From an uncultured virus (IMG/VR IMGVR_UViG_3300042445_002563) (lineage: Duplodnaviria; Heunggongvirae; Uroviricota; Caudoviricetes): a stretch of DNA of 64,000 nucleotides. Where the stretch lies: the IMG/VR virus record IMGVR_UViG_3300042445_002563, one strand, 5' to 3'. The position numbers and the translations under genes are program-made. The notes beneath the pieces were generated by a model, which saw nothing but the letters and a program-made list of their open reading frames with translations, did not search any database and was not told the origin of the DNA. Below, one piece after another: positions 1-64,000 of the stretch. Numbering within the stretch: position 1 is the stretch's first letter; each line of letters begins with the position of its first letter.

Positions 1-22
1 AAGATGAACGCTGGGAAAACTA

Positions 23-475
23 ATGTGGTACAATCGTGTTGTTGCTGACCTGGGAAAGATTCCTGATTTCATTGCTCACTACGAGCAAGAGCTGGACCTT
101 GCCCGCCGCGACTGCAAGATTGGTGGTATAGTTGAGCACAGAATCAAAGAACTACCAGGCATCACTGAGCAACGGTTCAACCAGCTGCAAGAAATTGAAG
201 CGGTGTTGAACTATCTCAACATTCAACTGCGCAAGATTCGTCGCCGCCATTTTCAAAAGTATCTAGAAGGATATGCTCGTGCGCTGACTTCTAGAGATGC
301 TGAAAAATATGTGGATGGCGAAGATGAAGTGGTTGACTTTGAAACCATTATCAACGAAGTTGCCTTGTTACGCAACAAGTGGTTGGGTATCATGAAAGGC
401 TTGGACAGCAAGCAATGGATGGCCGGGCACATTGTGAGACTACGTGCTGCTGGCATGGAAGATATTTCAGTCTAG
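23..475 (+). CDS. uvsY: UvsY-like recombination mediator protein
   Basis: 150-aa helical protein with the segment YLEGYARALTSRDAEKYVDGEDEVV, resembling phage UvsY; T4-like context. Confidence 0.7.
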   Translation: MWYNRVVADLGKIPDFIAHYEQELDLARRDCKIGGIVEHRIKELPGITEQRFNQLQEIEAVLNYLNIQLRKIRRRHFQKYLEGYARALTSRDAEKYVDGEDEVVDFETIINEVALLRNKWLGIMKGLDSKQWMAGHIVRLRAAGMEDISV

Positions 476-499
476 TGCTTGGCCACTGTAAATACCAGT

Positions 500-1258
500 A
501 TGAAAATTGTATTAGTAACTGGGGGTTTTGATCCTGTGCATTCAGGGCATATTGCTTATTTTACCGCTGCTAGAGAGCTAGGTGACAAACTGTATGTTGG
601 ACTCAACAGCGATGCTTGGTTGCAGCGCAAAAAAGGGTCAGCATTTATGCCTTGGTCTGAACGTGCTGCTGTTGTAGCAGCCATGCATGTGGTTGATCGA
701 GTAATTGAATTTGATGACACTGACGGATCAAGTTGTGCTGCAATTGAAGCAGTAAAACAACTGCATCCTGATCATGAAATCATCTTTGCCAACGGAGGCG
801 ATCGTACAGCGGTCAACATTCCTGAAATGGCAGTGCAAGATGTGATCTTTAAATTTGGTGTAGGCGGCGAAGATAAAAAGAATTCCAGCAGTTGGATCTT
901 GCAGGAATGGAAGGCACCCCAAACCAGTCGTGCTTGGGGATATTATCGTGTGCTGCACGAAGTGGGAGCCAACACCAAACTCAAAGAGCTCACGGTCATG
1001 CCCCGGACTTGTTTGAGCATGCAACGACACTATAAACGACAAGAATTTTGGTTTGTGGCCCAAGGCACCGCCACAGTGTACACACTGGACGAACCCAGCA
1101 CAGATCAAGATGTCAAGTGTTATCTAGATGTGCATGAACACACTTTTATTGAATGCTGTGAATGGCATCAGTTGTGCAACGAAACTGATCAACCACTAAA
1201 GCTGATTGAGATTCAGTACGGCGAAGATTGTGCGGAAGAGGATATTGAACGAAAATGA
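500..1258 (+). CDS. Cytidylyltransferase (RfaE/TagD-like) fused to a C-terminal cupin (mannose-6-phosphate isomerase type)
   Basis: GGFDPVHSGH HIGH-type motif, GLNSD and FANGGDR; C-terminal RAWGYY...LSMQRH..R.E.W...WHQL..IEIQYG cupin. Start moved to ATG 500, just after TAAATA at 489-494. Confidence 0.85.
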   Translation: MKIVLVTGGFDPVHSGHIAYFTAARELGDKLYVGLNSDAWLQRKKGSAFMPWSERAAVVAAMHVVDRVIEFDDTDGSSCAAIEAVKQLHPDHEIIFANGGDRTAVNIPEMAVQDVIFKFGVGGEDKKNSSSWILQEWKAPQTSRAWGYYRVLHEVGANTKLKELTVMPRTCLSMQRHYKRQEFWFVAQGTATVYTLDEPSTDQDVKCYLDVHEHTFIECCEWHQLCNETDQPLKLIEIQYGEDCAEEDIERK

Positions 1259-1944
1259 AAAATATCATACCTGTATTTGTGGGCTACGACCCTAGAGAAG
1301 CGGTTGCATATCACACTTGTGTAAACAGTATCATACGCAACAGTTCACAACCTGTGGCCATTGTGCCTGTGGCCTTGAATCTGTTCCGAGACTACGCAGA
1401 AACACACACAGACGGATCAAACCATTTTATCTACACACGCTTTCTTGTGCCATATCTGATGGAGTACACTGGGCATGCTATTTTTATTGACGGTGACATG
1501 ATTGTGCGTGGAGACATTGCAGAACTCTGGAACTTGCGAGATGTGTACAAAGATGTACAAGTGGTCAAACATGACTACAAAACATGTATGCCTGTGAAAT
1601 ACCTAGGAGCAAAAAATGAAGACTATCCTCGAAAAAATTGGAGTAGTGTTATTCTGTGGAATTGTAATAGCTTTCCTAACAGGCGACTTACTCCCGAGTT
1701 CGTCCAACGAAGCACCGGTAGTGAGCTCCACCGCTTCTCGTGGATAGAAAATGAACGCATTGGCGAATTACCGCCAGAATGGAACTGGTTACCAGATGAA
1801 TACGGGCCAAATACCAACGCCAAGTTACTGCATTACACACTTGGTACGCCATGCTTTCAGGAGTTTGCCGACACGCCACAAGGCAACGAGTGGCACCGGG
1901 AACGCATACTCACCGAATATTGTCAACAACGTAATATAGAATGA
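1255..1944 (+). CDS. Glycosyltransferase (GT-A fold, GT8-like)
   Basis: FIDGDM DxD motif, RKNWSSV, LPPEWNWL and LLHYTLGTP. Confidence 0.8.
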   Translation: MKNIIPVFVGYDPREAVAYHTCVNSIIRNSSQPVAIVPVALNLFRDYAETHTDGSNHFIYTRFLVPYLMEYTGHAIFIDGDMIVRGDIAELWNLRDVYKDVQVVKHDYKTCMPVKYLGAKNEDYPRKNWSSVILWNCNSFPNRRLTPEFVQRSTGSELHRFSWIENERIGELPPEWNWLPDEYGPNTNAKLLHYTLGTPCFQEFADTPQGNEWHRERILTEYCQQRNIE

Positions 1945-2927
1945 CCGAGCATGAATTACCAGACGATGACTGGGTAGACCCGACTCAGTCCCTGCCACTG
2001 AGCATATTTGATCAGGCACCACCGGACGTGAAAGCACTGTTTGAAAACATGCTGAAATACCGTGTGGATCCTGCAGGATCAGTGTATGGGATTACCTTGC
2101 CGGTTCTGACACAACAGCTGGCTGAATTGCCTGTGAGCAATATAGTAAGTACAGACAGTGAATACAGATACGAAAGAAAGGGTCACATGTACGATCCCAT
2201 ACTACAAAGTTTTGTGCAAGGTGCTGGTGGCCAAATCAGCAATTGGACCAAAGAAGAATTCAACACAACACCGGTTGTGTTACGCGGTATTACCAAACGT
2301 AAACAAATGCAGTCCTGCAAAGATGCTGGTAGAGACTTTTATTATATTGACACAGGATATTTTGGCAATGGCAAGAAGAAAACATTTCATCGCATAACCA
2401 AAAACGATGTACAATGGTTTGGTGACATTGTGGAAAGACCCGGAGACCGACTGGAAAAAACTGGTGTTAAAATTGCAAAAATGCGAAGAGGAAGAAATAT
2501 CTTGATTGCTCCTCCCAGTCAAAAGCTATTGAACAATTATGATATTGTTCTTGAAGAGTGGTTGGAAAAAGTACTGGCAGAAATACAGGCGCACACTGAC
2601 CGACCTGTTGTGATTCGTACCAAACAAAGCCGAAGTACCAGGGTCAATGACGACACCATGGAAATGGCCCTGAGTCAGGATGTGCATTGTTTGGTCACAT
2701 TCAGCAGTATTGCAGCTGGAGAAGCCCTGCTGCTGGGCAAACCAGCAATTACACTGGGTCCAAATGCTGCTGGTCCGTTATGCAGTCACAGCATTAGTGA
2801 AATTGAAAATCCACATATCCCCACTCTAGATGAAGTTGGTGCCTGGGCACGTCATTTGGCCTATTGTCAGTTTACTGAAATAGAAATGCGTGATGGCACA
2901 GCATGGCGTATCTTGAACCATGGTTGA
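1941..2927 (+). CDS. Capsule-biosynthesis (KpsS/KpsC-like) GT-B family protein, paralogue 1
   Basis: YIDTGYF, RPVVIR, HCLVTFSSIAAGEALLLGKP and LAYCQFT.E, shared with the ORFs at 2920, 8167 and 9791. Confidence 0.55.
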   Translation: MTEHELPDDDWVDPTQSLPLSIFDQAPPDVKALFENMLKYRVDPAGSVYGITLPVLTQQLAELPVSNIVSTDSEYRYERKGHMYDPILQSFVQGAGGQISNWTKEEFNTTPVVLRGITKRKQMQSCKDAGRDFYYIDTGYFGNGKKKTFHRITKNDVQWFGDIVERPGDRLEKTGVKIAKMRRGRNILIAPPSQKLLNNYDIVLEEWLEKVLAEIQAHTDRPVVIRTKQSRSTRVNDDTMEMALSQDVHCLVTFSSIAAGEALLLGKPAITLGPNAAGPLCSHSISEIENPHIPTLDEVGAWARHLAYCQFTEIEMRDGTAWRILNHG

Positions 2928-3843
2928 TGTGGTTGTTTATGCATCCAGTGTGGCCAATGCACACAAACACGAGCGCAAGGTAGCATGTCTTGAAAATTTT
3001 GCTCAAGGGGTACAAGCTATTGGGCACAGCGCAATTGTGGATTGGGACTACAAGTATCAGCCCGCAAAGCTGGCAGTGATACTGGGCTGGGCCACAACAA
3101 ACACAGGTGGTAAAAATATCACGCTAAGAAAACAAGTCATTGCTGAACAACAAAGACGTGGGTTCCGTACCATGTGCATTGATGCCAGTTGCTTCAAGTA
3201 TCTAGACAATACCGGCACATATCTTCGATACAGCCTGGGAGGTCCGTTTTATGATCGTGCTGAGTATGCAAACCGTAATAGTAATTCCGTCAAGTGGCAA
3301 GAGATACAGCAGCAGCTGGGTATCACAATGAAGCCATCTCGAACACATGATGGGCATGTTCTAATAGGCATGCAACGTGACGGCGGATTTAGTATGAAGA
3401 CCCTGGATCCTGTAACATGGTTGGTCAACAAGATTCATGAACTACGAAAGTACACCACAAGAGAGATTGTGATACGGCCACATCCTGGCAAGTTTGACAT
3501 GGCAGATTTTGCCAAGTTTCAAAGCAAAGAATACGTTAGACAGCATGTGCGTGTAATAAATCCACTCGAAACAACACTGCTGGAGAATTTGCAATCGGCT
3601 CATGCAGCAGTATTTTTCAACAGCAGTGCCAGTGTTGCTGCTGTGCTAGAAGGTGTGCCAGTCTGGGTAGATGATGCCAGTGCAGTTACCCAGACAGTGG
3701 CACATCATGATATGAGCACTATTGAATCACCACAACAATTTAGCACAGATCAGTGGATACATGATCTAGCCACAGCACACTGGAGTGACCAGGATGGCAA
3801 AACTGGTCTTATCTATCAAAAGTTCTTGCCCTATTTAAATTAA
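2920..3843 (+). CDS. Capsule-biosynthesis (KpsS/KpsC-like) GT-B family protein, paralogue 2
   Basis: MQRDGG, IVIRPHP and HAAVFFNSSASVAAVLEGVP. Confidence 0.55.
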   Translation: MVDVVVYASSVANAHKHERKVACLENFAQGVQAIGHSAIVDWDYKYQPAKLAVILGWATTNTGGKNITLRKQVIAEQQRRGFRTMCIDASCFKYLDNTGTYLRYSLGGPFYDRAEYANRNSNSVKWQEIQQQLGITMKPSRTHDGHVLIGMQRDGGFSMKTLDPVTWLVNKIHELRKYTTREIVIRPHPGKFDMADFAKFQSKEYVRQHVRVINPLETTLLENLQSAHAAVFFNSSASVAAVLEGVPVWVDDASAVTQTVAHHDMSTIESPQQFSTDQWIHDLATAHWSDQDGKTGLIYQKFLPYLN

Positions 3844-4424
3844 ACAAACAAACAACAAAAGCATCCAGGCGAGTCGTATATTGTAGACATATTGAGACGA
3901 AAGTGATTGCGATATCCCAGGCGGTTAAATATTTCTATCCAATCTTGATCAGTTTTACAGTTGATATGAGTGGGATCACGTCGTGATATTTCTAGATGAA
4001 ACTGGTCAGGTTGTTCCTCAACCGCACATGGTATTCTAACCAATATCTTGTCAAGGTTAAGTTGGTCAAACAATTCAATTATTTGTTGATCGGTCATGTG
4101 TTCAAGCACGTCTAAGAAAATGCCCAGGTCAAATGTTCCCCGGGCGTGATCTAGTATGTTGCATCCGGCAAGGCGGGCCTGTATCACAGCCCAGTCTGAT
4201 ATGTCATAGCCCGATACATTTTTGAATCCAATTTTTTCAAATCCCTTGATCAAGAATCCCAGGCTGCATCCATAGTCTAAAATTTTTGATTCAGAATCAA
4301 CCAGACTGAATTTATGAAATACTTGTTGTATTTCTTCAGCAGTTTTTACATATCTTTCACGTTTGGAAAAATAATCCACATAATTGTTGGTCCGATAGTA
4401 CTGCTCGTCAAACACCTGCGTCAT
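3840..4424 (-). CDS. Class I SAM-dependent methyltransferase
   Basis: ILDYGCSLG motif I, GYDIS and DVLEH. Confidence 0.85.
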   Translation of the reverse strand: MTQVFDEQYYRTNNYVDYFSKRERYVKTAEEIQQVFHKFSLVDSESKILDYGCSLGFLIKGFEKIGFKNVSGYDISDWAVIQARLAGCNILDHARGTFDLGIFLDVLEHMTDQQIIELFDQLNLDKILVRIPCAVEEQPDQFHLEISRRDPTHINCKTDQDWIEIFNRLGYRNHFRLNMSTIYDSPGCFCCLFV

Positions 4425-5524
4425 GGAAAATTCCGATCAGGCATTTGTTGTGCAACCGTATGTAAAATTTTATTATTGAATTTGTAGTAGCAGTACTTGC
4501 AACTGTTGGTCCAGTTCTGCCCACAATTATTTTTTACCTCGTATGGATAACCTCGAGTGGCGTAGTTTTCACTGAGTTTTTGCCACGTGGGAATAATGTT
4601 ATCTACATCACACAATGAGTAGTCTAAATCATAATTTTGTTTGTTCAACACATGACTGGTACAGGTGTACACTTGATATTTTCCAGTGCCGTGTGGATCT
4701 GGTGCCACGTATGGTCTAATCATGCCCACATAACAACCATCCTCAAACGGTGAATCGTCCTCACCAATGTCCTTGATAAAAATTTTATTTAAAGTATCAA
4801 TTTCATCAATCACCTGTTTGAATTGAGTTCTAACTTGCGCATTGTTGCCTTTGATCAAACAGTTGCCTGCAATCCTGACAAATTTAAGATCAGGATGTAA
4901 TTCTAGCACTCGAGCAATGCGTCGGATTGTCTCAACGTCAGTGGGTTTGTAGGGCTTGCCAAGTCTGTTGCCAGTTCCGGTATCGCCTTCGTATATGATG
5001 TATGACAGTCCCATTTTCTCAGCAGGAAATCCGCAGAAGTCAAAATCCTCAGGATCGTATCCTTCATCCAGTTTGATCAAACTGACTCGTATCCAGTTGA
5101 TCTTGTCAAAATTTTCTGGTTTTAGTCTTGACAGTTTTAATGTATTTGTTATGATACCAATGTCGTAGCCCAGTTCATGTGCATACTCAACAATGCTGTT
5201 GATATCATCTTTGGTATCCTTGTCACGGTAGATAAGTGGTTCACCACCACCAGTGATTTCCACACTCTTGGCACCTAGAGTTCGAAAATCACGCAATACT
5301 TGTTTGATCTTTTCAAATGGCATGTAAGACTTCAGCGGACGTTCTGCCACACTACAAAACGGGCACCCACTGGAACAAACTTCACATGGCGATAGTTGAA
5401 TTGTGATGGGTTTGAATTTCTTATCGTGTTGAATGCTGTGTAGCACGTCGGTGTGTTGCAACAGTTTGTCGCCCCAGGTGCTAAATTTTTGTGTCAGCAC
5501 AATGTGTTTATTCTTGTCTTGCAT
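4421..5524 (-). CDS. Radical SAM enzyme with C-terminal Cys cluster (SPASM/twitch-like)
   Basis: CSSGCPFC (CxxxCxxC), TGGGEP, ITN and C-terminal CKYC. Confidence 0.9.
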   Translation of the reverse strand: MQDKNKHIVLTQKFSTWGDKLLQHTDVLHSIQHDKKFKPITIQLSPCEVCSSGCPFCSVAERPLKSYMPFEKIKQVLRDFRTLGAKSVEITGGGEPLIYRDKDTKDDINSIVEYAHELGYDIGIITNTLKLSRLKPENFDKINWIRVSLIKLDEGYDPEDFDFCGFPAEKMGLSYIIYEGDTGTGNRLGKPYKPTDVETIRRIARVLELHPDLKFVRIAGNCLIKGNNAQVRTQFKQVIDEIDTLNKIFIKDIGEDDSPFEDGCYVGMIRPYVAPDPHGTGKYQVYTCTSHVLNKQNYDLDYSLCDVDNIIPTWQKLSENYATRGYPYEVKNNCGQNWTNSCKYCYYKFNNKILHTVAQQMPDRNFP

Positions 5525-6260
5525 GTTCTATTCCTTTTCCTGTGTGTGGGTTGGGTGACTGTTTTGAAGTTGACATTTCCCCGATAATCTTTCGGCTTTT
5601 CATAACAGGATGTAATCTTGCCACAGATGGTATGCATACTTTCACATCCAGTACAATTGTGCCCATTTGATTGTCGGTGGCACGAAATCCGTGTTCGTAC
5701 ACATAATCAATTAGTTTTTTTGCCCCTTGTGGTTTAATGATATAAGCATACACCCCGGTACTGTAAACTCCTGCATGTTTTTTACTCTTTAAGGCGTCAC
5801 TATATCCAGTTAATTCTGGAATATCAATAATTGAATGAACAGTCACTGGTGCCGTCAATTCTTTTTCTATTACAGCATCATAGCCGCCATTGGTTTTCAT
5901 ATAAGGACTAACACAGTCCAGTTTGCACACGTCATCAAATTGATCAAAAATATTTTCAGGGATTTCTCGCATGAGCCAACCGTCATGTTCCAACACAAGG
6001 TATGGTTCGTTATCTTTGACACAGGCCATCCACAAGTAAAAATGGCTTAGAAAGTTGCCATAGTGCCCCAGGGTCATTTTGCTTAGTTTTTGTTTGCCTA
6101 GTTTGATTTTGAGTTTTTTTAAATGTTGTTCGTAGTCTCGCCCCCAGATGGCTTCAAATATTTCTACATTGATTCCAACCTTGGCTGCTTGCTCTCTACA
6201 CTCAGCCGACAACTGTTCGGACATTTCGTGTCCTAACATAGTAATAATAAATGATTTCAT
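5508..6260 (-). CDS. Glycosyltransferase family 25-like
   Basis: FEAIWG, G.FLSH..LW, LVLEHD and AYIIKPQGAKKL. Confidence 0.8.
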   Translation of the reverse strand: MKSFIITMLGHEMSEQLSAECREQAAKVGINVEIFEAIWGRDYEQHLKKLKIKLGKQKLSKMTLGHYGNFLSHFYLWMACVKDNEPYLVLEHDGWLMREIPENIFDQFDDVCKLDCVSPYMKTNGGYDAVIEKELTAPVTVHSIIDIPELTGYSDALKSKKHAGVYSTGVYAYIIKPQGAKKLIDYVYEHGFRATDNQMGTIVLDVKVCIPSVARLHPVMKSRKIIGEMSTSKQSPNPHTGKGIEHARQE

Positions 6261-6910
6261 CTGTAAATTGCCTCTACGTATTGGTATTTGTCAGTCCAGG
6301 AGTTGGGAATGTCGTTCCAGGTAGTATTTAACTGATCGTCTAGCCACCCAGGATAGTGCGAGCGATCTTTCCACCACCAAAACAGATCACTGCCACTCCA
6401 GTTCTTGAAATACCTGCGAAAGAACTCACGTGTTCTTGGCTCACGAAAATGTGCAGGATCGTACATGGCTTTTTTGCCCTTGGCAGGACGTTGAAAATTC
6501 AAGCCGACAAAACAAAACTTATCAGCATATGATTCCAGTTGTTTTGCAACCCAATTCAGATCATCGTCTGGAATACTGTTTAGAACCTGTGTGCAAATAA
6601 CACCGTCAAACTTTGTGCCTGCAGGAGGCGGCGTTTCCGATCCTGCCACACAAGGATCATAGCGATACACACTAACACCCAGATAGGCATCAAACGTTTG
6701 CCAGTTGTGTTCTCCGGCATAGGGAAGAGGATCAGTGTATTGTTGACCTTTGCCGCAGCCATAATCCAGTATGGTTTGAGCACCATAGTGATCCACTAGA
6801 TCCTTGATACAATTTTGATATTTGACCACATCATAGCCTGCCCAACTTTTATTGCTCTCCTGGAACTCACGACCTAGACGAACTGATTCTGCATAGTACG
6901 CACTTGTCAT
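6257..6910 (-). CDS. Class I SAM-dependent methyltransferase
   Basis: ILDYGCGKG, YDP and FDGVICTQVL. Confidence 0.8.
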   Translation of the reverse strand: MTSAYYAESVRLGREFQESNKSWAGYDVVKYQNCIKDLVDHYGAQTILDYGCGKGQQYTDPLPYAGEHNWQTFDAYLGVSVYRYDPCVAGSETPPPAGTKFDGVICTQVLNSIPDDDLNWVAKQLESYADKFCFVGLNFQRPAKGKKAMYDPAHFREPRTREFFRRYFKNWSGSDLFWWWKDRSHYPGWLDDQLNTTWNDIPNSWTDKYQYVEAIYR

Positions 6911-7545
6911 AGCAACTTTATCTCTACTGTCGCTCTTTTTTTACCACCGGCGTTTGAAACCACATTCACAATCTCAAAACCGTCTACGCCAATGAAATTG
7001 GTTGATGTGCCTTTGCATCTGATGTCCAGGATGATTCTGGTATTTTCATGCGAATGCCGTTTCATAAGATCTATGTAGGTTTTTACAGGATAGTGATGTC
7101 CGCAACTGAGCCATGATGTGATAACATCAAATTTTACGTCACTGGGTATGTTGATATTGTTGGCATCAACAAGGTGATAATTTGTTGTACCTAGTTCTTG
7201 CAGTTTGGCATCCAAGAAATCAAATGTGTGATAAAACTTTAGTTCACCAGGGTCTGTGTTCCAGTTGCCGTAACTGGCAGACTCAGGTTTGCTAGCATTG
7301 GTGCTGGCATCGCCGTCCAGCAACCAAAGTTCTGTGCCATACTTTTGACCAAACCATCTTGCATCCCAGGCAAAGCCGCAGCCAATGTCCAACAGTCGCC
7401 CTATAGGTTGATTCAAGTAAGCATCCACAGTTTCAAAGTTTACTCTGCGTTTGGCAATGTATTTGTCAGTGGTCCACTTGCGTGACCATTGCGCCGAATC
7501 ATGCGCTCCTTTGTCTGGATCTTCTATTGCCATCCCATGATCCAA
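6907..7545 (-). CDS. Class I SAM-dependent methyltransferase
   Basis: LLDIGCG and FDVITSWLSCGHHYP. Confidence 0.75.
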   Translation of the reverse strand: MDHGMAIEDPDKGAHDSAQWSRKWTTDKYIAKRRVNFETVDAYLNQPIGRLLDIGCGFAWDARWFGQKYGTELWLLDGDASTNASKPESASYGNWNTDPGELKFYHTFDFLDAKLQELGTTNYHLVDANNINIPSDVKFDVITSWLSCGHHYPVKTYIDLMKRHSHENTRIILDIRCKGTSTNFIGVDGFEIVNVVSNAGGKKRATVEIKLL

Positions 7546-8174
7546 TCGTCACGCACTTGATCTAGTTTGACCATGCCCCAGTTTTTCAACAAGTCAACAG
7601 CCGCAAACTGGCCGTATTGTTTGCTGTAGGCATCATGTGGTTTTTGTTCTATTACCACAACAGGTCTGCAACGTCGAATGGTTTGTTCTGCACCTTGCAG
7701 TATGCGATACTCATAGCCTTCGCAGTCAATTTTGATGTAGTTTATATCATGCAAGTTTAGATTGTCAAGCCGAACCACTTGCACATTGCCTACGCCCATG
7801 GTGTTGGGGTCAAGATGACTGTGCCCCGAATTGTCTTCGGTAATGATCATGGTTCCCATTGTGTCCTGATCGCCCAGCGCAATGGGACGAACTTCAAAGT
7901 TTGCTCCTGTTACATTGCTTTCCAGACATTCTCTAAACACAGCAACAGGTTCAAAGGCTATCACACGGCCAAAACTTTTCACAAGATCACGACTCCATAA
8001 GCCCACATTGGCACCAATGTCCAGGGCCACATCTCGTCGGGTGCATAATTCAATGCTGCGTTGTCGCACAGCAATTTGATATTCAGCTGGTAGACCTTTG
8101 TCTACACTTTTCTTCAACATCCGTGGCAGGTGTGTTTCGAAGTCGGGAAATTGCCATCCATAGTGTTCACGCAT
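7524..8174 (-). CDS. FkbM-family methyltransferase
   Basis: LDIGANVG, AFEP, IKIDCEGYE and RPVVVIE. Confidence 0.9.
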   Translation of the reverse strand: MREHYGWQFPDFETHLPRMLKKSVDKGLPAEYQIAVRQRSIELCTRRDVALDIGANVGLWSRDLVKSFGRVIAFEPVAVFRECLESNVTGANFEVRPIALGDQDTMGTMIITEDNSGHSHLDPNTMGVGNVQVVRLDNLNLHDINYIKIDCEGYEYRILQGAEQTIRRCRPVVVIEQKPHDAYSKQYGQFAAVDLLKNWGMVKLDQVRDDWIMGWQ

Positions 8175-8985
8175 TTGATAACTCCTTGGTTTGTGTTAGT
8201 ATTCTAGCGGCTGTGCCATTGGCCAATTCATCAATGTGAAATTGACCATACGCAAGATGACTGGTCCAGGCATATATTTCATCAGTGGTGGGATACCACG
8301 GATCTTCAATTTGACTCAGGTCCGTGTTGCTTACAGGTTGGGCAGCATTGCTGGGTGCCAACACAAACGTTGGTACACCAGTCAGTATGCTTTCTGTTGC
8401 GGCTACACTGTTGAACACAACCACTGCATGCACATCATCTTGAATGCGTTGTGCAAATGTGTTGTTGGCTCGGAATCTAGGATCAGGATTGCGATCTCTA
8501 ATGTAAACTGGGCGATCAGTGTATTTTTCTATTTCGGCCTTGGTATTGGCCAACCATTGAGCCAGTTCGATGTTGTAAAACACACATGGTTTAGCGTCAG
8601 GTGCAGCAATTATGATGGCCTTGCCGTGACGGCGCCGAGGCATGTCTATGCCAAAACGTTCCCATCTATCTCCGGGCCGCCGGACCACTGCGCCGTGTTG
8701 TAGATTGTTGTCCACTATTCTGTGCCAGTGTTTCCATCCACTGGGATTGGCTGCGCTGGGTTTGTTACCAAAGTAACCTGAATCAATGTATCTAAACTGT
8801 CGATCATCAGCCCAGCATTGTTTGATCAGTTTGTGTTTCATGATACCCCGTATTACCAAGGGATTGGAATCCTGTGAGTAGTCCCAGGTTTCTAGTACAG
8901 TGGGCCGAGCACCTGACCCATGTGCAAACATGTTGACGTATTCGTCTGTTCCGCGTTTACTGAGATAAGTCCAGGTCATTGCCAA
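8167..8985 (-). CDS. Capsule-biosynthesis (KpsS/KpsC-like) GT-B family protein, paralogue 3
   Basis: YIDSGYF, RPVYIR, HAVVVFNSVAATESILTGVP and LAYGQF; clear paralogue of 1941..2927. Confidence 0.55.
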   Translation of the reverse strand: MAMTWTYLSKRGTDEYVNMFAHGSGARPTVLETWDYSQDSNPLVIRGIMKHKLIKQCWADDRQFRYIDSGYFGNKPSAANPSGWKHWHRIVDNNLQHGAVVRRPGDRWERFGIDMPRRRHGKAIIIAAPDAKPCVFYNIELAQWLANTKAEIEKYTDRPVYIRDRNPDPRFRANNTFAQRIQDDVHAVVVFNSVAATESILTGVPTFVLAPSNAAQPVSNTDLSQIEDPWYPTTDEIYAWTSHLAYGQFHIDELANGTAARILTQTKELSNA

Positions 8986-9779
8986 TAAGTTTCTTTTCGT
9001 TGTACCACAAGATCACTTCTTCTACTGCGGCCTTGGTCTTTGCGAGCACCTTTGAGATGATCAATGTAGGTGCCCCATTCGCAATTGATCAGTGGGTGTC
9101 CTTCACCAGTGATCAACCCTTGGCTCCAGTTCAATTCATGCATGAGAAACTTTACCCTCACTGCATCAAATACAAAACTGTCGTGCCATTCTTTCAGAGT
9201 AAAAATTCCGTTTTCAGCATCATCGTACATGCGTTGAAACTCTGTTAAAAATTCTTGAGCAACAGGAGAAGTCAAATGCATGCCGTACAATCCGCATTCG
9301 GTAAATTTGTTGGCCCGCCCAGCATAGCAAAGGTCCGCAGAATCAGGAAAGAACTGTTCAAGTTTTGATGTGTTGATGGTGTTGTGACACACCATGTCTG
9401 CATCCATCCAAATTAACCATTCAGTGCCGCAGTTACGAGCAGCATGAAACACAGCATACACCTTGTGCGCAAATCGCACAGCATTCCATTTGAATCCTTT
9501 GCCTGCATCTTTGCGTTTGCTGCGTACTGGGTCAGCGCCAACATCGCCATTGGCGCGGGGCACATGACCCCAGACTCTTTTGAATTCAACCAGTTCGGGA
9601 CTGGCCTGTGCCAAATTGACTATTTTTAAATTTGGAGCCTGCTGCGCAATAGCAACATCTTCGGCATACACCAGCAACTGCACATCCTGAGGCCACGTGG
9701 ACAAAAATGTATCTATCATGCGACTGCCGTATTGTTTATAACCACTGGCATTAAATGTGGTAACTACAGAGTATTTCAT
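8976..9779 (-). CDS. Putative glycosyltransferase (GT-A fold)
   Basis: AVRFAHKVYA, IWMDAD DxD motif, EWHDS and DHLKG. Confidence 0.7.
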   Translation of the reverse strand: MKYSVVTTFNASGYKQYGSRMIDTFLSTWPQDVQLLVYAEDVAIAQQAPNLKIVNLAQASPELVEFKRVWGHVPRANGDVGADPVRSKRKDAGKGFKWNAVRFAHKVYAVFHAARNCGTEWLIWMDADMVCHNTINTSKLEQFFPDSADLCYAGRANKFTECGLYGMHLTSPVAQEFLTEFQRMYDDAENGIFTLKEWHDSFVFDAVRVKFLMHELNWSQGLITGEGHPLINCEWGTYIDHLKGARKDQGRSRRSDLVVQRKETYWQ

Positions 9780-9790
9780 ATCAGATACTT

Positions 9791-10639
9791 ATGATCAAAA
9801 ACATAGCCTATTTCCCTTTTCAGGTGGCACTCAATGGTCCACCTGTGTTAAATGCAGTACTGGATACCTTGCAGTCTGCTGGTATACAAACACAAGAAAA
9901 TTCCTGGACCTCAGATGCTGCTGTGATTTGGAGTGTGCTGTGGAAAGGTCGCATGCAGGCCAATCAAGCAGTTTATCAGCGCTATCGTGAACAAAACAAA
10001 CCAGTGATCATTATTGAAACAGGTGCCCTGTATCGTGGCAACACCTGGAAGATCTCAGTAAATCATGTGGATGCCACGGGCTATTATGGACATACTCAGA
10101 ATCTTGATTTGGACCGTCCCAGGCGCCTGGGTGTAAGCCTGGCAGTAAATCTCAGTTCTAATCCTGTTGTGTTGATCACAGGTCAACACAACCGCAGCCA
10201 CCAACTGGCCGGTGTGACACAAGAAGTCTGGATGTCTGACGTCATCGACAAGATTAGATCTGTAACTGATCGTCCCATTCATGTGAGACCGCACCCACGT
10301 TGTGCACTTGATTGGAGCCAACTGCCCCGGGACATACATCGGGAGCAGCCCAAAAAACTAGCTGGCACCTATGACAGTTTCAACATACGGTTTGATTATC
10401 ACGCTGTGGTCAATTACAATTCGGGTCCAGGCATACAAGCTGCCATAGCCGGAGTTAGACCAATTGTTCATAAAACCAGTTTGGCACATCCTGTATCAAT
10501 CGCAATAGACAACATAGATCAACCTTATGATCTTGACCGACACCAGTGGTTGACAGAGATTTGCCACACTGAATACACTCTTGACGAAATAAAACAAGCA
10601 CTATGGCTAAAAAGAATCTTGCCCGCTTTGACGGCGTAA
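9791..10639 (+). CDS. Capsule-biosynthesis (KpsS/KpsC-like) GT-B family protein, paralogue 4
   Basis: GQH, RPIHVRPHP and HAVVNYNSGPGIQAAIAGV. Confidence 0.55.
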   Translation: MIKNIAYFPFQVALNGPPVLNAVLDTLQSAGIQTQENSWTSDAAVIWSVLWKGRMQANQAVYQRYREQNKPVIIIETGALYRGNTWKISVNHVDATGYYGHTQNLDLDRPRRLGVSLAVNLSSNPVVLITGQHNRSHQLAGVTQEVWMSDVIDKIRSVTDRPIHVRPHPRCALDWSQLPRDIHREQPKKLAGTYDSFNIRFDYHAVVNYNSGPGIQAAIAGVRPIVHKTSLAHPVSIAIDNIDQPYDLDRHQWLTEICHTEYTLDEIKQALWLKRILPALTA

Positions 10640-11343
10640 TTGACTGTGCATGCGTGATACACAGTTCAGGCTATGACTGGACCTATGTGGATCGACTGTA
10701 CAACATGCTGAACCGACACTTGTCCGGCGGCATACGTATGCATGTGTATACTGAAGCCGATAGACCAGTTCCGGACCACATGATCAAACACACACTTACC
10801 GATTGGCCAGGCATTGCTGGACCACGACGCAGTTGGTGGTACAAATTACAGCTATTCAATCCTGAACATCATGCTGGTAATTTGTTGTATCTCGATCTTG
10901 ACATGGTACTGGTTCGCAGTATTGACTGGGTGCGAGATCTTGATCCTGGCCAATTCTGGGCCATACGAGATTTTCATTATCTTCAGCGACCCCATGTGAC
11001 CAAGATCAACAGCAGCATGATGTGGTTCAACGTGTCCGCCCACAGTCATGTGTGGCAGCAGTTTGCAGCCAGCGATATAGAAAAAACCAGTCGCAGATAC
11101 CCAGGAGATCAAGATTATCTTGCACAGGTAATTGATCGACATCAGCAAAGATTTTTTGAAGATCGATATTTTCAAAGCTATCGCTGGCAATGCCTGGACG
11201 GTGGATTTGACTTCCAAAAACGCCTTTATCATGCCCCGGGCACTGGTGTTGCAGTTGCCGGAGATACTGCGGCCATTGTGTTCCATGGCCGCCCTAACCC
11301 ACACGAAACACAGGACCCACTGATAGTTGAACATTGGCAGTGA
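10603..11343 (+). CDS. Putative glycosyltransferase (GT-A fold)
   Basis: WWYKLQLF, YLDLD, NSSMM, GDQDY and VFHGRP. Confidence 0.75.
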   Translation: MAKKNLARFDGVIDCACVIHSSGYDWTYVDRLYNMLNRHLSGGIRMHVYTEADRPVPDHMIKHTLTDWPGIAGPRRSWWYKLQLFNPEHHAGNLLYLDLDMVLVRSIDWVRDLDPGQFWAIRDFHYLQRPHVTKINSSMMWFNVSAHSHVWQQFAASDIEKTSRRYPGDQDYLAQVIDRHQQRFFEDRYFQSYRWQCLDGGFDFQKRLYHAPGTGVAVAGDTAAIVFHGRPNPHETQDPLIVEHWQ

Positions 11344-11369
11344 TTTACAACATCCAGTGCACACACACC

Positions 11370-11421
11370 TATAAATACTATTCCAATAACAGTTGACACT
11401 AGTGTTACAGACTGTTATAGT
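11370..11421 (+). promoter_or_regulatory. Tandem T4-type late promoter and sigma70 promoter upstream of the porin gene
   Basis: TATAAATA at 11370-11377; TTGACA 11393-11398, 17 bp spacer, TATAGT 11416-11421. Confidence 0.75.
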
Positions 11422-11447
11422 AAACTACTTCAAACAAGGAGAAATCA

Positions 11448-12335
11448 ATGAAGAAATATGCTTTAGTAATGGCCCTAGCATTGGCCGCATCCCTGGCGCA
11501 AGCCGACGTTGCTGTGTACGGTAAAGTACGCCAGTATTTGAATACCGACGCTGTTGGCACTGCCAGCGGTGTTACTGCGTTGACAAATGATACCAGTCGA
11601 ATTGGTTTCCGTGCCAGTGAAAAGTTGGCCAATGGTTTCACCGCTGCTGCTGTTGTTGAAACCAGCGTGTTGGCCGATGCTCCGGGTGCTACAAGCCTGG
11701 GCGATCGCGAAAGCACAATTGGCTTGTCCAACAAAATGATTGGCGTGCGTATGGGTCGTGCATCACATGCATATGATTCTGTAATTGGTGCATTTAGCCC
11801 TGTGAATGATTTTGGTGCCAGCACCGGAACAACTCACACTCAGCCCACAAGCCGCATTCAGAATGCTGTGTTTGGTGCTGTGAACGTGGGACCTGCTGCT
11901 GTTCGTTACGATCGTGGATTGTCCGAAGTTGCTGGCACTGATGACGTGCAAGCTACCAGTGTTGCTGCCACTTTTGGACCAGTTGCGGTTGGTGCTGCTC
12001 GCCACATCGGTTCTGGTAGTGACTACAACTCTGTTGGTGCTAGCTACAATGCAGGCATTGCCACTGTGTACGGATTGTGGAGCGAGCAAAAAACTGCTGG
12101 TGCCACTGTCAACACTGGCAAGAGTGTAGGCGTTGCTGTTCCTGTAGCAGGAACTCCTGTCACAGTAAAAGGTTCGTATGGTCTCAACACCGCTGACACC
12201 AAGAGCTACAACGTGCAGACCACTTATGCATTCAGCAAAACAACATCTGCTCATGCTGTGTTCCGCAAGGACAATGCAGTTCTTGCAGCCAACGACCGCC
12301 AGCAATTTGGTGTTGGTTTAGAATACAATTTCTAA
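11448..12335 (+). CDS. Gram-negative general-diffusion porin (betaproteobacterial type)
   Basis: Signal peptide ending AQA, DVAVYGKV, SRIGFRASEKLANG, amphipathic beta strands, C-terminal GLEYNF; AAGGAG RBS. Confidence 0.9.
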   Translation: MKKYALVMALALAASLAQADVAVYGKVRQYLNTDAVGTASGVTALTNDTSRIGFRASEKLANGFTAAAVVETSVLADAPGATSLGDRESTIGLSNKMIGVRMGRASHAYDSVIGAFSPVNDFGASTGTTHTQPTSRIQNAVFGAVNVGPAAVRYDRGLSEVAGTDDVQATSVAATFGPVAVGAARHIGSGSDYNSVGASYNAGIATVYGLWSEQKTAGATVNTGKSVGVAVPVAGTPVTVKGSYGLNTADTKSYNVQTTYAFSKTTSAHAVFRKDNAVLAANDRQQFGVGLEYNF

Positions 12336-12342
12336 ACCCAAA

Positions 12343-12404
12343 GTACTACTGTAAAAGTAGTACCTTTTTGTAACAAAACCCTGCCCTGTGCAGGGTTTTC
12401 TTTT
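12343..12404 (+). terminator. Two tandem hairpins with T tracts after the porin gene
   Basis: GTACTACT-gtaaa-AGTAGTAC (12343-12363) then CTTTTT; AAAACCCTGC-cctgt-GCAGGGTTTT (12375-12399) then CTTTT. Confidence 0.8.
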
Positions 12405-12406
12405 GG

Positions 12407-12460
12407 TTGACCATTAATGCCCAATTGGCTATAATACACACATAAACAGCAAAAAGGAGC
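12407..12460 (+). promoter_or_regulatory. Early promoter cassette, copy 1
   Basis: TTGACC 12407, N17, TATAAT 12430, ACACACATAAACAGCAAAAAGGAG. Confidence 0.9.
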
Positions 12461-12464
12461 CAGA

Positions 12465-12794
12465 ATGCAAGCAACAGAATTGGACACAAAAACAGCGCCA
12501 TTTGCCTGGGTTGCGGCCAGAGATGCGGCCATGAAAAGTTATGTCGCTAGCACTCTTTACACAGAGTCTCAAAAAGTTCGGGCCGAGCGTATGAAGTTGG
12601 GCCTTGAATTGGTGTACTCCTTCAAGCAAACCTACATCACTTACCGTAAAAAATTCATCACAATTAAGTTAGAACAAGCCCGTGTCAAAGACCGTAAAAC
12701 TCTAGCTCTTTTAGAGCAAGATTATACAGTTGAGGGCAGTATTACTAAAGTAGTAACAGATCAGGGTGTGACTTATCGTATTTTACGAGGTTGA
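12465..12794 (+). CDS. Hypothetical early protein
   Basis: Has its own promoter and AGGAG RBS. Confidence 0.75.
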   Translation: MQATELDTKTAPFAWVAARDAAMKSYVASTLYTESQKVRAERMKLGLELVYSFKQTYITYRKKFITIKLEQARVKDRKTLALLEQDYTVEGSITKVVTDQGVTYRILRG

Positions 12795-12844
12795 CTCAAA
12801 ATGCCCAATTGGCTATAATTAACGCTTAAACAGCAAACAGGAGA
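12791..12844 (+). promoter_or_regulatory. Early promoter cassette, copy 2
   Basis: TTGACT 12791, N17, TATAAT 12814, TAACGCTTAAACAGCAAACAGGAG. Confidence 0.9.
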
Positions 12845-12849
12845 TTGAA

Positions 12850-13041
12850 ATGGACTACGCTAAACAACTGGAAATTGTCACCAACTGGGGTCGGGGCCAC
12901 AACATCCAGGGCGGCATGATGAAAACTCTGCAGGCCATGCAGGCATGTGGGTCAGACGAACTGCATCGCGATGAGCGTCAAGCATCGCGGTTGTTGATGG
13001 ATCACTTTCAACAGTTGTTTGCCCGTGTGCAAAACGGTTGA
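12850..13041 (+). CDS. Hypothetical early protein
   Basis: Cassette promoter and RBS upstream. Confidence 0.7.
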   Translation: MDYAKQLEIVTNWGRGHNIQGGMMKTLQAMQACGSDELHRDERQASRLLMDHFQQLFARVQNG

Positions 13042-13090
13042 CCATTAATGCCCATTCTGCTATAATTAACACTTAAACAGCAACAAGGAG
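13038..13090 (+). promoter_or_regulatory. Early promoter cassette, copy 3
   Basis: TTGACC 13038, N17, TATAAT 13061, TAACACTTAAACAGCAACAAGGAG. Confidence 0.9.
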
Positions 13091-13096
13091 AGCAGC

Positions 13097-13318
13097 ATGG
13101 GCTACAAGGTACTAGCAGACAAGACAGAAATGGACCAGATGCGCACCCGGTACAGTCCACGCAAGGGCTTGGAAGGTCCATTCAACTTCTCAGGCCGAGT
13201 GTTGTATTATGACAACAAAGAGGGCGCCTACTACGATCCTACCACAGACTTCTATGTGGAGCAGGCGGAAATGGATCTGATCCATGCACGATTGATGACT
13301 GTTTTGAGCAAGGTGTAG
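13097..13318 (+). CDS. Hypothetical early protein
   Basis: GLEGPF...LYYD.KEG.YYDP.TD.Y pattern; cassette upstream. Confidence 0.75.
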   Translation: MGYKVLADKTEMDQMRTRYSPRKGLEGPFNFSGRVLYYDNKEGAYYDPTTDFYVEQAEMDLIHARLMTVLSKV

Positions 13319-13326
13319 TGTTTTTG

Positions 13327-13406
13327 TGTTGCAAAAAAGCAACACTCAAACGGTTGACCCTTAATCACCAAACTGCTATAATTAACACTTAAACAGCAAA
13401 CAGGAG
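13327..13406 (+). promoter_or_regulatory. Early promoter cassette, copy 4, with upstream palindrome
   Basis: TGTTGC-N6-GCAACA 13327-13344; TTGACC 13354, N17, TATAAT 13377, TAACACTTAAACAGCAAACAGGAG. Confidence 0.9.
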
Positions 13407-13413
13407 CCAGCAA

Positions 13414-13656
13414 ATGATCAAGCAATTTGTCCAAGTTAGTGCCCACAGAGACAGCAACAATTTTGCACATTGCAGTAACCTGAGCCTGATGGCTGATCGC
13501 GATATGAGTGCCCTGCAAGCCCATCGCTACCTGCAGGTCATGGCCGATGACTATGCCCAGCGCGGATACACCGTTGAGTGGATTCGTGAGGACTGGGATG
13601 CGGCCTACGAAGAAATGTACGGTGACCTGTTTGAGTCCCAGGTCGTGTTTAACTGA
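13414..13656 (+). CDS. Hypothetical early protein
   Basis: Cassette upstream. Confidence 0.7.
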   Translation: MIKQFVQVSAHRDSNNFAHCSNLSLMADRDMSALQAHRYLQVMADDYAQRGYTVEWIREDWDAAYEEMYGDLFESQVVFN

Positions 13657-13671
13657 AACAGGAGTTGACAA

Positions 13672-13875
13672 ATGTATAACTTAATTCTGGTGCTGGCCAC
13701 AGGTGTTACCACTGTTGGTAATTACGCAAATCTCAATTCTTGTCAAGCAGAGCTGGCACAATTTCAAAAACAAAATGTCACAGCGGCTTGCGTACAGCAA
13801 CCCAGCCCTGAACAAAGCATGGCACAAGCCCAGGCCATAATGAAGAATTTTATGAAAATCATGGAGCAAAAATAA
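13672..13875 (+). CDS. Hypothetical small exported protein
   Basis: AGGAG RBS, hydrophobic N-terminus, two Cys. Confidence 0.65.
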   Translation: MYNLILVLATGVTTVGNYANLNSCQAELAQFQKQNVTAACVQQPSPEQSMAQAQAIMKNFMKIMEQK

Positions 13876-13922
13876 CAACAATGTTGTTATTCTGGTATAA
13901 TACACACATAGACAGCAAGGAG
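13871..13922 (+). promoter_or_regulatory. Variant cassette: extended -10 promoter, with a palindrome in place of the -35 box
   Basis: AATAACAAC-aat-GTTGTTATT 13871-13891; TGgTATAAT 13893-13901; ACACACATAGACAGCAAGGAG leader like copy 1. Confidence 0.75.
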
Positions 13923-13927
13923 TACAA

Positions 13928-14173
13928 ATGATTGATCTAGCTCAAGAATACACAGTGGAGCACAACGGACGCTCTTACACATTCAAGCATGGTGATCCGT
14001 TTGATCGCGGCATGTCAGACAGCTACTACGGTCGTATCCGTGGTCCACACCGGGGTGGTGTTGGCGGCACCAGCGGTCTTCGTAACACAGACCTCTCTCT
14101 GCAAGAGATCGCAGACTACGGTGCAGGCTACAACTACAACGAGCACAGTGGCGAGAAAAAGAGCTGGGATTGA
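13928..14173 (+). CDS. Hypothetical early protein
   Basis: HGDPFDRG.SDSYYGR...PH...Y.AGY pattern; RBS. Confidence 0.75.
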   Translation: MIDLAQEYTVEHNGRSYTFKHGDPFDRGMSDSYYGRIRGPHRGGVGGTSGLRNTDLSLQEIADYGAGYNYNEHSGEKKSWD

Positions 14174-14222
14174 CCTTTATTCGCAGTTGTGCTATAATTA
14201 ATACTTAAACAGCAACAGGGAG
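14170..14222 (+). promoter_or_regulatory. Early promoter cassette, copy 6
   Basis: TTGACC 14170, N17, TATAAT 14193, TAATACTTAAACAGCAACAGGGAG. Confidence 0.9.
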
Positions 14223-14228
14223 TCCAAA

Positions 14229-14432
14229 ATGGGTTTTGAAACAGTGATTCTTGACAAGGTTAATACTGTTCTTAAATCAGACAATCAAGCCAGTTTCTTT
14301 TGCGGCACATTGAGCGTGATTTGCAACGAAGCAGAAGCTCGCAAAATCTATCACCGACTCCGTAAAGATCAATACAAGGTCCAAGTCAGTCTGGATGGAT
14401 CTTACGGTTACAACTTTGATTTTGTTGCTTAA
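14229..14432 (+). CDS. Hypothetical early protein
   Basis: Cassette upstream. Confidence 0.7.
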   Translation: MGFETVILDKVNTVLKSDNQASFFCGTLSVICNEAEARKIYHRLRKDQYKVQVSLDGSYGYNFDFVA

Positions 14433-14507
14433 ACGCAACACCGGGTTAGTTGACTAATAATCACCATTCTGCTATAATTAATACTTAAACAACGCACACC
14501 AAAGGAG
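14423..14507 (+). promoter_or_regulatory. Early promoter cassette, copy 7, with upstream palindrome
   Basis: TGTTGC-N6-GCAACA 14423-14440; TTGACT 14450, N17, TATAAT 14473, TAATACTTAAACAAC...AAAGGAG. Confidence 0.9.
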
Positions 14508-14513
14508 CCAACC

Positions 14514-15536
14514 ATGAGTGCAATTCGTATCGTTCGCGGAGAGTATCGTAAACGTCCCGTAGCTGATCAAGTGTTCAGTCTTGTGTCGGGCTTTCAGTCC
14601 GGTGCCAAAGGCAACTTTGTGACTGTAAAAAACGACGGCAATTTTCCTAACTGTCCTGATACGATCCGTATCCGTGTTGACAACATTTCTGATATTGAGT
14701 ATACTAACGGCATGACAGACACAACCACCAACGCTGCCAAGGCAGTGGCTGCACCAGCAGAAACAGAAGAACAAGCAATTGAGCGCATTCGTGAGCGTTT
14801 TGACATCCTGCACGAAATGACCAAGGCAGCAGTTACAGGTGACATTCGTGCCATGATTGTATCAGGTCCTCCGGGCGTGGGCAAGAGCTTTGGCGTGGAG
14901 CAAGAGATTGAAAAAGCCACCATGTTTGACAAGCTGGCAGGCAAGCGCCTTCGTGCAGAAGTTGTCAAGGGTGCTGCTACTCCCATTGGCCTGTACCAGA
15001 CTCTGTACAAGTATTCGGACGAAAATTGCGTAGTGGTGTTTGACGACTGTGACAGCATCTTGCTGGACGATGTGAGCTTGAACCTGCTGAAGGGTGCCCT
15101 GGACTCAGGCAAGAAGCGCAAGATTTCGTGGCTATCAGAAAGCAGCAGCCTGCGCCGCGAAGGCATTCCAGACAGCTTTGAATTCAAAGGCAGTGCCATC
15201 TTTATCACAAACTTGAAGTTTGACAAGATGAAGAGCCAGAAACTGCGGGACCACCTGGATGCATTGCAAAGTCGATGCCACTACCTGGACCTGACTCTGG
15301 ATACCATGCATGACAAGATTCTGCGTATCAAGCAAATTGCCAAAGATGGCGTGTTGTTTGCAGACTATGATTTTGAACCCGAAGTTCAGGACGAGATCAT
15401 TGCGTTCATGGACGCCAATCAGAATCGTCTGCGTGAAATGAGTCTGCGTATGGCAATTAAAATTGCAGACCTGCGCCGGATGAGCATGCTGAACTGGAAG
15501 CGTCTAGCAGAAACAACTTGCATGAAGGTGGCTTAA
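14514..15536 (+). CDS. AAA+ family ATPase with N-terminal extension
   Basis: Walker A GPPGVGKS, Walker B VVVFDD, sensor FITN and ALQSR. Confidence 0.85.
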   Translation: MSAIRIVRGEYRKRPVADQVFSLVSGFQSGAKGNFVTVKNDGNFPNCPDTIRIRVDNISDIEYTNGMTDTTTNAAKAVAAPAETEEQAIERIRERFDILHEMTKAAVTGDIRAMIVSGPPGVGKSFGVEQEIEKATMFDKLAGKRLRAEVVKGAATPIGLYQTLYKYSDENCVVVFDDCDSILLDDVSLNLLKGALDSGKKRKISWLSESSSLRREGIPDSFEFKGSAIFITNLKFDKMKSQKLRDHLDALQSRCHYLDLTLDTMHDKILRIKQIAKDGVLFADYDFEPEVQDEIIAFMDANQNRLREMSLRMAIKIADLRRMSMLNWKRLAETTCMKVA

Positions 15537-15537
15537 T

Positions 15538-15645
15538 ATGTTTGAAATTTGGGATGGTGACTTGTTCTTGTACGCTGTGGACACTGTGTACGAAGCCGAT
15601 GAACATGAGGCCAATGGTTTTACTGTGAAAGAAATTAAACAATAA
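15538..15645 (+). CDS. Small hypothetical protein, 35 aa (not in the ORF track)
   Basis: MFEIWDGDLFLYAVDTVYEADEHEANGFTVKEIKQ; starts just after the upstream stop, with GGTGG upstream. Confidence 0.55.
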   Translation: MFEIWDGDLFLYAVDTVYEADEHEANGFTVKEIKQ

Positions 15646-15681
15646 TCCTGGGCGCTGGTTGGCTCCGGCCCAGGCTTTTGG

Positions 15682-15713
15682 CAGGTACCCTTAAAACGGT
15701 ACCTGTTTTTTTT
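15682..15713 (+). terminator. Intrinsic terminator closing the early array
   Basis: CAGGTACC-cttaaaac-GGTACCTG followed by T8; another hairpin, CCTGGGC...GCCCAGG, at 15647-15674. Confidence 0.9.
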
Positions 15714-15731
15714 AATGTTAAATATTGCACA

Positions 15732-16859
15732 ATGTTTTGTTATAGTCCTTGGTCCAATATAGATTTTTCACCTACTGGTGCAATTACACCTTGCTGTAAA
15801 TTTCAGATCAAACACTATGACAAAATACACAATATCAAGACAGACTCAATTACTGCATATGCCAACAGTGATTTTTTAAAACAAATAAAAACTGAATTTA
15901 CCAATGACCAATGGCCGATTGGCTGCGAACGATGCCAAATTGAAGAACAAAACGGTATTGAAAGTAAGCGGCAACTTGACCACACTCGGTGGAAAGATCA
16001 ATACCAAATTTATCAGTTGACTGAAAATAATTTTATTACAGCCAGCATTGCATTTGGTAATACATGTAATTTAAAATGTATCACTTGTGGACCAACGTCG
16101 TCTAGCAAATGGCACAATGAAGCCAAAGACATTTACAACATAACAATAAAACATCATAAGTTTTTCAAAGAAGAATTTGTTACTGATTTTGTAAACAATG
16201 CCCCTGGTATTATTCATATTGACATCCCCGGCGGCGAACCCTTTCTAAGTGGAGTGCCGGAACAAAAAGCATTGTTGAACTATTATGTGTTGTCTGGGCA
16301 AGCCAGTAATATCACATTACATTATACCACCAACGCAACTGTATTTCCAGATGACGAATGGTGGGATTTATGGACGCATTTTAAAGAAATTGATATGCAA
16401 CTAAGCATAGACGGAGTTGGCAACCGTTATGAATACATTCGATTTCCTGCCAGTTGGATTGAGGTTAATTGCCATATTGACAATTATATTAAAAAATCAA
16501 ATCTCAATAATTTTAGACTCAGTGTTAGCCACACTGTCAGTGCGTATAACATTTACTATTTGGACGAATTTTTTACTTGGTGCAACAACAAAGGACTACC
16601 GCGACCTTGGTTAGGAAGGGTGCATTCTCCGGCGCACATGAGACCTGGCGTATGGCCCGATCAAATAAAAGATAAAATAACAAATCATTTAGAAAACAGC
16701 AAACACCTTGATGTAAAAACGTGGATCAAATTGCTAAAAAACACCAACGATTCTGATTATTTTGATTTATTCAAATCTAAATTGCACGAGCATGACGATT
16801 ACAGGAAGCTAGATTTTTCAATTGTATTTCCGGAACTAGCAGAATTTGTAGCAAAATAA
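15732..16859 (+). CDS. Radical SAM protein with N-terminal twitch/SPASM-like Cys cluster
   Basis: PCC...CERC, CNLKCITC, GGEP, YTTN and SIDG; start moved to ATG 15732, after the terminator and TAAATA. Confidence 0.9.
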   Translation: MFCYSPWSNIDFSPTGAITPCCKFQIKHYDKIHNIKTDSITAYANSDFLKQIKTEFTNDQWPIGCERCQIEEQNGIESKRQLDHTRWKDQYQIYQLTENNFITASIAFGNTCNLKCITCGPTSSSKWHNEAKDIYNITIKHHKFFKEEFVTDFVNNAPGIIHIDIPGGEPFLSGVPEQKALLNYYVLSGQASNITLHYTTNATVFPDDEWWDLWTHFKEIDMQLSIDGVGNRYEYIRFPASWIEVNCHIDNYIKKSNLNNFRLSVSHTVSAYNIYYLDEFFTWCNNKGLPRPWLGRVHSPAHMRPGVWPDQIKDKITNHLENSKHLDVKTWIKLLKNTNDSDYFDLFKSKLHEHDDYRKLDFSIVFPELAEFVAK

Positions 16860-16870
16860 TACCTATTGTT

Positions 16871-16899
16871 TTGACTTTGGTACTTAAATAGTGTATACT
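16871..16899 (+). promoter_or_regulatory. Sigma70 promoter with an embedded TAAATA
   Basis: TTGACT 16871, N17, TATACT 16894; TAAATA 16885-16890. Confidence 0.7.
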
Positions 16900-16907
16900 A
16901 CACAATA

Positions 16908-18377
16908 ATGAAACAAGCAACAATAGTGATTCGGGACGAAGTGAACATCAAAATTGAGGGCCTTGATCTTGACTGTAGGAAGAAACTGGTCAGCACATTC
17001 AAGTATGAAATCCCCGGAGCAAGATATCAGCCCGCAGTAAGACTGGGGCGGTGGGACGGCAAAGTGGCTTACTTTCAATTGGGTGGTTCCAGCTACATCA
17101 ATCTCTTGCCTGAAATTGTTCCTATTCTAGAACGATACGATTATAACATTGAACTGGATGATCAACGTGATTATTCCACGGTGTTTGATTTTGTACAGGT
17201 AACAGAAGATTCATTTGCACACAAGACTTGGCCGGTGGGGCATCCTGCTGTGGGTCAGCCCATTCTGTTGCGTGACTATCAAGTGGAGATCGTCAACAAC
17301 TACCTGCAGAATCCGCAGTGCATACAAGAAGTGGCCACAGGCGCAGGCAAAACACTTATGACTGCTGCCTTGAGTCAAAGCGTGGAGGCATATGGTCGCA
17401 GTATCATTATTGTGCCCAACAAGAGCTTGGTAACACAAACAGAAAAAGACTATGTCAATCTAGGCCTGGATGTGGGTGTGTATTTTGGTGATCAAAAAGA
17501 CTATGACCGAACACACACCATATGCACATGGCAAAGTCTAAACAACATGATGAAAAAAACCAAGTCGGGTGAAGCTGAAGTGAGCATTCAGGACTTTATT
17601 CAAGGCGTGGTCTGTGTGATTGTGGACGAAGTACACATGGCCAAGGCAGATGCCTTAAAGACCTTGCTCACAGGTGTGATGGCTAGAGTGCCAATTCGAT
17701 GGGGACTAACAGGAACTGTGCCCAAAGAAAAGTTTGAAAGCCAAAGTCTGCTGGTAAGCCTGGGTCCTGTTATCAGCAAGCTCAGTGCTAGTGAACTGCA
17801 AGATCGTGGAGTGCTGGCACAGTGCCACGTGAACATTGTGCAACTGATAGACCATGTGGAATACAGCAACTATCAAAGTGAACTAAAATACCTGCTGGAA
17901 GAGTCAGGTAGATTAGACACCATAGCTGACCTGGTGCGTCGAGTAAACGAAACTGGCAATACCTTGGTGTTGGTTGACCGCACAGAGTGTGGTAGACAAC
18001 TGGTAGCACGACTGGGAGAAAAAGCTGTGTTTGTGTCCGGAGCAACAAAGGGCACAAAGAGACAAGAAGAATATGACGAAGTGGCAGATGCCACAGACAA
18101 GATCATTGTGGCCACTTACGGTGTGGCCGCTGTGGGTATTAATATCCCCCGTATTTTTAATCTGGTTCTTATTGAGCCCGGAAAGAGCTTTGTTCGAGTT
18201 ATACAATCAATTGGGCGCGGCATTAGAAAAGCCGAAGACAAAGATCATGTGCAGATCTGGGACATAACCAGCACATGCAAGTTTGCCAAACGCCATTTGA
18301 CCAAACGCAAAGCCTTTTATAAAGAGGCCAATTATCCGTTCTCAGCAGAAAAACTAGACTGGATGAAAATCAAATGA
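16908..18377 (+). CDS. uvsW: UvsW-like SF2 DNA helicase
   Basis: LRDYQ, ATGAGKT, DEVH, GLTGT and QSIGRGIR. Confidence 0.85.
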   Translation: MKQATIVIRDEVNIKIEGLDLDCRKKLVSTFKYEIPGARYQPAVRLGRWDGKVAYFQLGGSSYINLLPEIVPILERYDYNIELDDQRDYSTVFDFVQVTEDSFAHKTWPVGHPAVGQPILLRDYQVEIVNNYLQNPQCIQEVATGAGKTLMTAALSQSVEAYGRSIIIVPNKSLVTQTEKDYVNLGLDVGVYFGDQKDYDRTHTICTWQSLNNMMKKTKSGEAEVSIQDFIQGVVCVIVDEVHMAKADALKTLLTGVMARVPIRWGLTGTVPKEKFESQSLLVSLGPVISKLSASELQDRGVLAQCHVNIVQLIDHVEYSNYQSELKYLLEESGRLDTIADLVRRVNETGNTLVLVDRTECGRQLVARLGEKAVFVSGATKGTKRQEEYDEVADATDKIIVATYGVAAVGINIPRIFNLVLIEPGKSFVRVIQSIGRGIRKAEDKDHVQIWDITSTCKFAKRHLTKRKAFYKEANYPFSAEKLDWMKIK

Positions 18378-19033
18378 AACATTTGGTAAGTTATGTATCG
18401 GGGTGTGCTGGAGATTTTGTTGTGAATTGCTGTAACCATCAATGGAATCAATCAATTGGCACAAACGGGCGTGTCACACAGTCTGCATCTGTAAAATTTC
18501 AAGATAATTCTCTGATTGATTCAGATTGGTTAGAGTTGTGCAACAATTTTTCTGAATCGTATGTTAGTACTCATTCTGTTGACAGATTGCTAAGACTTCC
18601 AGTGATACCAGTCTGGCTGGTTGTTCCCGACGCAAACAATTATGCTATATGGGCCAGGCGTGATTGTGCAACTAGACATTATAAACTATTATTAAGTCCA
18701 TTTGGTGATTTTTTTCTTAAAATAAAAGAATTGGTATTAGTAGGCCAAGCAACACATGCTGCTGAGATGTATCTTGATTGGATCACAGACTATAATTGGG
18801 CACTGATGCAAATGAGATTAGTACAAAACTCGAATAAAATAGATGTAAGTCATTTGCTTGAAAAAAATGGAATTGATAGTTTAATAGATCAAATGCCGCA
18901 TCTAAAATTAGTTACAGCACAATGTAAAAAATATCATAATGAGTGGTTAACCCGTCAAGTTGATTTGTCCGAGTCTTCGGTGATTGATCTTTTATCTATT
19001 AAATTATCAAAATTTGTAAATGAAGATTCTTAA
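18374..19033 (+). CDS. Hypothetical protein (AT-rich)
   Basis: 219-aa ORF overlapping the helicase stop. Confidence 0.65.
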   Translation: MKHLVSYVSGCAGDFVVNCCNHQWNQSIGTNGRVTQSASVKFQDNSLIDSDWLELCNNFSESYVSTHSVDRLLRLPVIPVWLVVPDANNYAIWARRDCATRHYKLLLSPFGDFFLKIKELVLVGQATHAAEMYLDWITDYNWALMQMRLVQNSNKIDVSHLLEKNGIDSLIDQMPHLKLVTAQCKKYHNEWLTRQVDLSESSVIDLLSIKLSKFVNEDS

Positions 19034-19081
19034 AGATCAAACCTGGTTGACTTTGACCCGCAACTACTGTATTATTACTAC

Positions 19082-19582
19082 ATGCGAATTTTAACACTAG
19101 ACAACACTTATTACAATCTCGATCACCTGCCCGAAGAAGTAGATGACATGAGATTTGCTATTTTAGACAATAGCGACCCCAAAGATCCTGACTATCATTT
19201 TATTCCCTTGATCTTTTTAGAAAGCTTTACTGCTCCTGCTCTGGTGCTGCGAATAGGTGACGCCACAATACGCATGCCCATGGACTGGCAGATCTTGATC
19301 GGTGAACCTGACGTGGGTGACCTTGAAGTACTGCCATTAACCAGCATCAATGATCGCGGCTTTAGAGTGTTTCAATTCAATCCACTCACAAGTTTTAGAC
19401 CCAGCTTTCCTGACATCGAAATTGTGGATGTGTACCAAGAAGTCACGTGGTACGCACCCAAACTCAAGAATGGTCAGATGCTGGCCGTGCCGCTGAATGA
19501 CGATGCAGAACCCGACTGTGTTTACTTTGTGAAAGACGTCAGCCGCAACTGCGAGATTGTGGACTACAACAAAGCCTGGTAA
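19082..19582 (+). CDS. Conserved-looking hypothetical phage protein
   Basis: Preceded by TTGACT(19047)-N17-TATTAT(19070). Confidence 0.75.
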   Translation: MRILTLDNTYYNLDHLPEEVDDMRFAILDNSDPKDPDYHFIPLIFLESFTAPALVLRIGDATIRMPMDWQILIGEPDVGDLEVLPLTSINDRGFRVFQFNPLTSFRPSFPDIEIVDVYQEVTWYAPKLKNGQMLAVPLNDDAEPDCVYFVKDVSRNCEIVDYNKAW

Positions 19583-19583
19583 C

Positions 19584-19847
19584 ATGGGACAGCTCAAGCC
19601 AGACGCAACATACATTTACGAACGTGTGGGTGACACAGTGTTTAGAAGAGAGTTTGGGGCAGATCCCAACACACGTGAAGTAATGGGCTACGATTATCGC
19701 ACCAGCGATGGCAGACCCTTGCACGATCATTTAATGGATTCCAAGATGTGGGGCGAGATTCACCGAATGGCCAAAACCAATCCCACTTTACAAGATGCTA
19801 TAGATCGTGTTATTATGATTTATCAACTGAGCAAAACACATGAGTGA
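19584..19847 (+). CDS. Hypothetical protein
   Basis: Probable start ATG 19584 (MGQLKPDATYIYER). Confidence 0.7.
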   Translation: MGQLKPDATYIYERVGDTVFRREFGADPNTREVMGYDYRTSDGRPLHDHLMDSKMWGEIHRMAKTNPTLQDAIDRVIMIYQLSKTHE

Positions 19848-20286
19848 CAAGTTACACATTGGCAATGAGATGCGACAATTAGACATCAAGAACAGAGACT
19901 TCTATGATGAACTTGATTCTGATGAGCGCAAGAAATTCTCCACATTTTTAATGTTGCGCTGGGGCTCAGCAGTGGAAGGTTCTCGTGAACTGCAAGAATA
20001 CTATGTGCAAAGCTGCAACCACTATCTCAACAAACACTTTTTTGACATAGGTCGTCATCCCAAACTGCAATGGTTGTGCGCCACTGCTGTTAGTCCAGGC
20101 ATGGGCACTCCTCGACACAACTGGATTGCGCCCAAAAAGAAAGAAGCAGGACTCAGTGTGAAACGCCGGGCTCTGCAGGAAATCTTCCCACTCTACAAAG
20201 ACGACGAAATTGACGTCATGGCCAAAATCACCACACAAAAAGAAATTGATGATTACAATCGTGCAGCCGGACGAGACAAAAAGTAA
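19840..20286 (+). CDS. Possible clamp-loader small subunit (gp62-like)
   Basis: Size, F..FLMLRW...HPKLQW...W..PKK pattern and replication context; the assignment is weak. Confidence 0.4.
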   Translation: MSDKLHIGNEMRQLDIKNRDFYDELDSDERKKFSTFLMLRWGSAVEGSRELQEYYVQSCNHYLNKHFFDIGRHPKLQWLCATAVSPGMGTPRHNWIAPKKKEAGLSVKRRALQEIFPLYKDDEIDVMAKITTQKEIDDYNRAAGRDKK

Positions 20287-20956
20287 ATTCGCATGTGAAT
20301 ACTGCAAGAAAGAGTTTGCAAGAGAAACCTCAATTGCAGTACACATGTGCGAGCCCAAGCGCAGGCATCAAAGCCGCAATGAGGCAGGTGTTCGGTTGGG
20401 CTTTCAAAGTTACATACGTTTTTACGAAATTGCAGCAGGTTCGGCTCGCACCAAAGATTTTGACACGTTTGTGACATCGGCCTACTACAGAGCATTTGTA
20501 AAGTTTGGTCGCTATTGTGTGGATACCCGTGTGATAAATCCCCCGCGGTTCATTGACTGGCTGCTCAAGCACAACAAAAAAATTGACTACTGGTGTAGCG
20601 ATCGTGTGTACACTGAGTACTTGATTGCACACCTGCAGACGGAAGCAGTGGATGATGCCTTGGCCCGAGCAATTGAATACAGCATGACCTGGCAAGAAAA
20701 CACAGGCCATCCTGCACATGATTGCATGCGTTACGGTAATACCAATGCAGCATGCCATGCAATAACATCGGGAAGAATAAGTCCATGGGTAATTTATAAC
20801 TCAGAATCGGGACAAAAGTTTTTGAGCAGCCTGGATCCCACTCAGGTGGCCATGATCTGGAGTTATATTGACAGTGATGCCTGGCAAAAACGTTTTAGAG
20901 ATCACCCTGAAGATCAAGCATATGCACAAGAAATCTTAACCAAGGCAGGATGGTAA
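20249..20956 (+). CDS. Zinc-finger protein of unknown function
   Basis: FACEYCKKEF...H.C motif; start uncertain. Confidence 0.65.
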   Translation: MITIVQPDETKSKFACEYCKKEFARETSIAVHMCEPKRRHQSRNEAGVRLGFQSYIRFYEIAAGSARTKDFDTFVTSAYYRAFVKFGRYCVDTRVINPPRFIDWLLKHNKKIDYWCSDRVYTEYLIAHLQTEAVDDALARAIEYSMTWQENTGHPAHDCMRYGNTNAACHAITSGRISPWVIYNSESGQKFLSSLDPTQVAMIWSYIDSDAWQKRFRDHPEDQAYAQEILTKAGW

Positions 20957-20957
20957 C

Positions 20958-21308
20958 ATGATTCAAGGAATAATACCCGGTACAGGGTTAGTAACCACAG
21001 GCGGCAGCTCTATGCAGCCGTATATAAGCCCAGGATCTCAGAGTGCTGGAATATTACGGTACAATACAAGTTTAAAAAATATAGAAGTGTATGACGGTGT
21101 CAGCTGGCTAACGTTGTCCTGCAGCCATACTCAGATAAGTCTTGACGGTCCAACACAGGAAGCTGTCCAGTGGGTTCGTCGTCGAATGGAACAAGAAAAA
21201 CGCCTAGAAGAGTTGGCCAGACAACATCCTGCTGTGGCCGATGCAGCAGCCGCAGTGGCACAGGCACAGGAACAACTGGACATAGTGACTGCACTGGTAC
21301 AACAATGA
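20958..21308 (+). CDS. Hypothetical protein
   Basis: G.LRYN.....EVYDG.SW motif and C-terminal coiled coil. Confidence 0.7.
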   Translation: MIQGIIPGTGLVTTGGSSMQPYISPGSQSAGILRYNTSLKNIEVYDGVSWLTLSCSHTQISLDGPTQEAVQWVRRRMEQEKRLEELARQHPAVADAAAAVAQAQEQLDIVTALVQQ

Positions 21309-21883
21309 GCGCAGACATTGACATTGACTTTGCTGACCGCGAACACATACTGAAATTGATTCAGCACACACCTGCACGGCAGATCACAGATGGAAGACCC
21401 AGACGTCACAATTCGGGTGTGTATGTCACTGATATTCCTTACGATCCTGTAAATCAGTGTGCAGCCATAGACTATGAGTCAGCAGAGGCTCGTGGTTACT
21501 TTAAAATTGACTTTTTGAACATGAGTGTGTATCAGTTGATTCGTGATCAAGCACATTATGATCAATTGCTGGCGCAAGAGCCAAACTGGGCAAGATTATG
21601 GACTGATTCTGCCTGGGCCAGCCAACTGGTGCATGTGGGAAATTATACTGATTTGTTGCAACAAATGCGGCCGGACTCTATTGCAAGAATGGCAGCATTT
21701 ATATCGGTTATTCGTCCGGGCAAAGCACACTTACAGGGTCAGCCCTGGGATCAAGTGTTCAAATCAGTCTGGGACGGTGACACCAGTCGGGGCTACACAT
21801 TCAAGAAGAGTCACAGCCTAAGCTACGCAATGTTGGTTGCCTTGCACATGAGTTTGCTCAGTCAAGACGTCGAACCAGTGTGA
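21305..21883 (+). CDS. Miniature DNA polymerase III alpha (DnaE) catalytic-core-like protein, 192 aa
   Basis: DIDIDF, RHNSGVYV, GYFKIDFLN, IRPG and YTFKKSHSLSYA match DnaE motifs; start ATG 21305 overlaps the upstream stop. Confidence 0.85.
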   Translation: MSADIDIDFADREHILKLIQHTPARQITDGRPRRHNSGVYVTDIPYDPVNQCAAIDYESAEARGYFKIDFLNMSVYQLIRDQAHYDQLLAQEPNWARLWTDSAWASQLVHVGNYTDLLQQMRPDSIARMAAFISVIRPGKAHLQGQPWDQVFKSVWDGDTSRGYTFKKSHSLSYAMLVALHMSLLSQDVEPV

Positions 21884-22235
21884 TGCTTCTGCGTTTGGTC
21901 TTTTTGCGAGCAATGTCAGACAAACTGCAAGCAGGACCGTGTAAGATTTCCAGGTCTTTGTTGACAAAAGTTCGCAATGTGCTGCGGAATTTGTCCCAGT
22001 CCCTGCGTAAAAAGATGTTGATGGGAATAGATCGATTGCTTTCCCACCACCAGGTGGATGCAAGTTCTAGAAATCCCAGCTTGTCTTCCTGAGCCATCAC
22101 AGCACCAAAATCGTAGATAGTGGTCACGTCATCATCTCTATTTTGTACCACGCCCACATACTCTGTATTGGCATAAACGCATAGTGTTATAAACGGATAT
22201 TTTTCTGTTAGCTTTTGGAATATGTTATTGCCCAT
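21858..22235 (-). CDS. Hypothetical protein
   Basis: WWWESNRSIPINIFL motif; TAAATA 6 nt upstream on the minus strand. Confidence 0.75.
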   Translation of the reverse strand: MGNNIFQKLTEKYPFITLCVYANTEYVGVVQNRDDDVTTIYDFGAVMAQEDKLGFLELASTWWWESNRSIPINIFLRRDWDKFRSTLRTFVNKDLEILHGPACSLSDIARKKTKRRSITLVRRLD

Positions 22236-22241
22236 TGCGGT

Positions 22242-22261
22242 TATTTATGGTCTGCTAAATA
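22242..22261. promoter_or_regulatory. Back-to-back late-type promoters
   Basis: TATTTA 22242-22247 (minus-strand TAAATA) and TAAATA 22256-22261, each 5-6 nt from a divergent ATG. Confidence 0.65.
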
Positions 22262-22266
22262 CAACA

Positions 22267-23343
22267 ATGTATTCCACAACCGTTTATCTTTATCAACAAA
22301 TCACCAGAGTATTACTGGTAGACACCACGGGTGGATATTTTCAAGCGAGGTATGATCCAGTGTACGCAAAAACTTTAACAGTAAACAAAGGTGTTGACAA
22401 TGTGTTGCTCTTTGAATTCATCAACCAGGATCAAAAGCCTGTAAACATCACAGGGTCTACATTTCGATTCCGACTGATGAATCAAACAGGCGATCAGCTG
22501 TTGGTGGAAAAAAACATGGACGTGCTCAGTGCCGCAACAGGGCGTGTGCGACTGGTACTTGCCCCAGAAGATACCAATGACATTGTGGCCCAACCTGGCA
22601 GCTACAGCATAGAACGCATACAAGGCAGTTATCATCAGGCAGTGTTTACCGATGCCAATGCAGGAGCCCGTGCGGACTGTAATGTTGTGGATTCGATATA
22701 CCCTGAGTTTGTGCCCAGTCAAGAGGTTACTATACCCACTATCACTGGCAAAAATCAAACTGTGAGTGCAGCACCAACAGGTTGGCCTGATTGGGCTCTC
22801 AATCCACAACCACTCAACAGTACACAACGAACAGAGTTTTATTCCAGTCATATGACCACCAACAGTTCCAGTCTGACCACAGTCAAAATGGACCTGGTGC
22901 ATTACACAGGCACACTCAAACTACAGGCAGCACAGGACTACGAATCAGAATTCTACAATGTGACAGAAAGTCGTGAGTATTTGGATGCTACTGAATCTGT
23001 TTATTTCAATGCTGTGGGCTATCATCCCCTGTTGAGAATTGCCCTGAACACATCGCTTGGCTACGGGGCCACAGCTCAAGCCACAGTGGTAGATGGTGTG
23101 GTCACTGCAATACTGTTGACCAATGCTGGTAATTCTTATGTGGCTCCTCCTTATGTGCAAATTCTGGGCTACGGTGCTGGTGCCACAGCAGTGGCTGCTT
23201 TGAATCCAGGCGGCGCCGGCACAGTGGCCAACGTCACTGTGACCACGGGCGGTTCAGGTTACGTGCCCATCCAGTTTGAAGGATCTACTGCAGCCACAGT
23301 GTTGTTGTCAAACGGCTTGGTTGAGAATATTCAATACCGATAA
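22267..23343 (+). CDS. Virion structural protein (baseplate/tail-associated)
   Basis: Beta-rich with N.DQKPVNITG and G.GY...P repeats; probable start 22267. Confidence 0.6.
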   Translation: MYSTTVYLYQQITRVLLVDTTGGYFQARYDPVYAKTLTVNKGVDNVLLFEFINQDQKPVNITGSTFRFRLMNQTGDQLLVEKNMDVLSAATGRVRLVLAPEDTNDIVAQPGSYSIERIQGSYHQAVFTDANAGARADCNVVDSIYPEFVPSQEVTIPTITGKNQTVSAAPTGWPDWALNPQPLNSTQRTEFYSSHMTTNSSSLTTVKMDLVHYTGTLKLQAAQDYESEFYNVTESREYLDATESVYFNAVGYHPLLRIALNTSLGYGATAQATVVDGVVTAILLTNAGNSYVAPPYVQILGYGAGATAVAALNPGGAGTVANVTVTTGGSGYVPIQFEGSTAATVLLSNGLVENIQYR

Positions 23344-23382
23344 TCGTTGTTTTTGTACACAAACTCTGTTATACTATAACAG

Positions 23383-24369
23383 ATGATTGACATTACACAG
23401 TACTTGCCCGGCAAAAGAAAGCAGACCCCTTCGGGCTGGATCAGCTTCAATGCTCCTTGCTGTACACAAAATGGGCAATCGGCTGATGCTCGACAACGAG
23501 GCGGATTAAAATCAACTGATCAAGGTTGGAGCTATCACTGCTTCAACTGTGGGTACACCGCTAGCTTTATCCTTGGCCGTACACTAAGTTTCAAGGCCCG
23601 CAGGCTCTTGGGATGGATGGGTGTGCCTGAACGTGAAATAGAATTGGTCAATCTTGAAAGCTTGCGGCATCGCAGCATCTACGGTATTGTAGAAGATAGA
23701 CAACGTGTGGCCAACGTATTGCAAGACATTGATTTTGAAGAACGTGAACTGCCACCTGCGTCAGAACTGATCACTCAAGAGCATCCCAAGTACTGGGAAT
23801 ACTGTCGTGATAGATTTGTGCCTGAAGATTTTCCCATGATGACGCCCATACGCACTGATGGAGTCCACTGGATCAGACCCTGCGTGATTGTGCCGTTTAC
23901 ACACAACAACAAGATTGTGGGATTCACTGCTAGATTTCTAGATAACAAGATTCCCAAGTATATTAATCAAACACAACCTGGATATGTGTTTGGTACTGAT
24001 CTACAGCACCCAGGGTGGCAACATGTATTGGTCATGGAAGGTATATTTGATGCGCTCAGTATTGGCGGCCTTGCTGTGATGCACAACGATATTAATGATG
24101 CACAAGCAAGATTGATTCGTAGCTTGGGCAGAGAAATCACAGTAGTTCCTGACCAGGACAACGCTGGATTAGAACTTATTGACAGAGCAATGGAACTGAA
24201 CTGGGCAGTGAGCATACCCAACTGGTCTGCAGAGGTCAAAGATGTCAACGATGCCGTGAAGAAATATGGTAAGTTAGGAACACTGATAACTATCATGCAA
24301 GCTAGAGAAACATCCAAGATCAAAATTGAATTAAGAAAGAAACAACTTGTTAAAAGACTACGGAACTGA
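23383..24369 (+). CDS. DNA primase (Zn finger + TOPRIM)
   Basis: PCC...YHCFNCG, EGIFDA, PDQD..G and KDVND. Confidence 0.85.
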   Translation: MIDITQYLPGKRKQTPSGWISFNAPCCTQNGQSADARQRGGLKSTDQGWSYHCFNCGYTASFILGRTLSFKARRLLGWMGVPEREIELVNLESLRHRSIYGIVEDRQRVANVLQDIDFEERELPPASELITQEHPKYWEYCRDRFVPEDFPMMTPIRTDGVHWIRPCVIVPFTHNNKIVGFTARFLDNKIPKYINQTQPGYVFGTDLQHPGWQHVLVMEGIFDALSIGGLAVMHNDINDAQARLIRSLGREITVVPDQDNAGLELIDRAMELNWAVSIPNWSAEVKDVNDAVKKYGKLGTLITIMQARETSKIKIELRKKQLVKRLRN

Positions 24370-25792
24370 TGTACAACGACTGTTCCTGGAGATGATACTT
24401 CAGGATGCAGAAAGTTATGTTCGTGTGCAGAACATCTACAATCCAGAAAACTTTGATCGTAGCGTAAGACCTGCGGCTGAATTTATCAAGTCACACAGTG
24501 CGGATCACGGCACCTTGCCCACTGCTGCGCAAATTGCTGCAACCACAGGAATCAAACTACAGCATCTAGATGAATTCAATGAAGGACATCATGCCTGGTT
24601 CATGGAGGAGTTTGAAAACTTTACCAAGCGACAGGAACTGGAACGTGCTATCTTGAAAGCAGCAGACCTGTTGGAAAAAGGCGACTATGATCCTGTGGAA
24701 AAACTGATCAAGGATGCTGTGCAGATCAGTCTGACCAAGGACATGGGCACAGATTACTTTGCAGATCCCAGTGCTCGTATCAACCGGTACTTCAACGCTG
24801 GAGGGCAAGTTTCAACAGGTTGGCCACAAATGGATCGACTGCTGTATGGCGGATTCAGTCGTGGAGAACTGAACATCTTTGCCGGAGGGTCTGGCTCGGG
24901 AAAAAGTCTTGTGATGATGAACATTGCCTTGAACTGGTTGCAACAAGGCCTAAGTGGTGTGTACATTACACTGGAACTTTCGGAAGAACTAACCAGTTTG
25001 CGCAGTGATGCAATGCTGACCAGCATGAGCACCAAGGAGATTCGCAAGGACATTGAGACCACAGCGCTCAAGGTCAAAATGATTCAAAAGAAGTCTGGAC
25101 AGTATCGTGTGAAAGGTTTGCCAGCACAAAGCAATGTGAATGACATTCGTGCTTACTTGAAAGAAGTACAAATACAAACAGGTATCCGTGTAGACTTTGT
25201 GATGGTGGATTATCTTGACTTGGTCATGCCTGTGAGTGCCAAGGTCAGTCCCAACGATCTCTTTGTGAAAGACAAGTATGTGAGTGAAGAACTGCGTAAC
25301 CTGGCCAAGGAACTGGGCATTTTGTTGGTAACAGCCAGTCAGTTGAACAGATCAGCAGTGGAAGAAATGGAATTTGATCACAGTCATATTTCTGGTGGCA
25401 TCAGCAAAATCAACACAGCAGACAATGTGTTTGGTATCTTTACCAGTCGCTCCATGAAAGAGCGCGGCAAGTATCAAATACAGTGCATGAAATCTCGAAG
25501 CTCGACCGGCGTTGGTCAAAAAATTGATCTGGAGTACAACATTGAAACCATGCGCATTACTGATGAAGGCGGAGACGAAAACGGCTACAACAAACCGCAA
25601 AGTTCAATCATGGATAGTATCAAGGCCAAGAGCCAGGTTGCTGCAAGCTCCGATTCGGCCTGGGCGGCACCTGCAGGCGGCACACATGTCTGGGACAAGC
25701 CCATGGTCAAGCAGGGAGATGTTGCTAAGGTCAGTGGTGACGTTCAAAGCGCCAAACTAAAACAGTTGCTGGGACAGATCAAGGCGTCATGA
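24347..25792 (+). CDS. Replicative DNA helicase (DnaB/gp41-like)
   Basis: GGSGSGKS, ITLELSE, VDYLDL, TASQLNR and KSR. Confidence 0.9.
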   Translation: MLKDYGTDVQRLFLEMILQDAESYVRVQNIYNPENFDRSVRPAAEFIKSHSADHGTLPTAAQIAATTGIKLQHLDEFNEGHHAWFMEEFENFTKRQELERAILKAADLLEKGDYDPVEKLIKDAVQISLTKDMGTDYFADPSARINRYFNAGGQVSTGWPQMDRLLYGGFSRGELNIFAGGSGSGKSLVMMNIALNWLQQGLSGVYITLELSEELTSLRSDAMLTSMSTKEIRKDIETTALKVKMIQKKSGQYRVKGLPAQSNVNDIRAYLKEVQIQTGIRVDFVMVDYLDLVMPVSAKVSPNDLFVKDKYVSEELRNLAKELGILLVTASQLNRSAVEEMEFDHSHISGGISKINTADNVFGIFTSRSMKERGKYQIQCMKSRSSTGVGQKIDLEYNIETMRITDEGGDENGYNKPQSSIMDSIKAKSQVAASSDSAWAAPAGGTHVWDKPMVKQGDVAKVSGDVQSAKLKQLLGQIKAS

Positions 25793-25793
25793 T

Positions 25794-26882
25794 ATGATAA
25801 ATCAATTTTGTAGATACTTATCCAATGGGTATTCGTTTCAAATTGGCAGAAACAATGAGGTTGGTGTTAACCCTTGTTGTCTTTACCAGCGTAAAGGGAT
25901 ATTGCTAGGTACGGATTTGTTGAAGGACAGACAGGAAAGATTAAACACAATAACAGACTGGACTCCTGAATGTAACCGTTGCCGCGTATTAGAACAAGCT
26001 GGACAACAAAGTCTTAGACAAAGTGGCGTTGATTGGATTGACAACGATGAAACATCCCTTGATCCGGTCAGTATAGACATACATCTTGACAACGAGTGTA
26101 ATGCAGCGTGTGTGATTTGCAAGAAAGAATCCAGCTCTTTGTGGCTCAAGGAAACTCAAAAACTCAACAATCAACCGGTAAAATTTCACAGTGATAAAAC
26201 AATTGTTGATCAGTACATTGCCAAAATTGTAAAAGCTGTGTCCTTGGACAAAATTAAATATATCAAATTTTTTGGCGGCGAACCACTATTTACAGACACA
26301 CATCTTAGATTTTTAGAACATATTTCAAATCCTGGCCAGGTCACCTTGCACTACACAACAAATGGGTCAATATATCCCAATGATGAAACCCTGGCAATGT
26401 GGCGCAACTTTAAAACAGTGATCTTTGCAGCCAGCATAGACGGAATAGAACAACAGTTTGATTATGTGCGTTGGCCTCTGCCCTGGAACAAAGTCAGTGA
26501 CAATCTGTTGCGTATCAAACACAATCCAGACATTCGGAACGTGATGTTTAGAATTGAATTCACAGTTAATTTTCTTAATGCCTATTATTTTGACCGCGTA
26601 GAAACATGGATCTCAGAAAATTTGGCCACAAACTACGGCGGTGGTAAAACAGAAATAAATGTTCATCCCTGTCATGGAATATGGGACCTAAACAAAATGT
26701 CTCCAGGTATTAGACATTTGATTTTGACAAAATACCCTAGCACTCACGTGATACACAAAATGATTAGCAATTTGCCGCAGACGTTGACCTTGCATGAATG
26801 GCGAGATTTTGTTGCCACCTGGGATTCAAGGCGTAACAACAGCTGGAAAACAGCATTTCCGGACCTGGTAGATTTGATTTAA
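25794..26882 (+). CDS. Radical SAM protein, paralogue of 15732..16859
   Basis: PCC...CNRC, CNAACVIC, GGEP, YTTNG and SIDG. Confidence 0.9.
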   Translation: MINQFCRYLSNGYSFQIGRNNEVGVNPCCLYQRKGILLGTDLLKDRQERLNTITDWTPECNRCRVLEQAGQQSLRQSGVDWIDNDETSLDPVSIDIHLDNECNAACVICKKESSSLWLKETQKLNNQPVKFHSDKTIVDQYIAKIVKAVSLDKIKYIKFFGGEPLFTDTHLRFLEHISNPGQVTLHYTTNGSIYPNDETLAMWRNFKTVIFAASIDGIEQQFDYVRWPLPWNKVSDNLLRIKHNPDIRNVMFRIEFTVNFLNAYYFDRVETWISENLATNYGGGKTEINVHPCHGIWDLNKMSPGIRHLILTKYPSTHVIHKMISNLPQTLTLHEWRDFVATWDSRRNNSWKTAFPDLVDLI

Positions 26883-26898
26883 AACGCCGAACTTGAGT

Positions 26899-27822
26899 TT
26901 ACGCCACAGCGCCTTTGACCACAGCATAGCGTAGCACCAGTGCTTCAGCAAGACCACCAGCGGTGTTGTTTCTGACATAGATGGTGGCACTACCGGCTGC
27001 ACATGCGGCATCAAGAGTGTACGACCCAATGGTTCCACCAGACACATGATTAATAACCAACAAGTCAGTGGCAGCAATTGTGCTATTGGTCAATACAAAA
27101 CTCACTATGGTAGCAGCGGCCAAGTTGGTGTTTTGCATAGTAATTTGACCACTGGGTTTGTTTAGTGTAACACCGGTGGCTTTGTTAGTGGCCTGAGTCA
27201 CAGTGCCACCACCTCCAGCAACATACCCAAATGGGTTGGTATACGCAGTGAGAGCACGATTCAGATCAAATATGGTTATCACAGTTCCAGAATCAACCGT
27301 GGAGAATTCAAATTGATAAGTTCCAGTCGCTGCAAAAGTAATCACGTTTGCAGAGTACCCTTGAATGCCTGTGGTGCCTAGACTGACCGCAGCGGGCAAG
27401 GTCAAGGTGTATGCTGTGTTGGTAATGGCAATGCTCAGTCTGATTATGCCGGCTGACCCGGATGGGGGAAAGTTTGTAAAACTCAGACTCACAGACCCTG
27501 ATGTGGTAATAGATTGAAACTGACCAGCAGCATAATCGATTGCAATTGCACCGGCTGTTGCAGTGAGTGCAACATACGTGTAACTCACGTCGTTTAATTT
27601 AACGGCGTAAATCAAGTTGTCTGACATGTTGTTGTCCAGAGTAGTACCAGCCAGGGCCTGTTTTAGCACCGACTTGTTTTGTAAGTCAGTAATTTCCTGG
27701 GCAGCATACTGAAAATTGGTTGCAGTTTCTGTAAAGTTTGATCTAAAGCCCTGTGTGTTGTTGGGCACACCGGGTACTGGATAATTACCGTCGATGTTGT
27801 TGGGGTTGATTTGGCTGGTCAT
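26899..27822 (-). CDS. Virion structural / tail-fibre-like protein
   Basis: T/S/G/A-rich, with ID.NYPV.G..N.TQGFR.NF N-terminus; TAAATA and GAGGA upstream on the minus strand. Confidence 0.65.
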   Translation of the reverse strand: MTSQINPNNIDGNYPVPGVPNNTQGFRSNFTETATNFQYAAQEITDLQNKSVLKQALAGTTLDNNMSDNLIYAVKLNDVSYTYVALTATAGAIAIDYAAGQFQSITTSGSVSLSFTNFPPSGSAGIIRLSIAITNTAYTLTLPAAVSLGTTGIQGYSANVITFAATGTYQFEFSTVDSGTVITIFDLNRALTAYTNPFGYVAGGGGTVTQATNKATGVTLNKPSGQITMQNTNLAAATIVSFVLTNSTIAATDLLVINHVSGGTIGSYTLDAACAAGSATIYVRNNTAGGLAEALVLRYAVVKGAVA

Positions 27823-27891
27823 TGATTGTGTCCTCGTTGTAGATATTTATTCCCAAAGGGTCTGCGCTAAATAATACAAAGGTCCGCCGAA

Positions 27892-28140
27892 ATGCAAAAA
27901 AAGACACGCAGTATACTAGAAGAACTGGACACGTTGTATGTAGAACGTGATCGCCGTTTGTTGATTGAAAATCGTGCCAGCAACTTGATTGATTCTGCCA
28001 TACGATTACTGGAGCAGATTGAATTGGAGTATTCAACTGAGCAAGCGGACAATCTCACTAGAAAACTACTGAATGCCATTCGCACTCGAGATTCTGGTAA
28101 ATTTTCAAGATCTGTCAGGAGAACACATGCAGATTCATGA
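27892..28140 (+). CDS. Hypothetical protein
   Basis: RSILEEL...RKLLNAIR; TAAATA at 27868-27873. Confidence 0.7.
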   Translation: MQKKTRSILEELDTLYVERDRRLLIENRASNLIDSAIRLLEQIELEYSTEQADNLTRKLLNAIRTRDSGKFSRSVRRTHADS

Positions 28141-29185
28141 AATTACCCTGCGACTGAATGAAAACGCTCTAGGAGCATTTGGGGCAGGATTTGCACAAGG
28201 TGCTGGTATCAGTGTGCCTGACACAGGCGATGCAGGAGGTACTGTGACCTCTGCGTATGGAGATGCCAGACAAAAAGCAGCGGCCCAGCAAGCTCGTCCA
28301 CTAATTGCTCAAGCAGCCAAACAAGAAATGCAGGCCTGGAACGTGGCCATTGCTGACATGCTCAAAAAAGAAAAAGTGCTAGACCGCAAGGAATTATCTC
28401 CGGCATCCAGGAGTGAACTTGCGAGAGATCTTGATGTTAGATTACACAAGGTGTTGATGAAGGGATCTGTTGGCACTGATTACACACAAGGGTTGCCTGC
28501 CAACGTGGATGAATTGTCCCAGCCCAAAGCAAAAGTCTTGGTTGATCGCTTGACCGCGGCCAAGCAAGACATTTTGAATTTTGATCAGCCAACCACAGCA
28601 CAGCAACGACTGGCACAATGGCAAGCTCTGAGTCAAACTGCCTATGACGCTATGTCTTTGACACAATTTTACCCGGACAAACGTCGCATGATGTCTGGAA
28701 CCATGCCCAAGATAGTGGCAAATCCTGGCGGCGGCTACAACATTGGATCTTATAAATTAACAGGCGACCGTGTGGACCAGTTGATTATTCAAAAAATACA
28801 AGCAGAACTGAAGACAAATCCCAAGGCAGACCCTCAACTGATTCAACTGAAAGCAAATAGAGACGGATCAATCAACATTGGTGCACAGCGGCTGGACCCT
28901 AGAAATACTGATGAAGCCATGGCAATTGAAAGAATAGAATCTGCAATGGGCAGCTCTGCACCTGCTGCACCTGCTGCACCTGCTGCACCTGCTGCACCTG
29001 CTGCACCTGCTGCACCTGCTGCCGCTGCTGCCGCTGCTCCTGCTGCCGCTGCCGGCGCAACACCAACTTCTAACCCAGCATCATTCAATGCTCAAAACAT
29101 AATGAACTTGCGGCCAACACCTGGATCTGTAACACCGGGTAAACAACTAACAAGAACAGCGACCGCAGAAAGCAAACGCAGATGA
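28127..29185 (+). CDS. Putative internal virion protein with Ala/Pro repeat
   Basis: AGGAGA RBS before ATG 28127; N-terminus MQIHEITLRLNE. Confidence 0.65.
   Translation: MQIHEITLRLNENALGAFGAGFAQGAGISVPDTGDAGGTVTSAYGDARQKAAAQQARPLIAQAAKQEMQAWNVAIADMLKKEKVLDRKELSPASRSELARDLDVRLHKVLMKGSVGTDYTQGLPANVDELSQPKAKVLVDRLTAAKQDILNFDQPTTAQQRLAQWQALSQTAYDAMSLTQFYPDKRRMMSGTMPKIVANPGGGYNIGSYKLTGDRVDQLIIQKIQAELKTNPKADPQLIQLKANRDGSINIGAQRLDPRNTDEAMAIERIESAMGSSAPAAPAAPAAPAAPAAPAAPAAAAAAAPAAAAGATPTSNPASFNAQNIMNLRPTPGSVTPGKQLTRTATAESKRR
28958..29020 (+). repeat. Perfect 9-bp tandem repeat (GCACCTGCT) x7 encoding (APA)7
   Basis: Read directly from the sequence. Confidence 0.95.
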
Positions 29186-31089
29186 AACTACTAGAAGGCG
29201 GCAACGTATTCAAGGACGCTGCCGGCAATCCGGCCACCCAGCGTATCAATCAAGCAGATGTGCCTGCTACCATTCGTTGGTTAGAAGGTGTACTGGGCAT
29301 GCAGTTTCCACAGGATCGTTGGCTAGGCTCCACAGGCCGTGCTGCCACCTCAGGTGATCTTGATCTAGCAGTGGATCTACAAGACACCACTAAAGATCAA
29401 ATTGCAGCAGCACTCACACAGTTTGTGCAAAAGAGCGGTCAAGATCCTCGTGAGTGGGTCAAGAAAGGCGGCGAAGTGCACTTCAAGACTCCCATTGCCG
29501 GCAATGCTCGTAATGGCTTTGTGCAAACAGATTTTATGTTTTTTCCTAATGTGGACTGGGGTACATTTTTCTATGCCGGCGGCACAGACTCGGCCTATAA
29601 AGGCATGGTGCGCAACGTGCTAATGTCAAGCCTGGCCAAGCATCTGGGACTTCGAGTGGGCGCAAATGGCATGTTCAGCCGAACAACCAATCAACTGGTG
29701 CGAGATGGTCTTGATCCTGACTATGTGGCCCAGACTTTGCTGGGCGCAGGCCGAGGTCGTGATGATCTAAAAAATGTAGAAACCATTTATCAAAATCTAG
29801 CCCGTGATCCTGAACGTGATGCCAAGCTGAAAGATTTTCGTGAGTATTTGGCTCGAGAAGAACTTGCAGAACCTGACATGGGCGTGAAAGAAAGTGATGT
29901 GAATTTTCTGGCTCGCTTGAGAGATCGCATTGTGAATCAAGGCATGATGCCATTGGTTGAAGCACCAGACACAGTGCAAATGATTGCTGAAGCTGAAGCA
30001 GCCGGAGTAGGTGGCCGAGCCAAAGGAATTGAACACCTGGAAGATCTTGTGTTCCGTCGTGGCACACAAGGTATTCGGGATGCTCTGACCATTGTGCAAC
30101 AGGCCATCGAGCAACCCAGCACAGTGACTGCCAAATGGGATGGCAAACCTGCTGTGATATTTGGACGCAAGCCCGCTACAGGTGAGTTTGTGCTCACAGA
30201 CGGATCAGGATTTGAAGCCAAAGGCTACGATGGCCTGGCCACAAGTCCCCAGATGATGGCTGACATACAGAGCCGACGTTCAGGCGATCGCACAGAATTG
30301 ATTCAGTTGTATGCTCAGTTGTTTCCTGTGTTGGAGGCAGCACTGCCCACAGGATTCCGTGGCTATGTCAAAGGAGACCTGTTGTACATGGACACTCCGC
30401 CTGCTGTGTCTGGCAACTATGTATTCCGTCCCAATACTATTGAATACAAAATTCCAGTTCAAAGTGCCTTGGGGCAGCGCATAGGCAACAGTACCATTGG
30501 CATTGCTATCCACAGCATGTACAGTGATCAGGGTGAACCACGTCAGCCCTTGCGTGGTGTGAGCTTTAATCCTGTGCCCGGACTCATGCTGGAACGTCCG
30601 GCAACTCCCAAACAACTTGAAGCTGAACCTGCCTTGGTCAAACAACTAAAAGCTCTGGTTCGGTCAGAAGGTGCTGCCATCAACACCTTGTTTAATCCTG
30701 CGGAACTGCGAGCCAACAAGATTACAGACCTGGCCAAACTGGCTGTGGATTTTATCAACACCAAAGTAGGTGCGCCGCTGAATCCTGCTAGCCTGTTGTC
30801 TGAATTTGGAGACTGGCTACAGACCCGAGTTACACCGCAAAAGTTCCGTAACATTGTGGAATACCTACAGAGTCCCACCAGCAATACCAGTGCACTGGCA
30901 GCAGCGTTCACAGCATTTATATTGCTGCACGATCTCAAAATGGATCTGCTGCGTCAAGCAGATGCACAGCATCCTGGCCAAGAAGGCTGGGTAATGGCCA
31001 CTCCTGCAGGCTATGCCAAGGCAGTGAACCGCTTTGACCCCAATGCTTTTGCTGCTCAAAATCGAGCACAAAACAATCCCAAATCATGA
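29182..31089 (+). CDS. Fusion of a Pol-beta-type nucleotidyltransferase and a KxDG ligase-like domain
   Basis: LGSTG...SGDLDLAV and VQTDF in the N-terminal half; HLED, KWDG, KGDLLY, EGWV and K.VNR in the C-terminal half. Confidence 0.75.
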   Translation: MKLLEGGNVFKDAAGNPATQRINQADVPATIRWLEGVLGMQFPQDRWLGSTGRAATSGDLDLAVDLQDTTKDQIAAALTQFVQKSGQDPREWVKKGGEVHFKTPIAGNARNGFVQTDFMFFPNVDWGTFFYAGGTDSAYKGMVRNVLMSSLAKHLGLRVGANGMFSRTTNQLVRDGLDPDYVAQTLLGAGRGRDDLKNVETIYQNLARDPERDAKLKDFREYLAREELAEPDMGVKESDVNFLARLRDRIVNQGMMPLVEAPDTVQMIAEAEAAGVGGRAKGIEHLEDLVFRRGTQGIRDALTIVQQAIEQPSTVTAKWDGKPAVIFGRKPATGEFVLTDGSGFEAKGYDGLATSPQMMADIQSRRSGDRTELIQLYAQLFPVLEAALPTGFRGYVKGDLLYMDTPPAVSGNYVFRPNTIEYKIPVQSALGQRIGNSTIGIAIHSMYSDQGEPRQPLRGVSFNPVPGLMLERPATPKQLEAEPALVKQLKALVRSEGAAINTLFNPAELRANKITDLAKLAVDFINTKVGAPLNPASLLSEFGDWLQTRVTPQKFRNIVEYLQSPTSNTSALAAAFTAFILLHDLKMDLLRQADAQHPGQEGWVMATPAGYAKAVNRFDPNAFAAQNRAQNNPKS

Positions 31090-31154
31090 TTTTTTTGGAT
31101 CCGACATAAATAAAAGCAAGGCACACAGCCTATTAACTTAAAGGAAATTTTATC

Positions 31155-31565
31155 ATGGCACAAATTACTCGCGTAAATGGCGATCTACAACCAGTAGTGG
31201 TAATGGATCAACCCGTAGCAGCTTCTTCACCTGGCGCTGGTTTCAGCTCAGGTATCAACACTGTGGTCAGCGGTGTAACTGTTAACTCAGCTGGTCCTAA
31301 ACTGGACTTTGGCACAGTTACTTTCACTGGTAACGCTACTGTCAGCGGCACCTCATTGGCAATTGCTATCCAGACAATTCAGCAACAAGCTACTATTGCT
31401 ATGTATGAGTTCACCACAGTCTCTTCAAACTCAGCAACATTGGCCATTGCTTCGTTCCCAACTGGTGCGTGGGACTTCGCCAACGGTGGAGACCTAGACG
31501 TAGCTCTTACAGCAGCCATTGGTTACGCTGTGACCACAGCAGCCACTGCAACCTTCACAAACTAA
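31155..31565 (+). CDS. Probable abundant virion protein
   Basis: CATAAATA and AAGGA upstream, A/T/S-rich, own terminator. Confidence 0.6.
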   Translation: MAQITRVNGDLQPVVVMDQPVAASSPGAGFSSGINTVVSGVTVNSAGPKLDFGTVTFTGNATVSGTSLAIAIQTIQQQATIAMYEFTTVSSNSATLAIASFPTGAWDFANGGDLDVALTAAIGYAVTTAATATFTN

Positions 31566-31585
31566 TTTAACTCTAGTTTGAACCA

Positions 31586-31617
31586 CCCCGGACTTAAAAA
31601 ATCCGGGGTTTCTTTTT
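31586..31617 (+). terminator. Intrinsic terminator
   Basis: CCCCGGA-cttaaaaaa-TCCGGGG followed by TTTCTTTTT. Confidence 0.85.
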
Positions 31618-31636
31618 GGCATTAAATAACTGCAGA

Positions 31637-32068
31637 ATGAAAATACAATGCCGAACCCTATTTGACTGCACCCGAACTGGGGTAACCGGTGCGTTTCGTT
31701 CCAGCGAAATACCCTACCAAGACCGTGCAGGACAACCAGTGCACAATCATGAAAACTGGCATCGCAGTCGTAATCAGCAACGCAACTACGAAACACTCTT
31801 ACAGATATTTGGGCTGCGAACACAACCACAAGAAATAACTCAACCTGCTAGAATTGATGGCATGTGGCAGTTTAGTTTTGTGAGCGAAAGCGAAGGCGTG
31901 TTTGACATGCACAACAATCCTGATCCTCTAGCAGGCCTCTTGGTAGACTGTGAAGGTGTGCCCATGGTTGCCGGGCTGGGCGAACAGCCAGGCATTGCCA
32001 CAGTGTTGACCACTCAAGGTGACCAGCAGAACATTTGGTTTACTAGCATAAATACCACATTGGAGTAA
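31637..32068 (+). CDS. Hypothetical protein
   Basis: TLFDCT.TG...RNQQRN.ET..Q...LR.QP; probable start 31637, after TAAATA. Confidence 0.7.
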   Translation: MKIQCRTLFDCTRTGVTGAFRSSEIPYQDRAGQPVHNHENWHRSRNQQRNYETLLQIFGLRTQPQEITQPARIDGMWQFSFVSESEGVFDMHNNPDPLAGLLVDCEGVPMVAGLGEQPGIATVLTTQGDQQNIWFTSINTTLE

Positions 32069-32071
32069 CCT

Positions 32072-32335
32072 ATGGCAGAAACCACTGATCTGGAGAGAAA
32101 AAGTCTGGAGGCACATGTAGACTTGTGTGCTCAACGCTATCGCTTTCTTGAGCAAAAACTAGACGCATTTGAGGAAAAAATTCATGGACTCAACACAGTG
32201 ATCCGCGAAGTTCATGACATGGTTCAAATCATGAGTGAAAAACGCAATGATCAGCTGATCAATTGGGGCCTGGGCATCATGGGAACAATGTTGGCTGTGA
32301 TTGCATATCTTGTGACAACATTTGTAATGCCATGA
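32072..32335 (+). CDS. Small coiled-coil protein with a C-terminal TM helix (XhlA/holin-like)
   Basis: LEAHVDLCAQRY, coiled coil, hydrophobic C-terminus. Confidence 0.55.
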   Translation: MAETTDLERKSLEAHVDLCAQRYRFLEQKLDAFEEKIHGLNTVIREVHDMVQIMSEKRNDQLINWGLGIMGTMLAVIAYLVTTFVMP

Positions 32336-32799
32336 AACAAGAACAAGAACAAAAACTCGAACGCTGGGCCAAACGCGAAATTTCACGCAATCTTGAACAC
32401 ATGATTGTGGATGATCAATCAGGCTCCTATGTGGCGTTTGGACACTATTACCTGGAACCACAAGCCGCAGGTTACAGCGTTAGAACCTGGGACCGACACA
32501 TTTACACCTTTGCCAACAAACGCACCGCTATCAGCTGGTGTGTGGCCGACAAATATCATCAATACAATCTAGCCAACAACATACAAATGTTGGACAGCAA
32601 ACACCAACAGCTTGCAGCAGACATACACTGTCGCTTGAGTCAAGCCACTAGAAGTCGCCATCAGGACTTCTACGAAACAGTAAATACCAAGATTCAGCCC
32701 AAAAAAACCGTGCTGGACAGTGTTCACTCCGAATTAGAAAAATGTATTAATTCGGCTAAATATCTACAACTTAGAGGATTCTCAAATGAAACTGCATGA
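32332..32799 (+). CDS. Hypothetical protein
   Basis: Probable start ATG 32332, overlapping the upstream stop. Confidence 0.65.
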   Translation: MKQEQEQKLERWAKREISRNLEHMIVDDQSGSYVAFGHYYLEPQAAGYSVRTWDRHIYTFANKRTAISWCVADKYHQYNLANNIQMLDSKHQQLAADIHCRLSQATRSRHQDFYETVNTKIQPKKTVLDSVHSELEKCINSAKYLQLRGFSNETA

Positions 32800-33646
32800 A
32801 CTAGCCGCACCACGGGCCACCCAACAAATCAGCCAGGTATTCGAAAGCTACTTTGGTTCCAAACTCAGCTTTGACCAGTTGAACCGTCGTCAAGCCAGTC
32901 ACATGTTGAATCGTGTGCGTGGCATCCTGGGCGAGCACCGTTCTACATCAGCTTGTCACACCAGCGAACAAAATCCCGACTATCTCAAACTGGTCATGAT
33001 GGAACAAGCTCTCACAGCACACCTTGGTGAAATGACTGCTCCTGCAGCAATCACTAACCCTGCTGTCAAACCAGGAGCTCCTGTTGATCCCAAACTCAAA
33101 ATGGCACAGGACAAGATCAAGAAGGGTCAATCTCTAAGCCCCGATGAACAAAAAATGGTCAATGATCAGGCTGCTGCTGTGGCTGAGAGTCGTCTACGCC
33201 GTGCCCACCGTTATCTCAAAGAAAGCGAAGTACAACAAGCTCAAGTGGTGCTGGCTGCTCAAGACATGGTAGACAAAATGCAAGGCATGTTGGAAGATGT
33301 AAGTGAATTACAGTTCAAAGAATTGCCAGCCCTGGTTGATTCAATCAAGAATCAAGTGGGCGTTGATCAAGCCACGCAATTTAACTCAGACACTACTGCT
33401 GCTCTCACAGCATTGATGCAGACCTTGCAAGGTACTAAACAACAACTGGATGCTGCCTTGGGCGTGGTAACTGGACAAACCGCACCTGTTGCTGAAATCC
33501 CGGGTATGGATGCTGGAGCTGATCTAGCAGCTGATGCTGCAGCCGGTGTGGGCGACGAAGTGGATGACCTTGATGCCATGGCCGCTGATGATTTAGATGC
33601 AGATGTTGCCACACCTGCTGCATCACTGGGCCGAGCCCGCAGATAA
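32786..33646 (+). CDS. Putative head scaffold/internal protein
   Basis: MKLHEL N-terminus, VAES/LKES sites, acidic tail ending LGRARR. Confidence 0.5.
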   Translation: MKLHELAAPRATQQISQVFESYFGSKLSFDQLNRRQASHMLNRVRGILGEHRSTSACHTSEQNPDYLKLVMMEQALTAHLGEMTAPAAITNPAVKPGAPVDPKLKMAQDKIKKGQSLSPDEQKMVNDQAAAVAESRLRRAHRYLKESEVQQAQVVLAAQDMVDKMQGMLEDVSELQFKELPALVDSIKNQVGVDQATQFNSDTTAALTALMQTLQGTKQQLDAALGVVTGQTAPVAEIPGMDAGADLAADAAAGVGDEVDDLDAMAADDLDADVATPAASLGRARR

Positions 33647-34008
33647 TGAGAATTGATGAAGTAGCCAACACAACTGGATCCACACCCGAGCCTGAAAAAC
33701 TCATGGGCCTGGTTAGTTTTCTGGCTGGTCGTTCTGCGGACACAGGTGCTCAAAAACAAATTGATCAAAAAGCCTTTATTGAATTAGCCCGCAGCCTGGG
33801 CATTACCATTGCCCCAAACCAACTGGCCGATATTGTGGGACAACCTCCTCTCAGCAATGTGCTAGAACCATTGGCACCAGACTCCCAGGATCCAATTGTG
33901 TTCAAAGGTGGCGAAGCACCTACTCCACCCAAAATGCCAGTCAACCAGGCTCAGAACATTGTGGCTGCCGCTGCCAAATCAGCAATGAATAAAGATCGCG
34001 GCGTTTAA
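33646..34008 (+). CDS. Hypothetical virion-associated protein
   Basis: MRIDEV N-terminus, V...AKSA C-terminus. Confidence 0.6.
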   Translation: MRIDEVANTTGSTPEPEKLMGLVSFLAGRSADTGAQKQIDQKAFIELARSLGITIAPNQLADIVGQPPLSNVLEPLAPDSQDPIVFKGGEAPTPPKMPVNQAQNIVAAAAKSAMNKDRGV

Positions 34009-34020
34009 CACCAAACTGCA

Positions 34021-34049
34021 TTGACATTTGTCGTTAAATACCTTATAAT
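34021..34049 (+). promoter_or_regulatory. Perfect sigma70 promoter with an embedded TAAATA, upstream of iscU
   Basis: TTGACA 34021, N17, TATAAT 34044; TAAATA 34035-34040. Confidence 0.85.
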
Positions 34050-34067
34050 TAAACTAAGGAAAATTTT

Positions 34068-34454
34068 ATGGCATATTCAGAAAAAGTTGTAGACCACTAC
34101 GAGAACCCACGCAATGTGGGTAGTTTCTCCAAAGAAGACACAGATGTGGGCACTGGTATGGTTGGAGCGCCGGCGTGCGGTGATGTGATGAAGCTGCAAA
34201 TTAAAGTTACTGACGGAGTAATCACAGATGCAAGATTTAAAACATACGGTTGCGGCAGCGCGATTGCGTCAAGTTCGCTTGTTACTGAATGGGTCAAAGG
34301 ACGTACCCTTGAGCAGGCGGAAGCGATCAAAAATAGCGAAATTGCTACTGAGCTTGCCCTTCCCCCTGTTAAAATTCATTGTTCAATACTTGCAGAAGAT
34401 GCCATCAAAGCGGCGGTAGCTGACTACAGGATCAAACATGATCTTGTTCACTGA
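34068..34454 (+). CDS. iscU: Fe-S cluster scaffold IscU
   Basis: YSEKVVDHYENPRNVG, GAPACGD, FKTYGCGSAIASSS and LPPVKIHCS. Confidence 0.97.
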   Translation: MAYSEKVVDHYENPRNVGSFSKEDTDVGTGMVGAPACGDVMKLQIKVTDGVITDARFKTYGCGSAIASSSLVTEWVKGRTLEQAEAIKNSEIATELALPPVKIHCSILAEDAIKAAVADYRIKHDLVH

Positions 34455-34761
34455 CACTGCCCGAAACAAAATCAAACGATTGTTAGAAAAACGCGGTGGC
34501 ATAGGCATACGTCTAGCAGTAAAAACCACAGGGTGTTCGGGTCTGGCTTATGTGCTAGAATATGTCGATGCACACACCGGTGACAACAGTACCATAAATT
34601 ATGCTCAGCCTGATTTTTCTGTGCTGGTGGACAAAAAACACGAAGTATATCTGGACGGCATGACTGTGGATTATGTTCGCCAAGGTCTCAATGAAGGATT
34701 TGAATTTTCAAATCCCAACGAACGTGATCGGTGTGGCTGCGGAGAAAGCTTTAGAATCTAA
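34438..34761 (+). CDS. iscA: Fe-S A-type carrier IscA
   Basis: TTGCSGLAY, F.F.NPN and CGCGESF. Confidence 0.95.
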   Translation: MILFTDTARNKIKRLLEKRGGIGIRLAVKTTGCSGLAYVLEYVDAHTGDNSTINYAQPDFSVLVDKKHEVYLDGMTVDYVRQGLNEGFEFSNPNERDRCGCGESFRI

Positions 34762-34764
34762 CGC

Positions 34765-35868
34765 ATGATTGCAATCTACAGCAACAACTATTCAACTGAT
34801 CATTACATACAGCAGTTGAAGTTTCAGCAGCAGCACCAGGTGTATCAGTCAGCTGATCAGTATGTTGCGGTCACAGCCGATGTCAAGATAGCGTTTGTAA
34901 ATCATTTGAACAGTTACGAACCCCCAGAATCTGAACAGCAGCGTCTACAACAAGTGATCGGCGGGCACAAATTTTCACAGGAAATTGACCAGGTCAAACA
35001 ATGTAGTGATCTTGTGTTTGCATTTGACACTGAGCTGCATGCGTATCATCAAGAACTGTTTTGCCGCCATAATCATCCTGATGTGTACTGGGTCGTGCCT
35101 GGTCAAATAAATGATCCTGATGCAGCTGATCAACAAAATGTAATTGTGTGGAATGCTCATTTTGATCTATTGACCTGGCCCTACCAGACATTAACAGCAC
35201 CCATACAAAAACTACAACACAACACAGTCAAACCTCTGTGTTTTGATGCATTGTTGGGCAGTCCCAAGCCACATAGAGATTTTGTGTACAATTCTGTGAT
35301 GAGTCACAATTTGCAACACAGCAGCATACTCACATACATGACTGACCCAACTGTGAATTTTCAAACTGGGTTAGCTTGGGAATCTGATATACAACAGTTT
35401 CCTGCAACGGCCACAAGGCCAACTGATTTGGTATTATATCATGAACACAACATTGCACTTGCTAGAATTTTGCCAATTGAAATATACAACCAAACTGCCT
35501 ACAGCGTGGTAGCTGAAACAGGATTCCACAATTGGTATAGTTTTTTTACAGAAAAAACAGCCAAGCCCATGATGGCACAACGATTGTTTGTGATGTTCTC
35601 GGGACAAAATTTTTTACACAATCTTAGATCCTTGGGCTTCCGTACATTTGACAATGTGATTGACGAAAGTTACGATAGAATACACAATGATCAGGAAAGA
35701 TGGTCAGCTGCATTTGAACAGGTACAGAGATTATGCAGCATGGATCAGACCTGGGTGTTTGATCAAATCACACACACTGTAGAACACAATTATCAATTGC
35801 TAATGACCACCAACTGGACACAACACATGTTGGCACAACTTCAACAAAAACTCAACCATTCAATTTAA
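34765..35868 (+). CDS. Putative glycosyltransferase-like protein (ET...TEK..KP family)
   Basis: VVAET...FFTEKTAKP...LGFRTFDNVIDESYD; paralogue of 57584..58873. Confidence 0.5.
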   Translation: MIAIYSNNYSTDHYIQQLKFQQQHQVYQSADQYVAVTADVKIAFVNHLNSYEPPESEQQRLQQVIGGHKFSQEIDQVKQCSDLVFAFDTELHAYHQELFCRHNHPDVYWVVPGQINDPDAADQQNVIVWNAHFDLLTWPYQTLTAPIQKLQHNTVKPLCFDALLGSPKPHRDFVYNSVMSHNLQHSSILTYMTDPTVNFQTGLAWESDIQQFPATATRPTDLVLYHEHNIALARILPIEIYNQTAYSVVAETGFHNWYSFFTEKTAKPMMAQRLFVMFSGQNFLHNLRSLGFRTFDNVIDESYDRIHNDQERWSAAFEQVQRLCSMDQTWVFDQITHTVEHNYQLLMTTNWTQHMLAQLQQKLNHSI

Positions 35869-35871
35869 CAC

Positions 35872-36582
35872 ATGATAACTCAACGATACAACTACACACC
35901 CATCAACAGAGAAACCATAGACGGCAAACGACACTACTGCCTGCCCGACGGCAGCAAGGTACCCAGTGTGACCACAATCCTGGACCGAACCAAGAGTGAA
36001 GAAAAGCGTCAGGTGCTGGCCAACTGGCGCCGGCGAGTGGGCGAGCAAAAAGCACAAGAAATTACCACAGAAGCAGCCAGTCGTGGCACACGCATGCACA
36101 GCTATCTTGAGCACTACATGCTGCATGATGACATGAAGCCCTTGCCTGGAAATCCTTTTGCACATCCTTCATGGTTCATGGCCGCAGAAGTCATTCTGCA
36201 AGGACTATGCCATGTGAATGAATTTTGGGGCGCAGAAGTTCCGGTTTATTATAGTGGGTTATATGCTGGCACCACAGACTGCCTGGGTGTGTGGAAAAAC
36301 CGCCCGGCCATCATGGATTTCAAACAAACCAACAAGCCCAAAAAACGTGAATGGATTGATGATTATTTTGTGCAGTTGGCAGCGTATGCGGCAGCACACA
36401 ACGAAACTCACGGTACAAGCATTGACTGCGGTGTTATTTTAATGGCTCAGCAGCCCGATATGCTGCCTGACGGTAGCCTGGGCAAGCCTGTGTACACAGA
36501 ATACGTAATCGAAGGCGATGAGTTTGCACACTGGAGCAACGAGTGGATGAAACGTGTGGAACAGTACTACCTCACACGCTAA
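35872..36582 (+). CDS. PD-(D/E)XK exonuclease
   Basis: PSVTTIL, GTRMH, YAGTTD, DFK and QLAAYA. Confidence 0.85.
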   Translation: MITQRYNYTPINRETIDGKRHYCLPDGSKVPSVTTILDRTKSEEKRQVLANWRRRVGEQKAQEITTEAASRGTRMHSYLEHYMLHDDMKPLPGNPFAHPSWFMAAEVILQGLCHVNEFWGAEVPVYYSGLYAGTTDCLGVWKNRPAIMDFKQTNKPKKREWIDDYFVQLAAYAAAHNETHGTSIDCGVILMAQQPDMLPDGSLGKPVYTEYVIEGDEFAHWSNEWMKRVEQYYLTR

Positions 36583-36611
36583 ATACTCAATAGATTTCAA
36601 GGATTCCAACT

Positions 36612-38414
36612 GTGGCAATTGTACAAATATCACGAATTACTCAACGCAAAGGTCTAGAGTCAGACCTACCACAACCATTAGCAGGCGCTGAACTGGGCTG
36701 GGCAGTTGACCAGCGAAGACTGTTCATTGGTAATGGCACACTGGAAGATGGTGCTCCTGTGATTGGCAACACTGAAGTACTGACTGAGTTTAGTGATATT
36801 CTCAGCTTTGCCACACAGTACACCTATCAAGGTGAAGCTGCAGGGTACACTGTACAAACAGGATCAACACCTAGTGATCCTGTGGCTCAAAGTCTGCAAT
36901 CGAGACTTGATAGTTATACTGTGATTACTGATTTTGGTGCCACAGGCGACGGCACAACCGACGTCACGGCTGACATCAATCGAGCACTGTTTCAAATTTT
37001 TTGCCGCAGCACAAATCCTAGTGCTCGCCGCAGCATCTATTTTCCTGCTGGCATCTACATCATTACTGACACCTTGAACATTCCGCCCAACTGCCAATTG
37101 TACGGAGATGGGCCTGACAGCACCATTATCAATTTTAATGTGCAAAACTGGAATTCCGCTGTGTCCTATGCAGCAGGAGTCTTGGTATACAATACCTCAA
37201 CCACCTTGTACTACAGATCCAACTTTGCGGTTCCAGTTGGCACTGCTATTAGTTCAACCAACCCCAGTGGAGATCCGTACTGGACTGCTGAAAGTCTGCC
37301 GGGATACATGTTCCAAACTGCAGACAGCCTGCAGCAGACCGGAGTCAATATTGGCACCAACGGTGCTAGCTTGCCAGGCAACGTAAAAATTACCAGCATG
37401 AAGTTTGCGACCAATCAGATTCACGACGGCTTTTTGATCGAGTACGCAGATCGCTGTGTGTTTGACAGTGTGACTGTGCAAGGCCCACTAACCCAGGCAG
37501 AGCTGGCCGACGCCGGCGAAGACGTGGCTGCTGTTCGTTGGAGCAGCTCTGTGAGCGCAGTGAGCCGTAATGCGACCTGGAACAACTGCAAGTTTTCAGG
37601 ATTTAGCTATGCCACAGACACTGATCAACAGATTCAAGGGGTAACTTTTAGCAACTGTAATTTTGATACTCTATATCAAGGCATTGTGTTGGGCGGAGCA
37701 ACCCCAGTCAACGGTGGTGCTACTGGTGTTCGTATAGTGCAAAACACATTTGACAACATTCATTCACAAGGCATTGTCATCGATGGCGTCAGCCACAACG
37801 CCAGTGCCTACAACACATTCTATGACGTGGGCAACGGATTCAATGGATCAGCGTTTCCTGCCTCCAGTATCATTGTGATTGACGCAGAAAACAACGTCAG
37901 CATTGGTGACATGTTTGAACGCAACACTGCTCAGAGTGCAACTTATCCTCGAATCAATCTAACTGACACTACCAGCATTGCTCTGGGCATGACTATTTCA
38001 GGTATTACATTTTACCAAGACAATGTACAAGAAAACACGCAGGCCAACCAACTGATGTTGGGACGATATCAACGCACTGCAGGCATTCGAGACGAAGTTA
38101 GAGACGACAGCACTCAGGCCAACTTGGTTGTTGTAGACACAGATATTCTTAAAATTCCTGCGTTCAAGATGGACTACACCATTGTGAGAAATGAATTTTA
38201 TCGAACTGGAACCATGACAGTGGTCAGTGCCCGCGATGGCACAGCAGGCACAGGTTTTTCCTACTCAGACGACTATGTGGAAAACGGCTCCACAGGTGTA
38301 ACACTAGAAGCCACCCATAATCTAAGTACCGTAACACCATTGGTAACTATCTCTTACACAGCCACTGGTGCCGGTGACGGCATCATTCGATACAGCATAG
38401 CACACATCAACTAA
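36612..38414 (+). CDS. Tail/baseplate protein with a beta-helix (pectate-lyase-like) domain
   Basis: QISRITQRKG...L..AELGW..D.RRLFIGNG; DFGATGDG.TD.T..INRA...IYFPAG.Y. Confidence 0.75.
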   Translation: MAIVQISRITQRKGLESDLPQPLAGAELGWAVDQRRLFIGNGTLEDGAPVIGNTEVLTEFSDILSFATQYTYQGEAAGYTVQTGSTPSDPVAQSLQSRLDSYTVITDFGATGDGTTDVTADINRALFQIFCRSTNPSARRSIYFPAGIYIITDTLNIPPNCQLYGDGPDSTIINFNVQNWNSAVSYAAGVLVYNTSTTLYYRSNFAVPVGTAISSTNPSGDPYWTAESLPGYMFQTADSLQQTGVNIGTNGASLPGNVKITSMKFATNQIHDGFLIEYADRCVFDSVTVQGPLTQAELADAGEDVAAVRWSSSVSAVSRNATWNNCKFSGFSYATDTDQQIQGVTFSNCNFDTLYQGIVLGGATPVNGGATGVRIVQNTFDNIHSQGIVIDGVSHNASAYNTFYDVGNGFNGSAFPASSIIVIDAENNVSIGDMFERNTAQSATYPRINLTDTTSIALGMTISGITFYQDNVQENTQANQLMLGRYQRTAGIRDEVRDDSTQANLVVVDTDILKIPAFKMDYTIVRNEFYRTGTMTVVSARDGTAGTGFSYSDDYVENGSTGVTLEATHNLSTVTPLVTISYTATGAGDGIIRYSIAHIN

Positions 38415-38839
38415 TGTGGTCACACACTTTTCCTGAGCGATTGCAAGCTTGGGCAGACCTCAGGTCTCAGGCTGTTTCCTTGCCTTTGGAAACAGCACTC
38501 AAAGCTGTCAACACCTGGTGGTTCCAATCCCCCTGGCAGCCATATCATCTACATTGGGACGATCGCGAAACCTGGCCTGATCCTTGGCAACTATTGGACG
38601 ACAACATGTATTGTGGTCTTGCTCGCGGGCTGGGAATCGTGTATACTATAGCTATGCTAGATCGAGCCGATCTGCAGGATTTTCAGTTGGTAGACACCGG
38701 CAGCGACAATTTAGTCCTGGTAGACAAAAAGAAATATATACTTAATTGGGACTCTGAACAAGTGTTAAATATCAACCCAGGACCTTATAAAGTCTATCAC
38801 ACCATTTCGCTACAAGAAATAAAACAACAAATTAGGTAA
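38414..38839 (+). CDS. Hypothetical protein (possible transglutaminase-like fold)
   Basis: WPDPWQLL....YC...RGLG..YT. Confidence 0.55.
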   Translation: MWSHTFPERLQAWADLRSQAVSLPLETALKAVNTWWFQSPWQPYHLHWDDRETWPDPWQLLDDNMYCGLARGLGIVYTIAMLDRADLQDFQLVDTGSDNLVLVDKKKYILNWDSEQVLNINPGPYKVYHTISLQEIKQQIR

Positions 38840-38841
38840 TA

Positions 38842-41157
38842 ATGAAAACTATAATAGTACAAAAGCGCTCAGGGCAGCGCGAGCCACTGGCGTTGGAAAA
38901 GTGGCAAACTCAGATTGCTAAGATATGCACAGGTATTGCAGATGTAAGTCAAAGTATGGTAGAGATCAAGGCACAATTGCACTTTTACGATGGCATTACT
39001 ACCAAAGAAATTGATGGTATCACGCTTAGAGCAATCGTAGACTTGATCGACGTAGAATCAAATCCAGATGTGGGCCATACCAACTATCAATATGTAGCGG
39101 GCAAGCAGCGTCTTAGCATGTTGAGAAAAGATGTGTATGGCAGCTACGAGCCTCCTCACCTGTATGACATTGTGAAGACCAATGTGGCCACCGGCCTGTA
39201 CACACCTGAACTACTGGACTGGTACACACCAGATGACTGGAACCGCATGAATGACATGCTGGATCATGCCAAGGACGAACAATACAGCTATGCGGCCATT
39301 GAGCAGCTGATTGAAAAGTACCTGGTAAAAAATCGTTCCACAGGACAAACTTATGAAACTCCACAAATTAGATACATGGTCGCGGCCGCTACTGTATTTC
39401 ACTCAGAAGAACCGAACACAGCGAGAATGCGCTACATCAAGGAATACTACAATGCGGCTAGTGATGGCCTGTTTACTCTTGCTACTCCTGTTCTTGCTGG
39501 ACTCGGCACTCCTACAAAGCAATTTTCAAGTTGTGTTCTTATACGCAGCGATGATGACCTGGATAGTATATTTGCTTCAGGGGAAATGATGGCCAAGTAT
39601 GCCAGCAAGCGAGCTGGCATTGGGCTGGAGATTGGAAGACTACGCCCACTGGGCTCACCCATCCGTGGTGGCGAGATCATGCACACTGGCATGATTCCAT
39701 TCTTGAAAAAATGGTTTGGAGATCTGCGTAGTTGTAGTCAAGGAGGTATCCGTAATGCAAGTGCTACAGTGTTTTATCCAATATGGCATCACCAGTTTGA
39801 TGACCTTATTGTGCTTAAAAACAATCAAGGTACAGAAGAAACACGAGTGCGACACATGGACTACGGTGTGGTCCTATCCGCCTTCTTCTGGAGACGATTC
39901 AAGAACAAAGAAAACATAACATTCTTTGATCCCAACCAGGTTCCGGATCTATATCAAGCATTTTATAGTAACACTGAACTGTTCGAAGAACTCTATGTCA
40001 AATACGAAAAACGCAAGGACCTTCGCAAGAAGACCATGAGCGCAGAAGAAGTATTCAAGGGCGGTATCTTGAAAGAACGCACAGACACTGGACGTATCTA
40101 TCTGGTGTTTATTGACAATGTGATGAAGCAGGGACCGTTTGATCCCGAATACCATACCATCTACCAGAGTAACCTTTGCTGTGAAATACTTTTACCTACT
40201 AAGTCCTTTAAACGTCTGGATGACGATACTGGTCGTATCGCACTTTGCACCCTGGGCTCAATCAATTGGGGTGCGTTCCGTAACCCAGAAGATATGCGCA
40301 GGGCTTGTCGTATACTGCATCGTAGCCTCAACAACATTCTTGACTATCAGGACTTTCTTTCCATCCAGTCTAAACTATCCAACGATGAAATTAGACCACT
40401 TGGAATCGGCATCACCAACCTGGCCTACTGGCACGCCAAACGCGGCCTCCGGTACGGTGAAAAGGATGCTCTAGCCGAAGTCAAAACCTGGATGGAACAT
40501 CTGGCATTCTACTTGACCGAAGCGTCAGTTGAGCTGGCCCAAGAACGTGGCCGATGCGAAGGCAGTGATCACACACGTTATGGGCAAGGACAATTTCCTT
40601 GGGAACTACGTGCTCAGGGTGTTAACGAACTTGCAGACTTTGCTCCAGAACTTGACTGGGAAAAATTACGCACAGAAATGAAAACGCATGGTGTACGCAA
40701 TGCCACACAAATGGCAGTGGCGCCTGTGGAATCCAGCTCAGTTGTGATCAACTCAACCAACGGTATTGAAATGCCCATGAGCTTGATTAGTGTCAAAGAA
40801 AGCAAAGCTGGCAGCTTGACACAAGTGGTTCCAGAATATCACAAACTCAAGAACAAATATCAGTTGATGTGGGAACAAAGAGACTGCGATGGCTACCTAA
40901 AGACTGCAGCAGTTATCGCTGCCTATGTGGACCAGAGCATCAGCACCAACACTTTTTACAATCCTGCACACTTTGCAGACCGCAAGGTACCCACTACCTT
41001 GATTGCTCGGAACTTGATGCAGTCACACTACTGGGGTCTGAAAACTTTTTACTACAGCCTGATCAACAAGACCGGCAGCAAGAATGTCACGGAAGATGCT
41101 CCGTTAGAAGTGATTGATTTTGACGAGCAAGAAGATTGTGAGGCATGCAAGCTCTAG
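38842..41157 (+). CDS. nrdA: Ribonucleotide reductase class Ia, alpha subunit
   Basis: N-terminal ATP cone, QFSSCVL, SNLCCEI and C-terminal CEAC. Confidence 0.97.
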   Translation: MKTIIVQKRSGQREPLALEKWQTQIAKICTGIADVSQSMVEIKAQLHFYDGITTKEIDGITLRAIVDLIDVESNPDVGHTNYQYVAGKQRLSMLRKDVYGSYEPPHLYDIVKTNVATGLYTPELLDWYTPDDWNRMNDMLDHAKDEQYSYAAIEQLIEKYLVKNRSTGQTYETPQIRYMVAAATVFHSEEPNTARMRYIKEYYNAASDGLFTLATPVLAGLGTPTKQFSSCVLIRSDDDLDSIFASGEMMAKYASKRAGIGLEIGRLRPLGSPIRGGEIMHTGMIPFLKKWFGDLRSCSQGGIRNASATVFYPIWHHQFDDLIVLKNNQGTEETRVRHMDYGVVLSAFFWRRFKNKENITFFDPNQVPDLYQAFYSNTELFEELYVKYEKRKDLRKKTMSAEEVFKGGILKERTDTGRIYLVFIDNVMKQGPFDPEYHTIYQSNLCCEILLPTKSFKRLDDDTGRIALCTLGSINWGAFRNPEDMRRACRILHRSLNNILDYQDFLSIQSKLSNDEIRPLGIGITNLAYWHAKRGLRYGEKDALAEVKTWMEHLAFYLTEASVELAQERGRCEGSDHTRYGQGQFPWELRAQGVNELADFAPELDWEKLRTEMKTHGVRNATQMAVAPVESSSVVINSTNGIEMPMSLISVKESKAGSLTQVVPEYHKLKNKYQLMWEQRDCDGYLKTAAVIAAYVDQSISTNTFYNPAHFADRKVPTTLIARNLMQSHYWGLKTFYYSLINKTGSKNVTEDAPLEVIDFDEQEDCEACKL

Positions 41158-41168
41158 CATGACATGGT

Positions 41169-41678
41169 ATGAAAATAAATGAACTGTTAGAAAGTGCAGA
41201 TGACATAGAGTTGAAGGCAAAAACTCTTGCTGTTGATGCACACAAGAACCAAAAATACGGTGTACACCCTTATGCCACCCATTTGGCGGATGTTGTTGCC
41301 CGTGTTAAAACAATTACACAAGACCCAGAAATAATTGCTGCTGCTTGGTTGCATGATATAGTGGAAGATACAGATGTCACATTGGAACAAATCAAACAAC
41401 AATTTGGTGATAATGTTGCCAATATAGTTTGGGCAGTAACAGGCCGCGGAGAGAACCGAAAAGAAAAAATGGCAAATGCCATTGCTAAGATTGCTCAAAC
41501 TCCAGGAAGTGAATTGGTAAAGAGTGCAGACCGATTGAGCAATGTTTCTGCCAGTTTACCAAGTGGTTTAGCAAACAATCCAAAAAAACTTAAAATGTAC
41601 CGAGATGAACACAAGGATTTGAGTCCAGTCTTGGGTAACAATGCATTGGCCCTAGAGCTAGTGGATTTATTCAAATAA
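41169..41678 (+). CDS. RelA/SpoT-type HD hydrolase (small alarmone hydrolase-like)
   Basis: AH..Q...PY..H, AAWLHDIVEDT and VK.ADRL.N. Confidence 0.85.
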   Translation: MKINELLESADDIELKAKTLAVDAHKNQKYGVHPYATHLADVVARVKTITQDPEIIAAAWLHDIVEDTDVTLEQIKQQFGDNVANIVWAVTGRGENRKEKMANAIAKIAQTPGSELVKSADRLSNVSASLPSGLANNPKKLKMYRDEHKDLSPVLGNNALALELVDLFK

Positions 41679-41693
41679 GGAAAAGAAATCGTA

Positions 41694-42317
41694 ATGTTAG
41701 AAACCATTTGTGATGTGATGTTGGATGCGTATAAACGCAATTGGATTACCAGTCGTGATGGCAATGTGAGTATTCGTCACCACGACCGTGACCATTTTTA
41801 TATCACACCTAGTGGTGTGCGTAAGCAAACACTACAGCCGGACCAGTTCAAGAAGATTCGTATTGTTGGCAGTATGTTGTGGGAAGAGCAGCCATACACT
41901 GATATCAGTGCCAATCTCGAACCGTCGGGCGAACTGCCCCTACACCTTGGACTACAACGAAAAATGGGTCAGCACCGCGATGAAGTGCGAGTAGTAGTTC
42001 ACTTACATCCCACCTACTGTATAGCGGCCATGCATGCTGGTATTGATTTGAGTACAGTGAGTGCGGCATTTCCAGAATTGAATCGCTACACTCGAGTGGC
42101 ACCCAATGTGGGTGATGTGGCTCCCATTAGCCAAGAGCTTGCAGACCAGTGCCACACTATGTTACAATTAGACAATGAAGGAAATATTGCCTACGACATT
42201 GTGGGCATCAAAGGACACGGTGTTGTGGCCATTGACACAACACCGTGGCGTGCTTACGAGCACATAGAAAGACTAGAACACATTTGCAAGATAGTGCTTG
42301 CTTCAGGAAAATATTAA
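41694..42317 (+). CDS. Class II aldolase/adducin family protein
   Basis: GNVS, ITPSG, PSGE..LH, VHLHP and GHGV. Confidence 0.9.
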   Translation: MLETICDVMLDAYKRNWITSRDGNVSIRHHDRDHFYITPSGVRKQTLQPDQFKKIRIVGSMLWEEQPYTDISANLEPSGELPLHLGLQRKMGQHRDEVRVVVHLHPTYCIAAMHAGIDLSTVSAAFPELNRYTRVAPNVGDVAPISQELADQCHTMLQLDNEGNIAYDIVGIKGHGVVAIDTTPWRAYEHIERLEHICKIVLASGKY

Positions 42318-42318
42318 A

Positions 42319-43419
42319 ATGTCAAAACAACAATACAATTTAACAACAAAGACAGACTACCTTAATCGCAAGATGTTTCTGGATCCAGCGGGTCCTGTCA
42401 CAATCCAACGCTTTGAAGAAGTCAAATACAAAAAGATTGCAGACTACGAAGCCACAGCACGTGGATTCTTTTGGCAACCCGAAGAAGTCAGCTTGACCAA
42501 AGATTCAAATGACTTCAAGGATGCCAGCGAAACAGTGAAACATATCTTTACCAGTAACCTGTTGCGCCAAACAGCGCTAGACAGCCTGCAAGGTCGTGGA
42601 CCCAGTCAGATCTTTATGCCTGTAGTATCATTGCCAGAACTAGAAGCCTTGATCTACAACTGGACATTCTTTGAAACCAACATTCACTCAAAGAGTTACA
42701 GCCACATCATTCGCAACATCTACAACGTGCCCAAGGATGTGTTCAACACCATTCACGACACACAACAGATCATTGACATGGCATCAAGTGTGGGCCGGTA
42801 CTATGATGACCTGCACAGAATCAACTGTGCCAAAGAACTGGGACAGTCTGTGGAAGAAACAGAACATGTGAGAGCAATCTACATGGCCTTGCATGCCAGC
42901 TATGCACTGGAAGCCTTCCGCTTTATGGTCAGCTTTGCCACAAGCCTGGCCATGGTGGAGAACAAGATCTTCATGGGCAATGGTAACATCATCAGCTTGA
43001 TTCTTCAAGACGAGATTCTGCACAAAGAATGGACTGGTTACATTATCAATCAGGTGGTCAAAGAAGATCCACGCTTTGCTGCTGCCAAGGTCGAGTGCGA
43101 AGCCGAAGTGTATGCACTGTACCTGGATGTGATACGTGAAGAAAAGGGCTGGGCAGACTACCTGTTCAACAAGGGACCTGTGATTGGACTCAATGCCAAC
43201 ATTCTCAAAGACTTTGTGGACTACACAGCCGTGGCTGCACTCAAGGAAATTGGTATCAAGTATCTGGAACCTGCACCCCGTAGCACACCTATTCCTTGGT
43301 TCAACAAGCACGTCAACACCAGCAACAAACAAACTGCACTGCAAGAGTCTGAAAGCACTAACTATGTTATCGGAGTCATGAGTGATCAACTAGACTACGA
43401 TGCACTACCGGAACTATAA
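42319..43419 (+). CDS. nrdB: Ribonucleotide reductase class Ia, beta subunit
   Basis: FFWQPEEV, ETNIHSKSY, LEAFRFMVSF, DEILH and ALQE. Confidence 0.95.
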   Translation: MSKQQYNLTTKTDYLNRKMFLDPAGPVTIQRFEEVKYKKIADYEATARGFFWQPEEVSLTKDSNDFKDASETVKHIFTSNLLRQTALDSLQGRGPSQIFMPVVSLPELEALIYNWTFFETNIHSKSYSHIIRNIYNVPKDVFNTIHDTQQIIDMASSVGRYYDDLHRINCAKELGQSVEETEHVRAIYMALHASYALEAFRFMVSFATSLAMVENKIFMGNGNIISLILQDEILHKEWTGYIINQVVKEDPRFAAAKVECEAEVYALYLDVIREEKGWADYLFNKGPVIGLNANILKDFVDYTAVAALKEIGIKYLEPAPRSTPIPWFNKHVNTSNKQTALQESESTNYVIGVMSDQLDYDALPEL

Positions 43420-43421
43420 AA

Positions 43422-43868
43422 ATGAATGATGATATTAAACAATCTATTGCAGCAACTGCACCACGAGTAGATGATACTTGGTTTGATACCGGCGGTTTTC
43501 AAACCTACAAACACCCTACTGCTATCAGCTACGAAACTGCCACAGACAATGGTACGGTAGACACTCTTGAAGGTCCAGTCAAGTACACTGTTGGACACAA
43601 GATTATTACTGGTCCCAAGGGAGAAAAGTATCCTGTAAGTCCCATCAAGTTTGCTGCATACTACGACGACAATGGTGATGGCACAGCAATACCCAAAAAG
43701 ATCATGAAGATTGCTCGACTGGCTGACCATGATGGTGTTGTCCGAGCCAGCTGGGGAGATTTAAACTATACCAAGGGCAATGATTATATTGTCAAGCACG
43801 GCCCTGGTGATTACGGTGTTGTCAAATCAGACATCTTTGCCAAAACGTACAACACATCACAACTATAA
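43422..43868 (+). CDS. PGDYG-family protein with two internal repeats
   Basis: TLEG...G.KGEKYP...F...Y, then GPGDYGVV..DIF.KTY. Confidence 0.7.
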   Translation: MNDDIKQSIAATAPRVDDTWFDTGGFQTYKHPTAISYETATDNGTVDTLEGPVKYTVGHKIITGPKGEKYPVSPIKFAAYYDDNGDGTAIPKKIMKIARLADHDGVVRASWGDLNYTKGNDYIVKHGPGDYGVVKSDIFAKTYNTSQL

Positions 43869-43877
43869 GGAAAACAC

Positions 43878-44099
43878 ATGAAAGCAATAGTATGGTCAAA
43901 AGATTTCTGTTCTTTCTGCACTCAAGCAAAGGCACTACTGGAATCTCAAGGAATTGAATATGAAGAACGCAACGTGAGCCGGGATTGGACACGTGAACAA
44001 CTACTAGAAGCAGTACCAACAGCTCGAACACTACCACAGATATTCTTGGATCAAGAACTAGTGGGTGGATTTACAGAACTCAGAAAGAAACTAGCATAA
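43878..44099 (+). CDS. Glutaredoxin
   Basis: CSFC, TLPQIF and GGF. Confidence 0.92.
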   Translation: MKAIVWSKDFCSFCTQAKALLESQGIEYEERNVSRDWTREQLLEAVPTARTLPQIFLDQELVGGFTELRKKLA

Positions 44100-44404
44100 T
44101 GAATATTGAAAAAACACTGGGACAGGTTTGCACATTTAAACTCAATTCGGGAGAAGAACTGATTGCAAGAGTAGAACTGATTGAATACAATTTTATCACA
44201 GTAAGTGAGCCAGTTAGCGTAGCACCAGGACCACAAGGGCTGGGTCTTGTGCCCAGTGTGTTTACCGCAGAACGCAAGGCTTCGGTCACAATAAATATTA
44301 ATAATGTTGCAATCTATGCACTCACTGACCAAGAAGTCAAAATGAAGTATATCGAAGCAACCACTGGCATCAAGGTGCCAGAAAAGAAATTGATACTAGG
44401 ATAA
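44099..44404 (+). CDS. Hypothetical protein (Sm-like fold possible)
   Basis: FKLNSGEELIAR...Y...TTGI. Confidence 0.6.
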   Translation: MNIEKTLGQVCTFKLNSGEELIARVELIEYNFITVSEPVSVAPGPQGLGLVPSVFTAERKASVTININNVAIYALTDQEVKMKYIEATTGIKVPEKKLILG

Positions 44405-44405
44405 C

Positions 44406-44693
44406 ATGCCAGCAGTACAACGACAGGGAGATGCAAACTCAGCAGGAGGAGTAGCCGCAAGTGGCGTGGCTTCTGTGCGAGTCAATGGTCGGCCTGTGGT
44501 TGTGCCTGGTATTTCTGTAACACCTCATCCATGTTGTGGTCAAAAAGGATGTGCCAAACACTGTTCAGCAACTACCAATGGTGGTTCAGCAACTGTAAAA
44601 GCCGGCGGCAAACCCATCATAAGAACTTCAGCTGACGTAGACACTTGTGGTCACGCTCGATCAGGCGGCAGCCCCAACGTTAGGGTAGCATAA
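44406..44693 (+). CDS. PAAR-like spike tip protein
   Basis: MPAVQRQGD, VRVNGRP, PHPC...H and DTCGH. Confidence 0.85.
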   Translation: MPAVQRQGDANSAGGVAASGVASVRVNGRPVVVPGISVTPHPCCGQKGCAKHCSATTNGGSATVKAGGKPIIRTSADVDTCGHARSGGSPNVRVA

Positions 44694-45817
44694 TGACCCA
44701 GGGCTTATTAACACCATTGCAACTCACAAGCGGTGCAGGCCTGTTACAAAACACTGGAATAGCACTCAACAGTGTGTTTTCAGGAGCAGTGCAACAATAT
44801 GAAGCTATTGCACCTATTGCCAATCTGTTGGCCACTTTGAGCCTGGCTAGTACTGCTGGCCTGGCCAATGCTACTATTCTGAGTTTGCAAACTCTAGGAA
44901 ATTCAGTATGTCCCGCATTGGGTGACAGTATCCCTGCTGCGTCAGCTAACACTGCACCATTTCCTGTGGGCAACAGCCTGGGGTTTCTGGGATTTCTAGA
45001 AACTGTGGGCAACACACAACTAGGCTCAGGCGATGTGGGAAAATTTGCACAGGCGTTTTCAGCAGCACAAGGATATGTGGGGCAAGTTAATTTGTTCATT
45101 ACCAGTGCGGCCAATGCTAACGAATATCTTGGCCCGACATTTACCAACCTTGACGACATGATCACCGGCGATCTCACCAGGGTGTCGCTGGCGTTGCCTG
45201 CACTGGGAGCAGATCTTGAAAAGCTAGGCAACTTGTTGGTGCTTTCTAATATTCAAAATCTAGGTGAACCTGCTGCACTATTGCAACAATTAAGCAAGGT
45301 AGGCAATATGGGCAACAACACACTACCGTGTGTGCAAGCTGCCCTGGAAATGTCTGGACTTGACTCCGTAGAAATCACAGGCCTAATCAGCAACAATAGA
45401 CAAAGTTTGTTTAATCCCAATGGATTGACTACCAATCAATTTGATCGTCTACAACAACGAGCATACCAGGGTATGAACATGGTAGCAGGAGACTGCTTGG
45501 CTGATGTATTGGCCATCTTGGATGTGACCACTCCCGGAATTACTGTTATGACAGATCTGTTGGATCCGGCCAAAATATTGCCCACAAGTTACCCCACCTT
45601 GAAGTTTGAAGACCAGTTGATTTACGCACCCGACGGAGCAGTAAATTCAGGAATATCCAACACACTAAATGCAACCACAGCCACAGGCTGTGACGAACTG
45701 GGCAAAATTATACCTCCGTCCCAGGCAGTGGCCAACAAGGCCTTGCAGTATCAACTGCAGCAGGTCAGCGGTATTCAAAATCTAACATTGCCACAGTTGG
45801 CAGCCATACTGGTATGA
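44693..45817 (+). CDS. Virion structural protein (tail/baseplate)
   Basis: Follows PAAR; Ala/Gly/Leu-rich. Confidence 0.55.
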   Translation: MTQGLLTPLQLTSGAGLLQNTGIALNSVFSGAVQQYEAIAPIANLLATLSLASTAGLANATILSLQTLGNSVCPALGDSIPAASANTAPFPVGNSLGFLGFLETVGNTQLGSGDVGKFAQAFSAAQGYVGQVNLFITSAANANEYLGPTFTNLDDMITGDLTRVSLALPALGADLEKLGNLLVLSNIQNLGEPAALLQQLSKVGNMGNNTLPCVQAALEMSGLDSVEITGLISNNRQSLFNPNGLTTNQFDRLQQRAYQGMNMVAGDCLADVLAILDVTTPGITVMTDLLDPAKILPTSYPTLKFEDQLIYAPDGAVNSGISNTLNATTATGCDELGKIIPPSQAVANKALQYQLQQVSGIQNLTLPQLAAILV

Positions 45818-46620
45818 CCATAGAAACTCTAAAAAATTTGCCCCTGGTTGAGGCTCAAACTCAACCTATTACTGATGCAGTAAAAAACTTCTACGCCAAC
45901 ACATTTGCCGGCGGCTCAGGACCTGATGGCACATACCTGATCACTGACTTTTTTGGCACAGCAGCTGGAATTCCTGCTGTGGATGTACTGCCTCAGGCCA
46001 ACGCTATCTTGGCTGCAAGAGTTGCAGACGGAACACTTGCTGCTTTAAACGCAGTGTATGCCAACATGCTGGGCACAGTCAACGGCACATTTGGCGATCC
46101 TGTGTTGGGCCCAGTGGTTATCCCGTCAGGCCCGGGTACCGGAGCATATGCCGATGCCGAAGCAGCCATGGCCATACTGATTCCATTAGCAGAGTCAGCT
46201 ATTGTTACTGCAGCCGCAGCCATGGGAAGCGATACTGCAACTCTGAACAGTGCATTCACCAGCATGGCTGAACAGGCCACTTCGGAAGTGGTCAATCAAG
46301 GCAAAGCTGCTATCAATTTGAGTGATCTCACAGCAGGTGATCAGACCAGTGTGATGGCCCTGATAACCAATTTTACTAGTCTGGGTACAGACGTTGCAGT
46401 GGGACAGGCTGCCCAGTTTTTTGAAGACATTGTGGACATCAATAGTACCACTGGCCAGGCCATCATTGGAGCCATGCGAGAAGGCCGCAATCAAGTGCAA
46501 CTGGCCGAAACAGGCATCAACGGCTATGACATTGTGCCTGACCAACCAGAAACTCCACCACCTGTGGCACCATTGCTGGGCAGCAGTTACACAGTGGCCG
46601 AAGCCGAATCGGCCAGTTGA
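45814..46620 (+). CDS. Virion structural protein
   Basis: GSGPDGTY and GQAIIGAMREGRN; ATGA overlap with the upstream gene. Confidence 0.55.
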   Translation: MTIETLKNLPLVEAQTQPITDAVKNFYANTFAGGSGPDGTYLITDFFGTAAGIPAVDVLPQANAILAARVADGTLAALNAVYANMLGTVNGTFGDPVLGPVVIPSGPGTGAYADAEAAMAILIPLAESAIVTAAAAMGSDTATLNSAFTSMAEQATSEVVNQGKAAINLSDLTAGDQTSVMALITNFTSLGTDVAVGQAAQFFEDIVDINSTTGQAIIGAMREGRNQVQLAETGINGYDIVPDQPETPPPVAPLLGSSYTVAEAESAS

Positions 46621-46658
46621 CCAAAATTGCCTGGTGTTGTATAATTAAACATACAACA
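46617..46658 (+). promoter_or_regulatory. Sigma70 promoter (cassette variant) with a palindrome across -10/+1
   Basis: TTGACC 46617, N17, TATAAT 46640; TGTTGTAT-N8-ATACAACA 46635-46658. Confidence 0.75.
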
Positions 46659-46716
46659 ACCATGTGACAACGTATGCTGAATTAAGCCGTACTTGGCTAG
46701 CTTGATTTTTTGCAAT

Positions 46717-46768
46717 TTGACCTAAATTAACACTTGTGCTATAATTAACACTTAAACAGCAACAAGGA
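46717..46768 (+). promoter_or_regulatory. Early promoter cassette
   Basis: TTGACC 46717, N17, TATAAT 46740, TAACACTTAAACAGCAACAAGGA. Confidence 0.9.
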
Positions 46769-46775
46769 ACACTGC

Positions 46776-47015
46776 ATGACAGTACAAGAACTCATCAATT
46801 CCCTGCAATTATTGGACCCTACTGCCGAAGTACACTTTAGTTATAACTATGGTGACCACTGGCAGACGCAGGTTGCGCCCACTGTGGACCGCGTGGATCT
46901 GGCCTTGATCAAGTACAGTGAGTATCACCGTATGAACAAACTCCTAGACGAAGATGACATGTACGAAGATGAGGGTGACTACGAAGGCACACGCCGTGTG
47001 GTGGTGCTTGGTTGA
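46776..47015 (+). CDS. Hypothetical early protein
   Basis: MTVQELI..L....P; YNYGDHW.TQVA. Confidence 0.75.
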   Translation: MTVQELINSLQLLDPTAEVHFSYNYGDHWQTQVAPTVDRVDLALIKYSEYHRMNKLLDEDDMYEDEGDYEGTRRVVVLG

Positions 47016-47064
47016 CCTTTATTCACCGAAATGCTATAATTAACACTTAAACAGCAACAAGGAG
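47012..47064 (+). promoter_or_regulatory. Early promoter cassette
   Basis: TTGACC 47012, N17, TATAAT 47035, TAACACTTAAACAGCAACAAGGAG. Confidence 0.9.
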
Positions 47065-47070
47065 CCCCGG

Positions 47071-47352
47071 ATGCCCACAGCAACTTACCAAGCACTTACT
47101 GAGCAAGAAAAACGCCAAGTTGGCATGTATGGTGTAACCGAAAAAGGCATGCGTGAAGCTGTAGAGTCCAGCATGACTTTCCGTTCTAGTGGTCCTGCTA
47201 TGATGGCGGCCGGCCTGTTGAGCGATTGCCAAGAGATGATGGCTTACGGTCCCTATGACTCAGACACGCTGGCCAACATCCAGGAAGATCAGCGTCAAAT
47301 ACTGAATCGTGCCAAGTGGATCCTGTTTGAATATCTTTCATCCAAAGCCTAA
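47071..47352 (+). CDS. Hypothetical early protein
   Basis: Cassette upstream. Confidence 0.75.
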   Translation: MPTATYQALTEQEKRQVGMYGVTEKGMREAVESSMTFRSSGPAMMAAGLLSDCQEMMAYGPYDSDTLANIQEDQRQILNRAKWILFEYLSSKA

Positions 47353-47364
47353 TAGGAGAATAAC

Positions 47365-47451
47365 ATGATGCGACAATTGCTAATTGACCTTGCTCACGCC
47401 ACTGTGGTATATGCAGTGCCCTTGACACTATACTGGACCTTGATAGGCTAA
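47365..47451 (+). CDS. Small hydrophobic peptide, 28 aa (not in the ORF track)
   Basis: AGGAG RBS, then MMRQLLIDLAHATVVYAVPLTLYWTLIG. Confidence 0.6.
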   Translation: MMRQLLIDLAHATVVYAVPLTLYWTLIG

Positions 47452-47461
47452 GGAGATTGTT

Positions 47462-47707
47462 TTGAACGACAAAAAAATTGATTTTAGTTGCTTGGGCTTT
47501 GACCGCTATCAAAGCATTGACCTTCAAATTCTTATGAGTCTGCAAAATCATAAGGACATCTGTGAATGGGCCAAGGCAGTGGGCGAAGATGATGTGCGTT
47601 ACGGACTCGGATTGCTGGAACAGGCCGCCTTGGCTGAACTAGATCGCGACACTGAAAATATGAAACAGTTTCCTGAAGCAATGGCTGCAATTAGAAAGGT
47701 AATGTAA
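47462..47707 (+). CDS. Hypothetical protein
   Basis: AAGGAG RBS, TTG start. Confidence 0.65.
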   Translation: MNDKKIDFSCLGFDRYQSIDLQILMSLQNHKDICEWAKAVGEDDVRYGLGLLEQAALAELDRDTENMKQFPEAMAAIRKVM

Positions 47708-48057
47708 TGGGACTGGACATGTACGCCTATGTTGCCGCCAAAGCAGGTCAAGAGGCCACTGCTCGTGAACTGGCCTACTGGCGCAAGCATCCTAATCTGC
47801 ATGGCTGGATGGAACAACTTGCCAAATCTAAAAATGTTGAGTACGGCTCATTTAATGGCGTTGAACTAGAACTGACCTGGGCAGACATTGATGCACTGGA
47901 GCAGGCAGTGACGCATAAGCAATTGCCGGGCACTGGCGGTTTCTTTTTTGGGCGTGATGCTGATGAACACTATCAAGAAAGTGACCTAGCGTTTGTCAAG
48001 GCTGCGCGAGCAGAATTGTTTCTGGGCTTGCGAGTGTTTTATAATAGCTCGTGGTAA
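47707..48057 (+). CDS. Hypothetical phage protein
   Basis: MGLDMY...YWRKHPNLHGWM...GFFFG...YNSSW. Confidence 0.75.
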   Translation: MGLDMYAYVAAKAGQEATARELAYWRKHPNLHGWMEQLAKSKNVEYGSFNGVELELTWADIDALEQAVTHKQLPGTGGFFFGRDADEHYQESDLAFVKAARAELFLGLRVFYNSSW

Positions 48058-48069
48058 AAGATTAAATAT

Positions 48070-49446
48070 ATGAATGACATCAATTTTTCCAACTCACGCT
48101 TTGATGGTCTAACCATGTCAGCCGACTGGATCCAAGATCTTGAAAGTTCCGACAGCCGATTGCACAAAGAAAAAGTAATCGAAAAAGCCCTGATGGCTGC
48201 AAAATTGGGCAGTGCCAGTGCTCAGGGCTTTTTGTTCAACGCTTATCAGGCCTACAATCCCTTCCATGTGTTTGGTGTGCAACAAGTGTCTGAGACTACA
48301 GGCATCACTCATGCTCCAAACCCCTGGTCCACATTCTGGGCCCTGCTAGAAGATCTGCGTACTCGTACTATCACTGGCCATCGTGCTCGCGACCGTATCA
48401 AGGAAGTGTCCCAACTGTTTGACAGTGTGGAATGGAACACAGTTTGTCGACGTGTGCTGATCAAGGACCTAAGATGTGGTATTTCAGAAAAGACTCTGAA
48501 CAAGGTGCTGGGCAAAACAGAATGGAAAATCCCTGTGTTCGGTGTGCAGCTGGCACAGGACTCAACTGATCAGCCCAAGAAAATGAAAGGCATCAAACGC
48601 CTGGAAGTCAAACTGGATGGTGTGCGTGTTATTGCAGTGGTGTCGGGCAGTAGCTGTGTGTTGTACAGCCGCAATGGCAAGGAGTTTGAAAACTTCCCAC
48701 AAATTGCTGAGGCTGTCCTGGACAACCGTCGAGCTTTCCAATACGGCCGAGGAACAGGTGGCCACTTTGTGTTGGATGGTGAAATTGTAGGTGAGAATTT
48801 TCAAGCCTTGATGAAACAGGCACAACGCAAAAGCAATGCCAACACAACTGGCATGGTTTATCACATTTTTGATATTGTTCCGCTGGATGCACTCAAAGAA
48901 GGTCACTGCAATTTACAACAGCACAAGCGTATAGAATGGATTGAAAGTGCAAGATCCATTCTTGACACCACTGATTGCTTGCGCATCATGCCAGGTATGA
49001 ATGTGGACTTGGACACTGCTGAAGGACATGATGTCATGCAGCGTTTTGCCAGCGCCAGTGTGGAGCAAGGATATGAAGGCATCATGATCAAGAATCTTGA
49101 CGCCCCGTACGAATGCAAGCGTAGTGACCACTGGATGAAATGGAAACCCACAATCACAGTTGACCTGACCATTGTGGGTTTTGAAGAAGGAACTGGTCGC
49201 AATCAGGGCCGACTGGGTGCTATAATTTACGAAGGAGTTGACAATGAACGAAATATTCGGGTCAATGTTGGTACTGGCTATAGCGATAATGATCGTGATG
49301 AGTTTTGGGCTGCCAGGGATCAGTTACTTGGCGTCATTGGCGAAATCCAAGCTGATGCAGTTACTCAGAATCAAGACGGATCATTCAGTTTGAGATTTCC
49401 TCGACATGTTCGATTCCGTGGATTTGAAGCCGGAGAGAAACTGTAA
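48070..49446 (+). CDS. ATP-dependent DNA ligase
   Basis: KLDGVR, LDGE, EGIMIK, KWKP and LRFP. Confidence 0.95.
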   Translation: MNDINFSNSRFDGLTMSADWIQDLESSDSRLHKEKVIEKALMAAKLGSASAQGFLFNAYQAYNPFHVFGVQQVSETTGITHAPNPWSTFWALLEDLRTRTITGHRARDRIKEVSQLFDSVEWNTVCRRVLIKDLRCGISEKTLNKVLGKTEWKIPVFGVQLAQDSTDQPKKMKGIKRLEVKLDGVRVIAVVSGSSCVLYSRNGKEFENFPQIAEAVLDNRRAFQYGRGTGGHFVLDGEIVGENFQALMKQAQRKSNANTTGMVYHIFDIVPLDALKEGHCNLQQHKRIEWIESARSILDTTDCLRIMPGMNVDLDTAEGHDVMQRFASASVEQGYEGIMIKNLDAPYECKRSDHWMKWKPTITVDLTIVGFEEGTGRNQGRLGAIIYEGVDNERNIRVNVGTGYSDNDRDEFWAARDQLLGVIGEIQADAVTQNQDGSFSLRFPRHVRFRGFEAGEKL

Positions 49447-49541
49447 TGCACTGGATACTGGTACTGATACTGACATTCGTTAACCTGCCGCTGGCCCTGG
49501 CCTTGTCAGCAATTTTTATATTTTTTGGAAATCAAAAATGA
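49446..49541 (+). CDS. Small membrane peptide, 31 aa (not in the ORF track)
   Basis: MHWILVLILTFVNLPLALALSAIFIFFGNQK fills the gap exactly, with TAATG and ATGA overlaps. Confidence 0.6.
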   Translation: MHWILVLILTFVNLPLALALSAIFIFFGNQK

Positions 49542-49735
49542 GCAAGAATAAACTGGAAATTGACGTTGACACAGCAGATCGAATTGCAGTGCTTGTGCTC
49601 AAGGAACATCGCAAGTATCTCAAGAAAGAACTAGCCGACTTCAAAAAAGGTCAGTACCTGCATCCTGAAGATGTAAGTGGAAACACAATCATGGTTCATC
49701 ACTTGGATGCTGTTATCAAACATTTTGGTGGCTAA
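49538..49735 (+). CDS. Hypothetical protein
   Basis: ORF in the operon. Confidence 0.65.
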   Translation: MSKNKLEIDVDTADRIAVLVLKEHRKYLKKELADFKKGQYLHPEDVSGNTIMVHHLDAVIKHFGG

Positions 49736-50161
49736 ATGAAAATTGGACTCAGTTATAGCCGATGTGTTCGAGACATTGTGGAAGGTCGAGTAGACATTGA
49801 CGATGTGCTGGTGATCATTTCTCGTACAGATTTTGATCCGCAAGACGATGATCAATGGCAAGGAATTTGGTCATCGTACTGTTTAGGCGGAAGAAGTAAT
49901 CCCGAGTGGAGCAATTACGATGTTAACAGCAAAGAGGATGAGGACAAGTTCCGCAGTGTGAGTGTAGGCTTATGGAAGTTGGGCAAGTTTCACCAGCCAC
50001 GCAAGTTTGGCGCACATCCTAGTCGTCGCTCAGAATTTTGGTTGGAAGCAGTGTTGCCTGATTCTGAATTACAAGCTCGTCCAGCAGTAAAAGACGCATG
50101 GGATCAGTTTCAGATACTGGCCGGCCTAACAAACACAAAGTTGGATAGAGATTATCAATGA
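49736..50161 (+). CDS. Hypothetical protein
   Basis: MKIGLSYSRCVRDI...GK.HQPR.FGA. Confidence 0.7.
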   Translation: MKIGLSYSRCVRDIVEGRVDIDDVLVIISRTDFDPQDDDQWQGIWSSYCLGGRSNPEWSNYDVNSKEDEDKFRSVSVGLWKLGKFHQPRKFGAHPSRRSEFWLEAVLPDSELQARPAVKDAWDQFQILAGLTNTKLDRDYQ

Positions 50162-50622
50162 AAAAGGTGTACTATGAAAAAATTGGACGGCGGTATCGGC
50201 CTGTGGCTGAGTATGATAATGATCTTTTGGATAGTTTCCATAAAGGTAGTCATCTTGTCTGTGTATACCCCGGGGGTCAATCCCGTAGGTATAACGTGGA
50301 ACCTAACCATGCGGCCATGATTGCAGCAGGGCGTGTGGCTGAAGATGCTATCTGTCAGGCCTTACATAAAGCCAGTGAAATGCGGCCACAGCGAACACCT
50401 ATCACTCTGGGACAACAACGAGCCTGGCAAAAATTAGCCAAAGAGTTTGGTGATGAATTATGCCCATTGATGCACGCCAGCGCTAGAGATGTGGCCGAAG
50501 CTGGCGTCAAGGCCATGCAGACAGAAGCTAACAAACTGATGAGTCATCCCGCAGTGGTTGACGCCTGGGAGAAATTTATGTTAACATGTGAACTTACTAG
50601 GGAGAGAGAAAATGGCAACTAA
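50158..50622 (+). CDS. Hypothetical protein
   Basis: ATGA overlap with the upstream gene. Confidence 0.7.
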   Translation: MKKVYYEKIGRRYRPVAEYDNDLLDSFHKGSHLVCVYPGGQSRRYNVEPNHAAMIAAGRVAEDAICQALHKASEMRPQRTPITLGQQRAWQKLAKEFGDELCPLMHASARDVAEAGVKAMQTEANKLMSHPAVVDAWEKFMLTCELTRERENGN

Positions 50623-50824
50623 AACAACAGTATCTAAAATCAGCGACAAGCTGATCAAGATAAATGAATCATACACTGTGTATCGTTACGACAACGGCTT
50701 CATGGTAGAAGCAGGTGGGCGCAACAAAAAAGGCGACTACGTCACTGCCAAGATCCTGTGCAACACACTGGATGAGGTGCTGATTCTTGCAAAAGAAGCT
50801 GGCGAGATGGACTTGGATATTTAA
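50612..50824 (+). CDS. Hypothetical protein
   Basis: Probable start MATKT after GGAG; YDNGFMVE. Confidence 0.65.
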   Translation: MATKTTVSKISDKLIKINESYTVYRYDNGFMVEAGGRNKKGDYVTAKILCNTLDEVLILAKEAGEMDLDI

Positions 50825-50834
50825 GGAAACTACC

Positions 50835-51356
50835 ATGACACAGACTATACCAAATGTAACCTTTGCCTTTAGACAAGGCGACGAAGCACCTGAGGAAGGT
50901 GGATGCCCCATAGGCGGCGAGTTTGTTTTTAAAACAACCAATGACTTGTTTGCCAACAAACGAGTGGTGGTGTTTAGCCTGCCAGGCGCATTCACACCCA
51001 CTTGCAGCACCTATCAATTGCCGGGCTTTGAAGAACAGTACAATGACTTCCGAGCAAAAGGTATCGATGAAATTTATTGTGTCAGCGTGAATGATGCCTT
51101 TGTCATGAACGAATGGGCCAGAGCATTAAACATCAAGAATGTTCGAGTCATCCCCGACGGTGGTTACAACTTCACACGAGGCATGGGCATGTTGATTGAC
51201 ATGAGTCACATTGGCTTTGGCTGGCGCAGTCGTCGTTATGCGGCTGTGATCAACAACGGTCTAGTGGAACACATGTTTGTGGAACCAGAATCCAGCGCAG
51301 CTGATCCTGATCCCTACAGTGTTTCCAGTCCTGAAAACGTAATGAAACACCTGTAA
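50835..51356 (+). CDS. Peroxiredoxin (Prx5-like)
   Basis: FSLPGAFTPTCS, SVNDAFVM and RSRRYA; AAGGA RBS before ATG 50835. Confidence 0.92.
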   Translation: MTQTIPNVTFAFRQGDEAPEEGGCPIGGEFVFKTTNDLFANKRVVVFSLPGAFTPTCSTYQLPGFEEQYNDFRAKGIDEIYCVSVNDAFVMNEWARALNIKNVRVIPDGGYNFTRGMGMLIDMSHIGFGWRSRRYAAVINNGLVEHMFVEPESSAADPDPYSVSSPENVMKHL

Positions 51357-51366
51357 GGAGAACAGC

Positions 51367-52047
51367 ATGGCCATCTGGAAACTATCACCACAGCATAAAA
51401 AATCAGCAGTAGAAAAAATGTTTTTCTACAATGGCAGCAAAGCTATCGTTGTTGAACAAGGCTGGCGCTGGGGCACGTTCACAGTGGAATCAGATGAGCG
51501 TCCGCTTACCGATTCGGAACTGGTAAATGAAGACGGCTATGAACTTGGTTGCATTGACAACGACGAGTCATGGGAACTGTCTGAAATGACCGACGGTTGT
51601 TGGCTAGATATTGACGCATTGCGCGATGCCACCGAAGAAGATGTGACAGCATTTGAACAGGCCTGGGAACAAGATGGCTATGACGGCGTAGAAGAACTGG
51701 GCTGGAGCAATGACGATACAGAATACTACTACCTCGGTCCTTTGGAATTGACCAACGAAGACACTGGTCAAGTATTTCTGGGTGATGCTGTTGAGCCTCA
51801 AGCTCAAACCGAACAACAGTTGATAGCAGAGTTGGACCAGCTTATTGCAACCATGCCAGAGCCAGAAGAACCTGCTGTCACAGACTGGTTCCCAATCACA
51901 GTCAATCCTGCACATGTTGGCAGTTATCAAATAACTGAGACCAAATATCCCAATTGGCCGTTTCCGCAACATGCTACCTGGGATGGCAAATCCTGGAGTG
52001 AATCGGACATTGTGTCCTGGCGTGGCCTGGCAAACAAGCCCGAATAA
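51367..52047 (+). CDS. Acidic hypothetical protein
   Basis: AAGGAG RBS; C-terminal W.P....P..G.Y...W..WRGL module. Confidence 0.7.
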   Translation: MAIWKLSPQHKKSAVEKMFFYNGSKAIVVEQGWRWGTFTVESDERPLTDSELVNEDGYELGCIDNDESWELSEMTDGCWLDIDALRDATEEDVTAFEQAWEQDGYDGVEELGWSNDDTEYYYLGPLELTNEDTGQVFLGDAVEPQAQTEQQLIAELDQLIATMPEPEEPAVTDWFPITVNPAHVGSYQITETKYPNWPFPQHATWDGKSWSESDIVSWRGLANKPE

Positions 52048-52051
52048 TAAG

Positions 52052-52080
52052 TTGACAACATGTCACATGATCTGTATAAT
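52052..52080 (+). promoter_or_regulatory. Perfect consensus sigma70 promoter
   Basis: TTGACA 52052-52057, N17, TATAAT 52075-52080. Confidence 0.9.
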
Positions 52081-52085
52081 TACTA

Positions 52086-52342
52086 TGCATGATCAAGGAA
52101 ATGGTGCTGTTCAATAGTGCGGCGGGGGTCCTAGGCCCGCTGCTACTGTGGCATGTGAACGTTAGTCGCATAGGTTGAGACACTGTCCTTGAGTCAAATC
52201 AAAACCTGGTTGGTAGCCAGGGGTATGCCATAAAAGGAATAAAACAGTGAAAGGATATGTATATGTCTGTTGAAATTGGGGCCGCTGCGTTGAGCATGTC
52301 CGAGTCACTCAGCTCTCTTGAATCAACGCCCTTGGTCATGCA
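52086..52342 (+). ncRNA. Putative structured RNA / cis-regulatory leader of unknown class
   Basis: 13-bp closing stem 52086-52098/52330-52342 begins at the predicted +1, with further long-range pairing and several internal hairpins (found by eye). Confidence 0.6.
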
Positions 52343-52574
52343 CCGTATTTGGTTTGATATCGACAGTACCGACGTCTGGTATTCAATCCAGCGTGAAGCA
52401 AAAAAACTCTATGGCCGCAACTGGAAAAGTCAATCTCGAGTCAGGCGCAAACTAGAAAACATCTGGGGCCATCAAGTGACCCATCCAGTTTGGTTTGATG
52501 TGCCCGATCAGTCATTTGCATCCTGGATCTCGGTAAAGTACGCTGTGACCGCCAAGCTAGGTCCCAATAAATAA
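52263..52574 (+). CDS. Hypothetical protein (start 52263 or 52338)
   Basis: AAGGA 52251-52255 lies 7 nt before ATG 52263; HRIWF...VWFDVPD..FASWI.VKY. Confidence 0.6.
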   Translation: MSVEIGAAALSMSESLSSLESTPLVMHRIWFDIDSTDVWYSIQREAKKLYGRNWKSQSRVRRKLENIWGHQVTHPVWFDVPDQSFASWISVKYAVTAKLGPNK

Positions 52575-52577
52575 TCT

Positions 52578-54032
52578 ATGTTCCTTAGTTATATCACCCT
52601 GGCAGTTGCATTAAGCCTGTCAGTTATTGCTGCCTACTACTCAATCATGGGTCTTGCGGCCATTTTTGCTGCGGCCGTGATACCTATTATTATCATGGGT
52701 TCTATTCTAGAACTGGGCAAGGTGGTTGTCACGCTGTGGTTGCACGAGTATTGGTCTCGCTGCCGACTACTGATGAAAATGTATCTGGTGCCTGCTGTGG
52801 CAGCCCTGATGCTGATCACCAGCATGGGTATTTTTGGTTTTCTTAGTAAAGCACACAGCGACCAGAGCCTGGTATCAGGTGATGTGCAGGCCAAGATCTC
52901 AGTGTATGATGAAAAAATTCGAACAGCCAAGGACAATATAGATGCAAACCGTAAGGCGCTTAAACAGATGGATGAGGCAGTCGACCAAGTTATGGGTCGA
53001 AGTGCAGATGAAAAAGGTGCCGATAAAGCCGTATCAATCCGCAGATCTCAAGCTAAAGAACGTGCTCGTTTACTATCCGAAATCTCCTCCGAGCAGAAAA
53101 CTATTGCTACAGTCAATGAGGCTCGTGCGCCTATTGCAGCAGAGGTCAGAAAGGTTGAGGCCGAAGTTGGCCCCATCAAGTACATAGCTGCACTGATTTA
53201 CAGTGATACCACCAATGTTAATATGCTAGAAGAAGCAGTGCGCTGGGTTATTATTTTGTTGGTCATTGTGTTTGACCCCTTGGCCATCATGATGCTGTTG
53301 GCGTCTACTGAAAGCCTAAGGTGGGAACGAAAGACACGTGAAGATCAAGCCGCTATGAGTATTGTTCCGCCTGACATAGTCACAAGATCGTTTACTCCAG
53401 AAGAAATTGCAGCATTGGATCAAAATGAATCTGAACCCAAGTATGACTCTGACGACGGACCGTTGACTGATGATCAGGTGCAACAGATTAAAAAAACAAC
53501 AGCAGAGCAACACCCGTATCTTGATCAGCCTTTTGTGCATTTTAAAAACCTTACACCCATACCAGCACCTGCAACTGTTAGGCCAGAAACAGATGTAGAT
53601 GAGCTTGATAATGAACAAGAACTGCCTTATGTGAAAGAAGCCATCAAACAGTGGAAATCAGTTAATCCTAATGACACCATCAAGAACCAACGACACCTGT
53701 TGTCTCGGGGAGAAATTGCTGAACTGCCATGGATGGCCTTGATTAAATCTTTGCCTGAATACCAAGCTGTACACAGCTTTGGCACACAGTTACCCAGGTC
53801 AGGCAACAAAGGCGACACCTACATTCGAACAGATCAAGTGCCTAATCGCTTGTTTAAACACAATGGCCACAACTGGATCGAGCTTGACAAAACCATCAGC
53901 GACAGTTATACTTACAACACTGCCTACATCGATTATCTCATCGACAAAATTGCCCGGGGGGAATACGACCCTGACTTGCTGAGCGACAGAGAGAGCGAAC
54001 AAGTTGCCCTACATTTACAAGAAAGACAATAA
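52578..54032 (+). CDS. Multi-pass membrane protein with coiled coil and C-terminal soluble domain
   Basis: Three N-terminal TM segments, ITSMGIFGFLSKAH, EVGPIKYIA and VFDPLA. Confidence 0.75.
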   Translation: MFLSYITLAVALSLSVIAAYYSIMGLAAIFAAAVIPIIIMGSILELGKVVVTLWLHEYWSRCRLLMKMYLVPAVAALMLITSMGIFGFLSKAHSDQSLVSGDVQAKISVYDEKIRTAKDNIDANRKALKQMDEAVDQVMGRSADEKGADKAVSIRRSQAKERARLLSEISSEQKTIATVNEARAPIAAEVRKVEAEVGPIKYIAALIYSDTTNVNMLEEAVRWVIILLVIVFDPLAIMMLLASTESLRWERKTREDQAAMSIVPPDIVTRSFTPEEIAALDQNESEPKYDSDDGPLTDDQVQQIKKTTAEQHPYLDQPFVHFKNLTPIPAPATVRPETDVDELDNEQELPYVKEAIKQWKSVNPNDTIKNQRHLLSRGEIAELPWMALIKSLPEYQAVHSFGTQLPRSGNKGDTYIRTDQVPNRLFKHNGHNWIELDKTISDSYTYNTAYIDYLIDKIARGEYDPDLLSDRESEQVALHLQERQ

Positions 54033-55238
54033 ATGAAAAATATCAAACCGATAGATACCTGTAATTTTTGCGGCAAACACAAAGACACTGTGACCAAGCT
54101 TATAGTAGGCGATTCAGTTGCTATTTGCAACGAGTGTGTGGATCTGTGTCAAACTCTCTTGGTAGATGACCCAGCAGAACTCAACAAACAAACCGCTACA
54201 CTGGATCCATTGGCCATTAAAGATCATTTAGACCAGTATGTGATTGGCCAAGATCAAGCCAAACAAGTGTTGAGCGTGGCAGTGGTCAATCACTACAAAC
54301 GGATCAACAATCAAGACCAAAATACTGAAATTGAAAAAGCCAACATTCTCATGCTTGGCCCCACAGGGTCAGGCAAAACACTCTTGGCTCGCACAGTGGC
54401 CCGTTATCTTGACGTGCCGTTTGTGATTGCTGATGCCACCAGCTTGACTGAAGCTGGTTATGTAGGCGACGATGTGGAAAGTCTAATCAGTCGCTTGTAT
54501 GCTGCTGCAGACTACAACGTAGACCGTTGCCAACGCGGCATTGTGTTTGTGGATGAAATTGACAAGATTGCTAGAAAAAGTGAAGGAACCAGTATCACAC
54601 GTGATGTGTCGGGCGAAGGTGTACAACAAGCCCTGCTCAAACTGGTGGAAGGCACTCGATGCCGAATTACTCCGCAAGGCGGGCGTAAACACCCGTCGGG
54701 GGAAACGGTAGAAATTGATACCACAAACATCTTGTTCATTGCAGGTGGTGCTTTTGTGGGCCTGGAAACTATTCTTAAAAATCGCATCAAAGGCAGCACC
54801 ATTGGCTTTGGTTCTAAACTGGCCACACAAGATGATGTTAATCTCATGAACCAGACCATGCCAGACGATCTGGTACGCTTTGGTCTTATTCCAGAGTTTG
54901 TGGGACGATTCCCCAGCTGGGTTGCACTGCAGGAACTGACCAAACAGGATCTGTTGCGTATTCTACAAGACGTCAAGCACAACTACATCAGTCAGTACCA
55001 TTGGTTGTTTGAGCGCGATGAAGTTGAACTCAATTTCTCCCCTGCTGCATTAGAATTGATTGCTGAACGTACTATTGCTAACAAAACAGGTGCCAGAGGT
55101 CTGCATTCAGAACTTGAACGAGTATTGTTACCACACATGTTTTACCTAGCAGCATATCGTCGCCAAGGCATCAAGTGCGTGGACATTGACGTAGATCTAG
55201 TAAACTCACCAGTAGAATTGAAACAAGTCAACGAGTAA
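54033..55238 (+). CDS. clpX: ClpX ATP-dependent protease ATPase subunit
   Basis: Zn-binding CNFC...CNEC, GPTGSGKT, EAGYVG, DEIDK, RDVSGEGVQQALLK, RKH, IGF and GARGL. Confidence 0.96.
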   Translation: MKNIKPIDTCNFCGKHKDTVTKLIVGDSVAICNECVDLCQTLLVDDPAELNKQTATLDPLAIKDHLDQYVIGQDQAKQVLSVAVVNHYKRINNQDQNTEIEKANILMLGPTGSGKTLLARTVARYLDVPFVIADATSLTEAGYVGDDVESLISRLYAAADYNVDRCQRGIVFVDEIDKIARKSEGTSITRDVSGEGVQQALLKLVEGTRCRITPQGGRKHPSGETVEIDTTNILFIAGGAFVGLETILKNRIKGSTIGFGSKLATQDDVNLMNQTMPDDLVRFGLIPEFVGRFPSWVALQELTKQDLLRILQDVKHNYISQYHWLFERDEVELNFSPAALELIAERTIANKTGARGLHSELERVLLPHMFYLAAYRRQGIKCVDIDVDLVNSPVELKQVNE

Positions 55239-55510
55239 TGTATATTGAATTTACTCTGCCACAGGGGCCTAGTGGGATAACCGCACTACAGCCAGGAATA
55301 CATGCTTTGAACATAGTTTCCAAAAAACTCTCCGCCTGGGCACAACAGTACAACGTTGAGTACAAGACAAAAACAATCAAATATAAAATACGAGTAACTT
55401 TTGATTTGGACGAGTATTACACATTGTTTGGACTGACCTGGACTGTGGACCCAAAATATCCAAGCTGGACAGATTACCGCGTGATATCTAATCTAAATAA
55501 CAAAACATAA
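55238..55510 (+). CDS. Hypothetical protein
   Basis: Overlaps the clpX stop. Confidence 0.65.
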   Translation: MYIEFTLPQGPSGITALQPGIHALNIVSKKLSAWAQQYNVEYKTKTIKYKIRVTFDLDEYYTLFGLTWTVDPKYPSWTDYRVISNLNNKT

Positions 55511-55538
55511 TTGATTTTTGTGTTATACTAAATAACAA

Positions 55539-55598
55539 TGTAGTGCCCATAGTGGGGCTACACTTCAAAGTCATCTTGCTTAATAAAGGAGAAAACAA
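55539..55598 (+). promoter_or_regulatory. ROSE-like RNA thermometer in the hsp20 5' UTR
   Basis: Hairpin 55539-55562, then TCTTGCT-taataa-AGGAGA (55574-55592) pairing the SD with a bulged G. Confidence 0.7.
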
Positions 55599-56060
55599 AT
55601 GACAAAAACTCTCACCCTTCGTAGTTTCGACATCCCCGCAATTCACAAATTTGGTATTGGTTTCGATAACATGTTTGATGATCTAATGCGTGTGACAGCT
55701 CAACAATCCAGCACAAACTATCCACCTTACGATATTGTACAAATCAGCGAAGATGAGTACATGATCAATCTAGCAGTGGCAGGTTTTGGGCACGACAATC
55801 TTTCAGTGACCAAGGACAAAAAGTTTTTGATAGTTGAAGGTACACACAGTGTAGCAAAGTTGGCAGATGAAGATGATGCCAACTACACATATCTACACAA
55901 AGGCATCAGCGAAAGACATTTCCGCAGAGAATTTCAACTTGCAGATCATGTGGAAATCAGCAATGCACACCTTGAACTTGGTATCTTGAGCATACGTTTA
56001 AAACGTGAAGTTCCTGAAAGCGCCAAGCCAAAAACTATTGCTATTACGCACGTTTCTTAA
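55599..56060 (+). CDS. Small heat-shock protein (Hsp20/IbpA-like)
   Basis: IGFD, NYPPYDI, AVAGF, YLHKGIS.R.F.R.F.LA and G.L.I.L. Confidence 0.95.
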   Translation: MTKTLTLRSFDIPAIHKFGIGFDNMFDDLMRVTAQQSSTNYPPYDIVQISEDEYMINLAVAGFGHDNLSVTKDKKFLIVEGTHSVAKLADEDDANYTYLHKGISERHFRREFQLADHVEISNAHLELGILSIRLKREVPESAKPKTIAITHVS

Positions 56061-56077
56061 TATAATAGTGTAAATAC

Positions 56078-56104
56078 AGTGGCAGCAATTTCGCTGCCAC
56101 TTTA
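56078..56104 (+). terminator. Hairpin between hsp20 and clpS (terminator or leader stem)
   Basis: AGTGGCAGC-aatttc-GCTGCCACT followed by TTT; TAAATA immediately upstream. Confidence 0.55.
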
Positions 56105-56119
56105 TCAAGGAAAGTAACA

Positions 56120-56428
56120 ATGCCTCAATCAGATATCCGCACACGCATCAAACCACTAGAAGCTGTAAAAGAACCCCCAATGTACCGCGTGGTTTATTTG
56201 AATGACAATCAAACTTCATCAGAGTTTGTGGTTGAAAGTTTGATGGAGCATTTTGATTATACTGCCGAAACAGCGGATCAAATCACAATTGACATTCACG
56301 AATCTGGCTCAGCTGTGGTAGCTGTGTTGCCCTACGAAATTGCCGAACAAAAAGGCGTAGAAGTGACCATGCTGGCTCGAGCACAAAGTTATCCTTTGCA
56401 GATCAAACTAGAACCTGAATCAAATTAA
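56120..56428 (+). CDS. clpS: ClpS N-degron adaptor
   Basis: PPMYRVVYLND..T..EFVV, IH..G, EIAEQK and YPL. Confidence 0.9.
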   Translation: MPQSDIRTRIKPLEAVKEPPMYRVVYLNDNQTSSEFVVESLMEHFDYTAETADQITIDIHESGSAVVAVLPYEIAEQKGVEVTMLARAQSYPLQIKLEPESN

Positions 56429-57216
56429 TAGTTAATCACAATACGCTTTGGGTAGTACACCTGCTGTGAATAAGTTGTGTCTCCCCGACCTCTGCAGTTG
56501 TTGACAAATCTAACTCCGCTACGAACTTGATCCACAGATCCATGATAGTGCCCAAAACACCAGGTGTGAATCTTTTTTTCAGTGTCAGCACCTAGTGCCT
56601 GCATCATGTATCGGTTGCCCGCAGTGTTCATTCTTGAAGATCCTACTAGATCAATGTCGTGCGCAACCAAGGCAGGATCAGGTACTGTGTGAGTAACCAC
56701 GATGATTTTTTTAACATCAGGATGTGTTTGCAATCGTTTGATACTGGTATTCATGTACAGAGCATCGCTTACAGCCATTTGTGCAATGGATCGAACAGTT
56801 GCTACGTCAAGGTCATGACGCTCGGCATACCATAGCATGGCGTCAGCTGAATCAATGGATGAGTCAAAGTCAAATGCCCACCACCCGGAAGTGCCCACAA
56901 TAGCAACACCGTCGATCACAACCACATTGTCTTGCAAGTACACCACATTGGGTATGAGTTCAATTTGTTGACTCAGATACTGATAACTAAAATCCAGCTG
57001 TGTGATATAATTTTTGTGTTCATCATTGCCGTCTATGTAAAAAACAGCTCGATAGCAGGTTCCTAGATGTTTGAGAGTTTTTAACAACAATGCTTGATCT
57101 TTGCACACATCACCGGCCACAATACACACAGGACTAGTGGCCTGAGCTGTCCAGTCAAAAGATTCAGGCCAGGTTTCAATGTGTAGATCAGAAATTAAAT
57201 CAAAAGCAAATTGCAT
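56425..57216 (-). CDS. Calcineurin-like metallophosphoesterase
   Basis: SDLH, AGD, GN.EH, THTVP and FGHYH. Confidence 0.85.
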   Translation of the reverse strand: MQFAFDLISDLHIETWPESFDWTAQATSPVCIVAGDVCKDQALLLKTLKHLGTCYRAVFYIDGNDEHKNYITQLDFSYQYLSQQIELIPNVVYLQDNVVVIDGVAIVGTSGWWAFDFDSSIDSADAMLWYAERHDLDVATVRSIAQMAVSDALYMNTSIKRLQTHPDVKKIIVVTHTVPDPALVAHDIDLVGSSRMNTAGNRYMMQALGADTEKKIHTWCFGHYHGSVDQVRSGVRFVNNCRGRGDTTYSQQVYYPKRIVINY

Positions 57217-57240
57217 GATACATATTTAAAAGGAAAACAC

Positions 57241-57594
57241 ATGAACATTATATTTGGAGACTCAATCAATCAAATTCCCAACAGTTTTACTGTGCTGGAA
57301 CTGGACACATTCCGTATGATCAACGAAGGTCGTAACGCCACCGCATATTGCGTGATTGAAAAAATTCCCTTGACTGATTTTGACAAGCTGACAGCCTACA
57401 AAAAAGTACATAGTGATCTCCTGGAGAACTATCGCAGACGCGAATGGACCTATTGTGAGCATGCTATTGAAGGCCTTATGGGCAAGTGGAACAACGAACT
57501 AGATTCTTTTTATTCTGACCTGTTGTTACGAGTACAGACATATCGTCAAAATCCCCCTGGAGACGAATGGGATGGCACTAGAGTCAAGATTTAA
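57241..57594 (+). CDS. Hypothetical protein resembling the C-terminal tail of class III adenylate cyclases
   Basis: ELD...Y....W..C...L...DSFY...R...Y..NPP..EWDG; AAAGGA RBS. Confidence 0.5.
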   Translation: MNIIFGDSINQIPNSFTVLELDTFRMINEGRNATAYCVIEKIPLTDFDKLTAYKKVHSDLLENYRRREWTYCEHAIEGLMGKWNNELDSFYSDLLLRVQTYRQNPPGDEWDGTRVKI

Positions 57595-58873
57595 CGTTAG
57601 AATGTTTTAGTAATTCTTTTGTTCTTTCATATTGTGCCAGAGTCGCCCAGGATGGCCTCCATTGAGGATGGTATTTAGATTCTAAATATTGAAATTTAAT
57701 TCCGGTTGTGTAATTGTTCATTTCTGTAATTCCTTGATTTAAATTTTGTTGATATTCAAGAATAACCTGTTGTTGAAATTCTTTACTAAAGAATCTTTTG
57801 TGATTGTGTTCGCATACTTCTTGCATTTTTTTATACATGATTTCTTTTTGTGCGCCTGGCATAGTTGCAATTGATTTCATTAGATCAACAATTGCAACAA
57901 GCCTTTGTGCTGGATCCTGAATATTGTCATAATCTTCGTCGATAATATTCTCAAATGTCTGAAAGCCGTAACTTTGCAAATATGCTAGACTTCCTGGTGT
58001 AGATACCAAAATAAACGGCTGTCCACAAGCTATTGGTCTCAATATTTTTTCAGTAAGATGCCATCTAGTGTCGTCAAACAATGTTTCTAAAACAATTTCT
58101 ATGCCGCATGTTTGATAATCCTCACCTGCATAATCAGCGCTGGCTGAGCTTGGTGTTAAGTTGTTTTCAAAGAAATCTTCAAGATCAAATCTTGAAATAG
58201 ACAACGTGGGATTTTTGAATTGATGAGATTGATAATGGTAATTTTGATCTGTATCACTGAATGACATCTTGCATTTTTCAGCCAGATCATAGTTAACGAT
58301 TAACTCAGTAAACCTTAACCGATATTCCCTGACCCCAGACCAAGCTCTGTTATACACCAGGAAGTCTTTTGTTATTGATTTGTTTTTTAATAACGGGTCT
58401 ATTTCTGCGTATCTGAACCAGTCTCTTGCAATAATAGCATGACTCCAGAGATACACCGGAACAAACTCATTAGATTGATATTTTAAAACCTCGTTACTAT
58501 TTTTTTCTGAGTGTAATATTAAGGTACGGTCATAAACAGATGGTGGTCCTATTATACGTAACATGAATTCTTTAGCTGTTTTTGAGCTGGTCTCCATGTA
58601 AATTTCAAACTCGGGGGAGTTTGTAGTAAATGGGCAAGAATTTTTTATAAAATTGATTATGTCAGATTCTGAATAGTAATTGTAATCCAATGGTTCTTGA
58701 TCGTGACATATCATGGCAGGAATGTTGGGCCACAAATCTGATTTGTCGTAACTTTTTAACATGGTTAGATTGTTGAGATTTCTTGAGCCATGAGGATTCC
58801 AACGATAAATTAATAAGTTATGATTACTGATGCTGTCTAAAAAATTGTATAATCTATCTAAAGGAATTGACAT
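57584..58873 (-). CDS. Putative glycosyltransferase-like protein (ET...TEK..RP family)
   Basis: VLETLF...HLTEKILRP...GFQTFENIIDEDYD; paralogue of 34765..35868. Confidence 0.5.
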   Translation of the reverse strand: MSIPLDRLYNFLDSISNHNLLIYRWNPHGSRNLNNLTMLKSYDKSDLWPNIPAMICHDQEPLDYNYYSESDIINFIKNSCPFTTNSPEFEIYMETSSKTAKEFMLRIIGPPSVYDRTLILHSEKNSNEVLKYQSNEFVPVYLWSHAIIARDWFRYAEIDPLLKNKSITKDFLVYNRAWSGVREYRLRFTELIVNYDLAEKCKMSFSDTDQNYHYQSHQFKNPTLSISRFDLEDFFENNLTPSSASADYAGEDYQTCGIEIVLETLFDDTRWHLTEKILRPIACGQPFILVSTPGSLAYLQSYGFQTFENIIDEDYDNIQDPAQRLVAIVDLMKSIATMPGAQKEIMYKKMQEVCEHNHKRFFSKEFQQQVILEYQQNLNQGITEMNNYTTGIKFQYLESKYHPQWRPSWATLAQYERTKELLKHSNVKS

Positions 58874-58876
58874 CGA

Positions 58877-60127
58877 ATGAAAAATGTTGGATTTATTGGT
58901 CTCGGCAAGTTAGGGCTTGAATGTGCCGAAGTGTTTGCTGAATATTATACTGTGTACGGATATGATATTTACCCAAGATCAAGTGACCTTGTTAAAGTTT
59001 GCGATGTGCAGCAAGTAATAGAATCATGTGAATGGATTTTTGTGGCAGTGCCTACTCCGCATGCTGACGGTTATGACGGATCAGTTCCGTCAAGCCACAT
59101 GTGTCCGCAAGATTTTGGTCACCACGCGGTAATTGATGCGCTGGAAAAAATCAATGCCTATGCTGACTCTCCAAAAAAAGTTGTGCTGATCAGCACAGTG
59201 CTTCCTGGTACTACTAGAAAACACTTTGCAACACTATTAGATCCCAAACACACATTCTTATATAACCCCTATCTTATTGCCATGGGATCGGTTAAGTGGG
59301 ACATGGTCAACCCTGAGATGGTCATGATTGGTTCAGACACCGGAGCAGGCACAGAAATACAGGAACTAGTGGAGTTATATCAGTCCATGATGAAAAATTC
59401 GCCACGCTATGTGACAGGCACCTGGGAAGAATGTGAAGCTATTAAGATCTTCTACAATACATTTATTTCAGCCAAAGTGGGCATAGTAAACATGATTCAA
59501 GACTTTGCGGTCAAGATTGGTAACATCAATGTGGATGTGGTTACCGATGCACTGGCTGCCAGCACCATGCGGATCATGGGACCTAAATACATGACCGCGG
59601 GCATGGGCGATGCAGGTGCTTGCCATCCGCGTGACAACATTGCTCTACGCTGGTTGGCCAAAGAATACAATATTGGCTATGACTTGTTTGACACCATCAT
59701 GCGGGCTCGAGAACAGCAAGCTCGCAACCTTGCTCAGTTTTTGTTTGACACTGCACTACAGGATGGAAAGGCTTTTGGTCTTTTGCCCATAGTGATTCAT
59801 GGCAAAGCCTACAAGCCCAACGTGCCTTACTGTATTGGCAGCTACAGCACCTTGGTTGGACACTACTTGAAAGAGCTAGGAGTCCTGGTTAAATATGTTG
59901 ACCCATTGGCAGATGACCGCACAGATTGTGTAACATCGTTTGATCAGCCAGCAGTGATTCTTATGGCACACAATCGCAACATCACATATGGCTACACAGG
60001 TGTACAAGCAACAGATCCAGACTACTTTGAATTTGTTCAAGGCAGCATCATTGTTGATCCGTTCCGACAAGAAGCAAATCGAACAGGCATGACAGTAATA
60101 CATTATGGCAACACACGCAGTCTCTAA
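58877..60127 (+). CDS. UDP-glucose/GDP-mannose dehydrogenase family protein
   Basis: GLGKLG, AVPTP, STVLPGT, K..YN, G..GACHPRD and G.AYKP. Confidence 0.9.
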   Translation: MKNVGFIGLGKLGLECAEVFAEYYTVYGYDIYPRSSDLVKVCDVQQVIESCEWIFVAVPTPHADGYDGSVPSSHMCPQDFGHHAVIDALEKINAYADSPKKVVLISTVLPGTTRKHFATLLDPKHTFLYNPYLIAMGSVKWDMVNPEMVMIGSDTGAGTEIQELVELYQSMMKNSPRYVTGTWEECEAIKIFYNTFISAKVGIVNMIQDFAVKIGNINVDVVTDALAASTMRIMGPKYMTAGMGDAGACHPRDNIALRWLAKEYNIGYDLFDTIMRAREQQARNLAQFLFDTALQDGKAFGLLPIVIHGKAYKPNVPYCIGSYSTLVGHYLKELGVLVKYVDPLADDRTDCVTSFDQPAVILMAHNRNITYGYTGVQATDPDYFEFVQGSIIVDPFRQEANRTGMTVIHYGNTRSL

Positions 60128-60629
60128 ATATCATATTCCTGCATTTTGGGATGATGAATTCCTGGACCTTGAATATATCAATGAAACATTCAACGACAAT
60201 GAATCAATTGAACATTGGTTGGCACAAGGATTTTCAAGCAAGTTCACAGGCGACATGTGCGACATGCGTAGTGCACAACCCAGCTGGAACCAAACTATCA
60301 TTGAAGTGTTCACCCAGCTGGGATGGCAAGATATTGGCACCAGTTACTACAGAATGATGCCAGGAACAATTTTGCCCACACACCAAGATCTTTACAAAAA
60401 ATACATTGACATATTTGATCTGCAAGGTCAGGAACACACCATTTGCCGAGCTGTGATATTTTTACAGGATTGGCAACCTGGACACTACTTGGAGGCCATG
60501 GACGAACCTGTGGTCAAGTGGCGTGCGGGTGATGTGATAGAATGGTGTTATGACACTCCACACATGGCAGCCAACATGGGTGCCACAGTCAGGTACACGT
60601 TACAAGTTACTGGACATGTGCCCAAATGA
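60105..60629 (+). CDS. Fe(II)/2OG-type oxygenase (cupin fold)
   Basis: PG..LPTHQD (HxD), distal H.AAN and R.TLQ.TG. Confidence 0.7.
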   Translation: MATHAVSKYHIPAFWDDEFLDLEYINETFNDNESIEHWLAQGFSSKFTGDMCDMRSAQPSWNQTIIEVFTQLGWQDIGTSYYRMMPGTILPTHQDLYKKYIDIFDLQGQEHTICRAVIFLQDWQPGHYLEAMDEPVVKWRAGDVIEWCYDTPHMAANMGATVRYTLQVTGHVPK

Positions 60630-61549
60630 TCTCCAGCTACAACGAATACAGCACACTAAAACGCATTGTGGTAGGTGACGCTGCCTATGCCAACTGGCCC
60701 ACAAAGGATCCTGTGTTTAGATCCGAAGCTGAACGCACACTGTGGAAACATACACCATTACCCAGCGGACCAGTGCCCGAGCACATTATACAGGAAACCA
60801 ATCAAGACCTACAAGGCTTGTGCAGCATTTTGACCATGCATGGTGTGGAAGTTGTGCGTCCCAGTACATTTGACTTTCAAACCCATGATGGGCTGTACAA
60901 CTATTGCCCACGTGATCGATTTATTGTGTATGGTTCTATCATAATTGATCCTGCCATGATGTATCCTTGCCGTGATCAAGAATACCAGTGTTATATAGAC
61001 ATACTTGAAGATGCTGATCAGATCATTCACATGCCTCGAGACTCAGGTATGGTGCTGGACGCTGCTAATGTGCTGAGAGTAGATCAGCACCGATGGTTAT
61101 TTTTGGAATCTGCTAGCGGCAATCGAGCTGCTTACGAGTGGCTATGTGCACAATTGCCCGAGGTAGATATTGAACTGTGTAACTTTTATTCTGGAGTACA
61201 TATTGATTCAACAATAGTGGCACTGAATGCAGATCAATTTGTTGTTAATGGCAGCAGACTAGATCGGAATAGAAAAGATCTACCACGACATCTCAAGGGA
61301 AAAGAGATATTTTTTGTTGAAGAAGTAATAGCGCAAGGATTTTACGAATATCCGTATGCATCAAAATGGATTGCACTCAACATGTTGAGCATTGATCCTA
61401 AAACCGTCATAGTTGATGCCAAACAGGAAGCCATGATACAGGCGCTAGAACAAGGTATGGGCATGACGGTTATACCCCTGGAACTGCGTCACAGCAGGAC
61501 TCTAGGCGGGGGATTCCACTGTGTAACGCTTGATTTGGTACGATGTTAA
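60626..61549 (+). CDS. Amidinotransferase
   Basis: CPRD, DAAN, HIDST and LGGGFHCVT (Asp-His-Cys triad). Confidence 0.9.
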   Translation: MISSYNEYSTLKRIVVGDAAYANWPTKDPVFRSEAERTLWKHTPLPSGPVPEHIIQETNQDLQGLCSILTMHGVEVVRPSTFDFQTHDGLYNYCPRDRFIVYGSIIIDPAMMYPCRDQEYQCYIDILEDADQIIHMPRDSGMVLDAANVLRVDQHRWLFLESASGNRAAYEWLCAQLPEVDIELCNFYSGVHIDSTIVALNADQFVVNGSRLDRNRKDLPRHLKGKEIFFVEEVIAQGFYEYPYASKWIALNMLSIDPKTVIVDAKQEAMIQALEQGMGMTVIPLELRHSRTLGGGFHCVTLDLVRC

Positions 61550-61833
61550 CCGGATTCAACTTGGCCAGTAGCTACACCATCACTGTTTGATAACACATAA
61601 TTAACAAATGTTTCAGCCGCTTCTTGTGTGTGCCAGCCGCGTTTGACTTCTACAGATGTTTGGTCAGTATTTGCAGTTATGTTTGCTGCATTTTCGTATC
61701 CTGGCATCAAGTCCCCGCCAAGACCGTTGTCAATCATTTCTTGTGCTTTGATTTGAATATCTCTTAAAATATTCAAATTTGCTGAATTAGTCCTAACTGC
61801 CTCAACCGAATATGTAACTACAGATATCCACAT
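61546..61833 (-). CDS. Hypothetical protein
   Basis: AAGGAG RBS and TAAATA upstream on the minus strand. Confidence 0.65.
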   Translation of the reverse strand: MWISVVTYSVEAVRTNSANLNILRDIQIKAQEMIDNGLGGDLMPGYENAANITANTDQTSVEVKRGWHTQEAAETFVNYVLSNSDGVATGQVESG

Positions 61834-61870
61834 AAAAACTCCTTTTTTTTATTTATGAACAGCTACTGAT

Positions 61871-61899
61871 TTGACATTATTCCAGATGTGTTGTATAAT
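61871..61899 (+). promoter_or_regulatory. Perfect sigma70 promoter, probably giving a leaderless uvsE mRNA
   Basis: TTGACA 61871, N17, TATAAT 61894; ATG at 61906. Confidence 0.85.
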
Positions 61900-61905
61900 A
61901 CAAGC

Positions 61906-62934
61906 ATGATTACACCTAAGATTGGTTTTTGTTGCAAATGGCTAAATGATCCGAGCGAATGTGGCGGCATGAAAGTCAATGCAGTGGACCGTGAACTAAA
62001 CGGCCGATCAACCACCATGCGCTGGCTTCGCGAACATGCAGACGAAGCTGAACAACGGCAATGGGACATAATGAATCACAATGCTGCCGCAGCAGTAAAA
62101 ATGATTGAACGAGTGGCCACGCTACCTCCCGAACGCAGAATGGTGCGCCTGGGTAGTGAAATGCTGCAAGGATATACTGAAGCCAGCTGGATTGACTGGT
62201 GGCAGCGAACAGAGATACAAGATCATCTGGCCCGTATTTTTGCTCCTGTTGGCGAAACTGCCCGCAGACTGGGTGTGCGACTCAGCTTCCATCCCGGACA
62301 GTTCTGTGTGCTGGCCAGTGAGTCGGATGAAATTGTAGAACGCAGTATCCTGGAATTTGAGTATCATGCAGACATGGCCCGTTGGATGGGCTATGGAAAA
62401 ACCTGGCATGATCATGGTTTTAAAATCAACGTACATTTGTCGGGTAAAGGTGGTCCCGACAAGTTTTTGCGCACACTGGGTCGACTGACTCCTGAAGCGC
62501 GAAATCTAATTACCATCGAGAATGATGAGATGACAAATGGGATTGATACTACTTTGCTTGTGGCTGAGCATGTTGCTCTTGTGCTGGATGTACACCACCA
62601 CTGGATCAACTCGGGGGAATACATCACCCCCACTGACTCTCGTACAATGCGGGTTATTGAGTCTTGGCGTGGTCAGCGTCCTGCTCTTCACTACTCTGTT
62701 AGTCGTGAAGATATTTTGGTTGGGCATGATCGAAGCGTTCGACCAGACCTTTCTGAACTTCTTGATCGAGGTTTTAAAAAGCAAAAGCTCCGCGCACATA
62801 GTGACTTCATGTGGAATGATGCCTGCAACAAATGGGTAGTGGGGTTTGCTGACAATTTTGACATTCAGTGCGAAGCCAAGGGCAAGAATCTAGCATCCAT
62901 GCAGGTGTACGAGCACTACAAACAACTAGCATGA
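61906..62934 (+). CDS. uvsE: UV damage endonuclease UvsE
   Basis: IGFCC, RLSFHPGQF, INVH, IENDE, LDVHHH, H.S, AHSD and EAK.K. Confidence 0.92.
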   Translation: MITPKIGFCCKWLNDPSECGGMKVNAVDRELNGRSTTMRWLREHADEAEQRQWDIMNHNAAAAVKMIERVATLPPERRMVRLGSEMLQGYTEASWIDWWQRTEIQDHLARIFAPVGETARRLGVRLSFHPGQFCVLASESDEIVERSILEFEYHADMARWMGYGKTWHDHGFKINVHLSGKGGPDKFLRTLGRLTPEARNLITIENDEMTNGIDTTLLVAEHVALVLDVHHHWINSGEYITPTDSRTMRVIESWRGQRPALHYSVSREDILVGHDRSVRPDLSELLDRGFKKQKLRAHSDFMWNDACNKWVVGFADNFDIQCEAKGKNLASMQVYEHYKQLA

Positions 62935-63221
62935 ACATAATTCTCAAAGATATTTTTACCTGGATACATGATGATTACAAAACTAACAGATTCCGTTTTG
63001 TCGTGGAAGTACTTGCTTGGGCTATCAGTATTGGCTGTAGCATTACGATGGCTGCCACTGTACCCACTCCCCCTTTACTTGCTATGTATCCTATTTGGAT
63101 TCTTGGTTGTGCTATGTACGCTTGGGCTAGTTGGACTCGCAAATCGTTTGGTATGTTGGCTAACTACATCCTGCTGGTGACCATTGACAGTGTTGGCTTG
63201 ATCAGGATGCTGACACAATAA
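62931..63221 (+). CDS. Small membrane protein
   Basis: Three hydrophobic segments; probable start 62931, overlapping the uvsE stop. Confidence 0.7.
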   Translation: MNIILKDIFTWIHDDYKTNRFRFVVEVLAWAISIGCSITMAATVPTPPLLAMYPIWILGCAMYAWASWTRKSFGMLANYILLVTIDSVGLIRMLTQ

Positions 63222-63245
63222 TTTTACAAACGCGATCTCTGACTA

Positions 63246-63740
63246 TCAGCTGCCGCAACCTACCAATTTACAGTATTTGACAAATTCGTAGGTTCCCCAT
63301 ATGGTTCCCAATACCATTATTATTAGCAGTGTTGCTAGTAATACTGTTTCTATTAGATCTTCAAGTTCTTTTTTGTGACGGGCTGCTGCTTCTTTTTCAC
63401 GACGAATAGCATGTGCTTCATCCGCATCCATGGCAGCGGAGCGTGATTTGATCTTGTTCCAGACGTCTACCTTGCCTGCTTGCATGAACAGCAGTTGCAA
63501 CTCGTCTTCAAATCGTTTGGCCTGATCCAGAGCCATCTCAATCTGGATGGCTGTGCCCATACTGGATTTTTTACCACTGTTTTTGGATTCCACCATGGCC
63601 TTGGATGCAGTGCTCTTGGCGTCAAAGTATTTGCCCAGCACTGGTCCCAAGGACGCTACATCGTCCACAGTCTTGGATACTTTTTTAATCAATGCAACAG
63701 CAGCTTGTATGCCGGCCAGTGCGGTTAGCGGATCAATCAT
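63246..63740 (-). CDS. Hypothetical membrane-anchored coiled-coil protein
   Basis: MIDPLTA N-terminus, C-terminal TM helix. Confidence 0.7.
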   Translation of the reverse strand: MIDPLTALAGIQAAVALIKKVSKTVDDVASLGPVLGKYFDAKSTASKAMVESKNSGKKSSMGTAIQIEMALDQAKRFEDELQLLFMQAGKVDVWNKIKSRSAAMDADEAHAIRREKEAAARHKKELEDLIETVLLATLLIIMVLGTIWGTYEFVKYCKLVGCGS

Positions 63741-63973
63741 TTTAGTTCTTTTCTTCCTTCTAATTTACATATTTCTTTGTGCAATCGATTGGAGCAATCT
63801 TTCTTTTGCCATTCCACGCAAACTACTCGACGATCATATACATCGCCCGTCCAGGTCCATCTAACACATGCCCATGTGTAGTCCGTGGCTTTTTCAGTAT
63901 CTTTTTTGGTTTGAGCACCTGAATTCAACATGCCCAAACATACCACAACAATAAACACCACAGTTTTGATCAC
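63737..63973 (-). CDS. Small exported Cys-containing protein
   Basis: Hydrophobic N-terminus; CVRWTWTGDVY.R.V.C.EW; start uncertain. Confidence 0.55.
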   Translation of the reverse strand: MIKTVVFIVVVCLGMLNSGAQTKKDTEKATDYTWACVRWTWTGDVYDRRVVCVEWQKKDCSNRLHKEICKLEGRKELK

Positions 63974-64000
63974 AAAAAAGCCTCATGCAGTATTTACATA

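Follow-up and report, generated by a model that had tools for sequence, protein, structure and literature searches.

The stretch of DNA analysed here, 64,000 nt in length and referred to as the window, comes from a large phage genome that also encodes helicases, a ribonucleotide reductase, DNA ligase, ClpX, Hsp20 and ClpS, and likewise a Gram-negative porin and NifU (Pfam). Contigs of its relatives reach 364 kb, one of them with terminal repeats, and the porin and PGDYG genes suggest a host among the Proteobacteria. Host-like genes for the Gram-negative porin, an HD-domain protein (HD_4) and a peroxiredoxin were noted at 11448-12335, 41169-41678 and 50787-51356, and at 12400-14520 about six near-identical cassettes follow one another, each with a sigma70-like promoter, an A-rich leader that recurs from one to the next, and then an SD and a short ORF. 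This series of repeated promoter units resembles an early region for host takeover. Further along, a promoter is followed by a structured RNA, a small ORF that begins within this RNA, a membrane/coiled-coil gene and clpX (Table 1), with the Hsp20 and ClpS genes coming after clpX.

Table 1. Features of the RNA locus and its downstream genes (window coordinates)
Feature	Position	Strand	Description
Sigma70-type promoter	52052..52080	+	TTGACA-17-TATAAT; 12/12 consensus match; predicted +1 at G52087
Structured RNA	52087..52341	+	255 nt; covariance model R1; family range 229-302 nt
P1, 5' strand	52087..52098	+	pairs with 52330-52341, closing the entire RNA
P2	52104..52169	+	local helix, 52104-52112 with 52157-52169, internal loop
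P3	52114..52149	+	hairpin of variable length
Palindromic hexamer	52130..52135	+	CCUAGG in the 9-nt P3 loop; putative homodimer kissing site
Pseudoknot	52150..52229	+	GGCA 52150-52153 with UGCC 52226-52229
P4	52177..52317	+	GAGA 52177-52180 with UCUC 52314-52317, the latter inside the ORF
P5	52181..52249	+	bulged helix, 52181-52190 with 52234-52249
P6	52191-52200	+	hairpin within P5
P7	52205-52221	+	hairpin within P5, conserved AAAA and GUA at flanks
SD, start codon and P8	52251..52268	+	SD AAGGA; AUG 52263; GGA 52253-52255 with codon 2 (52266-52268)
P9	52269..52313	+	hairpin made by codons 3-17
103-aa ORF	52263..52574	+	about 25 disordered RNA-encoded residues, then a small basic ferredoxin-like alpha/beta domain
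Membrane/coiled-coil gene	52578-54032	+	constant downstream partner
clpX	54033-55238	+	Pfam; constant downstream partner

The promoter had been called perfect in a sequence-only reading of the window, all of whose quoted sequences and coordinates are present, and it is so at all 12 positions; three perfect sites occur in the 64 kb against 0.04 expected. The other two (34021-34049 and 61871-61899) lie one upstream of a NifU/IscU-like gene and the other upstream of a 348-aa ORF, which we take to resemble a UV-damage endonuclease. Homologous loci were retrieved by means of the downstream ORF (28 loci, plus the best 80 of 191, 201, 132 and 240). Across them the DNA upstream of the promoter is variable, and conservation runs from the promoter through codon 27. 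A covariance model of the RNA (R1) matched 41 of 48 loci, all 97 of the chosen loci and 81 of 91 further loci, giving 151 distinct full-length copies: 105 of type A (250-278 nt) and 46 others (229-302 nt), 42 of which belong to a long type B. A lax -10 element (TAnnnT, 4-9 nt before the first G) precedes 103 of the 105 type A copies and 45 of the 46 others, and a -35 element TTGA(C/T) precedes 95 and 15, respectively. The RNA thus appears to open an early transcript in this uncultured giant phage and its relatives, with a start of transcription that is predicted from these elements. Strong matches to R1 were single in each of five large records, and there is one in the window.

The fold was obtained from an alignment (A2) of 60 distinct copies that were aligned without reference to structure and then folded, which at first gave two-sided change in 32 of 56 pairs. 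The supported fold, spanning 52087-52341, comprises nine helices, three multi-helix junctions and one pseudoknot. On A2 it pairs 95.2% of cells, with two-sided change in 41 of 71 pairs (466 cells), figures that are biased in its favour as the structure was derived from A2 itself; 500 shuffles of A2 gave 85.8% paired, with 27 pairs and 126 cells changed on both sides, and none reached the real fold. Sliding the structure along A2 lowered the paired cells to 32-47%. Covariation was also scored over all pairs with a home-made G-test, not R-scape, on a 97-row model-fitted alignment with a tree-based null of 40 simulations: the top 13 of 33,411 pairs fall in the modelled fold, five of them exceeding the null maximum and the sixth having an E of 0.05. 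The compensatory changes among homologues that the sequence-only reading had proposed as a check are therefore present, in a corrected fold.

Within this fold P1 opens a junction holding P2 and P4; P2 encloses P3 and the GGCA strand of the pseudoknot, P4 encloses P5, P8 and P9, and P5 encloses P6, P7 and the UGCC strand. Many of the 56 positions conserved in at least 97% of the 97 rows lie in the junctions. The end-to-end helix foreseen by the earlier reading proved sound, being 99.4% paired in the 60 distinct homologues with two-sided change in six of its 12 pairs; the pair 52090/52338 is UA in 90 and GC in seven of 97 rows, and the AUG at 52338 becomes CUG in the other subtype with a matching change at the 5' end. 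Six of seven pairs in P2 show two-sided change on A2, and four P2 pairs rank in the top nine of the 33,411. P4, which closes the junction around the start codon, is 100% paired on A2 and contains the strongest covariation of all (52178/52316: AU 49, CG 37, UA 8, UG 3). P8 has only 3 bp but is 100% paired in the 60 copies, its pair 52255/52266 being AU in 75 and UA in 19 of 97, and P9 is at least 99.3% paired with two-sided change in seven of 14 pairs (A2). The pseudoknot is 100% paired in the 60 copies, with two-sided change in one pair and, among the 97, the variants AGCA/UGCU (5), GGCU/AGCC (3) and GACA/UGUC (1); in the long subtype the fourth of its pairs is often disrupted. For P5 an alignment-free test was made on 64 distinct strand pairs: strands pair with their own partners at -6.9 kcal/mol and with foreign ones at -4.7 +/- 0.2, and the best of 2000 permutations reached -5.4 kcal/mol.

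Other parts of the sequence-only reading fared unevenly. Its local hairpin (52119-52125/52137-52143) and the CCUGG/CCAGG hairpin are supported on A2, and of its stem between 52148 and 52224 the GGCA/UGCC core stands. Four further helices (52104-52114/52318-52329, the alternative partner at 52282-52288, GUUGAG/CUCAGC and AACAG/CUGUU) together pair in 69.2% of cells, with two-sided change in four of 28 pairs, and are no better than shuffles (233 and 447 of 500). Because these helices equal their shuffles, the claim of bistability falls; the alternative helix named for it fails, and the conserved alternatives of 4-5 bp that a scan returned each have no or one two-sided change. Pairing of the SD to the 3' strand of P1 (AAGG/CCUU) and of the 5' end of the RNA to 52224-52228 were considered as switches and rejected for want of covariation, and CACUGU/ACAGUG was rejected as a second pseudoknot as it is nested within P4. 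The heavy base-pairing was borne out in part: z is -2.18 for the window, with four of 200 shuffles as good, and the homologues average -2.1 (25 of 97). A leaderless 29-codon leader peptide had also been suggested, but its AUG is present in 86 of 97 rows with an ORF of 6 to 62 codons, and it is not conserved.

We conclude that the RNA is a real, uncatalogued structured family of uncultured giant phages. The covariance models of Rfam 15, among them those of manA, ARRPOF, OLE, ROOL, GOLLD, RNase P, 6S, SRP and the riboswitches, gave no match at gathering score over the whole window and none at E up to 10 over 51900-52700, and on 10 divergent loci they gave three weak matches, all below gathering score and none on the RNA. 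No match was found in 50,697 annotated phage records, and a literature search, mostly without subscription journals, yielded no account of this RNA. Fremin et al. 2023 (PMC10690425), in the parts accessible, give IMG/VR RNA candidates of 29-151 nt; the motif is absent from three of the supplementary files and six contig names are absent from a fourth, and a fragment of the 255-nt RNA may be among those candidates. In a collection of genome contigs two of 162 candidates were relatives, both from one assembled genome; these contigs are nearly identical to phage loci and hence probably mis-binned, so that they offer no evidence on the host. That the RNA could not be recognised as tRNA, tmRNA, RNase P or 6S RNA was upheld by Rfam and by ARAGORN, which found no tRNA or tmRNA gene; moreover, the supported fold has no T arm before the 3' strand of P1, and P2 closes locally before P4, contrary to RNase P RNA. 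There are presumably short motif likenesses to RNase P RNA. The terminal inverted repeat enclosing the RNA (P1, 12-13 bp) is a retron-like feature, but a retron msr-msd was rejected, as a PF00078 reverse transcriptase occurs in none of five records (one complete, two >90%) and the neighbours are the small ORF, the membrane gene and clpX; a Y RNA (Yrl/Yrn) was rejected likewise, with Ro60/TROVE (PF05731) in none of the five.

The RNA contains codons 1-25 of the ORF, through the end of P1. None of the 105 type A copies has an in-frame stop over the RNA-encoded codons (72, 75, 78 or 84 nt in length), whereas column shuffling puts a stop in 15 of 66 rows and the other two frames have stops in 53 and 66 of the 66, kinship being ignored in these counts. 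Variation over the three codon positions in the overlap is flat (0.57, 0.45 and 0.57 bits), which together with the lack of stops argues that the frame is kept and that the letters serve the RNA. In 90 of 97 rows the P8 loop contains an in-frame AUG, accompanied in 88 by an SD and an open frame. In non-A lineages the SD and first AUG are gone, or a stop follows them, and the P8 helix persists; in 37 of the 46 non-A copies the nearest in-frame AUG lies on the 3' strand of P9, with 14 codons left to the end of P1. The start codon is therefore within paired structure in both subtypes despite its differing position. In type B the loop of P6 also pairs with the bulge of P5, forming an additional pseudoknot (41 of 42 copies parsed, with 39 distinct strand pairs: -9.7 vs -7.6 +/- 0.3). 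Type B loci such as L112:2420-2500, L163 and L180 also have a conserved GAGAUCUC palindrome in P9, and their extended P7 carries a conserved CCWCU stretch. The computed cost of opening the initiation region climbs with transcript growth from 4.3 to 8.1 kcal/mol in the window and from 4.9 to 7.1 kcal/mol in the family (22 copies), while 10 other starts in the window cost 2.4-16.9 (median 5.5) kcal/mol, all for secondary structure without the pseudoknot or tertiary contacts.

A further feature of the RNA is the hexamer in the P3 loop. In the 86 best-aligned rows, 11 divergent rows being excluded, it is self-complementary in 77 and strictly so in 65, against 38 (at most 51) after column shuffling; the strict palindromes include CCCGGG, CCUAGG, ACCGGU, UCCGGA and ACUAGU. 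In 80 rows the central two bases are CG 50 times, UA 19, UG 10 and CA never, and the UA centre requires seven changes on the tree. Neighbouring bases cannot pair within one strand, which argues that this covariation reflects contact between copies; the accessible text of 10.1101/2024.12.08.627333 uses the same argument for bridges in OLE and GOLLD confirmed by cryo-EM. Within a 28-nt span over the P3 tip, 70 of 74 type A copies (26 expected) and 23 of 37 type B copies (11 expected, maximum 19) contain a strict palindrome, so that in type B the signal is weaker and not universal, and a few compact copies of the RNA have no P3 palindrome. These patterns suggest that the loop acts as a homodimer kissing site. 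Where type A copies have a longer P3 loop, most show a second palindrome (AUCGAU 22, AGAUCU 13 and others; n=74), as in the homologues of 52120-52140 in L040, L013 and L095, which could provide an additional kissing contact; the window copy has a single palindrome. The loop palindrome, the nested junction of P4, P5, P8 and P9 and the inclusion of the first 25 codons in the RNA all go beyond the earlier reading.

The 103-aa protein has conserved Trp residues and 13 K+R against 7 D+E. Its predicted structure has a mean pLDDT of 80, low before residue 28, and a fold search gave generic matches (best Z 6.8), with ACT, HMA and CutA equally good and ribosomal protein S6 among the weak ones (Z 5.3); matches in the Atlas are to viral clusters, below 0.9. 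Pfam assigned the ORF to no family, and it had no match in the 50,697 annotated phage records. The membrane gene is downstream in 94 of 96 RNA-bearing loci, the other two ending within 200 nt, and in seven of seven RNA-less loci. In cultured jumbo phages that share the membrane gene, other genes precede it and there is no match to the RNA model. In Ralstonia phage RsoM2USA an unannotated ORF seems to occupy the gap before gene 215 (L268:3455-3632) and is similar to ORF244 of XacN1; gene 215 and ORF243 we take to be GroES-like. A pattern search blind to the ORF returned 62 matches, 59 with the ORF and three cut by a contig end, and with a second pattern two of 10 matches were confirmed by the model, both with the ORF; no free-standing copy was found by these exact patterns, which reach close relatives only.

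Conversely, 17 loci have the ORF without the RNA, and R1 found nothing in five records with such ORFs (one >90% complete). On a quick tree of 96 non-redundant rows and three long-branch outgroups, whose root is unsure, the nine RNA-less rows retained nest inside RNA-bearing groups and need seven changes, of which strongly supported branches force six, so that loss of the RNA, with the genes kept, took place six times or more. Six of eight RNA-less loci inspected have a start codon 5-6 nt after the -10 box and are thus leaderless genes. At L313:2440-2520 an RNA-less ORF, coupled to an upstream stop codon, retains a remnant of the 3' end of the RNA, a snapshot of its loss. The conserved residues of the protein are retained in lineages without the RNA, and the repeated, clean loss implies that the protein needs neither the RNA nor the N-terminal extension.

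Six RNA sequencing runs, selected by this very stretch, hold 5-7% of its words, and four of them (X1, X3, X4 and X6) were examined at the level of contigs. In all four, contigs overlap the 255-nt RNA; one in X3 is identical over 154 nt, and one in X4 extends beyond its 3' end. Contig depth, which lacks strand and ends and can neither rank parts of a gene nor measure level, sums to 46 and 206 in the RNA bins against 5.3 in the next bin in X1 (other bins up to 78), to 580 and 193 against 2.4 in X6 (up to 53), to 12 and 29 against 2.7 in X4 (up to 108) and to 1.2 and 0.4 against 0 in X3. An excess of the RNA over the rest of the ORF is thus a lead from two of four runs (X1, X6), with none marked in X3 and X4. 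No conserved terminator follows P1, at least five T being found in 26 of 151 copies.

The data here support the fold, its in-frame overlap with the ORF, a palindrome that varies as if it paired, and a fixed position of the RNA. A role in cis is favoured by the fixed place, the paired SD and the kept frame, and a stable RNA by closure exactly at +1, the conserved junctions, the palindrome and the lead from contig depth. As a dual fate covers both kinds of evidence, our preferred reading, with a probability of about 0.4, is a transcript that is translated while nascent and then locked as a stable dimer. The host sigma70 polymerase would initiate at G52087, and the 5' domains of the RNA would fold before the rest. 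The ribosome-binding site would be exposed 50-75 nt ahead of the strands that close P9, P4 and P1, so that ribosomes could load on the nascent RNA, and translation of codons 1-25 would hold these helices open. In a transcript not caught by a ribosome early enough, P9, P4 and P1 would close, burying the SD and AUG in a four-helix junction; such a transcript would join a second copy through the P3 palindrome and persist as an untranslated dimer once the downstream part decays or terminates. The RNA would in this way limit expression of the gene that opens the clpX run and meanwhile supply abundant folded dimer. Consistent with this, the initiation region is paired in both subtypes, the frame is strictly kept, SD pairing covaries, the opening cost rises with transcript length, the palindrome statistics are as described, contigs occur in four of four runs, and patterns blind to the ORF return the RNA with it. 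A window of translation set by folding time has a precedent in the Levivirus maturation leader (the accessible part of PMC4615214). On the other hand, at 8.1 kcal/mol, where other starts have a median of 5.5, the calculated lock is a weak one, P8 has only 3 bp, the scan found no covarying alternative, transient or delaying helix, the RNA has been lost at least six times, there is no conserved terminator, and the depth excess holds in two of four runs; moreover, a hairpin is enough for repression, and 56 conserved positions and a dimer site suggest something more.

A close rival is a stand-alone 'ornate' RNA that would form a dimer or larger assembly and act in trans, be it as scaffold, decoy or sponge; the ORF overlap would then be genome compaction, with translation tolerated. 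P1 closing exactly at +1, helices that outlast the SD and first AUG in the divergent subtype, the extra pseudoknot of the long subtype and the depth excess in X1 and X6 (a lead only) would suit it, as would palindrome covariation resembling the OLE and GOLLD bridges seen by cryo-EM (10.1101/2024.12.08.627333, parts available); the RNA is, however, never found apart from the ORF, is single in five of five records and has no terminator, type A keeps frame and SD, the X4 contig passes the 3' end, and X3 and X4 lack a marked excess. A bolder proposal, unlikely though worth stating, is that of a new class of self-assembling phage RNA, pseudoknotted and of 230-300 nt, which dimerises or forms a larger particle by means of palindromic kissing loops, builds up during infection with a function of its own, and whose assembly state gates the use of the clpX-run mRNA; if true, this would be a concentration-sensing switch built from RNA alone. 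We consider improbable an orphan translational riboswitch or stress sensor in which a metabolite, an ion or heat opens or closes P8 and P9 and so tunes the protein-quality-control run: the 5' position, sequestered SD, many invariant junction bases, pseudoknot and nearby clpX, hsp20 and clpS genes invite it, as does the cyanophage candidate manA, which the available portion of PMC2864571 also places upstream of ibpA chaperone genes, but no covarying alternative fold and no Rfam riboswitch match were found. The RNA, besides, is always with the same gene. Metabolite switches usually spread across several genes of one pathway. Similarly improbable is an autogenous operator, in which the small basic protein with its ferredoxin-like fold would repress its own synthesis by binding the leader; its fold class is common to RNA-binding domains (S6 among the weak matches), it is basic with conserved Trp, and linkage is strict, yet the fold match is generic, conserved residues are kept where the RNA is missing, and 255-300 nt with a dimer site is presumably more than such operators need. 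As for the suggestion of the sequence-only reading, an uncatalogued phage RNA that closes over the start of the small ORF was confirmed, but the comparison with type I toxin mRNAs, in which 5'-3' fold-back acts as a lock, was not, and we regard this as very improbable: the 5' and 3' strands do pair, as does the SD, but the product is a soluble protein of 103 aa (highest 19-residue hydropathy 0.9), there is no conserved antisense promoter (promoter-like sites by consensus scan in 25 of 141 loci against 23 of 141 for a control stretch), the gene survives loss of the RNA, often leaderless, and the closing strand lies inside the ORF, in codons 23-26.

Few orphan RNAs of such complexity reach this size, and for several of them dimers or cages of unexplained purpose have lately come to light. 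The present family is compact and deeply sampled (151 variants, two subtypes and natural deletion lineages), and the small size of the RNA allows probing, cryo-EM and reporter assays that do not require the uncultured phage. With a predicted dimer site and a translation start on one molecule, a regulatory output of RNA self-assembly, if there is one, becomes directly testable.

Several known systems invite comparison. Type I toxin-antitoxin mRNAs (hok/sok and relatives) fold 5' to 3' over the initiation region, whereas the 255-nt RNA has no hydrophobic peptide and no conserved antisense unit, and its closing strand is in the ORF. In retroviruses the dimer initiation loop likewise has a palindromic hexamer, set in a hairpin of the 5' leader in which a start codon also lies, although sequence and organism are unrelated and a DNA phage excludes a role in genome packaging. 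In the leader of the Levivirus (MS2) maturation gene a final fold of several helices likewise hides the SD and confines translation to a folding window, but there, according to the accessible part of PMC4615214, an upstream sequence captures the SD and folding is slowed by a metastable hairpin; in the phage RNA the strands that close the structure lie farther downstream, within the coding sequence, a conserved metastable helix was not found, and the genome is DNA. OLE, ROOL, GOLLD and ARRPOF share a multi-junction fold with pseudoknots, ARRPOF being itself 255 nt and dimeric (PMC12990946, in part), and in OLE L9.3 and GOLLD L21a adjacent loop bases also covary by switching between palindromes (available text of 10.1101/2024.12.08.627333). 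They differ in that overlap with a translated start is not described for them in the portions of these sources available, and in that their oligomers have been demonstrated, while that of the 255-nt RNA is predicted. The manA RNA (RF01745) is another complex orphan RNA 5' of phage genes, some of them chaperone genes (PMC2864571, in part), and it forms closed oligomers via kissing loops (bioRxiv 10.64898/2026.07.01.735769, in part). As far as these partial sources go, manA is shorter than 200 nt, precedes varied genes and pairs loops of different stems (L5-L7', L8-L9'), whereas the present family has 229-302 nt, a single gene whose first codons are included, and a self-complementary loop. In function manA, an oligomerising 5' RNA of phages, comes closest, but it belongs to a different family.
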